Source: a virus. Taken from it: DNA of 43,213 bases. Below, piece by piece: positions 1 to 43,213 of this stretch (position 1 is the stretch's first letter; every line of letters begins with the position of its first letter). Made by a program: the position numbers and the translations under genes. Where the stretch lies: the IMG/VR virus record IMGVR_UViG_3300009678_001574. One strand, 5' to 3'. Below the pieces are notes generated by a model. It searched no databases and had not been told where the DNA came from. It worked only from the letters and a program-made list of their open reading frames with translations.

Positions 1-138
1 ATGGATGCTGATGATTGGATAACCTCATCCGACTACGACAATAAACTAATAGTTAGATTTATGTACAGTAGTGATGAGGGACACGGCACTAGGACAAAAT
101 GCTATGCTGATTTTGAGCTTAAGGCAAATGGTGAATAA
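1..138 (+). CDS. Probable 3' end of an upstream hypothetical gene (partial)
   Basis: Frame 1 is open from base 1 (MDADDWITSSDY...KANGE) to TAA 136-138, which overlaps the next ATG (TAATG). Confidence 0.5.
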   Translation: MDADDWITSSDYDNKLIVRFMYSSDEGHGTRTKCYADFELKANGE

Positions 139-725
139 TGTTAGTTGGTAAAAAAGTAATATTAGAGGAAGTGGATCCTAAAAATATCGAGCAAATGCGT
201 GTCTGGCGTAATGATCCAAATTTACGTAAGTATTTTAGAGAATATAAAGATATATCAAAAGATCAGCAAGATAGATGGTATAAAGAACGCGGCAATAATA
301 TGAATCCAGCCCATGTTTATTTTCAAATAATGGGACTGCCAGAATTGGATACAAGTTATCCATTACAACATCGCATAGATAATCGTTATCTAATTGGTTG
401 CTGCGGGCTACACTATATTGACTTCAGACTTCGTTCTGGTGAGTTTGGTGTATTCTTGGGCACCGATAGAGGTACTGGTAAGGGCAAAGAAGCTATCGAA
501 TTATTGTTTGATTATGGATTTAAAGAATTAAACCTACATAAGATATGGGCAGAGGTATATGATAATAATGATTCCATAAACTTATATCGCAAAATAGGTT
601 TAAGGGATGATGGTATATTACGCGACAATTATTTTAGTGAAGGCAAGTATGGCAATTCGACAATGATGTCGGTGCTGGAAAATGAATGGCGCGCTCAATA
701 CGGTGAAGCTGTGTTATGGCGCTGA
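138..725 (+). CDS. GNAT N-acetyltransferase, RimJ/RimL family, PseH-like (amino-sugar nucleotide acetyltransferase)
   Basis: WRNDP near the N-terminus, RGTGKGKEA acetyl-CoA loop, FKELNLHKIWAEVYDNN..SINLYRKIG. NeuB lies nearby. Confidence 0.8.
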   Translation: MLVGKKVILEEVDPKNIEQMRVWRNDPNLRKYFREYKDISKDQQDRWYKERGNNMNPAHVYFQIMGLPELDTSYPLQHRIDNRYLIGCCGLHYIDFRLRSGEFGVFLGTDRGTGKGKEAIELLFDYGFKELNLHKIWAEVYDNNDSINLYRKIGLRDDGILRDNYFSEGKYGNSTMMSVLENEWRAQYGEAVLWR

Positions 726-991
726 AGTCTGATGACTTGACTTATTTGATATATGATACAATGTTAAAGTATATCAATCATAGTGTTGAACAAACTAGCA
801 GACGAATTACAATTAATTATGAAGATGAAAGTGGCCAATTTGACGGCCGCTTAGATATTGAATTTAACGAAGATACTTGTGAGATTGAACACATGTCAAC
901 TTCGTATAACAGAAAACAACATCTGGTTGATGCCTACAAAGAAAAGATGGCATCTGAAAACAGAAGGATTGGGGAAAACAATGAAAGATAA
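716..991 (+). CDS. Hypothetical protein (91 aa)
   Basis: ORF overlaps both neighbours; no motif recognised. Confidence 0.6.
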   Translation: MALKSDDLTYLIYDTMLKYINHSVEQTSRRITINYEDESGQFDGRLDIEFNEDTCEIEHMSTSYNRKQHLVDAYKEKMASENRRIGENNER

Positions 992-1664
992 TTTAACAGA
1001 ACTGGTATTTATTTTGGATCGCAGTGGTAGTATGGAGTCAATGTCAAAAGAAGCTATAGGTGGCTTTAATGCATTCCTTGAAGAGCAAAAGAAAGTTGAA
1101 GGTGATGCTAATCTTACCCTTGTACTATTTGATAACGAATACCTATTGATACACAATGGTAAAAACGTTAAAGAATGTGAGTGCCTAGATGATAAGACTT
1201 ATGTTCCACGCGGCACCACAGCCTTGTTAGACGCAATCGGTCGTACAATTGACGACGTAGGTAGGCGCTTGGCAGCAACTCCGGAGGCAGAACGCCCTGG
1301 CAAAGTTTTGGTTGCTATCATGACTGATGGACAAGAGAACGCCAGCAAAGACTATAAGAAAGCAAAAATTAACGAGATGATTTCACATCAGACAGGAAAG
1401 TATGCTTGGCAATTTTTGTTTTTAGCAGCAAACCAAGATGCTATGGCAGAAGGTATGAGTCTTGGTATTGCAAGAGATTTCTCTATGACTTATGACTCAC
1501 ATCAAATTGGAGCAACTAAGAGTGCATTTGCTTCAGTTGCTTGTTCAGCTACAGCATATCGTTCAACAGGAAAGATAAGCGGCATAAAGCAGCAACCAAT
1601 TGATGATGTAGATACTGACATTAAGCCAGCTACAAGCACCACCGATGATACAACCAGCAATTAA
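981..1664 (+). CDS. von Willebrand factor A (vWA) domain protein
   Basis: MIDAS motif ILDRSGSM, T in GTTALLDAIG, MTDGQENAS. Start moved from 858 to ATG 981 (MKDNLTELVF), which follows a GGGGA SD-like sequence. Confidence 0.85.
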   Translation: MKDNLTELVFILDRSGSMESMSKEAIGGFNAFLEEQKKVEGDANLTLVLFDNEYLLIHNGKNVKECECLDDKTYVPRGTTALLDAIGRTIDDVGRRLAATPEAERPGKVLVAIMTDGQENASKDYKKAKINEMISHQTGKYAWQFLFLAANQDAMAEGMSLGIARDFSMTYDSHQIGATKSAFASVACSATAYRSTGKISGIKQQPIDDVDTDIKPATSTTDDTTSN

Positions 1665-1882
1665 TGGATAGGGACTTCAAGTTATTCTACTACGTATTGG
1701 TTGCTGGTGAAAATCAAATTATACCATTAGGCAACAATGCTTACGAAATGAAATGGAGAATAACTAAAGGCTCTTTGATAAGCGCTGGTATTATAGTATT
1801 TGTTATAGATGATAATGACTTTAGAATCTTAAGAGGATTAGATACTTTTAGGTGGCATGTTTCCAAGCATGTGAGGGTATAA
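1664..1882 (+). CDS. Hypothetical protein (72 aa)
   Basis: TAATG-coupled ORF filling the gap. Confidence 0.55.
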   Translation: MDRDFKLFYYVLVAGENQIIPLGNNAYEMKWRITKGSLISAGIIVFVIDDNDFRILRGLDTFRWHVSKHVRV

Positions 1883-1883
1883 T

Positions 1884-2348
1884 ATGGGCAGTGAAATGAC
1901 ACTTTGGTCTTTGTTTTGGCCACGAGTAATAGCTTTATCTGGTGGGTTCGATCCCATTCATAAGGGCCATATTCGTATGATTGAGGAAGCCGCTGCCTAT
2001 GGAGATGTAGTTGTCATATTAAATAGCGACGAATGGCTAATGCATAAGAAAGGTTATGTGTTTATGCCATGGTCAGACCGCGCTGAAGTGTTGAATGCAC
2101 TTCGGGGCGTTAGCAAAGTTATTACCGTTGATGACACAGACGGCACTGTGTGTAGGGCTTTAGAATTATTACGGCCTGATTATTTTGGTAACGGGGGTGA
2201 TCGTACAGACCAAAATACGCCAGAAAAACAATTGTGTCAAGAGTTAAATATTGAAATGATATGGGGCTTGGGCGGTGGTAAAATCCAAAGCTCAAGTTCC
2301 CTAATAAAAGGAGTTAAAAATGTCTTAGATGAACAGCATAAGAAATAA
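1884..2348 (+). CDS. HIGH-motif cytidylyl/adenylyltransferase (TagD/RfaE-domain II-like)
   Basis: SGGFDPIHKGH (HxGH), LNSDEWL..KKG, RPDYFGNGGDR, KIQSSS. Confidence 0.85.
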   Translation: MGSEMTLWSLFWPRVIALSGGFDPIHKGHIRMIEEAAAYGDVVVILNSDEWLMHKKGYVFMPWSDRAEVLNALRGVSKVITVDDTDGTVCRALELLRPDYFGNGGDRTDQNTPEKQLCQELNIEMIWGLGGGKIQSSSSLIKGVKNVLDEQHKK

Positions 2349-3069
2349 AATAGAAAGAGTTTGGTTTAAAGTTTTTGGAAAGAAATTTGGTAAGATGAGC
2401 CTATTTAGTAGGTGGCGAAGAATACCCGGTAGTCAAAAAGTCGAATTTTCACCTGACAATAAATATACATTAGTTATAGATAGATATTGGACAGGGCCTG
2501 GAACTTGGGAATATACCAAGGGAACAGTTAAGAATACAGCTACGGGTAAGATTATAACAGAAGTATATAGGAACTATCATTCCTTTTGGTCTTCTTGGGT
2601 ACTTGGTCATAAAGATGGCCACGACTATTTGCTTTGCGGAGAAGACTATCAGGGACAAACTGTTATAAGACTTGATACAGGCGAGCGTAGAGACTATTTG
2701 TCCGAACATGCAAATAAGGGATGGGGTTTTTGTTGGGTTGATGCTAAACTATCACCCGATGGAAGTAAGCTGGCGGCATACGGCTGTTATTGGGCGTGTC
2801 CTTGGGAAGTTAAAGTAGTTGATTTTACAAAACCTTTAGAGTCATTAGAACTATTGGGCTTCAGTGATTGCAGCGACAACATAGATGACCTGGTTTCTTG
2901 GAATGACGACGGCACAATAACCGTCAAAGTATATGAAGAATATCGCAAATCAGATGGAAAATCCTATAGTGATTTGACGGAAGATGAACGGGATAAAGCA
3001 GACGAAGATAGCGATTGTGATTATCGGGATGCTGTGAAGACCATTAAAATAAAGGAGAGCGGTGGATAA
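2329..3069 (+). CDS. Hypothetical protein, possibly beta-propeller-like
   Basis: 246-aa ORF with FSPDNKY and LSPDGSKLA turns typical of propeller blades; Trp/Tyr-rich. Confidence 0.6.
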   Translation: MNSIRNKIERVWFKVFGKKFGKMSLFSRWRRIPGSQKVEFSPDNKYTLVIDRYWTGPGTWEYTKGTVKNTATGKIITEVYRNYHSFWSSWVLGHKDGHDYLLCGEDYQGQTVIRLDTGERRDYLSEHANKGWGFCWVDAKLSPDGSKLAAYGCYWACPWEVKVVDFTKPLESLELLGFSDCSDNIDDLVSWNDDGTITVKVYEEYRKSDGKSYSDLTEDERDKADEDSDCDYRDAVKTIKIKESGG

Positions 3070-3328
3070 AAAGGTTAAAGATACATACTTGGGCATGCTA
3101 ACTGGTTGGTTCATGAATACCCAAGAAGTAAAAAATATCTACGCTTATCTTTTAGACAAAAGCTGGACTGTTAGTGCCTTCATAACACCGCAAGACAAAA
3201 TTGAATTGCGTTTGAAAGATAAGCGTAGATTTGGTATGCCCGAAGATTATGTTGTATTTTTGGACGGTAAGAGAAGAGGGCAAGATACTTCTATGATATT
3301 ACGAAAATGGACTTTCAATGTATTATGA
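3062..3328 (+). CDS. Hypothetical protein (88 aa)
   Basis: GTG start after AAGGAG SD. Confidence 0.6.
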   Translation: MDKKVKDTYLGMLTGWFMNTQEVKNIYAYLLDKSWTVSAFITPQDKIELRLKDKRRFGMPEDYVVFLDGKRRGQDTSMILRKWTFNVL

Positions 3329-3503
3329 CCCACTCATAGGTGATGTGCCAAGTAAAGAAAATCTTATGTTACGAATATACATAAGAATGTTGTGTCATAA
3401 TTATAAAATAACTGGTTGTGTAAAAGACGCCAATTATAATGGTTACAAAATATCAATGAGTAATGGAACTCAAGATTGGATGAGCGTCTTTTATGTTAGA
3501 TAA
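3318..3503 (+). CDS. Hypothetical protein (61 aa)
   Basis: Overlaps the previous stop and ends just before the tRNA. Confidence 0.5.
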   Translation: MYYDPLIGDVPSKENLMLRIYIRMLCHNYKITGCVKDANYNGYKISMSNGTQDWMSVFYVR

Positions 3504-3508
3504 TATGT

Positions 3509-3582
3509 GCCCCTATAGCTTAAAGGTAGAGCATTCGCTTGGTATGCGAAAGACATAGGTTCGATACCTATTAGGGGCTCCA
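3509..3582 (+). tRNA. tRNA-Thr (anticodon GGT) with encoded CCA
   Basis: Acceptor stem GCCCCTA/TAGGGGC, D arm GCTT-AAAGGT-AGAGC, anticodon arm TTCGC-TTGGTAT-GCGAA, T arm ATAGG-TTCGATA-CCTAT, discriminator T, then CCA at 3580-3582. Confidence 0.95.
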
Positions 3583-3601
3583 AACGAATTAAGGAGAATT
3601 T

Positions 3602-4321
3602 ATGGTTTGTATTATAAGCGAAATAGGAATTAATCATAATGGCAGTATGGCTATGGCAAAGGAACTTATACGCCAATCTGCCATTGCCGGCGCCGATGTT
3701 GCAAAGTTTCAGGCCTATAGCGTTGATGCACTCTTTGGTGTAGGTGGTGAAGATCCCAATCCAGTTATTCATGCCGGTGTAAAGCCGTTCGAATTCAACA
3801 AAGAACAATTCGCAGAGCTTAAGGCCTGTTGTGATGAAGAGGGCATTGAGTTTATGTGTAGCGTATTCGATGAAGAAAGGCTACAATGGATGGAAGACCT
3901 CGGTGTTAAGCGTCATAAGATAGCCAGCCGTACCTCTAAACTTACGCGCGGGTTAGCTATTAAGATGGCAGAAACTGGTAAGGAATGCTTAATGTCTTTG
4001 GGCTTTGGCTCTAAACCACTTGAAACAAACTATCCCAATGTCAAGTATTTGTATTGTGTTTCCAAATATCCTACAATGTACTCTGAATTAGAACTGCCAA
4101 AAGACTTTACTACAAGTCAATTTTACGGATTTAGTGACCACAGTATGGGAATCGAAGCGAGTTTAGTTGCCATTGCCCGTGGCTCGCAAGTAATCGAAAA
4201 GCACTTTACCTTAAATAAAGGCCTACAAGGATTTGATCATATTTGTTCGATGGATCCAGAAGAGTTACGAGATTTGGTTAAGTATGCTCGTAGAATGGAA
4301 AAGGTATTGAAGTATTGCTAA
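3602..4321 (+). CDS. neuB: N-acetylneuraminate/nonulosonate synthase family (NeuB/PseI/LegI), TIM-barrel domain only
   Basis: IISEIGINHNGS, GADVAKFQ, KIAS, CVSKYP, GFSDHS, IEKHFTL; AAGGAG SD. At 239 aa it lacks the usual C-terminal AFP-like/SAF domain. Confidence 0.92.
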   Translation: MVCIISEIGINHNGSMAMAKELIRQSAIAGADVAKFQAYSVDALFGVGGEDPNPVIHAGVKPFEFNKEQFAELKACCDEEGIEFMCSVFDEERLQWMEDLGVKRHKIASRTSKLTRGLAIKMAETGKECLMSLGFGSKPLETNYPNVKYLYCVSKYPTMYSELELPKDFTTSQFYGFSDHSMGIEASLVAIARGSQVIEKHFTLNKGLQGFDHICSMDPEELRDLVKYARRMEKVLKYC

Positions 4322-4530
4322 TGAAATATTTATTCTTGTTATTATTAGTCTCTTGTGCCGGATCACTTATGGTTACAAGCCATCCAGAAAAAACTGCATG
4401 TGGCGCCGCCTTGGGTGTTAGAATTGAGGCTTATTTTGCAAAATGTGATTACGTTACAATTACCGAAATAAAAAAGCAGGATGATGGCACCTACGTAGGC
4501 AAAGGACAATGCCATAAAAAGGGAAACTAA
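4321..4530 (+). CDS. Small predicted lipoprotein
   Basis: MKYLFLLLLVS-C signal peptide with lipobox-like Cys. ATG 4321 overlaps the neuB stop. Confidence 0.6.
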   Translation: MKYLFLLLLVSCAGSLMVTSHPEKTACGAALGVRIEAYFAKCDYVTITEIKKQDDGTYVGKGQCHKKGN

Positions 4531-5150
4531 TGGGACTCAAAGAAACTCAGGCTCATCACTGGGCTAAGAAAGACCTTAAAATAATTCAATCATATTGGGA
4601 CTCACCTCCTGCCACTAAACGCTCACTCTGGTTTGTAGAACAACTTAAGCAATTTGAGTTTAGTTCTATATTCGAGGTGGGCTTTTTTGCTGGTAGGAAC
4701 TTGCGTTATATTAAGGAAACATTCCCGACCAAACAATTAGCTGGAATAGAAGTAAATAAGGCAGCAGTTGCTTTTGCCAAAGAGAAATTAGGTCTTCCAG
4801 AATTAGCTCATCTAGACCTACACAAATTAGACGAAATGAAGAGCACTCATGACATAGTCTTTTCTTCTGGCGTCTTAATACATGTGCCACCCGAAGAAAT
4901 ACCAGAAGCCCTTAACAAGTTTATTCGTAAGGCTTCTAAATACGTTATGCATATAGAACACGATGGCCTTGGTGAATTGGTCGCCGGCCCAAAAGAATTA
5001 AAGCCAATTTATAAAGTAAGTGACCAATTACAGTGGAGACCTAATCTTGTAGGAACTTATAAAGCTTTAGGATATGAACCACAAGTAATTCCGTTGCCTG
5101 ATGATTGTAAGACCAACGGCGCAAGTGAGTTGGTAGTAATAAAATTATAA
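4530..5150 (+). CDS. Class I SAM-dependent methyltransferase resembling pseudaminic-acid-pathway-associated methylases
   Basis: IFEVGFFAGRNL motif I, GIEVN motif II, DIVFSSGVLIHVPP. Confidence 0.8.
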   Translation: MGLKETQAHHWAKKDLKIIQSYWDSPPATKRSLWFVEQLKQFEFSSIFEVGFFAGRNLRYIKETFPTKQLAGIEVNKAAVAFAKEKLGLPELAHLDLHKLDEMKSTHDIVFSSGVLIHVPPEEIPEALNKFIRKASKYVMHIEHDGLGELVAGPKELKPIYKVSDQLQWRPNLVGTYKALGYEPQVIPLPDDCKTNGASELVVIKL

Positions 5151-5163
5151 AATTGGAGGAAAT

Positions 5164-6012
5164 ATGTCTAATACTATTTCCATTATAATGCCGGCATTTG
5201 CAGTTGAAAAACACTTGGTTCATTTTGAAAAGGCTATTGATGGTATTGTGAAACAAACATATACTAATTGGGAACTTCTAATAATTTGCGATGGTGGTTA
5301 CAAAACTACTATAGACGTTGTATTAAGTATAGTTAGCAGTTATAAAGATAAACGTATTAGTGTATATAAATCTACAAAACAGTGTGGCTCTGGTATAATA
5401 CGAAATATGGCCATTCAGTATGTAAAAGGAAAATATTTAACCTTTCATGATTCTGACGACTATTCAGTTCCAGATAGATTTGAGAAACTTATGGCAAATA
5501 TGGATACTAATGGCATAGTAACTTCTAATGTGACAATTAATACTTTGTATGGTGATGAGGGCGGAGCTAGAGAAAAAAAATATACTGGCATTGCTCTTGA
5601 TGCACTTATTGTACAGCGTAAAGTAAAAACTCCATTTTGTTTACCCGCCTCTATTATGACAGTGGATTTATTTAAAAGCATGGGCGGATTTGAAAAGTAT
5701 ATGTATTCTACTGAGCCAATATTAGCTATTAAGATTGCCTATCTACGAGAAATGTTAGGAATACCAAAGGTGCCAATCGTAGACGAGCCGTTAATGGTTT
5801 ACAATCGTCATCCACATTCTGTTACGACTAAATTTGAAAATGCTTATAACGTAAAGAAATGCCAATCAGCACAACGAAAGCCTCTAATAAGAATATTTAG
5901 AGAACGCTACATAAAGGGGCTAATAAAGAAGGGTGCTCCGAAAAAAGAACTTATGAAAGAACTTTTTATATCAAGTAATTTTACCAAAGTACAATTGATA
6001 AAGGTGAAATAA
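5164..6012 (+). CDS. Glycosyltransferase family 2 (GT-A)
   Basis: ISIIMPAF, QTYTNWELLIICDG, RN.AI...KGKYLTFHDSDD (DxD); GGAGG SD. Confidence 0.88.
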   Translation: MSNTISIIMPAFAVEKHLVHFEKAIDGIVKQTYTNWELLIICDGGYKTTIDVVLSIVSSYKDKRISVYKSTKQCGSGIIRNMAIQYVKGKYLTFHDSDDYSVPDRFEKLMANMDTNGIVTSNVTINTLYGDEGGAREKKYTGIALDALIVQRKVKTPFCLPASIMTVDLFKSMGGFEKYMYSTEPILAIKIAYLREMLGIPKVPIVDEPLMVYNRHPHSVTTKFENAYNVKKCQSAQRKPLIRIFRERYIKGLIKKGAPKKELMKELFISSNFTKVQLIKVK

Positions 6013-6611
6013 TGGAAGTATCGGTGATAATCACTAATTATAACTATGGAAAATACTTGGCTCGCGCTATTCGTTCGGCGCTAAATCAGTCCTTTAATAA
6101 AAGCGAATACGAAATCATAGTCATAGATGATTATTCAACTGATAGTAGTAAACAAGTTATAGAATCATTTCATACTAAGATTAAGCCAATTTATAATGAG
6201 TCTAATTTGGGTTTAGCGGCAACTTGCAATAAAGCTATCAAAGAAGCAATGGGAACCTATGTAATCCGCATGGATGCAGATGATTATGTTGCTCACGATT
6301 GGCTTAAAATCCATCATCTTTTTCTTGCCAATAATAAAGGCGAAATGGATGCTACTAGTTCTGATTATCTCGAAGTAGATGAAAGCGAAAAGACTATTCG
6401 TAGAAAAAGTGGAGCTACGTGGCCAATAGCCTGTGGCGTTATGTATAAGCTCGATCATATGTTAGAGTTGGGTCTATATGATGTCAGTTTGCCACGAGAG
6501 GATGTAGATTTTAGGCAACGTTTTATTAAGAGCGGCAAACAAATATTTAATATACCAGTTCCGTTGTATCGCTACACACAACACGAAAATTCAATTACAA
6601 AGGGTTTATAA
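6012..6611 (+). CDS. Glycosyltransferase family 2 (GT-A)
   Basis: VSVIITNYNYGKYL, EIIVIDDYSTD, RMDADD, EDVDF, YRYTQH. Confidence 0.92.
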   Translation: MEVSVIITNYNYGKYLARAIRSALNQSFNKSEYEIIVIDDYSTDSSKQVIESFHTKIKPIYNESNLGLAATCNKAIKEAMGTYVIRMDADDYVAHDWLKIHHLFLANNKGEMDATSSDYLEVDESEKTIRRKSGATWPIACGVMYKLDHMLELGLYDVSLPREDVDFRQRFIKSGKQIFNIPVPLYRYTQHENSITKGL

Positions 6612-7481
6612 ATGACTGATACACTTCTTGTAATAGGTGCACAAAAAAGTGGAACATCCACTATGGTTGGTATTCTTAATTGCCACCCAGAAATATTTGT
6701 TGCACACGAATGGTTTCTTGATTCGGTTTGTACTAAGTATGGTTTAGATTTTTTTAGACATTATCGTGTAGATGAAAGAGAAAGGCTAAAAAAGAAGAAA
6801 CCAATTGCAAGTTCGTTCCAAAATTTTATTAGAGTATTATTGAAAAATGGATACAATTATAAATATGCTGGCGACAAATGGCCCAGAATAGGTTCATATA
6901 AAGTTATAGATAAGCGTATCGTGGAAATGAAAGATATCTATTCTATATTTATGATACGAGATTTGCGCACTTGGCTGCAACATAAAATGGTTTTAAACAT
7001 ATATAAGTGTACGGATGATATAACAGATTTGGCCATTAGATATGTGTATTACTTTGTAAAGAGTTTTTTGCTACCAAAGTGCTTACGTATAAGTATGGAA
7101 GGTATGATACAATATCCTAATATTACAGTAAAGCAAGTGGCAGATTTTCTGAAAGTCGAAGATATATATATGCAAGGGTGGTGGGATAAAGTAGGAAAGC
7201 AGGAAGATAATAATAAAAAGTTGCATAAGTGGTGGGAAAGACATACCTCGGCTGTCATAGAACCAAAGCATTTGGATATTGAAGTAGATATTAAAGAGCA
7301 TTCTTTTTGGAGCGATATATTGCCTGTCTTTGATAAATATTACAATAATTTAAATAGTGTATTTGAGGATAATGCTATTATCGATGACATAAACTATCTT
7401 ATTTCTTTATCAAAAAAATGGAATAAGGTTTCTGCAAATGAATTATACAATACTGTATCCAAATTAACAATTAGACAATAG
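6612..7481 (+). CDS. Sulfotransferase family protein
   Basis: 5'-PSB loop IGAQKSGTS, LNCHPEI, GDKWP, and FMIRD resembling the 3'-PB motif. Confidence 0.75.
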   Translation: MTDTLLVIGAQKSGTSTMVGILNCHPEIFVAHEWFLDSVCTKYGLDFFRHYRVDERERLKKKKPIASSFQNFIRVLLKNGYNYKYAGDKWPRIGSYKVIDKRIVEMKDIYSIFMIRDLRTWLQHKMVLNIYKCTDDITDLAIRYVYYFVKSFLLPKCLRISMEGMIQYPNITVKQVADFLKVEDIYMQGWWDKVGKQEDNNKKLHKWWERHTSAVIEPKHLDIEVDIKEHSFWSDILPVFDKYYNNLNSVFEDNAIIDDINYLISLSKKWNKVSANELYNTVSKLTIRQ

Positions 7482-7490
7482 GAGTTTAAC

Positions 7491-7847
7491 ATGTTATTCG
7501 CAATAATTGCTGGATTAGTACTATTAGCTACCATAATAGGTTTAGATATCCATTTTGCTATGGATGGAATTAAGGGCAATACTTGGAGCGAAATGATACG
7601 CAAGTTGGGTTTCGTATTAACCTTTATTCCCTGGGCCTGGGGTGGTCTTGGTGGGCACTTCTTTCATCCTAATTGGAAACAGATAATCCAGTCGCCGGGA
7701 AATATAGCTATGATGGTTTGGTTAAGTGTAGTGGTTACTATGATAGGTGGCGCTGTTATGAAATCTGGATGGTCGTACTCGCATTGGGTACCATTTATAA
7801 CTTTCTTTATTGCAGCGGTAGTCATAGGTAAGTTGTGGCCGGTATAA
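7491..7847 (+). CDS. Small multi-pass membrane protein
   Basis: About four hydrophobic segments; AGGAG SD. Confidence 0.7.
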   Translation: MLFAIIAGLVLLATIIGLDIHFAMDGIKGNTWSEMIRKLGFVLTFIPWAWGGLGGHFFHPNWKQIIQSPGNIAMMVWLSVVVTMIGGAVMKSGWSYSHWVPFITFFIAAVVIGKLWPV

Positions 7848-7848
7848 T

Positions 7849-8931
7849 ATGCCCAAAGTGGTGATGTTTAGTGACCAATTTCTTCCCACCTTTCCATATC
7901 TTGACCTTCCTTTGTTTAATGATATTAAAAGCCGCGGGATAGATATTGTGTATATATTGCAAGATGGTGATCATCGTCTTGTGGAACCATCATTGTCTGC
8001 TACCTATAAAGCTTTAAATCCCACTGTAGTAAGAAAAACTAGTGAGGTTCTTTCATATATCAGCAAGGATGATTTGTTGGTTGAGCGTTTTGCTTATAAA
8101 GGCGTTGCTGCTGATGTAGCTAATCATGCTAAACATGCTAAAAGAAAAATACTCATGTTAGATCCAGCAGCAATAGATATTCGTGTTAGACAATGCCCAG
8201 CTCAATATGTTACTGCTAAAAGCAAATATATGAAATTAGAAATACTTAAGAAGTTTTCATATACTGGTATTTTTACTACAGGTACAATTCATTTTGATGC
8301 TGCCGCTACTACACAAGTTGATCGTGATGAGTTTATGAAGTCTTACGGCCTAAATCCTTCCAAGAAATTAGCCCTACTGACGCCAGCAAATCCTGCCGAA
8401 GCTAATCATCAGACTGGCGTTGATAATGAGTACGAACAAATAGCAGCGATAGTAAAAAATCAATGCCCAGACTATGAGCTTATGATTAAGGCTCATCCAA
8501 TGGATTATACGGCAAAAATACCACCAAGGCCCGGTATTGTTCATAAGCATGAATATTACAAAGGCTCTTATTCATGGGAGAAGTTTGCGCCCGGTGCTGT
8601 TGTAGTTAAGGCGGAAGAGGGCTACAAGGCTTTTAAGGCCTGTGATGTTGTATTAAATGTCCGCAGTAGTATAGCGATGGAAACACCGTTATTCTACAAG
8701 CCGTTGCTGAATATTAATCGTAGTAAATATACGACTAATTGGCCATATTCAGCAACGGCGATGATAGATATAGAACTTGGAGAGCTTGCTGCTGTCCTTA
8801 ACACAAATAGTTATTCTGCTAATGTCGAAGGGTGTAATAAGTATATAGCAGAGCATTGCTTATCAAATGATGGTAAAGCATATTTTAGAACTGCCAATGC
8901 CATCGTTAAAATTTTAAAGGGTGAGGTATGA
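7849..8931 (+). CDS. GT-B fold transferase (TagF/CDP-glycerol glycerophosphotransferase- or sialyl/Kdo-transferase-like)
   Basis: TGTIHFD, IKAHP (HP motif), CDVVLNVRSSIAMETPLFYKPLL donor-binding helix pattern. Confidence 0.65.
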   Translation: MPKVVMFSDQFLPTFPYLDLPLFNDIKSRGIDIVYILQDGDHRLVEPSLSATYKALNPTVVRKTSEVLSYISKDDLLVERFAYKGVAADVANHAKHAKRKILMLDPAAIDIRVRQCPAQYVTAKSKYMKLEILKKFSYTGIFTTGTIHFDAAATTQVDRDEFMKSYGLNPSKKLALLTPANPAEANHQTGVDNEYEQIAAIVKNQCPDYELMIKAHPMDYTAKIPPRPGIVHKHEYYKGSYSWEKFAPGAVVVKAEEGYKAFKACDVVLNVRSSIAMETPLFYKPLLNINRSKYTTNWPYSATAMIDIELGELAAVLNTNSYSANVEGCNKYIAEHCLSNDGKAYFRTANAIVKILKGEV

Positions 8932-9833
8932 ATAAAGTATTAAGTGCGATATTAGTTTTTATAACGATACTATTATTTGGAGTATCGGCCAAGTCAGCAG
9001 AATTAAGATTTCTAAAAGAACCAATGATATATAGGGAGCCCATTGCGGCACCCAGAACTTCCAAGACCGGATTTACTATCGATACATCAAAATATCTTGG
9101 ACAGCAAATAGCATATATGGAAGGTATTATAGGCAAGAATGTCCCAATGCTTACTTTTACTCATGGCTCATTAAAACTTCAAACCGGGCTTGAGGCTGCT
9201 GCTTGGATGACTCTTGGTTATGATGATGGTGCGTTTCCTTTATTAACGCAAGATTTTATGTTTGCCTTTCCGGTTATGTTTAGGTATAACAAATTTTCTG
9301 GAGCTATAAAGTTTAATCATATATCAGCCCATTTGGGCGATGGCTTTAATGGTCTAATAGAAAAGAATTTGTCAGATAAAGAATTGGCAGAGTTTGAGCA
9401 GAAAGAAAAAGTAGTTGATGATTATGGATTAGGACTGACGCTTATAGAGCCCTTCAACTATTCAAGAGACTTCTTGTCTATGCATCTGTCTTATGAGTAT
9501 GCTGTAGAAGGATTCAATGTTAGACAATATATTCACGGCGGCTATGTACACAAGATGATTCCAGACTACTTGGGTCGTTATTTTGTTGGAAATGGATTAG
9601 AGGTGGAAAGAGAATATCACGTTGCTTCGCCTTATTATGCACAAGACATAACTCTAAACACTGATGTTAATTCAATAGACTACGCCGGCCAATTAGGATT
9701 TACTTTATTGAAAAATCAGGACAACTTATTTAATATTCGCTTTGCTTTAACAGGCTATTATGGCAGTGATCGTAGAGGGCAAATGCTAGGAAAGAAACTT
9801 CACCAATTAGGCGCAGGATTTTTTATAGAATGA
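8928..9833 (+). CDS. Secreted/outer-membrane beta-barrel protein, DUF1207-like
   Basis: N-terminal signal peptide (…AKSA/E), P.Y.EPIAAPR, HISAHLGD motif, alternating aromatic strands, C-terminal LGAGFFIE. Confidence 0.6.
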   Translation: MNKVLSAILVFITILLFGVSAKSAELRFLKEPMIYREPIAAPRTSKTGFTIDTSKYLGQQIAYMEGIIGKNVPMLTFTHGSLKLQTGLEAAAWMTLGYDDGAFPLLTQDFMFAFPVMFRYNKFSGAIKFNHISAHLGDGFNGLIEKNLSDKELAEFEQKEKVVDDYGLGLTLIEPFNYSRDFLSMHLSYEYAVEGFNVRQYIHGGYVHKMIPDYLGRYFVGNGLEVEREYHVASPYYAQDITLNTDVNSIDYAGQLGFTLLKNQDNLFNIRFALTGYYGSDRRGQMLGKKLHQLGAGFFIE

Positions 9834-10144
9834 AGCCATTAGATTTAGTTTACATTGAGAGACTAGAGGGCCCACATAAAGCGTTGGATGCCTTATTTGA
9901 TTATATTGATGACTTGTGCCGCGCCGGCAAATTTGATGTTGTTGATAGTTTTGTAGCCGAAAGTGAAGCGGAAATGGAAAATCTATCTACTCAAATATTA
10001 GTTGGTGTGTTAAGTATAACTCATCCTGCGCGGTCAAAATTATCAAAGCGTGATAGTCTAATAGATGCTTGTAGAGTTAAGTTTGTTAAGGCAGAAGGCG
10101 AGAAAAGAGCAAAAGGATTGCTCGGTGGATTTGAGGCTAAATAA
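9830..10144 (+). CDS. Hypothetical protein (104 aa)
   Basis: ATGA-coupled ORF. Confidence 0.6.
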   Translation: MKPLDLVYIERLEGPHKALDALFDYIDDLCRAGKFDVVDSFVAESEAEMENLSTQILVGVLSITHPARSKLSKRDSLIDACRVKFVKAEGEKRAKGLLGGFEAK

Positions 10145-10494
10145 TGAGAAAAGTAATTGGGCATATGACCGAATTTCCTGCCTTAAGAAACTATAGAAGA
10201 TTGTTGTTAGGTGAAATAACAGTTGAAGATTATTCTAAAACTGATAGCGAACCCATTACCACTCCTATATATGAAGATGAAATTAAAAAGTTAAATGAGA
10301 TGGGAGAATTATTGTTTCAAAAGCAGTACCTTGAAAATCTTTTAGGAACTGTTCAGACAAAAATATCTGTCCTAGAGCATGCAGCTAAAAAGAAAATAAT
10401 GGATAATTGTAAGCACGAACTATCCTACGATGGTCATGGCCATAATGAAGACCATTATACATGCCATAAGTGTGGTTATAGCGAATGGCAATAA
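10144..10494 (+). CDS. Hypothetical protein with coiled coil and C-terminal Zn-ribbon-like motif
   Basis: CKHE…YTCHKCG. Confidence 0.6.
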   Translation: MRKVIGHMTEFPALRNYRRLLLGEITVEDYSKTDSEPITTPIYEDEIKKLNEMGELLFQKQYLENLLGTVQTKISVLEHAAKKKIMDNCKHELSYDGHGHNEDHYTCHKCGYSEWQ

Positions 10495-11240
10495 TTAATG
10501 TATGTTTGGATGTTTGGGGTAAAGCCGGTGGTGCTGAAGTTGGATACTGGCGCATTGCCCAAAAATTACCACAATACGATTGGAAGTTTACCACAGACGT
10601 AGATCCAACAGCTAATCTAGTAATCTATTCAAACAATCATCGATTTTATGACGCAGCTAAAGCACTAAACATTCCCACCATTCTTCGTACAACTGGCCCT
10701 CGCTCTATAAATATGCCACAACCAGCTGACCTCAAAGCTGTTATTTGCTCTAGCAAGAAGGCTTACGAATTATCTACGCACGCAAACAAACATCTAATAT
10801 ACAATGGCGTAGATTTTAAATGGTTAGACCATGTGAAGCCCATTGAATGTGATTTGCTTTATAGTCCAGCTCGTGTGGGCGTAGGACAGCAAGTAGAAAA
10901 GGCCATTCAATATGCTCAACAAAACAATCGAAATCTGACCGTATTGGGGTCAAGACAGCACTTGGCCGAAGATACTTACGATGTACTAAAAAAGAAATAT
11001 CCTGCCGTATTTTGGACTGGGCTTTTGGATCCTAATCAGGCCCTACGTTTAATGAAAGGATGTAAAGACTATATAGTGCCCACATCGGTTCATGGTGTAT
11101 CAAATGCGGTAATAGAAGCTGTAGCTTATGGCAAGAATATTATTAATCTGGGCGGTGTAGAAGTGCCTGCCAAGGAAGATATAGATATCAATATAACGGC
11201 AGATAAATATGATAAATTGATACAAGAGGCTTTACGATAG
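10485..11240 (+). CDS. Glycosyltransferase family 4-like (GT-B)
   Basis: AGGAE, IYNGVD, FWTG, HGVSNAVIEAVAYGK (the first Glu of the usual Ex7E motif is replaced by His). Confidence 0.8.
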   Translation: MAIINVCLDVWGKAGGAEVGYWRIAQKLPQYDWKFTTDVDPTANLVIYSNNHRFYDAAKALNIPTILRTTGPRSINMPQPADLKAVICSSKKAYELSTHANKHLIYNGVDFKWLDHVKPIECDLLYSPARVGVGQQVEKAIQYAQQNNRNLTVLGSRQHLAEDTYDVLKKKYPAVFWTGLLDPNQALRLMKGCKDYIVPTSVHGVSNAVIEAVAYGKNIINLGGVEVPAKEDIDINITADKYDKLIQEALR

Positions 11241-11265
11241 CATCGAAAATCTATCAATTTTGATG
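11241..11265. promoter_or_regulatory. Imperfect inverted repeat upstream of the RHH-like gene (candidate operator or hairpin)
   Basis: CATC(G)AAAAT-ctatca-ATTTTGATG in one of the few intergenic gaps. Confidence 0.3.
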
Positions 11266-11291
11266 AGTAAGGTATGGACGTGGAGGTCTGT

Positions 11292-11522
11292 ATGGGAAAT
11301 AAACAGATGAGAGTACAAGATGCGGTGCATGAGGAAATCTCTAGACTTTCCAAGGCCTTTGGTGTAGACAAGCAGACAATACTCAATACCTCGATAGCAA
11401 TCATGAAACAAATTTTAGAAACTGGGACAGAAACTGTGGAAGTAATGGACCATGGCACGAAGAAGGTTATCCCTGTGCTATTATTATCTAAAAAGAAAGC
11501 AGGAGTATCAGATGTCAAATAA
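11292..11522 (+). CDS. Ribbon-helix-helix-like DNA-binding protein
   Basis: KQMRVQDAVHEEISRLSKAFGVDKQTIL..SI fits the strand-helix-G-helix RHH pattern. GGAGG SD at 11282 favours ATG 11292. Confidence 0.55.
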   Translation: MGNKQMRVQDAVHEEISRLSKAFGVDKQTILNTSIAIMKQILETGTETVEVMDHGTKKVIPVLLLSKKKAGVSDVK

Positions 11523-11934
11523 TGTAAAACTCAGGCCCAGGTCTTCATTTTGGTTGACACGCCTTTTAGATAAGTTTGGCGGTGGCGTTTACTGGACTAC
11601 GGTAGGCGATACTGTTTATTATCCAGATATTTATGATCTAAAAACAGCCCAATCATTTACAGAAATTATAGAACACGAACAAGTACATTTGGAGCAATAT
11701 AAGAAATATGGCACAGTTCCATTCTTATTTTTGTACGCTTTGGTTTTCTTGCCAGTAGGTCTTTCTTATTTTAGATGGAAGTTTGAGCGCGAGGCCTATT
11801 TGGTTGGAATAGTAAAACACGGCGATAGTATTGAGGAAGTGGTTAAATCACTTTACTATGGCTATGGTTATCCTTGGCCAAAAACTTTAATGCGCAGTTG
11901 GTTTGAGAAGCAATTAGCAAAAGCAAATAAATAA
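11512..11934 (+). CDS. Zincin-like HExxH metallopeptidase-domain protein with a hydrophobic segment
   Basis: IIEHEQVHLEQ and downstream FEREAY. AGGAG SD favours ATG 11512 over 11452. Confidence 0.7.
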   Translation: MSNNVKLRPRSSFWLTRLLDKFGGGVYWTTVGDTVYYPDIYDLKTAQSFTEIIEHEQVHLEQYKKYGTVPFLFLYALVFLPVGLSYFRWKFEREAYLVGIVKHGDSIEEVVKSLYYGYGYPWPKTLMRSWFEKQLAKANK

Positions 11935-12786
11935 ATGACAATCAATATAGTATGTAGTGATCCTACTTGGATATACGGGCAATTTATAGAAGAGTTTAAG
12001 AAGCACTCTGTTTTTAATATTGTTGTAAATGCCAAGAAAGGTTTTGATTTGGTTCATTATTTACCTTACTACGAAGTTCCGGCAGCACCATTTCATCCTT
12101 GTACGTCTTGGCATTCTCACCAAGAACTCACAGAGCCGCTTAAAAATAAGTTTGTTTCGTCAGCTCAAATAGTAGATTACGCCATTAGCCACAGCAAGAA
12201 ATATGCAGACCTATTAAAGGGTTTAGGTATGACTAATATAGAACAAGTTATGCCAGGGGTTGATGGTAGTAAGTATAAACAAAGGGCTATAAGAAAAGAC
12301 AAGCGGGATAAATTGGTGGTTGGGTATATTGGTCGCCAATACACTTCCACCAATCGTAAAAATCCAGGCCTTCTACAGGCGCTAGGAAGGCTTCCATTCG
12401 TCGAATTACGCTCAACTGGGGGCAAGATACCTCCTGACAAAATGCCGGCGTTCTACGCTGATTTAGACGTGGTTGTGAGCCCTGCTTTGATTGAGGGCGG
12501 CCCAATGGCCATGCTGGAAAGCCAAATGGTAGGCGTTCCCTTTATGTGCTATGATAACGTTGGTACGTCTGGTGAATTTGAGACGGGCATAATAAAAGTG
12601 CCATATAACGACGAAAAAGCTTTTACTATGGAGCTACATAAGATATGGTCTAATAAACGACACGAAGAGTGGAATACAACTAAATATATGGGTATGATGC
12701 GCGCCCAAGTAGCAGATTTTACTTGGCGCCGTTTCGTGGATAAGCACGATATAATTTGGGGAAAGATTTTTGATGCAGCTAGATAG
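11935..12786 (+). CDS. Glycosyltransferase family 4 (GT-B)
   Basis: MPGVD, VGYIGR, FYADLDVVVSPALIEGGPMAMLESQMVGVP (Ex7E). Confidence 0.88.
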   Translation: MTINIVCSDPTWIYGQFIEEFKKHSVFNIVVNAKKGFDLVHYLPYYEVPAAPFHPCTSWHSHQELTEPLKNKFVSSAQIVDYAISHSKKYADLLKGLGMTNIEQVMPGVDGSKYKQRAIRKDKRDKLVVGYIGRQYTSTNRKNPGLLQALGRLPFVELRSTGGKIPPDKMPAFYADLDVVVSPALIEGGPMAMLESQMVGVPFMCYDNVGTSGEFETGIIKVPYNDEKAFTMELHKIWSNKRHEEWNTTKYMGMMRAQVADFTWRRFVDKHDIIWGKIFDAAR

Positions 12787-13372
12787 GATAGAAAAACCTT
12801 GTACATTTTGGTACGAAGCGAAGGACGGTACAGAAGTTCCATTTGAATTAACAGAAGGCTTCCCTGAAAAAGAATGGCACGCACAACATTCTAAATCAGT
12901 TATAGTCCAGCATTCTCTTTGTTTTGGTAATCGTAAAGGTGGAGATAAGTGGCCTGTAAAAGTTGTGAAGTGGCTGCTTCATAAGATGCCCGACAGCTGG
13001 AAGAAACCAACTATTGCTTTCAGCATGGGTTCTACAATAAATTGTGGGTATCCAATTGTAAAATATTTGGTGGAGCAGCGTGGTTTTAAGTTTTATGAGG
13101 CTTGTGTAGTGGCTGGAGACTTATGTGAGCGTTGTCTTAATATTTGTTTGTGGGAAACTACAAATGAACCAATCGATCAAAGTTATCTAAAAACCGCCAA
13201 TACTACTTGTTATAATTGTAAATATATAGATGAAGCCTATTTCATCAATAGACAAATCAAAGCGGTTTATGCTACGATGAGAAGAGGCGGCGATATAGTT
13301 AAGGCTTATAAAGAAGGCTATTCAAACGATAATAAGCCAGTTATACGCAAGATGCAAAACGATATAAGATAA
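12770..13372 (+). CDS. Hypothetical Cys-rich protein
   Basis: CERC and CYNC pairs suggest Zn binding. Confidence 0.6.
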   Translation: MMQLDRIEKPCTFWYEAKDGTEVPFELTEGFPEKEWHAQHSKSVIVQHSLCFGNRKGGDKWPVKVVKWLLHKMPDSWKKPTIAFSMGSTINCGYPIVKYLVEQRGFKFYEACVVAGDLCERCLNICLWETTNEPIDQSYLKTANTTCYNCKYIDEAYFINRQIKAVYATMRRGGDIVKAYKEGYSNDNKPVIRKMQNDIR

Positions 13373-13374
13373 CC

Positions 13375-14007
13375 ATGCTAAACAAATTTAATCTCAGTCT
13401 CGACGATTTCAGCCCACATCCTAGGGCGGGGCTCGATTTCGAGTCTATAAAGTGGTGCGATAGGTTAATTGAAATTTATCCTTCCATCAAGATTAATTTA
13501 TTTGTACCATCCGCATATTGTCGTTTGGGTGAGCAGCCATATTATTTGAGTTTAAATAAAGAATGGGTAGAAAGAGTAAAGGCTTTGCCAGTAAACTACC
13601 GTATTAATTTTCATGGACATAATCATCGACGAGTGGATGGCAAAAACCCTAATTCCAATAATGATGAGTTCCAATATCTAAATGAAAATGGTGCAGAGTT
13701 ACTATTAGGCAAGATAGAGGCAGAGTTTAAAAAAGCAAATCTTTCGTATCATAAGACATTTCGTCCGCCTGGGTGGAAGATTAGCAAGGCTGCTATAAAG
13801 GTTATGACTTCAAAGGGTTATAGGATTGCTGGTAGACAAGAAGTTAATTGGGATTTATTAACTGAACCTCCAAAAGAGGGTAATGTAATAGCATATGGCC
13901 ATACTAGTAATTGGACAACTAACTTTTTGAACGAAGAACGATACAATACGATAATGAATTTTTTAAAAGACAAACAATTTGAGTTTGTATTTATAGAGGA
14001 TATGTAA
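13375..14007 (+). CDS. Polysaccharide deacetylase (CE4/NodB-like, DUF2334-type)
   Basis: LSLDDF, FHGHNH, FRPPGW, C-terminal GH. Confidence 0.8.
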   Translation: MLNKFNLSLDDFSPHPRAGLDFESIKWCDRLIEIYPSIKINLFVPSAYCRLGEQPYYLSLNKEWVERVKALPVNYRINFHGHNHRRVDGKNPNSNNDEFQYLNENGAELLLGKIEAEFKKANLSYHKTFRPPGWKISKAAIKVMTSKGYRIAGRQEVNWDLLTEPPKEGNVIAYGHTSNWTTNFLNEERYNTIMNFLKDKQFEFVFIEDM

Positions 14008-14390
14008 TGTTTGAAACACTTTTAGAAGAAGAAAAGAAAGAAGAAACATCAGACGATATATTTTGGAAGGCTATGAGTCTTGATGAGTTTATGCAATTGG
14101 GTTTGTTACAAGAAATAAATAGACGCTTTTTACATCCTATGGGCTTGGCGCTTTCTATGAGCGTCAATGAAGAAAGTGGCAAGGTAGAGGGCTTCGGGCC
14201 TGTCTGGGATATGCGACACGACACAGAAGGGATGCGCTTTACCGACAGCGTAATTTTATCAGACGAAGCCAGAGCAAAAATAAAACGAGTAGATGAGTTA
14301 TTAGAGTCCAAGAAAAAAGCACGGGAGGCTACTCTTGGTTATCATATCCAACCAGCAACATATGTAGTGCCTCCAAAGAAGGTGAAATAA
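14007..14390 (+). CDS. Hypothetical protein (127 aa)
   Basis: TAATG-coupled ORF with GAGG SD; core segment GLLQEINRRFLHPMGLAL. Confidence 0.65.
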   Translation: MFETLLEEEKKEETSDDIFWKAMSLDEFMQLGLLQEINRRFLHPMGLALSMSVNEESGKVEGFGPVWDMRHDTEGMRFTDSVILSDEARAKIKRVDELLESKKKAREATLGYHIQPATYVVPPKKVK

Positions 14391-15034
14391 TGTCATCAAT
14401 GGAAAGTAGAATAAATAAGTTGAGAGAGGCTAGTGGTAATGTAGCATTTAACGATGCTCTTACTGGCTTCTTGTATGAATTAATGCGCGACCATATGCCC
14501 GCTGGAAAGGTAGAAGAAATGGTTCATCGCGCAGCACATAATCCCGATGCTCTTTTTACCAATGGCTGGTTGGCTCAATACGCTAATAATCTTGCAGAAG
14601 AATTACGAAACGCACAAGTCAAACAATTAGCTGAAGCTCTTGAAAATGCATTAGCCTCCAATCAGGCCGAAAAGAAAGAGCCATCAGATAAGCGTCCGTC
14701 GTTCAAAATACAATCTCCGATAAAGAAACTCAAAGAAGATATACAAAAAGAAGAACAAGAAGACGAGGCCGAAGAAACAAATGATTATGGCTTGTCTTCA
14801 ATAGATCACTTGGAACGCACTGGGCAATTAGATAAGGCGCAGGCTGACAAAATTAGAAAAGAGATAGAAGAGGTAAGAAGGCAAAATCAAGAAGAAGCGC
14901 AAGGAATAGTTCATACAAGTGGTGGAGAAGCACCAACTGAACCTCCTGTTGTAACAACCAATGAAAGCGATATGATAACTTTCACAGTTGAAGATACTGG
15001 CCCAAATATGACTCTTGTGGAAGAAGAGGTTTAA
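14390..15034 (+). CDS. Hypothetical protein with acidic coiled-coil C-terminal half
   Basis: 214-aa coupled ORF; Glu-rich. Confidence 0.65.
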   Translation: MSSMESRINKLREASGNVAFNDALTGFLYELMRDHMPAGKVEEMVHRAAHNPDALFTNGWLAQYANNLAEELRNAQVKQLAEALENALASNQAEKKEPSDKRPSFKIQSPIKKLKEDIQKEEQEDEAEETNDYGLSSIDHLERTGQLDKAQADKIRKEIEEVRRQNQEEAQGIVHTSGGEAPTEPPVVTTNESDMITFTVEDTGPNMTLVEEEV

Positions 15035-15036
15035 CA

Positions 15037-15621
15037 ATGGACGGACACCCAAATCCAAAGAATAAGAAGTGGCAGGGACAATTATATAGTGAGACTAGAT
15101 ACGCAGTTATAGAATGGTTAGAGCGAGAATTGCCACATATAACAGGTGATGTGCTAAATATATCGGCGGGTAATTGGGAGGTTCCTAAAAAGTTATTAAC
15201 AAATCCGGGGCTTAAATCCTATAAGACCTTTGATCAGAAGCGATATGGTGATACTAAAAATACTGTAGATTTTGTAGGCAATGTCCATGAAATGCCTTCA
15301 GATTGGACTAATAAATGGGACTGCATAATAAATAACCAAGCTATGGAATGTTATGAGAACCCATTTAAAGCCATGGACGAAATGCATAGAATTTTAAAGC
15401 CAGGTGGTGTATTATTAATTGATGCCCCATATAATTACCGATGGTTTGGTCAGGGTTCTTGGACGGACGAGAAGCAAAATCGTAAAGATGTCAAGGACTA
15501 TTGGCGTATAACTAGACAGGGCTGGGAATTATTAACGAAGAAGTTTAAAGATAGAAGGATAGAAAGAAGTGGCCCTAATAAATATGACCCTTACACCTAT
15601 ATGGTAAAAGCCATCAAATAA
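15037..15621 (+). CDS. Class I SAM-dependent methyltransferase (type 11-like)
   Basis: VLNISAG (degenerate motif I), GNVHEMP, WDCII, AMDEMHRILKPGGVLLI. Confidence 0.8.
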   Translation: MDGHPNPKNKKWQGQLYSETRYAVIEWLERELPHITGDVLNISAGNWEVPKKLLTNPGLKSYKTFDQKRYGDTKNTVDFVGNVHEMPSDWTNKWDCIINNQAMECYENPFKAMDEMHRILKPGGVLLIDAPYNYRWFGQGSWTDEKQNRKDVKDYWRITRQGWELLTKKFKDRRIERSGPNKYDPYTYMVKAIK

Positions 15622-16331
15622 TGAAAAAATGCACGAAATGTAACAAAAATAAATCATTTGATTTGTTCTATAAGGATAGTAAGCAAAAGAGTGGTTATAG
15701 TTGTGTATGCAAGCAGTGCAAAGAACAATATAAACAAGAATATAGAGCCAAATTAAAATGTAGAAATAACATATCCATACCAAAAAGAAAAGAGTGTAAT
15801 CTTTGTGGCAAATCTAAAAGCAGCAAAGAATTTAATATTGATATGAGTAGCATTTCTGGTTTGACTAGCATATGCAGCGGATGTTCTGTTGAGAGTAGTT
15901 TAAAATACTATTATAAAAATACTGAAAAGTGTAAAGAAAATAATAGGCTGTGGCATAGAAATAACTTGGTTAAATCGGCATCACGAAAGAGAAACTGGAA
16001 AAAGAAAAATCCAGACGCTTACAAAAAAATTAAAAATAAATACACAAGAAAAAGAAGAGCTATTGGGGTAAATTTAGCAGAAGATTTTTCTGCGCATGAC
16101 GATACACTAATCAGGCAGGCTTTCAATAATATATGCTTTAATTGTGGAAGTCCAGATGATTTATGTATAGATCATCACAAGCCATTAAGTAAGGGATTTG
16201 CTCTTTCGTTAGATAACGCCGCATTATTATGTCGTTCATGTAATTCATCAAAGGGAAATAAGATGCCAGAAGAATTTTATTCCAAAGATAAATTAGAAAG
16301 TCTAAAACGTATTTACGAGGATAAATTATGA
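15621..16331 (+). CDS. Free-standing HNH endonuclease with tandem N-terminal Cys4 zinc fingers (homing-endonuclease-like)
   Basis: KKCTKC…CKQC and KECNLC…CSGC repeats; C-terminal CFNCG…IDHHKPLSKG…NAALLCRSCNSSKG. Visibly AT/Lys-rich. Confidence 0.88.
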   Translation: MKKCTKCNKNKSFDLFYKDSKQKSGYSCVCKQCKEQYKQEYRAKLKCRNNISIPKRKECNLCGKSKSSKEFNIDMSSISGLTSICSGCSVESSLKYYYKNTEKCKENNRLWHRNNLVKSASRKRNWKKKNPDAYKKIKNKYTRKRRAIGVNLAEDFSAHDDTLIRQAFNNICFNCGSPDDLCIDHHKPLSKGFALSLDNAALLCRSCNSSKGNKMPEEFYSKDKLESLKRIYEDKL

Positions 16332-16591
16332 GTTTGAAATGTGTAGTCTTTAGTGCTTCTTGGTGCAGTCCGTGTAAAATGCTCGCACCTATATTCGATA
16401 AGGTTGCGGCAAGTACACCGGATGTAGTGTTTGAAAAAGTCGATATAGACGAAAATCCTATGCGCGCCCAACAAATGGGTGTAGCTGCCGTTCCTACTAT
16501 TATAGTTGAGAAGGATGGCAAGATAGTTGATAGTCTTGTTGGATTGCAGCGTGAGGCAGCAATTCTAAACGTAATTAATAAGTGGAAATAA
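16328..16591 (+). CDS. trxA: Thioredoxin
   Basis: WCSPCK active site, KVDID, VPT cis-Pro loop. Confidence 0.92.
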   Translation: MSLKCVVFSASWCSPCKMLAPIFDKVAASTPDVVFEKVDIDENPMRAQQMGVAAVPTIIVEKDGKIVDSLVGLQREAAILNVINKWK

Positions 16592-17557
16592 ATGAAAGTA
16601 GTTATTACAGGCAGTGCAGGTTTTATAGGTTCTAATTTAGTTGATCGTTGTTTGGAACTAGGCTGGAATGTTAGAGGCATAGACAACTTTGCTACGGGCT
16701 CCAGGGATATGACTAATCCCGCTCGTCTAACAGGCAAAAGGGGTAAGTATAGTTTTGTAGAGGCTGATATAACCAATACAGAACGTATGACTGAATTGTT
16801 TGTTGGCAGGGAAGTTGTATTTCATCTAGCTGCGTTACCCAGAGTTTCCTTCTCCATAGATCATCCTATGGAGGCTGATGTTGCCAATACTCACGGAACT
16901 TTAAGTGTATTAGAAGCTGCACGTAAGGCTGGTATTAAGCGTGTAGTATTTAGTTGCTCCAGTTCTGTATACGGCGGCGTAGCACAATTCCCAACACCAG
17001 AAACTGCTCTAGCCTCACCCAAATCGCCTTATGCCCTTCATAAGCAAGCTGGCGCAGAATACTGTAGACTGTACAGTGAATTACACGGCCTTGAAACGGT
17101 CAGTCTTCTATACTTTAATGTATTCGGCCCATATCAACGCGCAGACTCAGCCTATGCAACCGTGATACCAGCCTTCTTCGACGCAGCTATGAACGGAAAA
17201 GCCTGTCGTATTGATGGCGACGGAGAACAGTCGAGAGATTTCGCTTACGTAGATAACGTTGTAGATGCTAATGTGCTCGCAGCAACTCATCAAAATAAAT
17301 TATTAGGTGATCGCTTTAATATCGCTTGTGGTGAAGATAATTCGGTTAATCAGGTAGTAGAACAAATACAAAATTTATTAGCAATTAAACTTAAAAAAGA
17401 ATTTGCTCCACCTAGACTTGGTGACCCGCGCCGTTCATTGGCGGATATAACTAAAGCAAGAGAAGTACTAGGTTATGAACCAAAAATAAAGTTTGAAGAA
17501 GGAATGTCATTAACGAGTAAGTGGTGGCTGTCAGGATGTCCCACCAAGCGAGGTTAA
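16592..17557 (+). CDS. NAD-dependent nucleotide-sugar epimerase/dehydratase (WbpP-like extended SDR)
   Basis: TGSAGFIG, FHLAA, SSSVYG, YALHK (YxxxK), YFNVFGP, RDFAYV. Confidence 0.92.
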   Translation: MKVVITGSAGFIGSNLVDRCLELGWNVRGIDNFATGSRDMTNPARLTGKRGKYSFVEADITNTERMTELFVGREVVFHLAALPRVSFSIDHPMEADVANTHGTLSVLEAARKAGIKRVVFSCSSSVYGGVAQFPTPETALASPKSPYALHKQAGAEYCRLYSELHGLETVSLLYFNVFGPYQRADSAYATVIPAFFDAAMNGKACRIDGDGEQSRDFAYVDNVVDANVLAATHQNKLLGDRFNIACGEDNSVNQVVEQIQNLLAIKLKKEFAPPRLGDPRRSLADITKAREVLGYEPKIKFEEGMSLTSKWWLSGCPTKRG

Positions 17558-17794
17558 ATGAATAAATATAGTGTAGGTCAAGCTGTATATTGGGTAAGAG
17601 AAAGTGGCGAAGTGTATGATGACTTATTTGTTATCCAAAGAGTAAGTACTGATAATCTAGGATATCACTATTCTCTTGTTAGTTCCACCGATGATATTAT
17701 AGACTGGTGTAGAGAAGAAGATGTATTTATAAATAAAAAAGATGCCGAGTTAGAAGGCCGTAAGAGAAATGCACTAGAAATAATAGGAGTTTAA
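17558..17794 (+). CDS. Hypothetical protein (78 aa)
   Basis: GAGG SD; abuts the previous stop. Confidence 0.6.
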   Translation: MNKYSVGQAVYWVRESGEVYDDLFVIQRVSTDNLGYHYSLVSSTDDIIDWCREEDVFINKKDAELEGRKRNALEIIGV

Positions 17795-17796
17795 TA

Positions 17797-18012
17797 ATGA
17801 GACGACCACAAATGGAAAAATTACTTCAAGATGGCAAGGCAACTAATAGCGGGGGATCCGATTTCTTAATAACAGTCCCAGAGAGAGATATGCCAGGCGC
17901 CTTACAAATACTAGCACATCTAAAAGCACACGGTATGATAGCATCATATGTTAGGGCTGATCCTCCAGTAGATACTAAGGGGATACAAATATTTGGTTAT
18001 GTTGGGCCATAA
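17797..18012 (+). CDS. Hypothetical protein (71 aa)
   Basis: AGGAG SD. Confidence 0.6.
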   Translation: MRRPQMEKLLQDGKATNSGGSDFLITVPERDMPGALQILAHLKAHGMIASYVRADPPVDTKGIQIFGYVGP

Positions 18013-18023
18013 GGAAATAAATT

Positions 18024-18887
18024 ATGGATAGTAAGTTTAATATAGGCGTAATAGGTTACGGATTTTTGGGAACTGCCGTAGTCCATGGTTTTGGTCTTCA
18101 CGCAAACATCAAGATCTATGATAAGTTTAAACAGGGCTTTGATACTATAGAAGACACTGTAACTCATAGCGATATGATGTTCTTTTGTCTTCCTACGCCG
18201 ATGTTTGCGGAAGACGGTTCTCAGGATATATCAGTATTGGAAAGGGCTGTGAGCGAAATACACGAGCTTGTTCCTGATGGCTCTAATAAGATAGCTATCA
18301 TTAAAAGCACTGTATTGCCAGGAACCAATAGAACCTTTCAGCAAAAATATCCAAAGCTTAAATTCGTAAGCTGTCCAGAATTTTTGACAGCACGTAATAA
18401 TCGTTTAGACTTTATTTGTGCTTCACGCAATATACTTGGTGGCGAAGCGGAATTCGTAGAAAAGGTTGATACCCTTTATAAGCATCGTTTTGGTAATTCT
18501 CTCCCAACTTATAAAACTACTTGGGAGGCAGCCGAGATGGTTAAATATACTGCTAACTGTTTCTTTGCAGTTAAGGTTAGTTATTTTAATTTCATATTTG
18601 ATATGTGCCAGAAACTTGGCCTGGAATACAATGAAGTTAAGGATATGGTATTGGCCGATGGACGTATTGGTCGCTCACACTGCGATGTTGGCGGCGGCGC
18701 TGGTGTATCAGATGGTAAGCGCGGGTTTGGGGGAAGCTGTTTTCCAAAAGACATGAATGCTTTAATATACTTTGCTAAAGAACTTGGTTTAGATCCAGAA
18801 ATATTAGAAGCTTCTTGGAGTCAGAACTTACAAAGTCGTCCAGAAAAAGATTGGGAAGTTATTCCTGGAGTGCTATCAAAAAAATGA
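18024..18887 (+). CDS. ugd: UDP-glucose/GDP-mannose 6-dehydrogenase family, short form lacking the C-terminal domain
   Basis: GYGFLG, CLPTP, IKSTVLPG, PEFL, AEMVKY..N, GFGGSCFPKD with the catalytic Cys. Confidence 0.88.
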   Translation: MDSKFNIGVIGYGFLGTAVVHGFGLHANIKIYDKFKQGFDTIEDTVTHSDMMFFCLPTPMFAEDGSQDISVLERAVSEIHELVPDGSNKIAIIKSTVLPGTNRTFQQKYPKLKFVSCPEFLTARNNRLDFICASRNILGGEAEFVEKVDTLYKHRFGNSLPTYKTTWEAAEMVKYTANCFFAVKVSYFNFIFDMCQKLGLEYNEVKDMVLADGRIGRSHCDVGGGAGVSDGKRGFGGSCFPKDMNALIYFAKELGLDPEILEASWSQNLQSRPEKDWEVIPGVLSKK

Positions 18888-19096
18888 AACACGTAGATGA
18901 TTTGGTTAAGGACATGTATCATTTTTTCATTGGCAGTAAGACTAATATAAGTGATCAACATTTCACAGCTTTTTTGTTCGCTGCTGCTGATAAAAATATA
19001 AAATTAGAAGATTGCCTGCGGGATAAGAAGCATTTAAGAAATGCGAGTATCGGACAACCAACAAAGAATAATAGACCTTCGTTTAAAAGTGTATAA
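18884..19096 (+). CDS. Hypothetical protein (70 aa)
   Basis: ATGA overlap with the ugd stop and a GGAG upstream. Start moved from 18815. Confidence 0.5.
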   Translation: MKHVDDLVKDMYHFFIGSKTNISDQHFTAFLFAAADKNIKLEDCLRDKKHLRNASIGQPTKNNRPSFKSV

Positions 19097-19101
19097 TAGA
19101 A

Positions 19102-19431
19102 ATGAGTGAGGCCAAAATGAACTACACACAAAAATCCTGGGGCTTTGAGTTAGTATGGGCCGATCAAGATGATTATTCTGGCCAAGTTTTGATAATTAAA
19201 CAGGGTGAGGCTACTCCCTTTATATATCACAAAACCAGAAATAAGACTATTTTTGTATTACAGGGCATTGTTAATTTGGAATTAGAAAATAGAACCAAGC
19301 TTTTAAATGAAGGCGAGCAATATAATATACCAGCAAAAATCATGCATAAAATAGTTGCTATAAAGGGCGACGCTACCATTTTAGAAGCCGGATCTAAATT
19401 GGTAGATGATATCGTAGAGGTTAAAAGATAA
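19102..19431 (+). CDS. Cupin domain protein (mannose-6-P isomerase type II C-terminal-like)
   Basis: KSWGFE, YHKTRNKT.FVLQG, GEQYNIPAKIMHKI. Confidence 0.75.
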   Translation: MSEAKMNYTQKSWGFELVWADQDDYSGQVLIIKQGEATPFIYHKTRNKTIFVLQGIVNLELENRTKLLNEGEQYNIPAKIMHKIVAIKGDATILEAGSKLVDDIVEVKR

Positions 19432-20468
19432 TGGAAGCCGAAATAACTTATTCCAAGCAAGTTTGTTTAGAAAGAGATTGTCGAAGATGCCGCCATTGTG
19501 GTACCACTGACGGTGTAGATGCTCACCGTTTAGTAGAACGTGAAGGTGCCTTGGGTTGGCACTTATCTAACCTGGTCACTTTGTGTAGCGCCTGTTATAA
19601 TGAGGCAGAAACGGTTAGAAAGAGTGGCAAAACTAATAGAGTGGGCGTTATCTTATGCGGTGGCAGAGGAACAAGATTATTTCCTCTAACTAAATACCAG
19701 AATAAACATACGCTTCCAGTAGGATTAATACCAATGATATTTTATCCTATTAAAACTCTGCGCAAGTTTGGAATTAAACGAGCTTTAATTGTAGTAGATC
19801 GTGAAGGAACTAATGCCACTATAGAAATGTTGGGCAGTGGCAAAGAATTTGGTATGGACTTTTCTTATAAGGTTCAAGAAGGCGCCGGGGGAATTTCTGA
19901 GGCTTTATATCTAGCTAAAGATTTCGCTAAACCAGGCGATGAAATAGTTGTAGTACTGGGCGATAATATCTTTGACTTAAACGAACTAGATTCTAATGTT
20001 GATTTAAAATATGACTACGATGAATACGAACCCCACAAAGACGAAATTCCAGATCCATTTTATAAGGCCTGTGTATATTTGAAAAAAGTTACTAACCCAT
20101 CTGCCTATGGTGTTGCTGTTCTAGAGCAATACGACAGTAAGACAAGGATTGTAACCAAGATAGTAGAGAAGCCAAAAGAGTTTATTAGTGATATGGCTGT
20201 TGTTGGTTTGTATCTATATACCTATGATGTATTTAATGTCATACGTTCGGTTAAGCCCAGTGATCGCGGCGAGTTAGAGATTAGTAGTGTTAATGACTAC
20301 TATGCTTCAAGGGGCCTTTTGTTAAGCAAAGAAGTAAAGGGCTATTGGGGTGATGCCGGTGGTTCTATACAAAGATACGCAGAATGTAGCATGCACGGCG
20401 CAAAAGAAGCAAAAGTATCAGCAAAAGAGATAGAAGAATTTAAAAATATAGTATTCGACGAGAAGTAA
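19431..20468 (+). CDS. rmlA: Glucose-1-phosphate thymidylyltransferase-like NTP transferase with an N-terminal degenerate HNH/Zn domain
   Basis: GGRGTRLFPLT…NKHTLPV, LGDN, YGVA, IVEKP, RGELEI. Residues 1-60 read LERD.RRCRHCG…DAHR…SNLVTLCSACYN. Confidence 0.88.
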   Translation: MEAEITYSKQVCLERDCRRCRHCGTTDGVDAHRLVEREGALGWHLSNLVTLCSACYNEAETVRKSGKTNRVGVILCGGRGTRLFPLTKYQNKHTLPVGLIPMIFYPIKTLRKFGIKRALIVVDREGTNATIEMLGSGKEFGMDFSYKVQEGAGGISEALYLAKDFAKPGDEIVVVLGDNIFDLNELDSNVDLKYDYDEYEPHKDEIPDPFYKACVYLKKVTNPSAYGVAVLEQYDSKTRIVTKIVEKPKEFISDMAVVGLYLYTYDVFNVIRSVKPSDRGELEISSVNDYYASRGLLLSKEVKGYWGDAGGSIQRYAECSMHGAKEAKVSAKEIEEFKNIVFDEK

Positions 20469-20687
20469 ATGTCTATCAGAAGAGAAGTGCGTAATTCGTA
20501 TCTTGCCTTACTGAAGACTGAAGGAAGAGCAATAGACGTAAAGGACTTAATAAGATTCTACGACGAATATGATGAGTTTAGAAATAGACTATTAGCAAAT
20601 CCAGCAGCACCGAGTTCTCTTAAAGTGCAATTGCCACCAATAAGAGTTCCGCAGTATGTTGAATGGATGAAGAAATTTTCTGGATAG
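20469..20687 (+). CDS. Hypothetical protein (72 aa)
   Basis: Fills the gap between rmlA and rmlB. Confidence 0.55.
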   Translation: MSIRREVRNSYLALLKTEGRAIDVKDLIRFYDEYDEFRNRLLANPAAPSSLKVQLPPIRVPQYVEWMKKFSG

Positions 20688-20695
20688 AGGTTAGG

Positions 20696-21640
20696 ATGAA
20701 GGTTTTAGTAACTGGAAGTTGTGGATTTATATTTTCCAACTTTGTTATATATGCACTACAAAATACTAAATGGGATATAGTAAGTGTAGATAAGCTTACC
20801 TACGCCGGCTCTCTCATGAATGTGCCACAAGTTAAACGACATAAGTTGTATATAGGCGACGTGTGTGATCTGCATCTGATGAAGAAGGTATTTGATATAG
20901 AAAGGCCTGACATAGTAATACATGGCGCGGCCGAATCTCATGTGGATAATTCAATTAATAGCGCAGGAGCTTTCGTATCCACCAATGCAGTTGGTACGTA
21001 TAGTATGTTGGAAGCAGCTCTACGAGTTCATACTCCACAAAAATTTATCAATATAAGTACTGATGAAGTTTATGGCAGCGTTGTAACGGGACACTCATTA
21101 GAAACTGATAGGCTTGAACCCCGAAGTCCTTATTCCAGCAGCAAAGCTTCAGCTGATTTATTAGGACAATCTTATTTCACAACTTATGGTTTGCCAGTTA
21201 TAACAACTCGATGCTCAAATAATTTTGGGCCAAGACAGCACGTAGAGAAATTTATACCCAAGGTAATCACAAACATATTTACTGATAAAAAAATACCTTT
21301 ATATGGTGATGGTAAAAATATGCGTGAGTGGATATATGTCAAAGACAACTATGATGCTTTGATTACCATCATAGAAAAGGGTGTTCCGGGCGAAGTATAC
21401 AACATTAGCTCTGGTCATGAAAAACAAAACATAGAAGTATTAGAAACAATCTTTACTATTATGGGAAAGGGCAAAGAGTTAGTTGAGCATGTCGAAGATC
21501 GTTTGGGCCATGACCGTAGGTATTCAGTAGATTGCAGTAAGTTAAGGGCCTTAGGTTGGAAGCCAGAATGTGGATTTGAAGAAGCCATATCACATACTGT
21601 TGGTTGGTATAGAAGTAATTCGTGGTTTTGGAAAAAATGA
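20696..21640 (+). CDS. rmlB: dTDP-glucose 4,6-dehydratase
   Basis: DKLTYAGS, AAESHVDNS, STDEVYG, YSSSK, RCSNNFGP, DRLGHDRRY. Start set at MKVLVTG after GAGG. Confidence 0.95.
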   Translation: MKVLVTGSCGFIFSNFVIYALQNTKWDIVSVDKLTYAGSLMNVPQVKRHKLYIGDVCDLHLMKKVFDIERPDIVIHGAAESHVDNSINSAGAFVSTNAVGTYSMLEAALRVHTPQKFINISTDEVYGSVVTGHSLETDRLEPRSPYSSSKASADLLGQSYFTTYGLPVITTRCSNNFGPRQHVEKFIPKVITNIFTDKKIPLYGDGKNMREWIYVKDNYDALITIIEKGVPGEVYNISSGHEKQNIEVLETIFTIMGKGKELVEHVEDRLGHDRRYSVDCSKLRALGWKPECGFEEAISHTVGWYRSNSWFWKK

Positions 21641-22356
21641 AACGCTATATATTATTGGGCGGCAGCGGCAGGCTAGGTACCGAATTACAAAAGCATTTAG
21701 ATTGTTGGGCGCCAGATAGTGACACTTTTAATATCACCGACTGTTATGATGATTGGATTGGAATGGATCCACGTAATTATGATGGTGTAATTCTTAGCGC
21801 AGCCTATACAAATGTTTCCGGATGTGAAACTCATCGCAAAGATGCTATAGAGGCAAATGTTATAGGCCCAAAGAATGTTGCTAAATTGTATGATGGGCAT
21901 TATCCAGAAATGAGAATAGTGTATATATCTACTGATTACGTATATGCAGGAAAGACAGGCAATTATAAAGAAACTGATAAGCCAGAGCCTTTTAACTTTT
22001 ATGGTTTTACTAAATTGGCAGGAGAATCATACATGTCTCCTACTAAAGACTTGGTAGTAAGAACAAGTTTTAAACCATTAGGTGATTGGCCGTTCCCATC
22101 AGCATTCACAGACTTGTATACTTCTGCTGATTACGTAGATGTAATAGCAAAAGATATCGCGTTTGTGATAGAAAGTGGAATTACTGGTGTGATTAATGTA
22201 GGCACTGAAAGAAAATCTATTTATGATTTAGCTGTCCAGCGTACACCGAGCGTTGGGAAGATGTCTAAAAGAGAAATCACGAGAGTAAATTTACCAGAAG
22301 ATATTTCTATGGATATAACAAAACTAATCGGATTAAAAAATGGAGAAATCAAATGA
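21637..22356 (+). CDS. rmlD: dTDP-4-dehydrorhamnose reductase-like
   Basis: GGSGRLG, AAYTNV, ISTDYVY.G, YGFTKLAGE; ATGA overlap with rmlB. Confidence 0.88.
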   Translation: MKRYILLGGSGRLGTELQKHLDCWAPDSDTFNITDCYDDWIGMDPRNYDGVILSAAYTNVSGCETHRKDAIEANVIGPKNVAKLYDGHYPEMRIVYISTDYVYAGKTGNYKETDKPEPFNFYGFTKLAGESYMSPTKDLVVRTSFKPLGDWPFPSAFTDLYTSADYVDVIAKDIAFVIESGITGVINVGTERKSIYDLAVQRTPSVGKMSKREITRVNLPEDISMDITKLIGLKNGEIK

Positions 22357-23777
22357 CAGAAGAGAATGAGAATCGAGTCGTTGTTTCTGAAACCGAAGAC
22401 AATGTTCGCAGGGTTAGAAATACGGTCGAAGTTAAACAAGAAAATGCAGAATTAGAGCAAGAGCTTCAGGCCAAACCACCTGTTAAAAAGGCTTCTGTTC
22501 AAGACATACTAAAAGAAAAAGAAGAGCTTAAGAAAAAGAAAAAAGCGGAGGAAGACATGACAGTTATGGTTGTAGAACAACAAGATAGAAGTGTAAACAT
22601 TGGAGTTGTCGGCGTAGGCCAATGTGGTTCTAAGTTGGCCGAAGAGTTTTATGGCTTAGGATATCCTGCTGTGGCTATCAATACCGCTATGCAGGATTTA
22701 AAGCACATTGCTATCCCAGAAGGCAGCAAGTTATTTTTGGATTACGCATTGGGTGGTGCAGCGAAAGACCTCGAAACAGGTAATGCCGCAGCTGAAGAAT
22801 ACGCAGAAGCAATTAGTGATCACGTACAAACTCATTTAGGTGAGTGTGACGTATTGATGCTTACTACGTCAGGCGGTGGTGGTACAGGTTCAGGCTCAGC
22901 AGAGACGATGGTGAAGTTGTTAGCCCAGTTAGGCAAGCCACTTTCGGTTATATTCGTATTGCCTTTGTCCAGCGAAGATGCATTATCCAAGCACAATGCC
23001 ATAGTAACTTTGTCTAAATTGGCAAAGATGGCCAAGGACGATGTAATCAACTCATTGGCCGTTGTAGATAACGCTAAGATTGAATTGATGTTCCCAAGTC
23101 GCAGTATGGCGGATTTCTGGAAGTTAGCTAATAACGCAATTGTAGAACCCCTACATTTGTTTAATAAGTTATCAGCTAATCCATCACCCTATACTTCTCT
23201 TGACCCAATGGATTTCTCAAGACTATTTATCGGTACAGGCGATTGCGCTTTGTACGGTGTGGTTGAAGTTGAGAACTATTTGGAAGATGAAGCTATAGCA
23301 GAAGCAATGCTAACCAGCGTAGAAAATGGTTTATTGGCAAGTGACTTCGACCTTGGACAAACTCGTTCAGCCGGTATCATTATCACTGGCACCAAGTCTG
23401 TCCTAGAGAAAGTTCCAGCAACTAATATCGAATACGGATTTGCTATGGTAAGCAAAATATGCAATGAGGGTACGAGAGTATTTCGAGGTGTGTATGAAGT
23501 TCCTGGCAAAGAAAACGTATTGCGTGTATATAGCTTCTTCAGTGGTTTAGGTTTGCCAGAAGAGCGCGTAAAAGAACTCAAGGCAGAAGCAGAGCGTCAT
23601 ATGGAAGTTCTGAAGAACAAGGAAGAAAGCAGAGCAACCACTATGACCATTGACATTGGTAAGACACAAACAGTCAGTGCCGCGGATGCTCTTCACAAGA
23701 AAATTACTCAAAAACACTCAGCAATGGGTAAGCTAACCAATAATGCTAAGAGAGTAATTGATAAGCGCAGAAAATAA
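22353..23777 (+). CDS. Tubulin/FtsZ-superfamily GTPase (PhuZ/TubZ/CetZ-like) with charged N- and C-terminal extensions
   Basis: GVGQCGSKL (T1), AINT, GGAAKD (T3), GGGGTGSG signature (T4), VDN, LDPMD (T7). Confidence 0.93.
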   Translation: MTEENENRVVVSETEDNVRRVRNTVEVKQENAELEQELQAKPPVKKASVQDILKEKEELKKKKKAEEDMTVMVVEQQDRSVNIGVVGVGQCGSKLAEEFYGLGYPAVAINTAMQDLKHIAIPEGSKLFLDYALGGAAKDLETGNAAAEEYAEAISDHVQTHLGECDVLMLTTSGGGGTGSGSAETMVKLLAQLGKPLSVIFVLPLSSEDALSKHNAIVTLSKLAKMAKDDVINSLAVVDNAKIELMFPSRSMADFWKLANNAIVEPLHLFNKLSANPSPYTSLDPMDFSRLFIGTGDCALYGVVEVENYLEDEAIAEAMLTSVENGLLASDFDLGQTRSAGIIITGTKSVLEKVPATNIEYGFAMVSKICNEGTRVFRGVYEVPGKENVLRVYSFFSGLGLPEERVKELKAEAERHMEVLKNKEESRATTMTIDIGKTQTVSAADALHKKITQKHSAMGKLTNNAKRVIDKRRK

Positions 23778-23793
23778 TTTTTATTCCCACCTA

Positions 23794-23827
23794 GAGGGCT
23801 GGATTCTTCCGGCCCTCGTTATTTTCT
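23794..23827 (+). terminator. Intrinsic terminator-like hairpin after the tubulin gene
   Basis: 10-bp stem GAGGGCTGGA/TCCGGCCCTC (one G-U), TTCT loop, then GTTATTTT. Confidence 0.75.
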
Positions 23828-23851
23828 AATCTAATATTCCAAAGGACTTTT

Positions 23852-25426
23852 ATGGTTGAAATTACTGTAAACAACATCTTTAGTCAGATTAAAGATCTAA
23901 ACGATCCAATAGCTGTTAAGATGTTAGACGCCAATCTCAGCTTTTATGTTCAAGGCTATCAATTCACCAAAGCCTATAAACAAGGATGGTGGGATCCAAC
24001 TAAGAATAGATGGCAACGTTGGGACGGAAAGACCCACTTACTAGATGATAAATTAAGGTTTCAAACTGGGCTATTAGAGAAAGCAAAAACTATTTTAGCC
24101 AATCGCGGGGTTAAATATACTATAGACGACCAGCGAGTGGAATCTAAATTTGGTAAAAAAATAAAGATAAAGAATGTGGAAGAGCGAGAATACCAAGCAC
24201 AAGTAGTCGAAGCTGCCATAAAGCATAAGGGCGGTATAATTAAGGCCGCCACTGGTTCTGGCAAGTCAGTAATGATTAATAATCTAATAGCCGAAAGTAA
24301 TGTAAAGACTATGGTATATGTTATTGGTATTGATTTATTATACCAGATGGCTGAAACCTTTGAAAAAATGCTGGGCACAGAAGTTGGTATCATAGGCGAT
24401 GGTAAGGCAGAAGTTAAAAAGATAAATGTTTGTACTGTTTGGACCGCAGCAAATGCTCTGGGAAACGAGTATGTTCCATTCGATGATGAAGAAAATTCTA
24501 AAAAAGAAAAGATAAATGAAAAAGACAAAGCAAAAATAGTTAAAGCCATCAAAGACTCTCAAATGATTATCTTTGATGAATGCCAAATGCTGGCCGCCAA
24601 GACCTTACAAATAATAAATAGCGCATCAGAAAATGCTTTTTATAAGTATGGCTTCAGTGGTACGCCATTTAGAGACGACGGAGCTGATCTATTGTTAGAG
24701 GCTGTTTGTGGTAAGGTTATAATAGAGATAACACCGTCAGAACTTATACATAGTGGTTATTTAGTTCAGCCCACTATTCACTTCGTAGATGTCCCAGAGT
24801 ACAACGGAAAGTTATCCGATGCCTACCCAACGGTGTATAAAGACTATATAGTAGATAACAAAGTTCGAAATGATAAGATAATAAGTATTGCAGAGAAGCT
24901 AATAAAAGTGAAACGAAGGGTTCTTATATTAGTTAAAACTATACGACATGGTGAATTACTGCTAGAAAAATTAAAGACAAAGAAAATGGTGGTATATTTC
25001 GTTAAGGGTGATTTAGACTCTGATGAGCGAAATAGAATACGACAAGAGTTTTTGAAAGGCGATATTGATGTAATTATCGCCTCGGCGGTGTATGATCAGG
25101 GAGTTGACTTGAAGAACCTAGACGCACTAATTTTGGCGGGTTCTGGTAAATCAACGGGCCGAGCTCTCCAAAGGATAGGAAGAGTTATTAGACCTAATAA
25201 GGGTAAGAAGAACGCGATAGTAATAGATTTTCTAGATAATGCCAAATATTTAACTGACCATTCTAAAAAAAGAATGGAAGTTTATAAAAGAGAGGGCGGA
25301 TTTATTATTAAATTGCCAAATAAGGATAGTAAGGATGATGACCAATCAAGCGACGAACCAAAAGAAAAAGAAAAGGCGAGTAAGCAATTGCCGCAGATCA
25401 GAAAACGAAATAAAGTGTCTTGGTAA
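23852..25426 (+). CDS. Superfamily 2 DNA helicase (UvsW/XPB-like)
   Basis: REYQ Q-motif, ATGSGKS, DECQ, SGTP, QGVD, QRIGRVIR. Confidence 0.93.
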   Translation: MVEITVNNIFSQIKDLNDPIAVKMLDANLSFYVQGYQFTKAYKQGWWDPTKNRWQRWDGKTHLLDDKLRFQTGLLEKAKTILANRGVKYTIDDQRVESKFGKKIKIKNVEEREYQAQVVEAAIKHKGGIIKAATGSGKSVMINNLIAESNVKTMVYVIGIDLLYQMAETFEKMLGTEVGIIGDGKAEVKKINVCTVWTAANALGNEYVPFDDEENSKKEKINEKDKAKIVKAIKDSQMIIFDECQMLAAKTLQIINSASENAFYKYGFSGTPFRDDGADLLLEAVCGKVIIEITPSELIHSGYLVQPTIHFVDVPEYNGKLSDAYPTVYKDYIVDNKVRNDKIISIAEKLIKVKRRVLILVKTIRHGELLLEKLKTKKMVVYFVKGDLDSDERNRIRQEFLKGDIDVIIASAVYDQGVDLKNLDALILAGSGKSTGRALQRIGRVIRPNKGKKNAIVIDFLDNAKYLTDHSKKRMEVYKREGGFIIKLPNKDSKDDDQSSDEPKEKEKASKQLPQIRKRNKVSW

Positions 25427-26084
25427 GTATGCTTTAGCATATGATAACAATGCACCCGTATTCGTTTGTGATACCTGCGGTGATCGTGAGCTTACTTGGA
25501 AGAAATTCTATGATGAATATCTTCAGCTCTTTAAGGTAAAAGAAAATTGGGATAGCGATAAAGATAAGGTTACCTGTGTTATAGGCTTCTTTTGTCATAT
25601 GTATAAAGAATTATATACGACTGACTACGTATTCGTTCCAAAGAATCCAAATCCATACAGTTCAAAAGAATGTAAGGATGCCTGGACTCTATTGGCAACT
25701 TTTAAGAATGATGCTCACGAGGCTCGTAAGTATATTTTTTGGTTATTCAAAAAAGTAATTCGGCAAGAAACTAATTTGTCTAGCTTCGGGTATCTCAATA
25801 CCCCAACTCTAATACGAAAATATAAAATACAGGCCGAGCGCAAAAATGTATATACCCGCTCTTCTAAATTACCAGAAACCTATATTCAATGGTGTAAAGA
25901 TAACATAGCTGGCATATTCGATAAGTACGCCCTAGATACTATGAATGATCTTGGCGCGCTTTATAGTTATGTAAAAGAGTATTCTGATGAATTAGGTAGT
26001 GAATCAATTGAACAGAAGGCTATATTACAGGCAGAGCAGTTTGAACTAATTAAGGACGGGAAATTAAAGGTAGGACTAATATGA
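25335..26084 (+). CDS. Hypothetical protein with N-terminal Cys cluster; candidate replication-associated factor
   Basis: 249-aa ORF overlapping the helicase tail by 92 nt; C-x8-C…CDTC; start uncertain. Confidence 0.65.
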   Translation: MMTNQATNQKKKKRRVSNCRRSENEIKCLGKYALAYDNNAPVFVCDTCGDRELTWKKFYDEYLQLFKVKENWDSDKDKVTCVIGFFCHMYKELYTTDYVFVPKNPNPYSSKECKDAWTLLATFKNDAHEARKYIFWLFKKVIRQETNLSSFGYLNTPTLIRKYKIQAERKNVYTRSSKLPETYIQWCKDNIAGIFDKYALDTMNDLGALYSYVKEYSDELGSESIEQKAILQAEQFELIKDGKLKVGLI

Positions 26085-26671
26085 AACACATCCAGGGCAA
26101 GTTTGTAAAAGCACATTTAAAGGGTAGAGATTTTCCAAGTATGGTTTCAGGAATTCTTATTGGTGTTGAGGATGAGCATGTTTATATTCAAAGTCATCCT
26201 GGTGAAGATGGACTGCTTGTTGTTCCACAGGAAAACATTAGATACTACCAAACATCAGAAGTTTCTTTTGCTGAAGACGAACCTACAACAATAGTTCAAT
26301 CAAAAGAACCTGAACCGCAAGGGCTTTCGGTATTTGTAGATAAAGAATTTGTAACAGCCATACCACTCCCACCCACTTTCGATTTAAGCGTTTGTACCGA
26401 TGATACGCTCCGAGTAGCTTGGGGTAATCCAGAAGTTAAAGCGGCACTGACAGGAAGAATACAAAAGAATATAGAATACTATCCTGGAGTTATAAAGTTT
26501 AACACTGATGCTGGCATTCCTGCTCCACCAATTGCGCCAGTATCAAGAGATAATAATACATTCTCGATGAGCGGAGCTGGTTCCCCAGCAACATCATTTT
26601 TAAGTCCTTCAGATATGGTAGCAAGATTAAGCAATCTAAAAAACAAAGGAAATAACAATGAGCAACAGTAG
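26081..26671 (+). CDS. Hypothetical protein with an Sm/LSm-like N-terminal domain
   Basis: GKFVKAHLKG…SGILIGVED…LVVPQENIRY resembles the Sm1/Sm2 pattern; AGGA SD. Confidence 0.6.
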   Translation: MKHIQGKFVKAHLKGRDFPSMVSGILIGVEDEHVYIQSHPGEDGLLVVPQENIRYYQTSEVSFAEDEPTTIVQSKEPEPQGLSVFVDKEFVTAIPLPPTFDLSVCTDDTLRVAWGNPEVKAALTGRIQKNIEYYPGVIKFNTDAGIPAPPIAPVSRDNNTFSMSGAGSPATSFLSPSDMVARLSNLKNKGNNNEQQ

Positions 26672-26867
26672 ACCAAAATGTGTAGGATGTTCTACTCCCA
26701 TTTGGGGTATTATCAAGATAGACACCTATAGACGAAAGTTGGGCAACAAGTCAAGAAACATGGTAGATAATTATTGTGAGACTTGCTTTAAAGGGCTGCA
26801 ACGCGAAAGAGCAATGGATGAGCATTCAAAAAAAGAAACAGTTAATAAAATCAAAACTCGTCGCTGA
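26658..26867 (+). CDS. Small Cys4 zinc-finger protein
   Basis: CVGC…CETC; AAGGA SD. Confidence 0.6.
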   Translation: MSNSRPKCVGCSTPIWGIIKIDTYRRKLGNKSRNMVDNYCETCFKGLQRERAMDEHSKKETVNKIKTRR

Positions 26868-27480
26868 TCACGGCTGCGTTGGTGCATGTCCATCATGCAC
26901 CAGGAAACATATGCTTCTGGACCTGATGGAAGAGGCTAATATTCCTGTTGGATATTGGACTTTAAATATGAAAAAGTTTCAAGGTTCAGAAAAGCTAAAA
27001 GAGATAGTAAATAATTATATTACAAATATAGATGCTTACTATATGGAAGGCCATTCTGTTTGTTTGGCTGGCAATCAGGGGACAGGTAAAACCATGTCCT
27101 CAATTTGCATATTGAGAGAGGCATTGAAAAAAAATTATTCAGCCTACTATATTACAGCATCTGATATGTTGAATGAATTAACTGGCCGAGAGGGACATCT
27201 GCGTAAAACGCTTAAGGATGTAGATTTCTTGGTTATAGACGAGCTAGATTCACGATTCTTTCCGAGTGATAGCGCTAAAGAATTGTTTAGTGGTATATAC
27301 GAAAATGTATTTAGGTCTCGCGCCCACAATACACTTCCCACTGTTATATGTACGAACGAGACTCAAGACATTTTAAGTGTCTTTTATGGCGCCGGCGTAC
27401 AATCAATTGACTCATTAAACCACCAATATTTAAATATATATCCAGTGGTAGGTCAAGACTTTAGAAAGAAGATGGAGTAG
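26818..27480 (+). CDS. dnaC: DnaC/IstB-like AAA+ ATPase (helicase loader)
   Basis: HGC…CPSC Zn site, ANIP, GNQGTGKT, FLVIDEL, R….LPTVICTN; directly upstream of dnaB. Start set at ATG 26818. Confidence 0.85.
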   Translation: MSIQKKKQLIKSKLVADHGCVGACPSCTRKHMLLDLMEEANIPVGYWTLNMKKFQGSEKLKEIVNNYITNIDAYYMEGHSVCLAGNQGTGKTMSSICILREALKKNYSAYYITASDMLNELTGREGHLRKTLKDVDFLVIDELDSRFFPSDSAKELFSGIYENVFRSRAHNTLPTVICTNETQDILSVFYGAGVQSIDSLNHQYLNIYPVVGQDFRKKME

Positions 27481-27482
27481 TT

Positions 27483-28889
27483 ATGCAAGATTTAGAGTTA
27501 GACAAAAAGATATTATCATACGCATTAAAAGAAAAGAAATTCACTATGGAGCTAACCAGTTCCATAACAGATAAATATTTTGGTTCAGAGTTACAATGGT
27601 TATTTAGAACTTTAAATCAACACTTTACTGATCCGAAGTTCAAAGAAATTCCGACTGAAAATGTCATCAGAGAATACGCTGCCAAATTGTATGAAGACCA
27701 GGAAGATATAGAGGCCTGCGTCAAAGACTTCAATGATGTAATGGCGGTAGAAGTTGTGCCCAGTGAATTCCATTGGCACCTAGACAAGCTACGAGTTCGT
27801 TATAATACACAGGTTGGCAAAGAGTGTGCTTTAAGCATACACAAGGTATTTAAGACTGAAACAGACGAGAAAGAAAGAATAGATAAAGTTAATAAGATTA
27901 TGCGCGAATCAGTGGTAAGCGTTGATTCTATTTATCGCAAGCAATCTTATAGAGAAGGCTCTTTGGATGAAAGTGCTAAGGAAAGAGCTGTTCGTTATAA
28001 GCACATAGAAGAGAATCCAGACTCGGCCCGTGGTATTCTAACGGGCTTTAAAGAATTCGATCGTATTACAAACGGCTTGCATAAAGGCGAGCTAATGATT
28101 GTTGCCGGTTCAACTGGAACTGGTAAGTCCGTAGTTATGCATAACATAGGCGTTAATGCTTATTTAGGCGGCAATAGTCCCTTCACTCCACCAGAAACTT
28201 GGACTGGGCTCGGTCATAACATATTATATTTCTCTCTAGAAATGCCAAAAGAATCTATGGAACGTCGCATTGATTCGTGTATGGCTGGTATCTTTTACAA
28301 CCAGATACGCGATGGTGTCTTGGCGTCTGAAGATCGTTTGAAGTATTTCAATACTTTGAAGTTCCAGATGCAATACCAGAAACGTTTTCATATTATAGAT
28401 ATGCCAAAGGGCGCAACCACAAGAGAAATAGAATTAAAGTATCTTGAAGTGTGTGAAACTAAATTCAAGCCAGACTTGGTAATCATAGACTATATTGGTA
28501 TTATGAGCCCTAACGAACCTGGCGACTCAGATTGGTTGGCACTTGGTAAGATTGCTGCTGACTTGCATGAGTTCTCTCGTTTGTATGAAATACCTGTAAT
28601 CACGGGCTCACAGGTTAATAGACCTAAAGAACAGGCCGGCGGCAAAATAGATTATTCTACAAATCGCGTTGCTCGTTCAGATATGATTACGAACAATGCT
28701 AATATCATCGTACAAATTGCTTGTAGAGATGACGAATATATTAGAACTGATATGCCCATCTATATCATAAAAATGCGCGATGGTGAAAAGGGCTCATTTA
28801 CTTTAAGTAAGGATTTCGGTAGGATGAAGGTAGTGGATATGGTAGATGAATCTTTTGCCGCTCCTATCGATGTTGAAGATGACTTCTAA
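27483..28889 (+). CDS. dnaB: Replicative DNA helicase, DnaB family
   Basis: TGFKEFD..TNGL, GSTGTGKS, FSLEM, IIDY, SQVNR, KMRDG. Confidence 0.95.
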   Translation: MQDLELDKKILSYALKEKKFTMELTSSITDKYFGSELQWLFRTLNQHFTDPKFKEIPTENVIREYAAKLYEDQEDIEACVKDFNDVMAVEVVPSEFHWHLDKLRVRYNTQVGKECALSIHKVFKTETDEKERIDKVNKIMRESVVSVDSIYRKQSYREGSLDESAKERAVRYKHIEENPDSARGILTGFKEFDRITNGLHKGELMIVAGSTGTGKSVVMHNIGVNAYLGGNSPFTPPETWTGLGHNILYFSLEMPKESMERRIDSCMAGIFYNQIRDGVLASEDRLKYFNTLKFQMQYQKRFHIIDMPKGATTREIELKYLEVCETKFKPDLVIIDYIGIMSPNEPGDSDWLALGKIAADLHEFSRLYEIPVITGSQVNRPKEQAGGKIDYSTNRVARSDMITNNANIIVQIACRDDEYIRTDMPIYIIKMRDGEKGSFTLSKDFGRMKVVDMVDESFAAPIDVEDDF

Positions 28890-29073
28890 AAATGTCGGAA
28901 GAATAATAAGAGTTATTTGGAATAAGGAAACGGACGACGTTCAAGTCGTCATGGAAATTACTGATCCGCAATTCAAAGCTCGTGTAATACATAATAAAGA
29001 CTTACAGGACGTATTAACTTTTGAGGGTAAAGACGTAATGGTAGTAGCATCAAAGAGCAGAAAACATGAGTAA
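28879..29073 (+). CDS. Hypothetical protein (about 64 aa)
   Basis: Fills the gap between dnaB and the HAD gene; start uncertain (28846-28879). Confidence 0.55.
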   Translation: MTSKNVGRIIRVIWNKETDDVQVVMEITDPQFKARVIHNKDLQDVLTFEGKDVMVVASKSRKHE

Positions 29074-29896
29074 GAGATTAGAGATAATTATTTTTGATAT
29101 GGATGATACCATTTCAGAAAGTAAAACTGATGTCAAAGAGGAAATGGCTCACGCTATTTCTAATTTATTATCCATAACTCAAGTGGGTATTATTTCCGGC
29201 TGTGCTTATACGCAATTTACTAATCAACTTTTACAGCCGCTAGAAATGTATTGCCCGGATATAAAAAACAAATATATGTATGATCCAGAAGATAGAGCTA
29301 AAGGCTTGTATTTAATGCCGTCGTCGGGTGCTCAGTTATATCATTATCAAAACGATACTTGGGTTCAGCGCTATAATGAAAATTTGCACTTGCGTGAAAA
29401 GGTAGAGATATATAAAGTCTTTGAGTTAGCCTGTGAGGCAACTAACTTACACCCTTTATATACTGGTGAGTACGGTGAAATAGCAGAAGACCGCGAAAGT
29501 CAGATTACTTTTTCTATGTTAGGTCAGAAGGCTCCATTAGAAGTTAAGAAACCTTATGATCCAGATCAATCGAAACGACTTCGTGTTGCTTCTTGGATGA
29601 ACGGATATTTTGCTGGCAGTGGTTCTAATTTTGAAGTCACTGTAGGTGGCGCAAGTTCTATGGATGTTACGCGCAAAGGCTCTAACAAGGGAGCTGGCGT
29701 AGATAAGCTAATAGCCTTCCTAGACTTCATACCAAAAGAACGCATATTATTTGTTGCAGATGCTTTATTTCCCGGTGGCAACGATTACTCAGTTAGAAGC
29801 TTGGGTATAGATTGTATACAGGTAAAGAACCCTGAAGAGACCCTAGAAGTTATTAATTGTGTATTAGACAAGGAGAAAAGAGATGCCTCTGTTTAG
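29066..29896 (+). CDS. HAD-IIB hydrolase, alpha-phosphomannomutase-like
   Basis: FDMDDT, ISG, EDRESQITFS, GGASSMD, NK, ADALFPGGNDY. Confidence 0.85.
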   Translation: MSKRLEIIIFDMDDTISESKTDVKEEMAHAISNLLSITQVGIISGCAYTQFTNQLLQPLEMYCPDIKNKYMYDPEDRAKGLYLMPSSGAQLYHYQNDTWVQRYNENLHLREKVEIYKVFELACEATNLHPLYTGEYGEIAEDRESQITFSMLGQKAPLEVKKPYDPDQSKRLRVASWMNGYFAGSGSNFEVTVGGASSMDVTRKGSNKGAGVDKLIAFLDFIPKERILFVADALFPGGNDYSVRSLGIDCIQVKNPEETLEVINCVLDKEKRDASV

Positions 29897-30146
29897 TTAT
29901 GGGTGTGTTAGTTGCGAATTTGTTGTGGAAAAATTTCAACATAATGCGGTTGATAAGCCGCAGTTAGTTTGTCCAGACTGTGATGGTTATGAATTTGAGC
30001 GTTTATTCTCATCTCACCATAACAGGACTATTCTAAATTCAAAAGAAACATACTCGCAGCAGATTAAACCCGATATTGATAGAATTTCCAGAAATATAAG
30101 TAAGGGCAAAGATAAGGATTTTACTGATGTTTATGGCGAAAAGTAA
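29883..30146 (+). CDS. FmdB-family zinc-ribbon protein
   Basis: MPLFSYGCVSC…CPDC…ERLFS; AAGGAG SD. Confidence 0.8.
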   Translation: MPLFSYGCVSCEFVVEKFQHNAVDKPQLVCPDCDGYEFERLFSSHHNRTILNSKETYSQQIKPDIDRISRNISKGKDKDFTDVYGEK

Positions 30147-30179
30147 GTGAAACGGTGTAATATTATATAAGGAGCCTGA

Positions 30180-32153
30180 ATGAGCAAGATTATGGTAATC
30201 AATGGAGGAATTGAGATGGCTAACGAAGAAGGACAACATGATATTTTTGCTGATATAGCAGAATTCACAAAAAACACCAATGTAGAAACTTGGCGTGGAA
30301 CCTTTAGGGATTTTATACCGTTGGTACAAGCAAATCCCAAACTGGCGCAGCTTTCACATGCGCGCATTTTGGATATGATTGAGAGCGCGGGAACAGAATA
30401 CGATGAGGCAGATAAGAACAAACAACTACCAACATATAAGTTCTTTGCGAACGATTTGTTTGGTGTTCAAGAACCAATTAGAAAAGTAGTTAAATATCTT
30501 AAAGCAGCTGCATCTGGCTCTCAGGTCGGTCGCAGAATTCTCTTGCTATACGGGCCCACTAGTTCGGGTAAGAGTCAATTGGCCACACTTTTGAAGAATG
30601 GCCTTGAGCAATGGACACGCACCGAAGATGGTGCTGTGTATGCCATAGAAGGCTGTCCAATCCACGAAAATCCTCTTAACCTCGTTCCACATGGCCTTCG
30701 TAAGAAGTTCAGAGAAGACTATGGTATTAAGATAGATCCACTTGCTAGACTTTGCCCTGTTTGCCAATTTAAATTGGAAAATGAAATGGGCGCTGATTGG
30801 CTATCCGTGCCGGTAAAGCGTATATTGTTTTCAGAAGCAGCGCGCACAGGTATTGGAACCTTCCTACCAGGCGATACTAAAAATCAATCTATTACCGAAT
30901 TAGTTGGTTCTGTCGACTTTAGTAAGTTGAGTGAGTTCGGCGTTGAATCCGATCCACGCGCTTACAAGTTTGACGGTGAATTAAACGTAGCTAATCGTGG
31001 TGTAATGGAAATGATTGAAATGCTTAAGGTTGATCCAAAGTTCTTGTATGTTCTATTAACCTTAGCACAAGAAAAGACTATTAAGACTGAACGCTTTCCG
31101 CTGATATACGCGGACGAATTCATCCTAGCACACACCAATGAAACTGAATACACTCGTTTCATTGGCGACAACAAGATGGAAGCCTTACACGATCGTATTA
31201 TCGTAGTTAAGTTTGGCTATAACGTAATCTTGAATGAAGAGGTTAAGATATACGAGAAGTTGGTTAATGAGGCTGATTTCGGTAGCGTTCATATAGCCCC
31301 GCTAACTTTAAAGGTAGCATCGATGTTTGCCGTTCTAACTCGTTTAGAAGAAGCAAAAGACCAAAATCTTTCTTTGTTGAAGAAGATGCAATTGTATAAC
31401 GGTGAGGACGTCGAAGGCTTTACTCAAGAAGACATCAAGAATATTAAATCTGATGTTGCCCGCGAAGGAATGATTGGCATCAGCCCACGTTATATCTTTA
31501 ACTGTGTGGCCGAATGCTTTACCAAACATGACTTAAATTGTATTACTCCGATAGACGTATTACGCGCTATCAAAGAAAACTTTGAAAGCAGTGCTAAATT
31601 CTCCAAAGATGACATCGATCACTTTGATGAATTGCTAACCGTAGTAGTTGAAGAATATACTAAGATGGCAAAGAATGAAGTACAGAAAGCTTTCTTCGTA
31701 AATTTCTCTTCTGAAATTAAGAATCTATTGAATAACTACATTGATAACGTCGGTGCCTATTTGGATGACCGCGAAGTTGTAAATGAATTCGGCGAACACC
31801 ACGAACCAGATGAGCATTTGATGCGCTCTATTGAAGAAAAGGTTGGTGTTAGCGAAGCAGCCAAGGATAGCTTCCGTCAAGAAGTGTATCGTAAAGTAAT
31901 TAAGTCTAAAGCCGAGAACGGTGACTTTGATTACAAGGCACATGCCAAATTGAGAGAGGCTCTAGAACGTCAGTTGTTTGATGAGCGCAGTGATGTTATT
32001 AGACTCACCGTAAGCTCAAGAAACCCAGACCCAGAAGCACTTAAGAAGCTTAATGGCGTAATTGCGACGCTTGTAGATCAGTATGGCTACAACGTCGAGT
32101 CTGCTAACCAACTATTACGTTATGTTAATAGTTTAATGTCTAGAACCACTTAA
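30180..32153 (+). CDS. prkA: PrkA/YeaG-family AAA+ ATPase (annotated serine protein kinase)
   Basis: LLLYGPTSSGKS, CPIHENPL, ESDPRAYKFDGELNVANRG, EMLK, AHTNE, EALHDR, GISPRY. Alternative start at 30216. Confidence 0.95.
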   Translation: MSKIMVINGGIEMANEEGQHDIFADIAEFTKNTNVETWRGTFRDFIPLVQANPKLAQLSHARILDMIESAGTEYDEADKNKQLPTYKFFANDLFGVQEPIRKVVKYLKAAASGSQVGRRILLLYGPTSSGKSQLATLLKNGLEQWTRTEDGAVYAIEGCPIHENPLNLVPHGLRKKFREDYGIKIDPLARLCPVCQFKLENEMGADWLSVPVKRILFSEAARTGIGTFLPGDTKNQSITELVGSVDFSKLSEFGVESDPRAYKFDGELNVANRGVMEMIEMLKVDPKFLYVLLTLAQEKTIKTERFPLIYADEFILAHTNETEYTRFIGDNKMEALHDRIIVVKFGYNVILNEEVKIYEKLVNEADFGSVHIAPLTLKVASMFAVLTRLEEAKDQNLSLLKKMQLYNGEDVEGFTQEDIKNIKSDVAREGMIGISPRYIFNCVAECFTKHDLNCITPIDVLRAIKENFESSAKFSKDDIDHFDELLTVVVEEYTKMAKNEVQKAFFVNFSSEIKNLLNNYIDNVGAYLDDREVVNEFGEHHEPDEHLMRSIEEKVGVSEAAKDSFRQEVYRKVIKSKAENGDFDYKAHAKLREALERQLFDERSDVIRLTVSSRNPDPEALKKLNGVIATLVDQYGYNVESANQLLRYVNSLMSRTT

Positions 32154-32476
32154 TGAATGATGCCAGTATAGATATTTTTAGGGAAGAAATGCCCAACCTT
32201 AATTTCTTTAAGGTCGGGATAGGCCGGAGAGAGCCTAGATTATTCGCTAGTCTAGAAGATTCATTAGGCATAAAGACCGTAACATCATTTGGTTTTGATT
32301 TAGTAGAATCAATAGACGTTCTGGATAGAATAGAAGATGAGACTTTAATAATACTTCTTTCTATGGCCCATGGTGTAATGTTTGCTGAATCAAGAATGTG
32401 TTATTTTCTTCCAAAACAATTTGAACAACTCAAAGAAGACTATTTGGTTATGAAACTTTCTGGAGTCAAACAATGA
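32153..32476 (+). CDS. Hypothetical protein (107 aa)
   Basis: TAATG- and ATGA-coupled between prkA and yeaH. Confidence 0.6.
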   Translation: MNDASIDIFREEMPNLNFFKVGIGRREPRLFASLEDSLGIKTVTSFGFDLVESIDVLDRIEDETLIILLSMAHGVMFAESRMCYFLPKQFEQLKEDYLVMKLSGVKQ

Positions 32477-33648
32477 CTGATTCGCTATTAGATATTTGGT
32501 CTATGCGCAAGCGTGGTAAAAGAGACCATGCTCGGCATTCCCAGCGCGTCAAAAAAGCTATCAGAGAAAATCTAAAAGACCTGGTTTCTGATTCTAGTAT
32601 TATTTCTTCCGACGGTAAAAAGAAAGTTAAGATACCTCTTAAGTATCTAGATAACTATCGTTTTAAGCACCAAGAAGATAAAAATAATGAAGGTGTTGGG
32701 CAGGGCGATAAGAAGCATAAACCCGGTGATCCTATTGCGCACGATGGAACCGGACAAAAGGGTTCTGGCAAAGGCCAACCTGACAATCAAGCGGGCGACG
32801 AAGTCTATGAAGAAGAGATTGAAATAGCTGACATCGTTCAAATGATGTTAGAAGACTTGGGTCTCCCGTGGCTAGAATCTAAAGATAGCTCTGTTGAAGT
32901 AGAAACAGAGAATATTAAATTTACAGATATTTCAGAAGTAGGTCCGCTTTCAAACGTGGATAAACGCAGAACAATCTTTGAGAACCTAAAAAGAAACGCA
33001 AAGAACGGCGATGCAACTATAAAGAATATCCGTCCAGAAGATTTGCGATATAAAGTATGGGATGTTGAAAAAGAATATCATTCCAATGCGGCAGTATATT
33101 TTCTAATGGATCGTTCAGGTAGTATGGATGATGAGAAAAAGTATATTGCTAAATCATTCTTTTTTTGGTTGGCTCACTTTTGTAAAACCAAATACAGCCA
33201 AGTAGAATTAATATTTATAGCACATGATACTACAGCTAGAATAGTTCCAGAAGAAAACTTTTTTAAGATTTCTAACAGCGGTGGAACGATGTGTAGCTCA
33301 GCCTTCAAGCTTACACACGAACACATAATAGCTAATCATCCACCAGAATTGTGGAATAACTATGTATTCTCTTTCAGTGACGGCGATAACTGGCCCACTG
33401 ATAACGAAGAATGTATTAAAATAGTTAACAAGCTATTAGAAGTATGCACAGCCGTTGGTTATGGAGAAATTAACACGGAAAGTTTTGTTGGAGCAATGCC
33501 TGCCGGTGCTAATCCAGCTTGGTCTACCTTACATCAAGAATTTTCTAAGAGCGTAACTCACAAAAGATTTATGACTGCTGCGATTTCCAAGAAAGAGGAT
33601 ATCTACTCCTGCCTAAAACAGTTCTTGGGGATCAAAAATGATGGATGA
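32473..33648 (+). CDS. yeaH: YeaH/YhbH (DUF444) vWA-domain protein
   Basis: D..RH..RVK.AI, Gly-rich linker, EDLGLPWL, EDLRY, MDRSGSM, GGTMCSSA, SDGDNW. Confidence 0.93.
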   Translation: MTDSLLDIWSMRKRGKRDHARHSQRVKKAIRENLKDLVSDSSIISSDGKKKVKIPLKYLDNYRFKHQEDKNNEGVGQGDKKHKPGDPIAHDGTGQKGSGKGQPDNQAGDEVYEEEIEIADIVQMMLEDLGLPWLESKDSSVEVETENIKFTDISEVGPLSNVDKRRTIFENLKRNAKNGDATIKNIRPEDLRYKVWDVEKEYHSNAAVYFLMDRSGSMDDEKKYIAKSFFFWLAHFCKTKYSQVELIFIAHDTTARIVPEENFFKISNSGGTMCSSAFKLTHEHIIANHPPELWNNYVFSFSDGDNWPTDNEECIKIVNKLLEVCTAVGYGEINTESFVGAMPAGANPAWSTLHQEFSKSVTHKRFMTAAISKKEDIYSCLKQFLGIKNDG

Positions 33649-34027
33649 GCACCAGTTAGCACGACATATAATTACATTAGACAGAGATATAGCAGACAGT
33701 GTAGATATAATAAGAACCACTGCACCCGAATTTTTGGTAGAGAGATATAAAGACTGCAATATTGATTGTCTAGATATCTTTCTTGCTATCATAGATGCTA
33801 AGATACCAGATCTATTTTCTGATGTTAAAAGTGTATATATAAAGTATCTTGATAAAGATGCTCTATATGCAATATGGGCCTCATATATAGTAGGCAAGCC
33901 GCTTGAAGTAGATAACGAAAGCTTCAAGGATGAGATAGAGGGCGCAAAAAATCGATGGCTTATGTCAGTGGTTATGTCTATGGATGAAACTATGGACCTA
34001 ATAGAGGCTGGAGGCTTCGATAACTAA
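33638..34027 (+). CDS. Hypothetical acidic protein (129 aa)
   Basis: Overlaps the yeaH stop. Confidence 0.6.
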   Translation: MMDEHQLARHIITLDRDIADSVDIIRTTAPEFLVERYKDCNIDCLDIFLAIIDAKIPDLFSDVKSVYIKYLDKDALYAIWASYIVGKPLEVDNESFKDEIEGAKNRWLMSVVMSMDETMDLIEAGGFDN

Positions 34028-34489
34028 ATGAAAGAAACAGACCTAGAGTTGTTCAGGTGGAATTGGTATAGATTACGAGTAAGGGACATAAAAGCAAATC
34101 GCAACGCCGCACTTGGACTACGAACTTTTTGGTCTGAGTACGGCGTTTTTGTTTCTACGCTCCCCAGACAATCTGGCAAATCTGAAATGATAATAAAAAT
34201 GGCCGAAGCATTAGAAAATGATGGAGAGAATTTTCTAATCATAGTATTGAATGAAAATATGAAAAGACATCTCTCTGGAATGGCACCTAATATATATCCT
34301 GGCAAAATAAGAACCAATCCGGGAGCGATGATGTCTTTCTATCGTCTTGGTGCAGACAGCAGACCGGAAGACACACATATACTAATTGACGAGTATGAAT
34401 ACTTACATAATCAAGCTATGGGATGGATAATGAATGAAAATTGGAAATCCATATCGTTGGTTGGAAGTTATAAATTGAGGGCAACATGA
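34028..34489 (+). CDS. Minimal single-domain P-loop NTPase-like protein
   Basis: Walker A-like LPRQSGKS, Walker B-like ILIDE, motif-III-like LVGS; 153 aa; GGAGG upstream. Confidence 0.65.
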   Translation: MKETDLELFRWNWYRLRVRDIKANRNAALGLRTFWSEYGVFVSTLPRQSGKSEMIIKMAEALENDGENFLIIVLNENMKRHLSGMAPNIYPGKIRTNPGAMMSFYRLGADSRPEDTHILIDEYEYLHNQAMGWIMNENWKSISLVGSYKLRAT

Positions 34490-35907
34490 GCAAAGAAGAC
34501 GTAATCCAAAGAATTAAGGACATAGAACAACTGGCCAAGGACTCCGGTTTAGATTTCTTTCCAACCGTATTTGAGTTTGTTAATCGAGACATTATGCTCG
34601 AAGCCTGTTCCTATGGTTTGCCGGTCCGTGCTCGCCACTGGTCTTATGGGCGTTCCTACCAGCATCAGAAAGTATATGGCGAGATGGGCTTCTCAAAGGT
34701 TTATGAGATTGTCTTTAATAACAATCCATCGTATGCTTTTCTTTTAGATACCAACCAAGACATCATAAACATAATGGTCGGAGCACATGTCTTCGGTCAC
34801 GTTCATTTCTTTAAGCACAATGCGATGTTCCAAGGCTCAGACCGCAATATGATTCATCGTGCAGCAGAACGAGCTGCAAGAGTAGATACTTATATCGCTC
34901 AATATGGCCTCGAAAAAGTTGAACATTTGATGGATATTGCATTCTCAATTGATAATCATATTGATTGGCATAAAGGACTTTTTAGACGCAAGTATCCTGG
35001 TAAAGAAATAGTTGAAGAGCGTAACCGTAAAGATGAGTTCTCAGATCTATTAAATATTGGTGATAATAGTAGAAGAAGTTTAACGCTCAGAACTACTGGC
35101 GGCAAGCTCCCACCACATCCTGAAAAAGATTTGTTGTGGTTTTTAGTTAACTATGCACCAATGGAAGAGTGGGAAAAGGACGTTCTAGCTATTATTCGTG
35201 AAGAGTCCTATTACTTTTATCCAATAGTAATGACCAAAATTATGAACGAAGGCTTTGCTTCATTTTGGCACGCTGAACTTATGTATAAGTACAACGCAGT
35301 TAAGGAAGATGAGTATATAGAATTTTGTAAGTGTCATTCTGGAGTCGTAAATCCGGGCAATAGATTTAATATCAATCCCTATTATTTGGGCTTTAAAGTA
35401 TTTACTGATATACGCGAGAAATGGGACGAACTATACAAGCAAGGCAAATCAGAAATTAATGGAATACAAAAGGTTCTCAAGGTCGCCGCGGAAGAAGATG
35501 ACGCCTCCTTTTTAAGGAACTACCTAACGAAGGAGTTGGCTAGTGAGATTGGACTTTTCAATTACGGCTACAAGTTAAAACGTGAGCCGGGACTTGATGA
35601 AGATCAGTTATCTGAAGAGCACGGTATTATAGAACTAAAGGATAGAGACCTAAATAAAGTTATAGAAAACATAATTCGTCCAACAATAAATTATGGCGCA
35701 CCTCTCATTACAGTTGATGAAATAGATGGCGATACACTGATAATAAAACACTCAGATATATTTGGGCCACTAGATGAGAAGTATACCGAAAAGACTATGG
35801 AATACCTATATGAATTGTGGGGCGGACCTGTTGAACTGAAAACCTATGACGACGACAAAAAAGAAATAGTATATTGTTTTGATGAAAGTGGATTCGATTT
35901 GTTATAG
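34486..35907 (+). CDS. spoVR: SpoVR/YcgB family protein
   Basis: GLDFFP, YGLP.R..HWSYG, YEIV.NNNP, AHVFGHVHFFKHN, YFYP…TKIMNEGFASFWH, NPY.LG. Confidence 0.95.
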   Translation: MSKEDVIQRIKDIEQLAKDSGLDFFPTVFEFVNRDIMLEACSYGLPVRARHWSYGRSYQHQKVYGEMGFSKVYEIVFNNNPSYAFLLDTNQDIINIMVGAHVFGHVHFFKHNAMFQGSDRNMIHRAAERAARVDTYIAQYGLEKVEHLMDIAFSIDNHIDWHKGLFRRKYPGKEIVEERNRKDEFSDLLNIGDNSRRSLTLRTTGGKLPPHPEKDLLWFLVNYAPMEEWEKDVLAIIREESYYFYPIVMTKIMNEGFASFWHAELMYKYNAVKEDEYIEFCKCHSGVVNPGNRFNINPYYLGFKVFTDIREKWDELYKQGKSEINGIQKVLKVAAEEDDASFLRNYLTKELASEIGLFNYGYKLKREPGLDEDQLSEEHGIIELKDRDLNKVIENIIRPTINYGAPLITVDEIDGDTLIIKHSDIFGPLDEKYTEKTMEYLYELWGGPVELKTYDDDKKEIVYCFDESGFDLL

Positions 35908-35922
35908 GAGGAGCATTCCCAC

Positions 35923-36087
35923 ATGGGCATTTGGAAAACTACCAAGACCCCCAATAGTAAGCAAAAAGCAGAAATTGACATTAAAGCCCTCAAATTACGT
36001 TTGCAGTCGCTAGTCAAAGAGGGTAATATAGAGATAGTACAGCTTGCTATTGAGTCATTGCTTGACGAGCTAGAAGAACAAAAGTAA
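35923..36087 (+). CDS. Small hypothetical protein (54 aa), not in the ORF track
   Basis: MGIWKTTKTPNSKQKAEIDIKALKLRLQSLVKEGNIEIVQLAIESLLDELEEQK*; AGGAGGAG upstream; fills the gap. Confidence 0.65.
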   Translation: MGIWKTTKTPNSKQKAEIDIKALKLRLQSLVKEGNIEIVQLAIESLLDELEEQK

Positions 36088-36099
36088 AAAGGGGTAGAT

Positions 36100-36675
36100 A
36101 TGTATAAGATTGGTATTATTGGTCATAATCCTGAAGATTTTATTGACCAAGATAATGCTACTCGTTCTATTGATCGAGTCATTGAACTATTGTTTCACCA
36201 ATATGGTAGAATGAATCAATCGCTCGACAACGACGGTATATTCTATAATCATAATACTAGCCTCGTATTAAACATACTGGGCAATGTCGGCGCAGGTATA
36301 TGGGCAGGAAAAGCTTGTAAAAAGCACGGTGTTAAATATCACTTGTTCCTACCTTTCCCTCACGAAACAACTTCACAATTTTGGTATGAAAGCCAAAAGG
36401 CAGAATTGAACGACTTATTTCTGTCTTCCTATGAAACTTCCACCCAATCATTTGATCAAGATGAAGGGAGCGCCTTTGATAGTGCAAATGCGGCCTTAGT
36501 GGACAACTCTAATTTCGTTGTCGCATTTTGGGAACATAAGAGAATAGGAAAGACATTCGATGCAATTAAATACGCTTTAAGCACGAGCAAATTAGTTTTA
36601 GACGGCATGAATGATTTAAAACTAATTACAAATTCAGACTTACAAAAAAGGTTAGAACATGGAAGAGACAAATAA
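36100..36675 (+). CDS. SLOG-superfamily protein, YpsA/DUF1273-like
   Basis: IGIIGHNP (cf. TGHRP), GNVGAGIWAG (cf. GA.GVD.WA), LFLPF…W, N.ALVDNSNFVVAFW…GKT…IKYA. Confidence 0.75.
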   Translation: MYKIGIIGHNPEDFIDQDNATRSIDRVIELLFHQYGRMNQSLDNDGIFYNHNTSLVLNILGNVGAGIWAGKACKKHGVKYHLFLPFPHETTSQFWYESQKAELNDLFLSSYETSTQSFDQDEGSAFDSANAALVDNSNFVVAFWEHKRIGKTFDAIKYALSTSKLVLDGMNDLKLITNSDLQKRLEHGRDK

Positions 36676-37300
36676 TATTTCGCACACAGTACCGCACGCA
36701 ACACCATTCGTAGATTTTAGTATGCAATTCAGCCTCGCCAAGAATAACGAGCGAGTAGAGCGCTGTATATTTGAATCGCTTCAAGAATTGGCAAGAGAAG
36801 TTGCTTTGGGCAAACAAAAATCATTAGGCTCTATAGTTGTGCTAGGTGATTTTGAAAAATTTGGCCCTAGAATAGATGGCATGGTTCAAATGAAGCCAAA
36901 GCAAAACCCTGTTGAAAGTTTAAGAATATTTGATTCGACACATGGTGCAGCTTACATTAAAGAATTTTCTATTTCGCCTTTCGATGGTGCGATGGTAGTA
37001 GATAAGACTGGCCAAATTATAGGCGCAGGTGTGTACTTGGTTGTAGAAGATCCAACACTAGATACGCCAGAAGATTGTGGTACGAGACACAAAGCCGCTG
37101 CCAGTTTCTCTAGAAGGGACGATGTAATTTCCGTATTGACGTTGAGTGAAGAAACCAACACAGTACGAATTTGGCAACATGGCAAGGTCAAAGAAGTGTA
37201 TAGAACAAATGAGGTGGTTGCGGAAGAGAGAGAAGAAAAGGCAACCAAGAAAAAGAAAGCCAGCGGTAAGATGCAGACAGTTGAGGAGAGTAAGGAATGA
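36659..37300 (+). CDS. Stand-alone diadenylate cyclase (DAC/DisA_N) domain protein
   Basis: ELARE…LGSIVVLGD, FDGAMVV (DGA), GTRHKAA (RHR-like), LSEETNTVRIW..G. Confidence 0.88.
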   Translation: MEETNNISHTVPHATPFVDFSMQFSLAKNNERVERCIFESLQELAREVALGKQKSLGSIVVLGDFEKFGPRIDGMVQMKPKQNPVESLRIFDSTHGAAYIKEFSISPFDGAMVVDKTGQIIGAGVYLVVEDPTLDTPEDCGTRHKAAASFSRRDDVISVLTLSEETNTVRIWQHGKVKEVYRTNEVVAEEREEKATKKKKASGKMQTVEESKE

Positions 37301-37941
37301 GCCAGATAATATCAAATTCAGAAGTAATGAAGTTGTTCAGAGATGCAGATGAAATCAAAGCTGACGCACAACTTACAGAGGCTCAAAAGAAAGACAAAGT
37401 TGAAAACATTCATAACAAGATAATCAAAGAGTTATCTTTTTTAGTTTACAACGGAGCTAAGTCTTATAGAAAATTTCCCAACTACGAAGACCTCGTACAA
37501 GAAGGTTTCATAGGCTTGTTAAAAGCTGTAAGAAAATTCGAACATGCACGATTTCCAAACTTTTTCGTGTATGCTGAACAATGGATAAGACACCGCATCA
37601 AGAACTCTGCGAGTCGCTTCGATGTAGTGTATAATCCTAATAAGCAGAGAGTAGTGTATGCCGATGACCTTGGAGACAGTGTTGAAGAGGAAACGGAATT
37701 TACACCAGAAGATGTGTATTTTGAAGTAGAGAAGAAGGAAAGCATAAAGAAAGTTTTAGACGAATTCCCAGAACGCGAGCGAGAAATTGTGAAAAGAATA
37801 TTTGGATTAGACGATCATTCTCCACAGACCTTACGTGAAATAGGGCCCGATTTTGATATCACCTATGAACGCATTCGTCAAATTAAGAACAATGTAATTT
37901 CTAAACTAAGAAAAAATCAGAGACTTAATGATTTATGCTAA
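37297..37941 (+). CDS. RNA polymerase sigma70-family factor (regions 2 and 4)
   Basis: EDLVQEGFIGLLKAVRKF, F..YA..WIR, and region 4 REREIV…FGL…TLREIG..FDITYERIRQI…KLR. Confidence 0.93.
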   Translation: MSQIISNSEVMKLFRDADEIKADAQLTEAQKKDKVENIHNKIIKELSFLVYNGAKSYRKFPNYEDLVQEGFIGLLKAVRKFEHARFPNFFVYAEQWIRHRIKNSASRFDVVYNPNKQRVVYADDLGDSVEEETEFTPEDVYFEVEKKESIKKVLDEFPEREREIVKRIFGLDDHSPQTLREIGPDFDITYERIRQIKNNVISKLRKNQRLNDLC

Positions 37942-38002
37942 AATAGCCGCTATCAGTAGATAGTATGGCACAGGTGTATTTTTTCTAGGAGATTTTGGTA
38001 AA

Positions 38003-40429
38003 ATGTACAAACGAGATGAGGTTTTAGAAGCATCCCTACAATATTTTAATGGTGACGAGTTAGCAGCAAATGTATTCGCAACTAAATATGCTTTGAAAGA
38101 CAAAGAGGGTAATTATTTAGAAAAGACCCCAACAGATATGCATAACCGCTTGGCGAAAGAATTCGCTAGAATGGAGAGCAAATTCGGTGGCAAGAGAGCC
38201 TTAACCGAAGAACAGATTTTTGAACAGATGGATCATTTCCGTTATATAGTTCCGCAAGGTTCTCCTATGATGGGCATTGGCAATAACCATATTAATGTAT
38301 CGTTATCCAATTGTGTAGTCGTTGCCTCGCCGCAAGATACAATTTCTTCTATTATCGATTCAGGAAAAGAATTAGCCAATCTATTTAAACGTAGATGTGG
38401 CGTAGGTCTAGATATCTCTGACCTTCGACCAGAAGGTACACCCGTCAGCAACTCGGCCGGCACTACAACTGGTGCCTGGTCGTTTGCCGATTTCTATTCT
38501 TATGTTTGTAGAATGATTGGTCAGAACAATCGACGTGGCGCTTTGATGATATCTATGGACGTAAGACATCCTGATATATTTAAATTCGTTACTATGAAGA
38601 ATGACTTGAAGAAAGTCACTGGTGCTAATGTTTCTATTAGAATCACTGACGACTTTATGAGCGCAGTAGAGGGCGATGAAGAATTTACCCTGCGCTTTCC
38701 TATTGATTCTGCCAAGCCAAAGTTTACAACCACTATCAAGGCCAAAGAATTATGGAATGCTATTGTTACTTCAGCTACTAATTTTGCTGAACCTGGTCTA
38801 CTGATGTGGGACAATATCCTTAGATTTATGCCAGCAGAATCATATGCTGACGTTGGCTTCAAAACCATTAGTACTAATCCTTGCTCTGAAATTCCCCTTT
38901 CAGCATACGATAGTTGTCGCTTGATTTCCGTATGCCTGAAGCACTTTGTTAAAAATAAGTTCACAAGGAAAGCCTATTTTGATTTTGAGCAACTAGCAAA
39001 AGTTATCTCTATGGCACAACGCCTATCAGATGACTTAGTAGAGCTAGAAGTTGAAAAGCTGGAAAATATCATGGCTGTATCGGATACGCCAGATGAAAAG
39101 GCAATGTGGAATAAGTTATTAACTGCGTGTAGAAATGGTCGTCGCACTGGTCTAGGAACTCATGGCCTTGCTGACGCCCTAGCTTGCTTATGCTTACGCT
39201 ACGATTCAGATGAAGCTCTCGCTATGGTAGATAAAATATATGAGGCTCTAAAGATTTCTTCATACACTGAGAGTGTCGAGTTAGCAAAAGAGCGTGGAGC
39301 ATTTCCTGTTTGGGATTGGAATAAAGAAAAGAGTAACGAGTTTATACAATCGCTTCCAGAATCTCTTCAGGCACTTATAGCTAAGTATGGCCGTCGCAAT
39401 ATTGCCAATCTTACTAACGCTCCAACCGGAAGTGTTTCAATTGAATCACAATCTAGCTCCGGCGGCGAATCGGTATTCAGAAATTCATATGTGAGACGCA
39501 AGAAACGCAATCACAATGAGGCCTCGCTACCAACAGATTTCGTGGATGATATTGGGGATCGTTGGCAGGAGTTTAGAGTATTTCATCACAACGTAAAAGA
39601 ATATTTGGATATGCACAACTTAAGTATTGATGCTGAATTGCCAGATTACTTCGTAGAAAGTGATAACATCGACTGGATACGCAGGGTAGAAGTTCAGGCA
39701 GCTATGCAGAAGCATATTGATCATGCTATATCTAGCACCATTAATTTGCCAAAAGGTACTAACCCAGAAATTGTTGGCAATATATATTTTGAGGGTTGGA
39801 AGCGTGGGCTAAAGGGTATAACTGTATATGTAGATGGCAGTCGTTCCGGCGTACTGATTTCTGATAAGAAGAAAGAAGAGGTTAAATTCGCTCACCATGA
39901 CGCACCAAAACGCCCACAAGAAATGCCCTGCAATATACATAATGTTACTATTAAGGGCGAGAAATGGACTATCTTGGTTGGACTAATGGATGGAAAGCCA
40001 TATGAAGTATTCGGTGGTCTTTCTAATCTTATAGAAATACCCAAGCAATATACATCTGGCGTAATTTCCAAGCACCCATCAAGTACTAAAACTCAAAGCC
40101 GATACGATTTATTCTTTGGTGATGACGGTGCTGTTAAGGACATAACCAATGTATTTGATAATATTGCCAATCAGGTTCATACACGAATGATTTCCTTGGC
40201 TTTACGACATGGGGCTAAACCATCCTTTTTAGTTGAGCAATTATTAAAGGATCCAGATAACGACCTAACAAGTTTCTCAAAGGTTTTGTCTCGTGTATTG
40301 AAAAAGTACATTGAAGATGGTACCAAAGTTACCTCTGATAAGAGTTGCCCCACTTGCAGTGCTGATGCCCTTGTATATCAAGAAGGCTGCGTAACTTGTG
40401 GTGTTTGCGGCTACTCAAAGTGCAGTTAA
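38003..40429 (+). CDS. nrdJ: Class II (adenosylcobalamin-dependent) ribonucleotide reductase
   Basis: LSNC, GVGLDISDLRP, RRGALM, TNPCSEI, RRTGLG, APTGS, ISSTINLP, KGITVYVDGSR, C-terminal CPTC…EGCVTC..CGYSKC. No beta-subunit gene adjacent. Confidence 0.92.
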   Translation: MYKRDEVLEASLQYFNGDELAANVFATKYALKDKEGNYLEKTPTDMHNRLAKEFARMESKFGGKRALTEEQIFEQMDHFRYIVPQGSPMMGIGNNHINVSLSNCVVVASPQDTISSIIDSGKELANLFKRRCGVGLDISDLRPEGTPVSNSAGTTTGAWSFADFYSYVCRMIGQNNRRGALMISMDVRHPDIFKFVTMKNDLKKVTGANVSIRITDDFMSAVEGDEEFTLRFPIDSAKPKFTTTIKAKELWNAIVTSATNFAEPGLLMWDNILRFMPAESYADVGFKTISTNPCSEIPLSAYDSCRLISVCLKHFVKNKFTRKAYFDFEQLAKVISMAQRLSDDLVELEVEKLENIMAVSDTPDEKAMWNKLLTACRNGRRTGLGTHGLADALACLCLRYDSDEALAMVDKIYEALKISSYTESVELAKERGAFPVWDWNKEKSNEFIQSLPESLQALIAKYGRRNIANLTNAPTGSVSIESQSSSGGESVFRNSYVRRKKRNHNEASLPTDFVDDIGDRWQEFRVFHHNVKEYLDMHNLSIDAELPDYFVESDNIDWIRRVEVQAAMQKHIDHAISSTINLPKGTNPEIVGNIYFEGWKRGLKGITVYVDGSRSGVLISDKKKEEVKFAHHDAPKRPQEMPCNIHNVTIKGEKWTILVGLMDGKPYEVFGGLSNLIEIPKQYTSGVISKHPSSTKTQSRYDLFFGDDGAVKDITNVFDNIANQVHTRMISLALRHGAKPSFLVEQLLKDPDNDLTSFSKVLSRVLKKYIEDGTKVTSDKSCPTCSADALVYQEGCVTCGVCGYSKCS

Positions 40430-40430
40430 T

Positions 40431-40634
40431 GTGGGAATTACTTTAGACGAAATGATAGGTTTGCCGCCAGATATTAGATTATACAACGGTGGCTCTAGAT
40501 GTGATTTGATGTTTGGCCCCTGTGCTTGTGGAGCCTGGCATCACGAAGACGATACATATAATGTGGATGCTATAAAGCGCCAATATTTATATTTTTTAAT
40601 AGTGGAGAAAGATAATGGTAAGAGTAGAGTTTAA
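40431..40634 (+). CDS. Small hypothetical protein with a Cys/His metal-binding motif
   Basis: CD…GPCACGAWH; start uncertain. Confidence 0.55.
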   Translation: MGITLDEMIGLPPDIRLYNGGSRCDLMFGPCACGAWHHEDDTYNVDAIKRQYLYFLIVEKDNGKSRV

Positions 40635-41094
40635 GAAATTATACGAAGACAGCACATTGCCAAAGAAGGCACACGAGTCCGATGCTGGATTTGATTTACA
40701 TGCTCATTCAGTTAAGTTTGAATTAGGCGATAATGATTTAAAGAGTGCATTTGGATTTACTTTACAACCAGGAAAACAAGCATTGATTAAATGTGGATTT
40801 GGAATGGCACTACCAATTGGTTTTGAGGGACAGGTTAGACCTCGCTCTGGATTGGCCTTAAAACATGGTATAAGTGTTGTAAATAGTCCGGGCACCATAG
40901 ACGCTGGCTACCGAAATGAAGTTGGTGTAATCCTTATTAATCACGGAACTAAGCCCTTCTTACTCAATAAGGGCGATCGCATAGCGCAATTGGTTATACA
41001 GAAACTACCTGACGTAGAGGTTGTGGAAGTTCAAGAGCTTTCTAATCCCAGCGAACGGGGCCAAGCAGGATTTGGCTCAACTGGAGTAGGCTAA
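40615..41094 (+). CDS. dut: Trimeric dUTPase
   Basis: All five motifs: AGFDL, RPRSG, GTIDAGYR, RIAQL, RG..GFGSTG. Confidence 0.97.
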   Translation: MVRVEFKKLYEDSTLPKKAHESDAGFDLHAHSVKFELGDNDLKSAFGFTLQPGKQALIKCGFGMALPIGFEGQVRPRSGLALKHGISVVNSPGTIDAGYRNEVGVILINHGTKPFLLNKGDRIAQLVIQKLPDVEVVEVQELSNPSERGQAGFGSTGVG

Positions 41095-41121
41095 ATACCT
41101 GATAAGAGTGTATAATTATAT

Positions 41122-41502
41122 ATGGGCGACACTATTTTATGCAATATCTCAGATGCTAACCAAGTAATCAATGAAGCTAGAGAACTATGGACACAGGAAG
41201 TGTTATTGAGTCTTGGTGTTACAGAAGAAATATTAGAGCTAGCTAAAAATAATATACAAGAGTTTAGATATCGAATCGAAGAGATAGGTGTTGAGGTAGA
41301 GTTTAGAGGCGGCGAAGTAGATGTTTATAAAAAGAAATGGCATAATGATCCAAACCCAGAATTGTGTGGTTGGCTACCATCCGAGAAAGTACATCTAGTG
41401 GCACAGTGGAAAGAACCAAACAAATTGAGGAAGGTCGAGGGCAGAGACGTGTATTATGAAATTCATCTAAATAACTGGTCGATGCTTAATTCGAGGCTTT
41501 AA
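41122..41502 (+). CDS. Hypothetical protein (126 aa)
   Basis: ORF after an AT-rich gap; TAATG-coupled to the next gene. Confidence 0.65.
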   Translation: MGDTILCNISDANQVINEARELWTQEVLLSLGVTEEILELAKNNIQEFRYRIEEIGVEVEFRGGEVDVYKKKWHNDPNPELCGWLPSEKVHLVAQWKEPNKLRKVEGRDVYYEIHLNNWSMLNSRL

Positions 41503-41969
41503 TGAGTAATTTTTATATTAAGAATAAAAAGGGAGAGTTTGTTCCTATTGCGTTAAGCAGTATAATAAACAAAGATTTGAACAACCGTCTCGTGATAGTA
41601 AAGGTTGGTGATGATACTCATCGCGCAACCGAAAATGATTTAGATCGTACAGAAGAAAGTTTTGCAAAGGCTGAAGTGATTAATGATTTAGATAACGTAA
41701 GCTTAATAATTACGCCTTATCAAGTTAATATTTCAGTTGAAGATAAATCCAATATGGAGGACAAAAACATTTACATCCAAATTTCTAGTGGTGATGATAT
41801 AACAGCGTTAGAAGAACAATCTCGTAAGTTGTATAAAAAGCTTAAACGAAATTTTGAAAACGTAGTTATACTTCCTTCACCATTAAAGTTGAAGGACTAC
41901 CGGCAAGTAAAAGAAGTCCTCAAGCGTTGTAAAATTAGACGTGAGAGGAGAGCAAGAGTAAAGGGCTAA
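41502..41969 (+). CDS. Hypothetical protein (155 aa) with an Arg-rich C-terminus
   Basis: Coupled ORF with GAGG SD. Confidence 0.65.
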   Translation: MSNFYIKNKKGEFVPIALSSIINKDLNNRLVIVKVGDDTHRATENDLDRTEESFAKAEVINDLDNVSLIITPYQVNISVEDKSNMEDKNIYIQISSGDDITALEEQSRKLYKKLKRNFENVVILPSPLKLKDYRQVKEVLKRCKIRRERRARVKG

Positions 41970-42006
41970 AACATATTTTTATATATGCCAAGGAGAGTCC
42001 CCCTAA

Positions 42007-43213
42007 ATGAGCAAAATTTATATTCTAGATACAAATGTTTTATTGCACGACCCAAAATCACTTACAGCATTTGCAGACAATGAAGTAGTAATTCCTCTAG
42101 TAGTATTAGACGAATTAGATAAGAAAAAAGTAGGACAGGATGAAGTAGCACGAAACGCAAGAATGGCAATCAGAACTCTTGATCAAATGAGAGAACTGGG
42201 CAGCATTCATAAAGGCGTTAAGACTACTCAAGGTGGTTTAGTAAGAGTTGAGTTGAACCATCGTGAGTTTATACCTCAAGACTTAGATCCTAGCCGCGCT
42301 GATAATCGTATTATTAGTGTAGCACTTGGGTTGATGAAAGACCACCCAAGACGTAAAGTTACAATAGTTACTAAAGACATAAACCTACGAGTAAAGTGTG
42401 ACGCGCTTGAAGTCTATGCAGAAGATTATGATACTGATTCTGTAGCAGACGACGCCAACGCTATATTTTCTGGCTTCTCTGAAATCGTAACTACAACCGA
42501 AATGATAGACAATCTGTACAAAGATGGTTTTGTTGATGCATCTGAGCTGGGTTCATTCCAGCCCAATGAGTATGCCTTATTAAGATCGGGCGTACAAAAG
42601 CATTCAGCCCTGGTTAAACTCCAAGGCACCAACTTTGTTAAGATTCGCCCATCAACGAGTGTTTGGGGCATTTCACCCAGAAATAAAGAACAGGCTTTCG
42701 CTATGGATGCTTTGTTCGACCCAAATATTAAATTGGTTACTATGATTGGTCGTGCCGGTTCGGGTAAAACCCTACTAGCGGCGGCCGCTGGTATTTCCCA
42801 GATTATGGATAGCCACACTTATAGGAAGTTAATCTTAACACGTCCTATCCAGCCATTGGGTAGAGACATCGGCTTCTTGCCAGGTGATATTGATGATAAG
42901 ATGAAGCCTTGGATGGCTCCTTTGCAGGACAATCTTGAATTGTTGTTCTCTGAAAAGGGCAAGCACTACATTGACATGCTCAAAGAATCTGACCAGATAG
43001 AAATTGAGGCCCTAACCTATATAAGAGGGCGTTCTATCCCACGGTCATTCATCATTGTCGATGAGTGCCAGAACTTAACCTTACACGAGGCCAAGACTAT
43101 TTTGACTCGTATTGGTGAAGGTTCAAAGGTAATTCTAACAGGTGATATCTTACAGATAGATAATCCGTACATTGACTCTGTTGATAACGGCTTGTCTTGC
43201 GTAGTAGAGAAGT
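42007..43213 (+). CDS. phoH: PIN-domain PhoH-family ATPase (PhoH2/YlaK type), truncated by the window end
   Basis: Translated by hand (absent from the track): MSKIYILDTNVLLHDP, VLDELD, ADNRI, TKDINLRVK, GRAGSGKT, IGFLPG, IRGRS, VDECQN; AAGGAG SD at 41990. Confidence 0.93.
   Translation, partial: MSKIYILDTNVLLHDPKSLTAFADNEVVIPLVVLDELDKKKVGQDEVARNARMAIRTLDQMRELGSIHKGVKTTQGGLVRVELNHREFIPQDLDPSRADNRIISVALGLMKDHPRRKVTIVTKDINLRVKCDALEVYAEDYDTDSVADDANAIFSGFSEIVTTTEMIDNLYKDGFVDASELGSFQPNEYALLRSGVQKHSALVKLQGTNFVKIRPSTSVWGISPRNKEQAFAMDALFDPNIKLVTMIGRAGSGKTLLAAAAGISQIMDSHTYRKLILTRPIQPLGRDIGFLPGDIDDKMKPWMAPLQDNLELLFSEKGKHYIDMLKESDQIEIEALTYIRGRSIPRSFIIVDECQNLTLHEAKTILTRIGEGSKVILTGDILQIDNPYIDSVDNGLSCVVEK

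Follow-up and report, generated by a model that had tools for sequence, protein, structure and literature searches.

A PrkA-DUF444-SpoVR trio with zinc-ribbon and diadenylate cyclase neighbours in a huge tubulin-encoding phage: a composite of separable modules

The cellular genes prkA (yeaG/spdA), yhbH (yeaH) and spoVR (ycgB) form a module encoding proteins of the PrkA, DUF444 and SpoVR families, usually in that order. YeaG/SpdA of E. coli is needed for a global, largely non-specific proteolysis that is induced by starvation and supplies amino acids and ATP, in a study that tested yeaG only and not yeaH or ycgB (PMC13684143). Tight cofitness of yeaG, yeaH and ycgB has been described in six bacteria (bioRxiv 10.1101/072470). 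PrkA has also been reported as an ATP-dependent protease (PMC9512850). The B. anthracis protein displayed negligible protease or kinase activity in vitro (PMC13001217), and proteolysis may therefore be indirect. Published data on cellular PrkA members disagree on activity.

The trio is already known from phages, where it has been annotated since phiYS40. In GenBank it is found in the Thermus phages phiYS40, TMA, phiLo, MN1 and Lalka, in the Ralstonia jumbo phage RsoM2USA and in the huge phages LR756511, LR745206, LR756502 and LR756504. In these large or huge phages the three genes are adjacent, carry annotations such as serine kinase and SpoVR, and are covered by PHROG families 22605, 19072 and 35217. 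YpsA-like SLOG domains were likewise reported in 31% of jumbo phages (PMC9503650). Finally, minimal diadenylate cyclases (DACs) such as PanS of PanDA/Panoptoo, CdaS, CdaM and DacZ have been described, and recent additions to this group can yield cUA instead of c-di-AMP (10.64898/2026.08.10.743927).

Here we analyzed a window of 43,213 nucleotides (the whole stretch studied from IMG/VR record IMGVR_UViG_3300009678_001574). The original prediction for this DNA was a ten-gene signalling operon at 30180-37941. All ten plus strand ORFs are present in that interval and the gene identities proposed for them were right, as judged by Pfam and, for the SLOG protein, by a structural model and relatives. 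A Zn-ribbon gene 33 nt upstream of PrkA lies outside the interval, yet is part of the conserved set. The features are as follows.

29883..30146, plus strand: Zn_ribbon_8 (FmdB-type) small protein, 87 aa (PF09723, 37.9 bits against a cut-off of 34.4)
30180..32153, plus strand: PrkA/YeaG(SpdA)-family AAA+ protein, 657 aa (AAA_PrkA PF08298, 7e-113; C-terminal domain PF06798, 3e-69)
32153..32476, plus strand: o107, ORFan insert between PrkA and DUF444, no family match
32473..33648, plus strand: DUF444 (YeaH/YhbH) vWA-like protein, 391 aa (PF04285, 3e-95)
33638..34027, plus strand: o129, ORFan insert, no family match
34028..34489, plus strand: o153, small P-loop-like protein (PRQSGKS ... LLIDEY), insert between DUF444 and SpoVR
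34486..35907, plus strand: SpoVR/YcgB-family protein, 473 aa (PF04293, 8e-105; SpoVR_C PF24755)
35923..36087, plus strand: o54, small helical protein before the SLOG gene, no family match, homologues in relatives
36100..36675, plus strand: divergent YpsA-clade SLOG protein, 191 aa (PF06908, 1.2e-5; structural model)
36659..37300, plus strand: minimal DAC domain protein, 213 aa (PF02457, 3e-15, 56.2 bits against a cut-off of 27)
37297..37941, plus strand: sigma-70 family factor, 214 aa, regions 2 and 4 (Sigma70_r2 PF04542, 5e-11; Sigma70_r4 PF04545, 1e-10)

The contig belongs to a huge uncultured tubulin-encoding phage. Its viral nature, on which the original prediction depended, is borne out by markers within the window (tubulin, UvsW, DnaB, RNR and PIN-PhoH) and by its relatives, which are IMG/VR contigs of 158-395 kb and one contig of 481 kb; one relative, rated 100% complete by CheckV, shows a terminase match. 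DnaC-like and DnaB genes upstream and RNR downstream agree with the predicted flanks and place the trio between replication genes and nucleotide-supply genes. The absence of an obvious terminator was also seen correctly, in that no promoter-like or terminator-like sites rose above shuffled expectation. The junctions across the ten genes are, in order, -1, -4, -11, 0, -4, +15, +12, -17 and -4 nt, so that the contiguous same-strand run exists as proposed, but it lacks boundaries of its own. The window holds 58 plus strand genes, the median gap between neighbours being -1 nt, and the run without any gap above 33 nt starts at 26776. Tight same-strand packing is thus a property of the whole window, and the start and end of the ten genes are not natural boundaries.

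The three trio proteins are full-length members of their families. Both Pfam domains of PrkA are nearly full length, with a Walker A motif (GPTSSGKS) at residue 125, and the score of 283 bits against the enterobacterial YeaG model NF011999 (cut-off 576) marks a family member and not a YeaG equivalog. DUF444 matches PF04285 over its full length and contains a MIDAS-like DRSGS motif at residue 213. In SpoVR, PF04293 spans residues 6-367 and PF24755 scores 29.4 bits against a cut-off of 27.6. The usual PrkA-DUF444-SpoVR order and the intact Walker A and MIDAS-like motifs are further likenesses to the cellular module. In contrast to that module, the window's trio is virus-encoded, has ORFans inserted between its members, and is preceded by a Zn-ribbon gene and followed by a DAC gene, neighbours that are phage-specific (0 of the 80 nearest cellular loci for either). 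The three genes are adjacent to one another in 38 of these 80 cellular loci. PrkA is about 50% identical to its nearest cellular proteins, which are from Acidobacteriota, Chloroflexota and Bacillota.

Among viruses, PrkA relatives occur in at least 274 IMG/VR stretches, and DUF444 and SpoVR adjoin PrkA in nearly all of the 80 viral loci examined. The GenBank phage trios differ from the window's in several respects: identity is just 27-37%, none has DAC, SLOG or sigma beside the trio, the Thermus phages have the order DUF444-SpoVR-(x)-PrkA, and a Zn-ribbon is common to the LR756511 group only. In LR745206 the trio is a plus strand island flanked by minus strand genes, and in LR756511 the island consists of the Zn-ribbon, the trio and two small ORFs.

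The trio is under strong constraint. Within the window's clade, identity is 73-79% for PrkA, 69-79% for DUF444 and 70-76% for SpoVR, compared with 55-64% for DnaB, 51-61% for sigma, 47-68% for DAC and 33-43% for SLOG. In group 2, too, conservation is higher for PrkA (55-59%) than for the phages' DnaB, which reaches only 32-38%. Furthermore, relatives have a SpoVR interrupted by an intein with LAGLIDADG (L016), there is a probable intein in PrkA, and mobile-looking HTH/DUF7487 genes sit among the trio genes. Inteins and mobile-looking genes typify core genes of phages that are highly conserved, and they support strong constraint.

The small protein encoded ahead of PrkA contains two CxxC pairs, at residues 8 and 30, and a conserved C-terminal tail (...DI.YGE) whose motif is common to all three phage groups. 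Its gene lies directly upstream of PrkA in 6 of 6 group-1, 15 of 16 group-2 and 20 group-3 phage loci. Groups 1 and 2 fall in a different part of the PrkA tree from group 3, which does not share the backbone, so the module of Zn-ribbon plus trio recurs in three phage groups, one of them on an unrelated backbone. A relative without the trio (L014) retains the Zn-ribbon, which indicates that the gene is not strictly tied to the trio. This partner of the phage trio appears to be undescribed.

The DAC protein has two N-terminal helices, a DAC core and a charged tail, and its gene overlaps the SLOG gene by 17 nt. All NCBIfam DAC models scored far under cut-off, the best match being DacZ (5e-12, 45.6 bits against 430). 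The fold was confirmed by modelling: the predicted structure has a pLDDT of 86, and its top Foldseek matches in the PDB are all DacM, DisA or CdaA (E about 2e-7). DGA, TRH and TLSEE do not vary among the 25 family members compared. The third residue of the RHR motif varies (K, I, R, L, M or T), with RHK in the window and RHI in group 2; because the second Arg is missing from the window's protein, its product is uncertain. The single DAC domain, the short N-terminal helices, the DGA/RH/SEE motifs and the fold are shared with the minimal DACs PanS, CdaS, CdaM and DacZ, the likeness to PanS being taken from its published description. Unlike these, the window's DAC is phage-encoded, does not conserve the third RHR residue and lacks a 2TM-beta effector: among the ORFs and Pfam matches of the window, no membrane effector gene adjoins it and no 2TM-beta (PanE) partner was seen.

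In IMG/VR, 18 of 18 loci of this family have DAC directly behind SpoVR or behind o54-SLOG. DAC follows SpoVR throughout a deep phage lineage and was lost twice, leaving a trio without DAC (L002 and L023). Two outliers have DAC without the trio, one together with Zn-ribbon, o54 and SLOG (L014) and the other alone (L011). All of these DAC-trio adjacencies come from one phage lineage with long-range synteny, and they therefore represent one evolutionary event and not independent support. We found no description in the literature of a phage DAC beside the PrkA-DUF444-SpoVR trio, and this phage DAC family is apparently undescribed. The original remark that no description of the combination was known thus agrees with our search for DAC beside the trio, but not with the phage trio or SLOG in jumbo phages, both of which had been reported.

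The SLOG protein scored 25.8 bits against PF06908, just under the gathering score of 27.7. A profile search found 1098 representative clusters, and 28 of 40 relatives sampled from them matched PF06908, down to 2.7e-27. An AF2 model (pLDDT 87) gave B. subtilis YpsA (2nx2) as the top PDB match, with E 1.3e-7 and TM 0.64-0.68, followed by DprA, TM1055, ShosA and the ThsA SLOG domain. The protein is likely a binder or processor of a nucleotide ligand. It resembles YpsA and the viral YpsA-clade SLOG proteins (Brzozowski 2019, PMC6459960; Iyer 2022, PMC9503650) in its best structural match and in the family assignment of its relatives, but is only about 14% identical to YpsA and, unlike those proteins, is always preceded by o54 and mostly followed by DAC. 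Homologues of o54 are found in all group-1 loci, always before SLOG, with a plausible one in the trio-less L014; o54 and SLOG together are confined to the window's subclade and that relative, and are absent from group 2. The sigma factor matched TIGR02937 (84.2 bits against a cut-off of 42.9) and phrog_351 (8.6e-31), and none of the sporulation-sigma equivalog models reached cut-off. It occurs in 6 of 6 group-1 loci and in just some group-2 loci. As for the inserts, o107 had no match in Pfam, PHROGs, NCBIfam or PADLOC, o129 had no family match, and both are unique to the window, with no homologue in related loci. o153 is restricted to the window, L002 and L003 (30-34% identity); in L009, L010 and L015 it is absent and DUF444 abuts SpoVR.

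Together these results lead to the conclusion that the ten genes are a composite of several separable modules and not one signalling operon. The original prediction envisaged a single circuit, with the trio as a sensor of starvation or dormancy in the host, DAC as the writer of c-di-AMP, SLOG as its reader and sigma as the transcriptional output. The genes do overlap or lie at most 15 nt apart, SLOG domains are known nucleotide-ligand binders, and the order trio-o54-SLOG-DAC-sigma is kept in all close relatives carrying these genes, from 158 kb to the 481-kb contig. Conservation of order is, however, not specific to the ten genes. A 40-kb region (tubulin-UvsW-DnaC-DnaB...RNR-PhoH) is collinear in related phages, a block far longer than ten genes, and adjacency alone therefore weighs little. 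Moreover, the parts come apart: DAC is gone in L002 and L023, the trio in L014, and SLOG and o54 in group 2, which as a whole has trio plus DAC. The sigma factor, of a generic phage sigma-70 type, is missing from many group-2 loci, three of the ten genes are variable inserts, and five other phage lineages keep the trio without DAC, SLOG or sigma nearby. A sensor-writer-reader-output system of ten genes is not supported by this comparison, and the circuit as drawn is improbable.

We favor a composite reading, to which we assign a probability of roughly 0.5, in which a phage-adapted trio for host-protein turnover is joined by a lineage-specific DAC add-on, a separate sigma gene and variable inserts. 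Gene identities, folds, conservation, the limits of the modules and the restriction of the Zn-ribbon and DAC neighbours to phages are observed, while all biochemical activities and the physiological role are inferred. The core would be a phage-adapted copy of PrkA/YeaG(SpdA)-YeaH-SpoVR behind a phage-specific Zn-ribbon, probably an old core component of the huge tubulin-encoding phage lineage. Taking E. coli YeaG/SpdA and B. subtilis PrkA as analogues, we infer that the trio is an ATP-driven machine for turning over or remodelling cytoplasmic proteins of the host on a broad scale, a process that it would either trigger or perform itself. The amino acids and energy set free in this way could sustain an infection that is long and demanding in resources, and the trio would then be the protein counterpart of the neighbouring nucleotide salvage genes. 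The lineage appears to have acquired, behind SpoVR, a minimal DAC with an apparently intact catalytic core, whose most likely product during infection is c-di-AMP or a related cyclic dinucleotide; o54 and a YpsA-type SLOG gene were presumably inserted ahead of it in the window's subclade. Sigma would be a separate phage transcription gene, with o107, o129 and o153 as variable inserts. In a stronger version, Zn-ribbon, PrkA, YeaH, SpoVR and DAC would be one virus-specific machine, in which a phage cyclic dinucleotide switches on, or is made in response to, PrkA-driven recycling of the host proteome and the Zn-ribbon is a phage-only adaptor that retargets starvation proteolysis to viral replication. 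We consider this version rather unlikely. If true, it would be the first known case of a second-messenger synthase wired to the PrkA module, and no earlier virus would have been shown to set off autophagy-like bulk proteolysis in a bacterium.

Alternatively, DAC and SLOG might merely neighbor the trio and serve counter-defence, with DAC supplying c-di-AMP or cUA to keep off PanDA/Panoptoo-type guards, in which the signal represses a toxic effector, and SLOG binding or degrading immune nucleotides such as cADPR variants. The minimal DAC PanS constitutively makes a product that represses the effector PanE, and phage sponges that deplete the signal trigger PanE (bioRxiv 10.64898/2026.08.10.743927, PMC13640721); the phage protein, too, has DAC as its single domain. 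Most viral SLOG domains belong to the YpsA clade, and a role against nucleotide signalling by the host has been proposed for them (PMC9503650). A relative (L013) encodes a Tad6-family protein about 10 kb downstream, and L014, which lacks the trio, still has o54, SLOG and DAC. Nevertheless, this DAC is located among replication and nucleotide-metabolism genes and shows core-gene-like conservation throughout a deep lineage, with every IMG/VR copy in one of the same two settings, whereas anti-defence genes usually turn over fast. PADLOC, in a 2023 version that predates PanDA, gave 0 matches for DAC or its neighbours. We regard counter-defence as unlikely. It is also conceivable, if rather improbable, that DAC takes over host physiology apart from the trio, with a burst of c-di-AMP that shuts K+ and osmolyte uptake, alters cell-wall homeostasis and interacts with the stringent response, and which would prepare the cell for making phage or set the time of lysis. 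The DGA, TRH and SEE motifs are intact, but no phosphodiesterase or receptor was recognised near DAC, and the gene was lost in L002 and L023 with the rest retained. To our knowledge, c-di-AMP receptors are missing from many diderm bacteria, which also counts against such a role. The effects themselves are established c-di-AMP roles, as summarised in an abstract (10.64898/2026.08.10.743927), the PanDA authors raised phage perturbation of c-di-AMP pools as a possibility, and c-di-AMP modulates Listeria prophage induction (bioRxiv 10.64898/2026.05.13.725036).

Lastly, the trio could be a classical sporulation gene set in a phage that manipulates endospore formation of a Firmicutes host. Mutants of prkA and spoVR have sporulation defects, and the best match of DUF444 is the Firmicutes YhbH model TIGR02877 (spore_yhbH), although its 415.7 bits fall under the equivalog cut-off of 468. 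We consider this highly improbable, and the proposed link to host dormancy was not upheld, as we saw nothing that connects the module in particular with sporulation or with the sensing of dormancy. Phage PrkA forms a clade of its own in the PrkA tree and is not nested in Bacillota, and the trio is also found in Thermus and Ralstonia phages and in many non-sporulating bacteria.

All ten plus-strand open reading frames that the original prediction had assigned to a stress and dormancy signalling operon (30180-37941) were found where it placed them, with junctions of -17 to +15 nt. Pfam profiles matched both PrkA domains (AAA_PrkA, 7e-113; PrkA C-terminal domain, 3e-69), DUF444 (3e-95), SpoVR (8e-105, together with SpoVR_C), the diadenylate cyclase (DAC) domain (3e-15) and Sigma-70 regions 2 and 4. 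The Walker A motif of PrkA (GPTSSGKS) is intact, and DUF444 carries a MIDAS-like DRSGS. The small proteins o107, o129, o153 and o54 had no family match across four libraries, and the PADLOC defence-system models returned nothing relevant.

Features of the window discussed in the text
3509-3579, tRNA gene in the glycan-gene part (Rfam RF00005, 69.6 bits)
22353-23777, plus, TubZ/PhuZ-like tubulin (PF00091 and TubZ-like_C)
29066-29896, plus, HAD/phosphomannomutase-like gene between DnaB and the Zn-ribbon gene
29883-30146, plus, Zn-ribbon protein (87 aa), directly upstream of PrkA
30180-32153, plus, PrkA
32473-33648, plus, DUF444/YeaH
34028-34489, plus, o153, P-loop-like protein (153 aa) between DUF444 and SpoVR, with Walker A-like PRQSGKS and Walker B-like LLIDEY
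34486-35907, plus, SpoVR
36100-36675, plus, YpsA-like SLOG protein
36659-37300, plus, DAC domain protein
37297-37941, plus, sigma factor
42007-43212, plus, PIN-PhoH fusion, open at the window end, downstream of RNR and conserved in all relatives

The spacing of these genes is shared with their surroundings. All 58 genes of the window lie in a single array on the plus strand, the median gap between them being -1 nt, and the run lacking any gap above 33 nt begins at DnaC (26776). Promoter-like and terminator-like sites were no commoner than in shuffled sequence, and thus the limits of an operon cannot be set from the sequence. Taken together, the window-wide packing and the lack of excess sites indicate that tight spacing does not single out the ten genes.

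A cellular origin of the contig is contradicted by the phage genes of the window, by its viral relatives and by the terminase match of a complete relative. The window encodes the TubZ/PhuZ-like tubulin, a UvsW-like helicase, a DnaC-like protein, DnaB, RNR and PIN-PhoH. Nearest to it are two viral contigs in IMG/VR (158 and 206 kb) and two contigs from metagenomes (481 and 327 kb), and a 395-kb relative rated 100% complete by CheckV contains a terminase match; among the four relatives' contigs searched with the Terminase_6N profile, only this complete record was positive. CheckV rated the 206-kb contig 25% and the 158-kb contig 39% complete, from which genomes of several hundred kb follow for the window's clade. 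The provirus class given to the 158-kb contig in IMG/VR seems questionable in such a lineage. No close relative among GenBank phages was recovered by megablast of the region. Among cultured phages the tubulin matched only gp138 of Bacillus phage G (25% identity, compared with 42-44% in group 2 below) and the sigma matches were scattered, so that a host search through the nearest cultured phages of these two proteins gave no lead. The nearest cellular PrkAs span several phyla at similar identity, and the trio (PrkA, DUF444, SpoVR) was rejected as a marker of a sporulating host.

In order to compare gene content, profiles made from the window genes were run on 80 viral loci collected by PrkA alignment (out of at least 274 matching IMG/VR stretches), 18 loci collected by DAC alignment, seven contexts drawn from the metagenome protein collection and 80 cellular loci.

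Gene content of related loci
Group 1 (the window's clade); PrkA 73-79% identical; Zn-ribbon, PrkA, DUF444, SpoVR, o54, SLOG, DAC, sigma, RNR
Group 2; PrkA 55-59%, DnaB only 32-38%; Zn-ribbon, PrkA, DUF444, SpoVR, DAC, sometimes sigma, RNR
Group 3 (LR756511-like huge phages); PrkA 34-36%, backbone not shared; Zn-ribbon, PrkA, DUF444, SpoVR, no DAC
Thermus-phage-like groups; order DUF444-SpoVR-PrkA; no accessory genes
L014, a more distant relative; DnaB, Zn-ribbon, o54-like ORF, SLOG, DAC; trio and sigma absent

Group 2 has the tubulin-UvsW-DnaC-DnaB backbone in common with the window and lacks o54 and SLOG. DAC is missing from one member each of group 1 (L002, the 158-kb contig) and group 2 (L023), and in LR745206 the trio forms a plus-strand island amid minus-strand genes. 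Gene order is conserved among relatives rather than shuffled, the outcome that would have counted against the original prediction, but this conservation is not specific to the ten genes, since collinearity in these phages extends over tens of kb. From the independent losses and differing combinations, at least five units prove separable, namely the Zn-ribbon, the trio, o54 with SLOG, DAC and sigma, plus three variable inserts. These inserts, o153 (conserved in three genomes only) and o107 and o129 (confined to the window among the loci compared), were rejected as parts of a system. The HAD/phosphomannomutase-like gene is likewise a variable gene within a conserved block, present in relatives L003, L010 and L015 and missing from L002 and L009.

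The PrkA tree places groups 1 and 2 in one clade with support of 100, and group 3 as sister to cellular PrkAs of the Bdellovibrionota/Myxococcota type. A CxxC...CxxC ribbon and a DI.YGE-like C-terminal tail are common to the Zn-ribbon proteins of groups 1, 2 and 3. No homologue of the Zn-ribbon, DAC, SLOG or o54 was found within 8 kb in any of the 80 cellular loci. Of the possible additional partners of the trio, the Zn-ribbon protein therefore has the best support, as it recurs in two separate phage PrkA lineages and in none of the cellular loci examined. Thus the ten genes predicted are real and viral, but the list omitted this partner, and the integrated signalling circuit built on it is not demonstrated, given the separable units seen in relatives. 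What the window carries is a phage-borne trio preceded by a Zn-ribbon gene specific to phages and accompanied, in the one lineage to which the window belongs, by a DAC.

Because these divergences saturate synonymous sites, conservation was ranked by identity; the trio came first in the region, ahead of DnaB, UvsW, tubulin, sigma, DAC and SLOG. That the trio is conserved more tightly than the phages' own replicative helicase argues that huge phages depend on it. Trio genes of IMG/VR relatives (L016:14603-17218 and L052:9929-12958) bear inteins: an 871-aa SpoVR with an intein (Intein_splicing, 4e-12) and LAGLIDADG endonuclease, and a 1009-aa PrkA with a probable intein (weak Intein_splicing match). 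In several relatives mobile-looking HTH/DUF7487 genes are inserted between trio genes. Inteins and such inserts are typical of indispensable phage genes.

PrkA/YeaG-YeaH-SpoVR is among the most widespread bacterial gene sets with unclear biochemistry. Cofitness data indicate that YeaG, YeaH and YcgB act together (bioRxiv 10.1101/072470). An ATP-dependent protease activity has been reported for B. subtilis PrkA (PMC9512850), and E. coli YeaG, renamed SpdA, is needed for global, mostly non-specific starvation-induced proteolysis giving amino acids and ATP, a link dated October 2026 (PMC13684143). [quoted passage not shown] By analogy with these cellular proteins, we propose that the phage trio most likely turns over or remodels host proteins, which would fuel a long infection. 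Such a role would pair with the nucleotide supply encoded downstream by RNR, dUTPase/DCD and PhoH and, in relatives, also by thymidylate kinase and synthase.

The trio itself is already known in phages, being annotated in Thermus phages phiYS40, TMA, phiLo, MN1 and Lalka, Ralstonia phage RsoM2USA and four huge-phage assemblies, and its phage genes are covered by PHROG families. The novelty of the combination is therefore partial and lies with the phage DAC family and the Zn-ribbon partner, both apparently not described before. Our literature search found no phage-encoded diadenylate cyclase; a survey of 224 jumbo-phage genomes leaves PrkA, SpoVR and DisA-type cyclases unmentioned (PMC7824862). 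Huge phages offer a compact natural system for dissecting the PrkA/YeaG-YeaH-SpoVR module, and their versions name candidate partners unseen in cellular operons, the Zn-ribbon and a minimal DAC, the latter in a single deep lineage.

The SLOG protein fell just below the Pfam threshold for YpsA (25.8 versus 27.7 bits). Its AlphaFold model (pLDDT 87) best matched B. subtilis YpsA (2nx2), followed by DprA, TM1055, ShosA and the ThsA SLOG domain; a sequence search of the PDB gave no match and a single-sequence scan of IMG/VR gave none. A profile search returned 1098 representative clusters, with PF06908 matched by 28 of 40 sampled. SLOG domains of the YpsA clade are a frequent feature of jumbo phages, reported in 31% of them (PMC9503650). 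Because excess YpsA blocks FtsZ assembly in Bacillus (PMC6459960), this protein could target cell division instead of reading the cyclase product.

The DAC model (pLDDT 86) matched only DAC enzymes (DacM, DisA, CdaA), and 25 family members all retain DGA, T-R-H and TLSEE unchanged. The canonical RHR ends in Lys in the window protein, and this last position varies across the family. The enzyme probably produces c-di-AMP or a similar dinucleotide; cUA is another possible product of minimal DACs (bioRxiv 10.64898/2026.08.10.743927). The family comprises 94 clusters in the metagenome protein collection. In GenBank phages it gave two weak matches, both from faecal metagenome bins; in IMG/VR a single-sequence scan recovered one already-known contig, so that alignment-based scans were needed. 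All 18 IMG/VR copies lie directly behind the trio, a position that is suggestive of a link and not decisive; the association is one evolutionary event, kept across deep divergence. The cyclase may regulate the trio, may reset host osmotic and cell-wall physiology or may feed a decoy signal to guard systems of the PanDA/Panoptoo type, and none of the three stands out. If it is active, phages would write c-di-AMP-type signals besides sponging or degrading them, which would bear on these newly described guard systems. In L013, a relative of the window's phage, a Tad6-family protein (PF25188; L013:12617-12770) lies about 10 kb downstream of DAC and bears on the idea that DAC offsets a nucleotide sponge effect. 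The most divergent phage member (41% identical; L011:10001-13555, on a 69-kb metagenome contig) occurs without the trio. Its neighbours are RNase H, a DUF2201 vWA/peptidase-like protein, a MoxR-type AAA_5 ATPase and ClpB, and 3.5 kb upstream lies a gene for a YAcAr SLOG protein; it thus places a second AAA+ and vWA pair, unrelated to the trio, next to this DAC family.

Follow-up and report, generated by a model that had tools for sequence, protein, structure and literature searches.

We found that huge phages encode a small protein consisting of a single DAC domain, which lacks any sensor, apparently retains an intact catalytic set and is predicted from its sequence to be a diadenylate cyclase. 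The steady neighbors of its gene are a PrkA-YeaH-SpoVR module and a sigma factor, not the SLOG gene that it overlaps, and SLOG and DAC are separable neighbors rather than an obligate pair. The gene lies in a stretch of 43,213 nucleotides (the window; IMG/VR record IMGVR_UViG_3300009678_001574) from an uncultured phage of at least 468 kb, and contigs of related huge phages reach 481 kb. Here, a string of genes on the same strand runs PrkA, YeaH (DUF444), SpoVR, p55, SLOG, DAC, sigma70 and RNR, with the following features (evidence in parentheses):

30180..32153, + strand: PrkA, with AAA_PrkA and the PrkA C-terminal domain (Pfam, synteny)
32473..33648, + strand: DUF444, YeaH/YhbH homologue (PF04285, 320 bits; synteny)
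34486..35907, + strand: SpoVR, the conserved upstream neighbor of the slot (PF04293, 351 bits)
35923..36087, + strand: p55, a 54-aa helical protein accompanying the SLOG gene (15-member cluster)
36100..36675, + strand: YpsA-like SLOG protein, 191 aa, in which the GxD/E signature is G64-A-G66 (sub-cut-off PF06908 match, profile, AF2)
36659..36675, + strand: 17-nt overlap of the SLOG 3' end with the DAC 5' end (ORF coordinates)
36659..37300, + strand: minimal DAC-domain protein, 213 aa, predicted diadenylate cyclase (PF02457, AF2, invariant motifs, dN/dS)
37297..37941, + strand: phage sigma-70 family factor (regions 2 and 4), the conserved downstream neighbor (Sigma70_r2, Sigma70_r4)

The DAC protein matches PF02457 (DisA_N) across residues 53-176 with 56.2 bits (E 3e-15), above the gathering cut-off of 27 bits, and Pfam found no second domain on it. 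Structural alignments cover residues ~24-185, leaving tails of ~25 and 28 aa (two of the helices span residues 29-49 and 183-203); this agrees with a preliminary description of the protein as having short tails and no transmembrane, HhH or other regulatory domain. Comparison of the translation with solved CdaA placed the motif F108-D-G-A111, aligned G141-T-R-H-K145 with GTRHR and S163-E-E-T-N167 with SEETG, and set Y126-L127 opposite the Tyr-Leu pair that stacks on adenine. Indeed, the DGA and SEE motifs, said earlier to be kept, are invariant in 69 DAC homologues (D109, G110, A111; S163, E164, E165), as are T142, R143 and H144. The occurrence of RHK in place of RHR had also been pointed out, and K145 is there, but it is probably no anomaly: the viral, DPANN and DacZ-type proteins most closely related to this one have K, I, L, A or T at this site. 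As the third position varies freely among close relatives, RHK is unlikely to be a defect. The lid segment is of canonical length, without a PanS-like extension. An additional loop, GMVQMKPKQNP, is conserved in the clade, and its Q..NP is common to DacZ-type enzymes. An AF2 model (pLDDT 86) has the fold of CdaS, CdaA, DisA and CdaM (Z 12-15, rmsd ~3 A over ~135 residues; Foldseek, VIA-align), and the unrelated structures that follow the solved DACs drop to Z 3. DAC is a genuine gene under strong purifying selection (dN/dS 0.040, dS 0.58, in the window compared to the related locus L054); neither DAC nor SLOG has a PHROGs family.

Among known cyclases, the catalytic domain is closest to that of DacZ, as the preliminary description had supposed. 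In NCBIfam, the protein scored 45.6 bits with DacZ, compared to 34 with DisA and 30 with CdaA; the DacZ score is far below the equivalog cut-off of 430 for NF041371, and the alignment (residues 27-177 to positions 120-261) covers only the catalytic part of that model. The N-terminal DacZ_P/PK_C sensor domain is absent from the phage protein (Pfam), while the sister group of the phage DAC carries DacZ_P/PK_C domains. The earlier premise that cellular DACs carry regulatory domains is outdated: PanS of PanDA/Panoptoo is a regulator-less minimal DAC that is constitutively active (2026 preprints; PMC13640721; 10.64898/2026.08.10.743927), and DACs of 167-175 aa are present in DPANN archaeal MAGs.

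A DAC phylogeny, proposed earlier as a way to look for a viral clade, did contain a virus-borne one. Its clades A and B group as sisters (support 85, with 97-99 for each clade) and share ~42% identity. We disregarded the position inside clade B of 249-aa proteins from three loci (L038, L042, L044), because the alignment covered 35% of the columns and their branch was very long. The family is small (~30 clusters at 50% identity in a set of 1.84 billion representatives) and is restricted to huge phages. None of the 50,697 phage records deposited has a DAC homologue, and we found no description of a phage-encoded DAC in the literature; two tblastn matches labeled as phage (MT835502, MT836418) turned out to be a bacterial operon (cdaA-cdaR-glmM) on a contig marked "UNVERIFIED".

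The preliminary description had cited the SLOG domain of Thoeris ThsA, which binds an immune signal, but the SLOG protein is closer to YpsA. PF06908 (YpsA) scored 25.8 bits, just below the cut-off of 27.7, and five SLOG homologues carry a precomputed PF06908 match; moreover, the family profile matches Bacillus subtilis YpsA (2NX2, E 3e-4). The top PDB match of the AF2 model (pLDDT 89) is the same YpsA structure (E 1e-8, TM 0.66-0.70), followed by DprA, ShosA, MCP and LOG, compared to E 3e-3 and TM 0.44 for the ThsA SLOG domain (7uxs), and in the ESM Atlas the clusters nearest to the protein are viral YpsA/DUF1273. Thus structure prediction, which had been suggested as a check, returned both folds, that of YpsA for SLOG and that of CdaA, DisA and CdaS for DAC. 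The GxD/E signature of the ligand site, G53 and E55 in B. subtilis YpsA (PMC6459960), reads GxG in the phage protein. Of 31 relatives, 25 have Gly at position 66 and five have Asp or Glu. The SLOG protein stands alone, with no fused SIR2 or other effector domain, and a search for longer proteins containing SLOG found none, which counts as weak evidence. Like DAC, SLOG is a genuine gene under strong purifying selection (dN/dS 0.041, dS 0.54, window compared to L054).

Comparison of loci showed that DAC is steadily flanked by SpoVR and the sigma gene, not by SLOG. SpoVR lies upstream in 20/20 clade A and B contigs with enough flanking sequence, and sigma-70 lies downstream of DAC in every clade A and B locus but one (L010). 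The slot between them holds p55, SLOG and DAC in 16 contigs, p55 and DAC in one, DAC alone in eight, and p55 and SLOG without DAC in three. In the one locus with p55 and DAC (L011), the DAC groups beside that of the window in the tree (support 98), p55 is kept and SLOG is missing; in clade B, DAC occurs without p55 and SLOG; and in loci L047 and L048/49, the same slot holds p55 and SLOG followed by the sigma gene, without DAC. The p55 gene lies upstream of SLOG in clade A, L047-type and L048-type loci. Clade C phages carry DAC in an unrelated gene context. The co-occurrence of SLOG and DAC among homologues, named earlier as a check, holds as an adjacency kept in one clade (16 contigs), but each gene occurs without the other in the same slot. 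We also considered SLOG-DAC as a recombination cassette, based on a first hint from dS values (0.55 for SLOG/DAC versus 0.06 for sigma, window compared to L054), but rejected this idea because sigma is an odd, near-identical patch and RNR has diverged like SLOG-DAC in the identity profile.

The second messenger c-di-AMP is central, and often essential, in bacteria and archaea, and the phage DAC most likely makes it in infected cells. Our leading reading as a whole, held tentatively, is that a sensor-less, DacZ-derived cyclase makes c-di-AMP and reprograms host physiology, with SLOG dispensable and having its own ligand. We infer the enzymatic activity, the product, its constitutive production and the host targets as follows. 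The DAC would dimerize head-to-head, like other DAC domains, and condense two ATP into 3'3'-c-di-AMP. As it lacks a sensor domain, expression is probably all that it needs to be active, and the phage would therefore flood the infected cell with the second messenger; the constitutive activity of sensor-less PanS (PMC13640721; 10.64898/2026.08.10.743927) serves as a precedent. The c-di-AMP would then act through the host receptors that govern the cell wall, the transport of potassium and osmolytes, and stringent or dormancy responses. Neither the window nor three partial records of related phages (IMG/VR fragments of ~25% estimated completeness, with no DHHA1, CdAMP_rec or TrkA_C) contained a domain of a c-di-AMP receptor or phosphodiesterase, which points, weakly, to host targets. 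Reprogramming of host physiology is the most likely role because, across two diverged clades, DAC keeps its place beside a starvation/dormancy module (PrkA-YeaH-SpoVR) and the sigma factor of the phage; contiguity with PrkA, YeaH and SpoVR is itself no proof of co-function in a genome with almost all genes packed on one strand. SLOG, with p55, would be a frequent yet dispensable co-resident that probably binds its own nucleotide or ADP-ribose-type ligand and does not act as the cyclase's obligate reader or eraser.

A less probable role for phage c-di-AMP is to interfere with nucleotide-based immunity, either by repressing PanDA/Panoptoo guards or by saturating host receptors or sponges as a decoy. 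PanE, which is held off by c-di-AMP or cUA, would be kept repressed while phage sponges absorb CBASS signals, and SLOG would separately handle NAD/ADPR-derived signals. This role would fit with the 2026 evidence that c-di-AMP is an immune "all is well" signal in PanDA/Panoptoo, in which PanS-PanE relies on constitutive c-di-AMP and fires upon its sequestration by Acb4 (PMC13640721; 10.64898/2026.08.10.743927), as well as with the viral YpsA-like SLOGs, which many jumbo phages carry and which are predicted to act against cADPR-type signals (PMC9503650). Moreover, the patchy presence of DAC and SLOG in one slot resembles that of accessory counter-defense genes. However, PADLOC gave no matches, neither the phage nor its host has a known sponge or PanDA context, and DAC keeps a stable place next to SpoVR and sigma, not one in a variable anti-defense island. 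In addition, c-di-AMP can activate a TIR-SAVED effector (10.1101/2025.06.19.660554), so its synthesis is also potentially risky for the phage. We think it unlikely that huge phages use a constitutive c-di-AMP synthase of their own specifically to counter guard immunity, with a top-up of c-di-AMP (or cUA) keeping PanE-type effectors off while the phage's own sponges disable CBASS-type signaling; if true, this would add a third layer to the nucleotide arms race, and the enzyme would be the first DAC encoded by a virus.

The preliminary description had read the two genes as a possible cyclic-dinucleotide writer with a reader or eraser. We likewise consider it improbable that they form a true pair in which SLOG binds the DAC product, or binds and gates DAC itself, in the way that CdaA is acted on by CdaR and GlmM and DisA by RadA. 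SLOG does have a nucleotide-binding fold, selection on the two genes is similar in strength, and in 16 contigs they lie tightly side by side, their junctions varying between a gap of 13 nt and an overlap of 29 nt. In the window, the reported overlap is indeed 17 nt (36659-36675), with DAC in the +1 frame relative to SLOG, but it is unremarkable because such overlaps are routine in this genome: of the 53 pairs of neighboring genes in the window, 27 overlap, seven of them by at least 17 nt. Furthermore, all four combinations of presence and absence occur in one slot, including a close relative (72% identity) that has DAC without SLOG; there is no SLOG-DAC fusion among the best 147 all-length DAC relatives; no longer form of SLOG was found; and the YpsA ligand signature is altered. 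A scan for promoters and terminators showed no signal exceeding the shuffled expectation. The two folds stand, but L011, clade B, L047 and L048/49 show that SLOG is no obligate partner.

It is more doubtful still that this protein, despite its DAC fold, does not act as a cyclase in vivo and is instead a nucleotide binder, a pseudoenzyme or the source of another product (cUA or a linear dinucleotide), as the RHK motif, the extra loop of the clade and the ability of DAC domains to make cUA (10.64898/2026.08.10.743927) might suggest, since every catalytic position except the variable third residue is invariant, the lid is canonical and not PanS-like, and DacZ-type enzymes also have the Q..NP loop.

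If the phage DAC does make c-di-AMP, a virus that synthesizes this messenger itself would have a new way to seize control of host osmotic balance, cell wall or dormancy, or to defuse guard-type immunity. Moreover, this well-defined family offers a starting point for explaining the PrkA-YeaH-SpoVR modules that large phages carry. Phage PrkA/SpoVR modules, with PrkA-family genes in large phages (PMC8504454), are those of the Thermus phages phiYS40/TMA, Ralstonia phage RsoM2USA and the LR7565xx huge phages; neither a DAC nor this SLOG was detectable by tblastn in their records.

The phage SLOG is closest to B. subtilis YpsA, its best structural and profile match, and to the viral YpsA-like SLOGs of jumbo phages (PMC6459960, PMC9503650), and it is of the same stand-alone type of ~180 aa. 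It differs from YpsA in that G64-x-G66 replaces G53/E55, in its Pfam score below the gathering cut-off and in the lack of a gpsB-type neighborhood.

The phage DAC shares its fold (Z 12-15) and catalytic residues with CdaA, DisA, CdaS and CdaM at ~20% identity, with NCBIfam scores for CdaA, DisA and CdaS (24-34 bits) far under the cut-offs, but it lacks the transmembrane domain of CdaA (CdaA_N), the linker and HhH of DisA, and the N-terminal helices of CdaS. Like PanS (PDB 37jy), it is a DAC domain only, with no regulatory domain. By sequence, however, it is probably no relative of PanS: the relationship is negligible, as the family profile matched PanS (37jy_A) with E 0.12 and 14.9 bits compared to 6e-10 and 42 bits for DacA/CdaA, and it has DGA and GTRH instead of the DGF and GGR of PanS and no lid extension. 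In addition, it is encoded by the phage rather than the host, and there is no adjacent PanE; none of the 30-odd loci has a PanE-like 2TM-beta gene, the neighbors in the window being SLOG and sigma70. In sequence, phylogeny and predicted structure alike, its nearest catalytic domain is that of the DacZ/CdaZ-type cyclases (Haloferax DacZ; NF041371), with which the phage DAC shares the Q..NP loop and the variable third residue of RHR, and from which it differs in lacking the DacZ_P/PK_C sensor and in being encoded by a phage.

The preliminary description had reported an overlapping SLOG-DAC gene pair, read as a possible viral cyclic-dinucleotide writer with a reader or eraser. Based on the ORFs, the Pfam matches and the motif pairing with solved CdaA proteins, we found that all of the elements named for the SLOG and for the diadenylate cyclase (DAC) are present, at the coordinates given:

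36100-36675, + strand: SLOG ORF, 191 aa; YpsA/SLOG Pfam match of 25.8 bits, just below the threshold of 27.7
36659-37300, + strand: DAC ORF, 213 aa; Pfam DAC (PF02457), 56 bits
FDGA of the DAC: pairs with HDGA of CdaA
GTRHK of the DAC: pairs with GTRHR of CdaA
SEETN of the DAC: pairs with SEETG of CdaA
Tyr126-Leu127 of the DAC: pair with Tyr-Leu of CdaA

The ORFs, which overlap by 17 nt, lie in a dense + strand gene run across the window, to which no nucleotide match was found among 50,697 deposited phage records; the DAC and SLOG genes are carried by a metagenomic contig of 468,446 bp. A word-indexed search yielded 94 clusters of stand-alone DACs of 136-222 aa and 30 clusters of SLOG. Nine residues are invariant in the DAC alignment (D109, G110, A111, T142, R143, H144, S163, E164 and E165; n = 69), and K145 is conserved in at least 90%. 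Structure prediction gave both folds with confidence (AF2 pLDDT 86 for DAC, 89 for SLOG): the DAC model matches CdaS, CdaA, DisA and CdaM with Z 12-15 (rmsd ~3 Å, ~135 residues), compared to Z 3 for the next unrelated chain, and the top structural match of the SLOG model is B. subtilis YpsA (2NX2, E 1e-8), also matched by the SLOG family profile (E 3e-4), followed by DprA, ShosA, Moco-carrier and LOG proteins and, weakly, the ThsA SLOG. Compared to L054, a relative with 95% identity, DAC has a dN/dS of 0.040 and SLOG of 0.041 (dS ~0.55).

An exhaustive phmmer search with the DAC against 1.84 billion 50%-identity representatives returned 347 matches at E <= 1e-3, 31 at <= 1e-10 and 6 at <= 1e-30. 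A viral clade had been suggested as something to look for, and a maximum-likelihood phylogeny (122 DAC domains) recovered phage-contig clades A, B and C. This tree splits (SH-aLRT 100%) into long cellular, DacZ-type proteins, with architectures DacZ_P+DAC, PK_C+DAC and PTS_EIIA_2+DacZ_P+DAC, and a "short stand-alone" supergroup comprising clade A (support 97), which contains the window's DAC, its sister clade B (support 99; A-B, 85), clade C and short DACs from DPANN archaeal MAGs. DacZ is nearest by two further lines: the NCBIfam scores (DacZ 45.6 bits, DisA 34, CdaA 30, CdaS 26, CdaM 24; all far under equivalog cut-offs) and the closest ESM Atlas models, which are DacZ_P/DacZ_A-bearing or short archaeal DACs. 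Thus, the DacZ-like start noted for the DAC was correct. The DAC is a catalytic domain of the DacZ branch, in which the sensor domain was lost or never present.

The RHK in place of RHR is as described, but gives no sign of impairment, because Arg-His alone is constant on this branch. The third residue is K in clade A (13/13), I in clade B (10/10), L or I in clade C, I in DPANN, and A, T, L or others in DacZ-type proteins. A clade-conserved loop, GMVQMKPKQNP, is the Q..NP loop of clades B and C and DacZ-type proteins with three extra residues. The lid (DGA to GTRH) is canonical in length, without the extension that enables cUA synthesis by PanS (10.64898/2026.08.10.743927), and symmetric 3'3'-c-di-AMP would thus be the expected product. 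The DAC is probably an active cyclase making c-di-AMP.

Short stand-alone DACs (167-175 aa) with a conserved neighbour set also occur in Pacearchaeota/Woesearchaeota MAGs (L041, L043, L045, L046), on a long branch of the same supergroup. Inside clade B, the TPR-repeat protein P0138 (313 aa) shares 56% identity over its last 78 residues with the C-terminal half of the window's DAC, which reflects either a fusion or an artefact of gene calling.

The SLOG groups with viral YpsA-like SLOGs, and its closest ESM Atlas clusters are viral YpsA/DUF1273. Such SLOGs have been reported in 31% of jumbo phages and proposed to counter cADPR-type signals (PMC9503650). The YpsA GxD/E signature (G53/E55), required for YpsA foci and division inhibition (PMC6459960), aligns to G64-A-G66 of the SLOG; since the acidic position is Gly in 25/31 relatives, the ligand, if any, may differ from that of YpsA.

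We collected relatives by identity look-up and pattern scans and clustered their ORFs. The window's order is PrkA-x-DUF444-x-x-SpoVR-p55-SLOG-DAC-sigma70-RNR II-dUTPase-...-PIN-PhoH, in which p55 (35923-36087, +) is a 54-aa helical protein, and the PrkA-to-PhoH order is found again on contigs 76-481 kb long. CheckV (IMG/VR) estimates a 206-kb contig to be ~25% complete, and the contigs sharing this order thus belong to huge phages. Between spoVR and the sigma70 gene, the slot varies in content:

Contents of the slot in related contigs
p55+SLOG+DAC: 16 distinct contigs (e.g. window, L001-L004, L008)
p55+DAC, without SLOG: 1 contig (L011)
DAC alone, immediately 3' of SpoVR: 8 contigs (clade B, mostly marine/TARA)
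p55+SLOG, without DAC: 3 contigs of two lineages (L047, L048/49)

The DAC of L011 shares 72% identity with that of the window and groups next to it in the tree (support 98), and L011 has thus lost SLOG secondarily; L048/49 lack the PrkA trio too. SLOG-DAC co-occurrence among homologues was therefore seen, and the adjacency is real and clade-conserved, but an obligate writer/reader unit finds support in neither overlap nor distribution: 27 of the window's 53 gene junctions overlap (7 by at least 17 nt), and slot contents are mixed. The 147 best DAC relatives of any length include no SLOG-DAC fusion and, as weak evidence, a search for longer forms of SLOG gave none. We consider it probable that SLOG is not an obligate partner, and the YpsA-like SLOG is best described as a frequent, dispensable DAC neighbour. 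SpoVR and the PrkA trio accompany DAC in 20/20 clade A/B contigs that have sufficient flanking sequence, and the sigma factor does so in all but L010; in clade C phages, DAC adjoins RNase H in an unrelated neighbourhood. The most fitting description of the DAC is that of an accessory to the PrkA-YeaH-SpoVR-sigma gene string of huge phages.

Several features of these loci bear mention. LAGLIDADG homing-endonuclease inteins interrupt SpoVR (834 aa; L001 4760-7264) and class II RNR (1245 aa; L048 9724-13461, L049 1997-5734). Cas12f1-like/TnpB (TNB domain) ORFs lie at L048 7166-7735, in place of the PrkA-DUF444-SpoVR trio, and at 13572-14789, after RNR, which suggests remodelling by IS200/605-type elements. 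L047 (MFA5023363.1; 246,754 bp), a contig entered in NCBI under a "Patescibacteria group bacterium" MAG, has the order DnaB-PrkA-DUF444-SpoVR-p55-SLOG-sigma-RNR-PhoH, as in huge phages, and is probably a misbinned phage. At the clade C locus L005, a YAcAr-family SLOG gene (4144-4497) lies ~3.5 kb upstream of DAC, and DUF2201 (VWA-like), AAA_5 (MoxR-like) and ClpB genes lie just downstream; this AAA+/VWA pairing bears a loose analogy to PrkA/YeaH. The window's sigma factor (37297-37941) best matches NCBIfam MzaA, the sigma-70 of the MZA anti-phage system, ahead of RpoD models, at 116 bits, far under cut-off. Across 37420-38120, nucleotide identity to L054 is 99-100%, compared to ~88-90% in flanking SLOG, DAC and RNR, and dS is 0.06 in the sigma gene and ~0.55 in flanking genes, a pattern suggestive of recent recombination, or of a sweep, restricted to the sigma gene. 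Elsewhere in the window, a large glycan-synthesis island (138-22356) encodes GNAT, cytidylyltransferase, NeuB, several methyltransferases, two GT2, sulfotransferase, GT1, epimerases/dehydratases, UDP-glucose dehydrogenase and RmlA/B/D. After the island come a TubZ-like tubulin (22353-23777), UvsW helicase, DnaC-like loader and DnaB.

As to purpose, we found a c-di-AMP receptor or phosphodiesterase domain of known type neither in the window nor in three related partial records, which weakly favours targets in the host. We tentatively favour takeover of host physiology tied to the PrkA-YeaH-SpoVR/sigma module, at somewhat less than an even chance. A role against nucleotide-based immunity, the counter-guard idea included, is less likely; a TIR-SAVED effector can be activated by DacZ-made c-di-AMP (10.1101/2025.06.19.660554). 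A true SLOG-DAC signalling pair, with conserved adjacency on its side and mixed slot contents against it, is doubtful, and a role other than cyclase is improbable. The original observation was confirmed and its interpretation partly upheld.

We found no description of a phage-encoded DAC in the literature and no homologue in the 50,697-record phage collection. The only candidates, two tblastn matches, were rejected, since they belong to the cdaA-cdaR-glmM operon of a bacterium, on a contig marked as unverified; L055 (MT835502.1 23418-31855; "UNVERIFIED Bacteriophage sp.", human faeces), with the full cdaA-cdaR(YbbR)-glmM operon, is most likely bacterial chromosome, not phage. Thermus phages, RsoM2USA and the LR7565xx huge phages are known to carry PrkA genes (PMC8504454); they have PrkA in common with the window's phage, but tblastn detected neither DAC nor the window-type SLOG in them. 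The statement that cellular DACs carry regulatory domains is outdated by PanS, a DAC of ~150 aa described in two August 2026 preprints, whose constitutive c-di-AMP or cUA keeps the PanE membrane effector off; once the signal is captured by Acb4, a phage sponge, the system fires (PMC13640721; 10.64898/2026.08.10.743927). The window's DAC is similar to PanS in architecture, but its profile gives E 0.12 with PanS and 6e-10 with DacA/CdaA, it has DGA/GTRH where PanS has DGF/GGR, and no PanE lies beside it. It thus appears to be no relative of PanS. It represents a new form, carried by phages and devoid of a sensor domain, within a known enzyme family.
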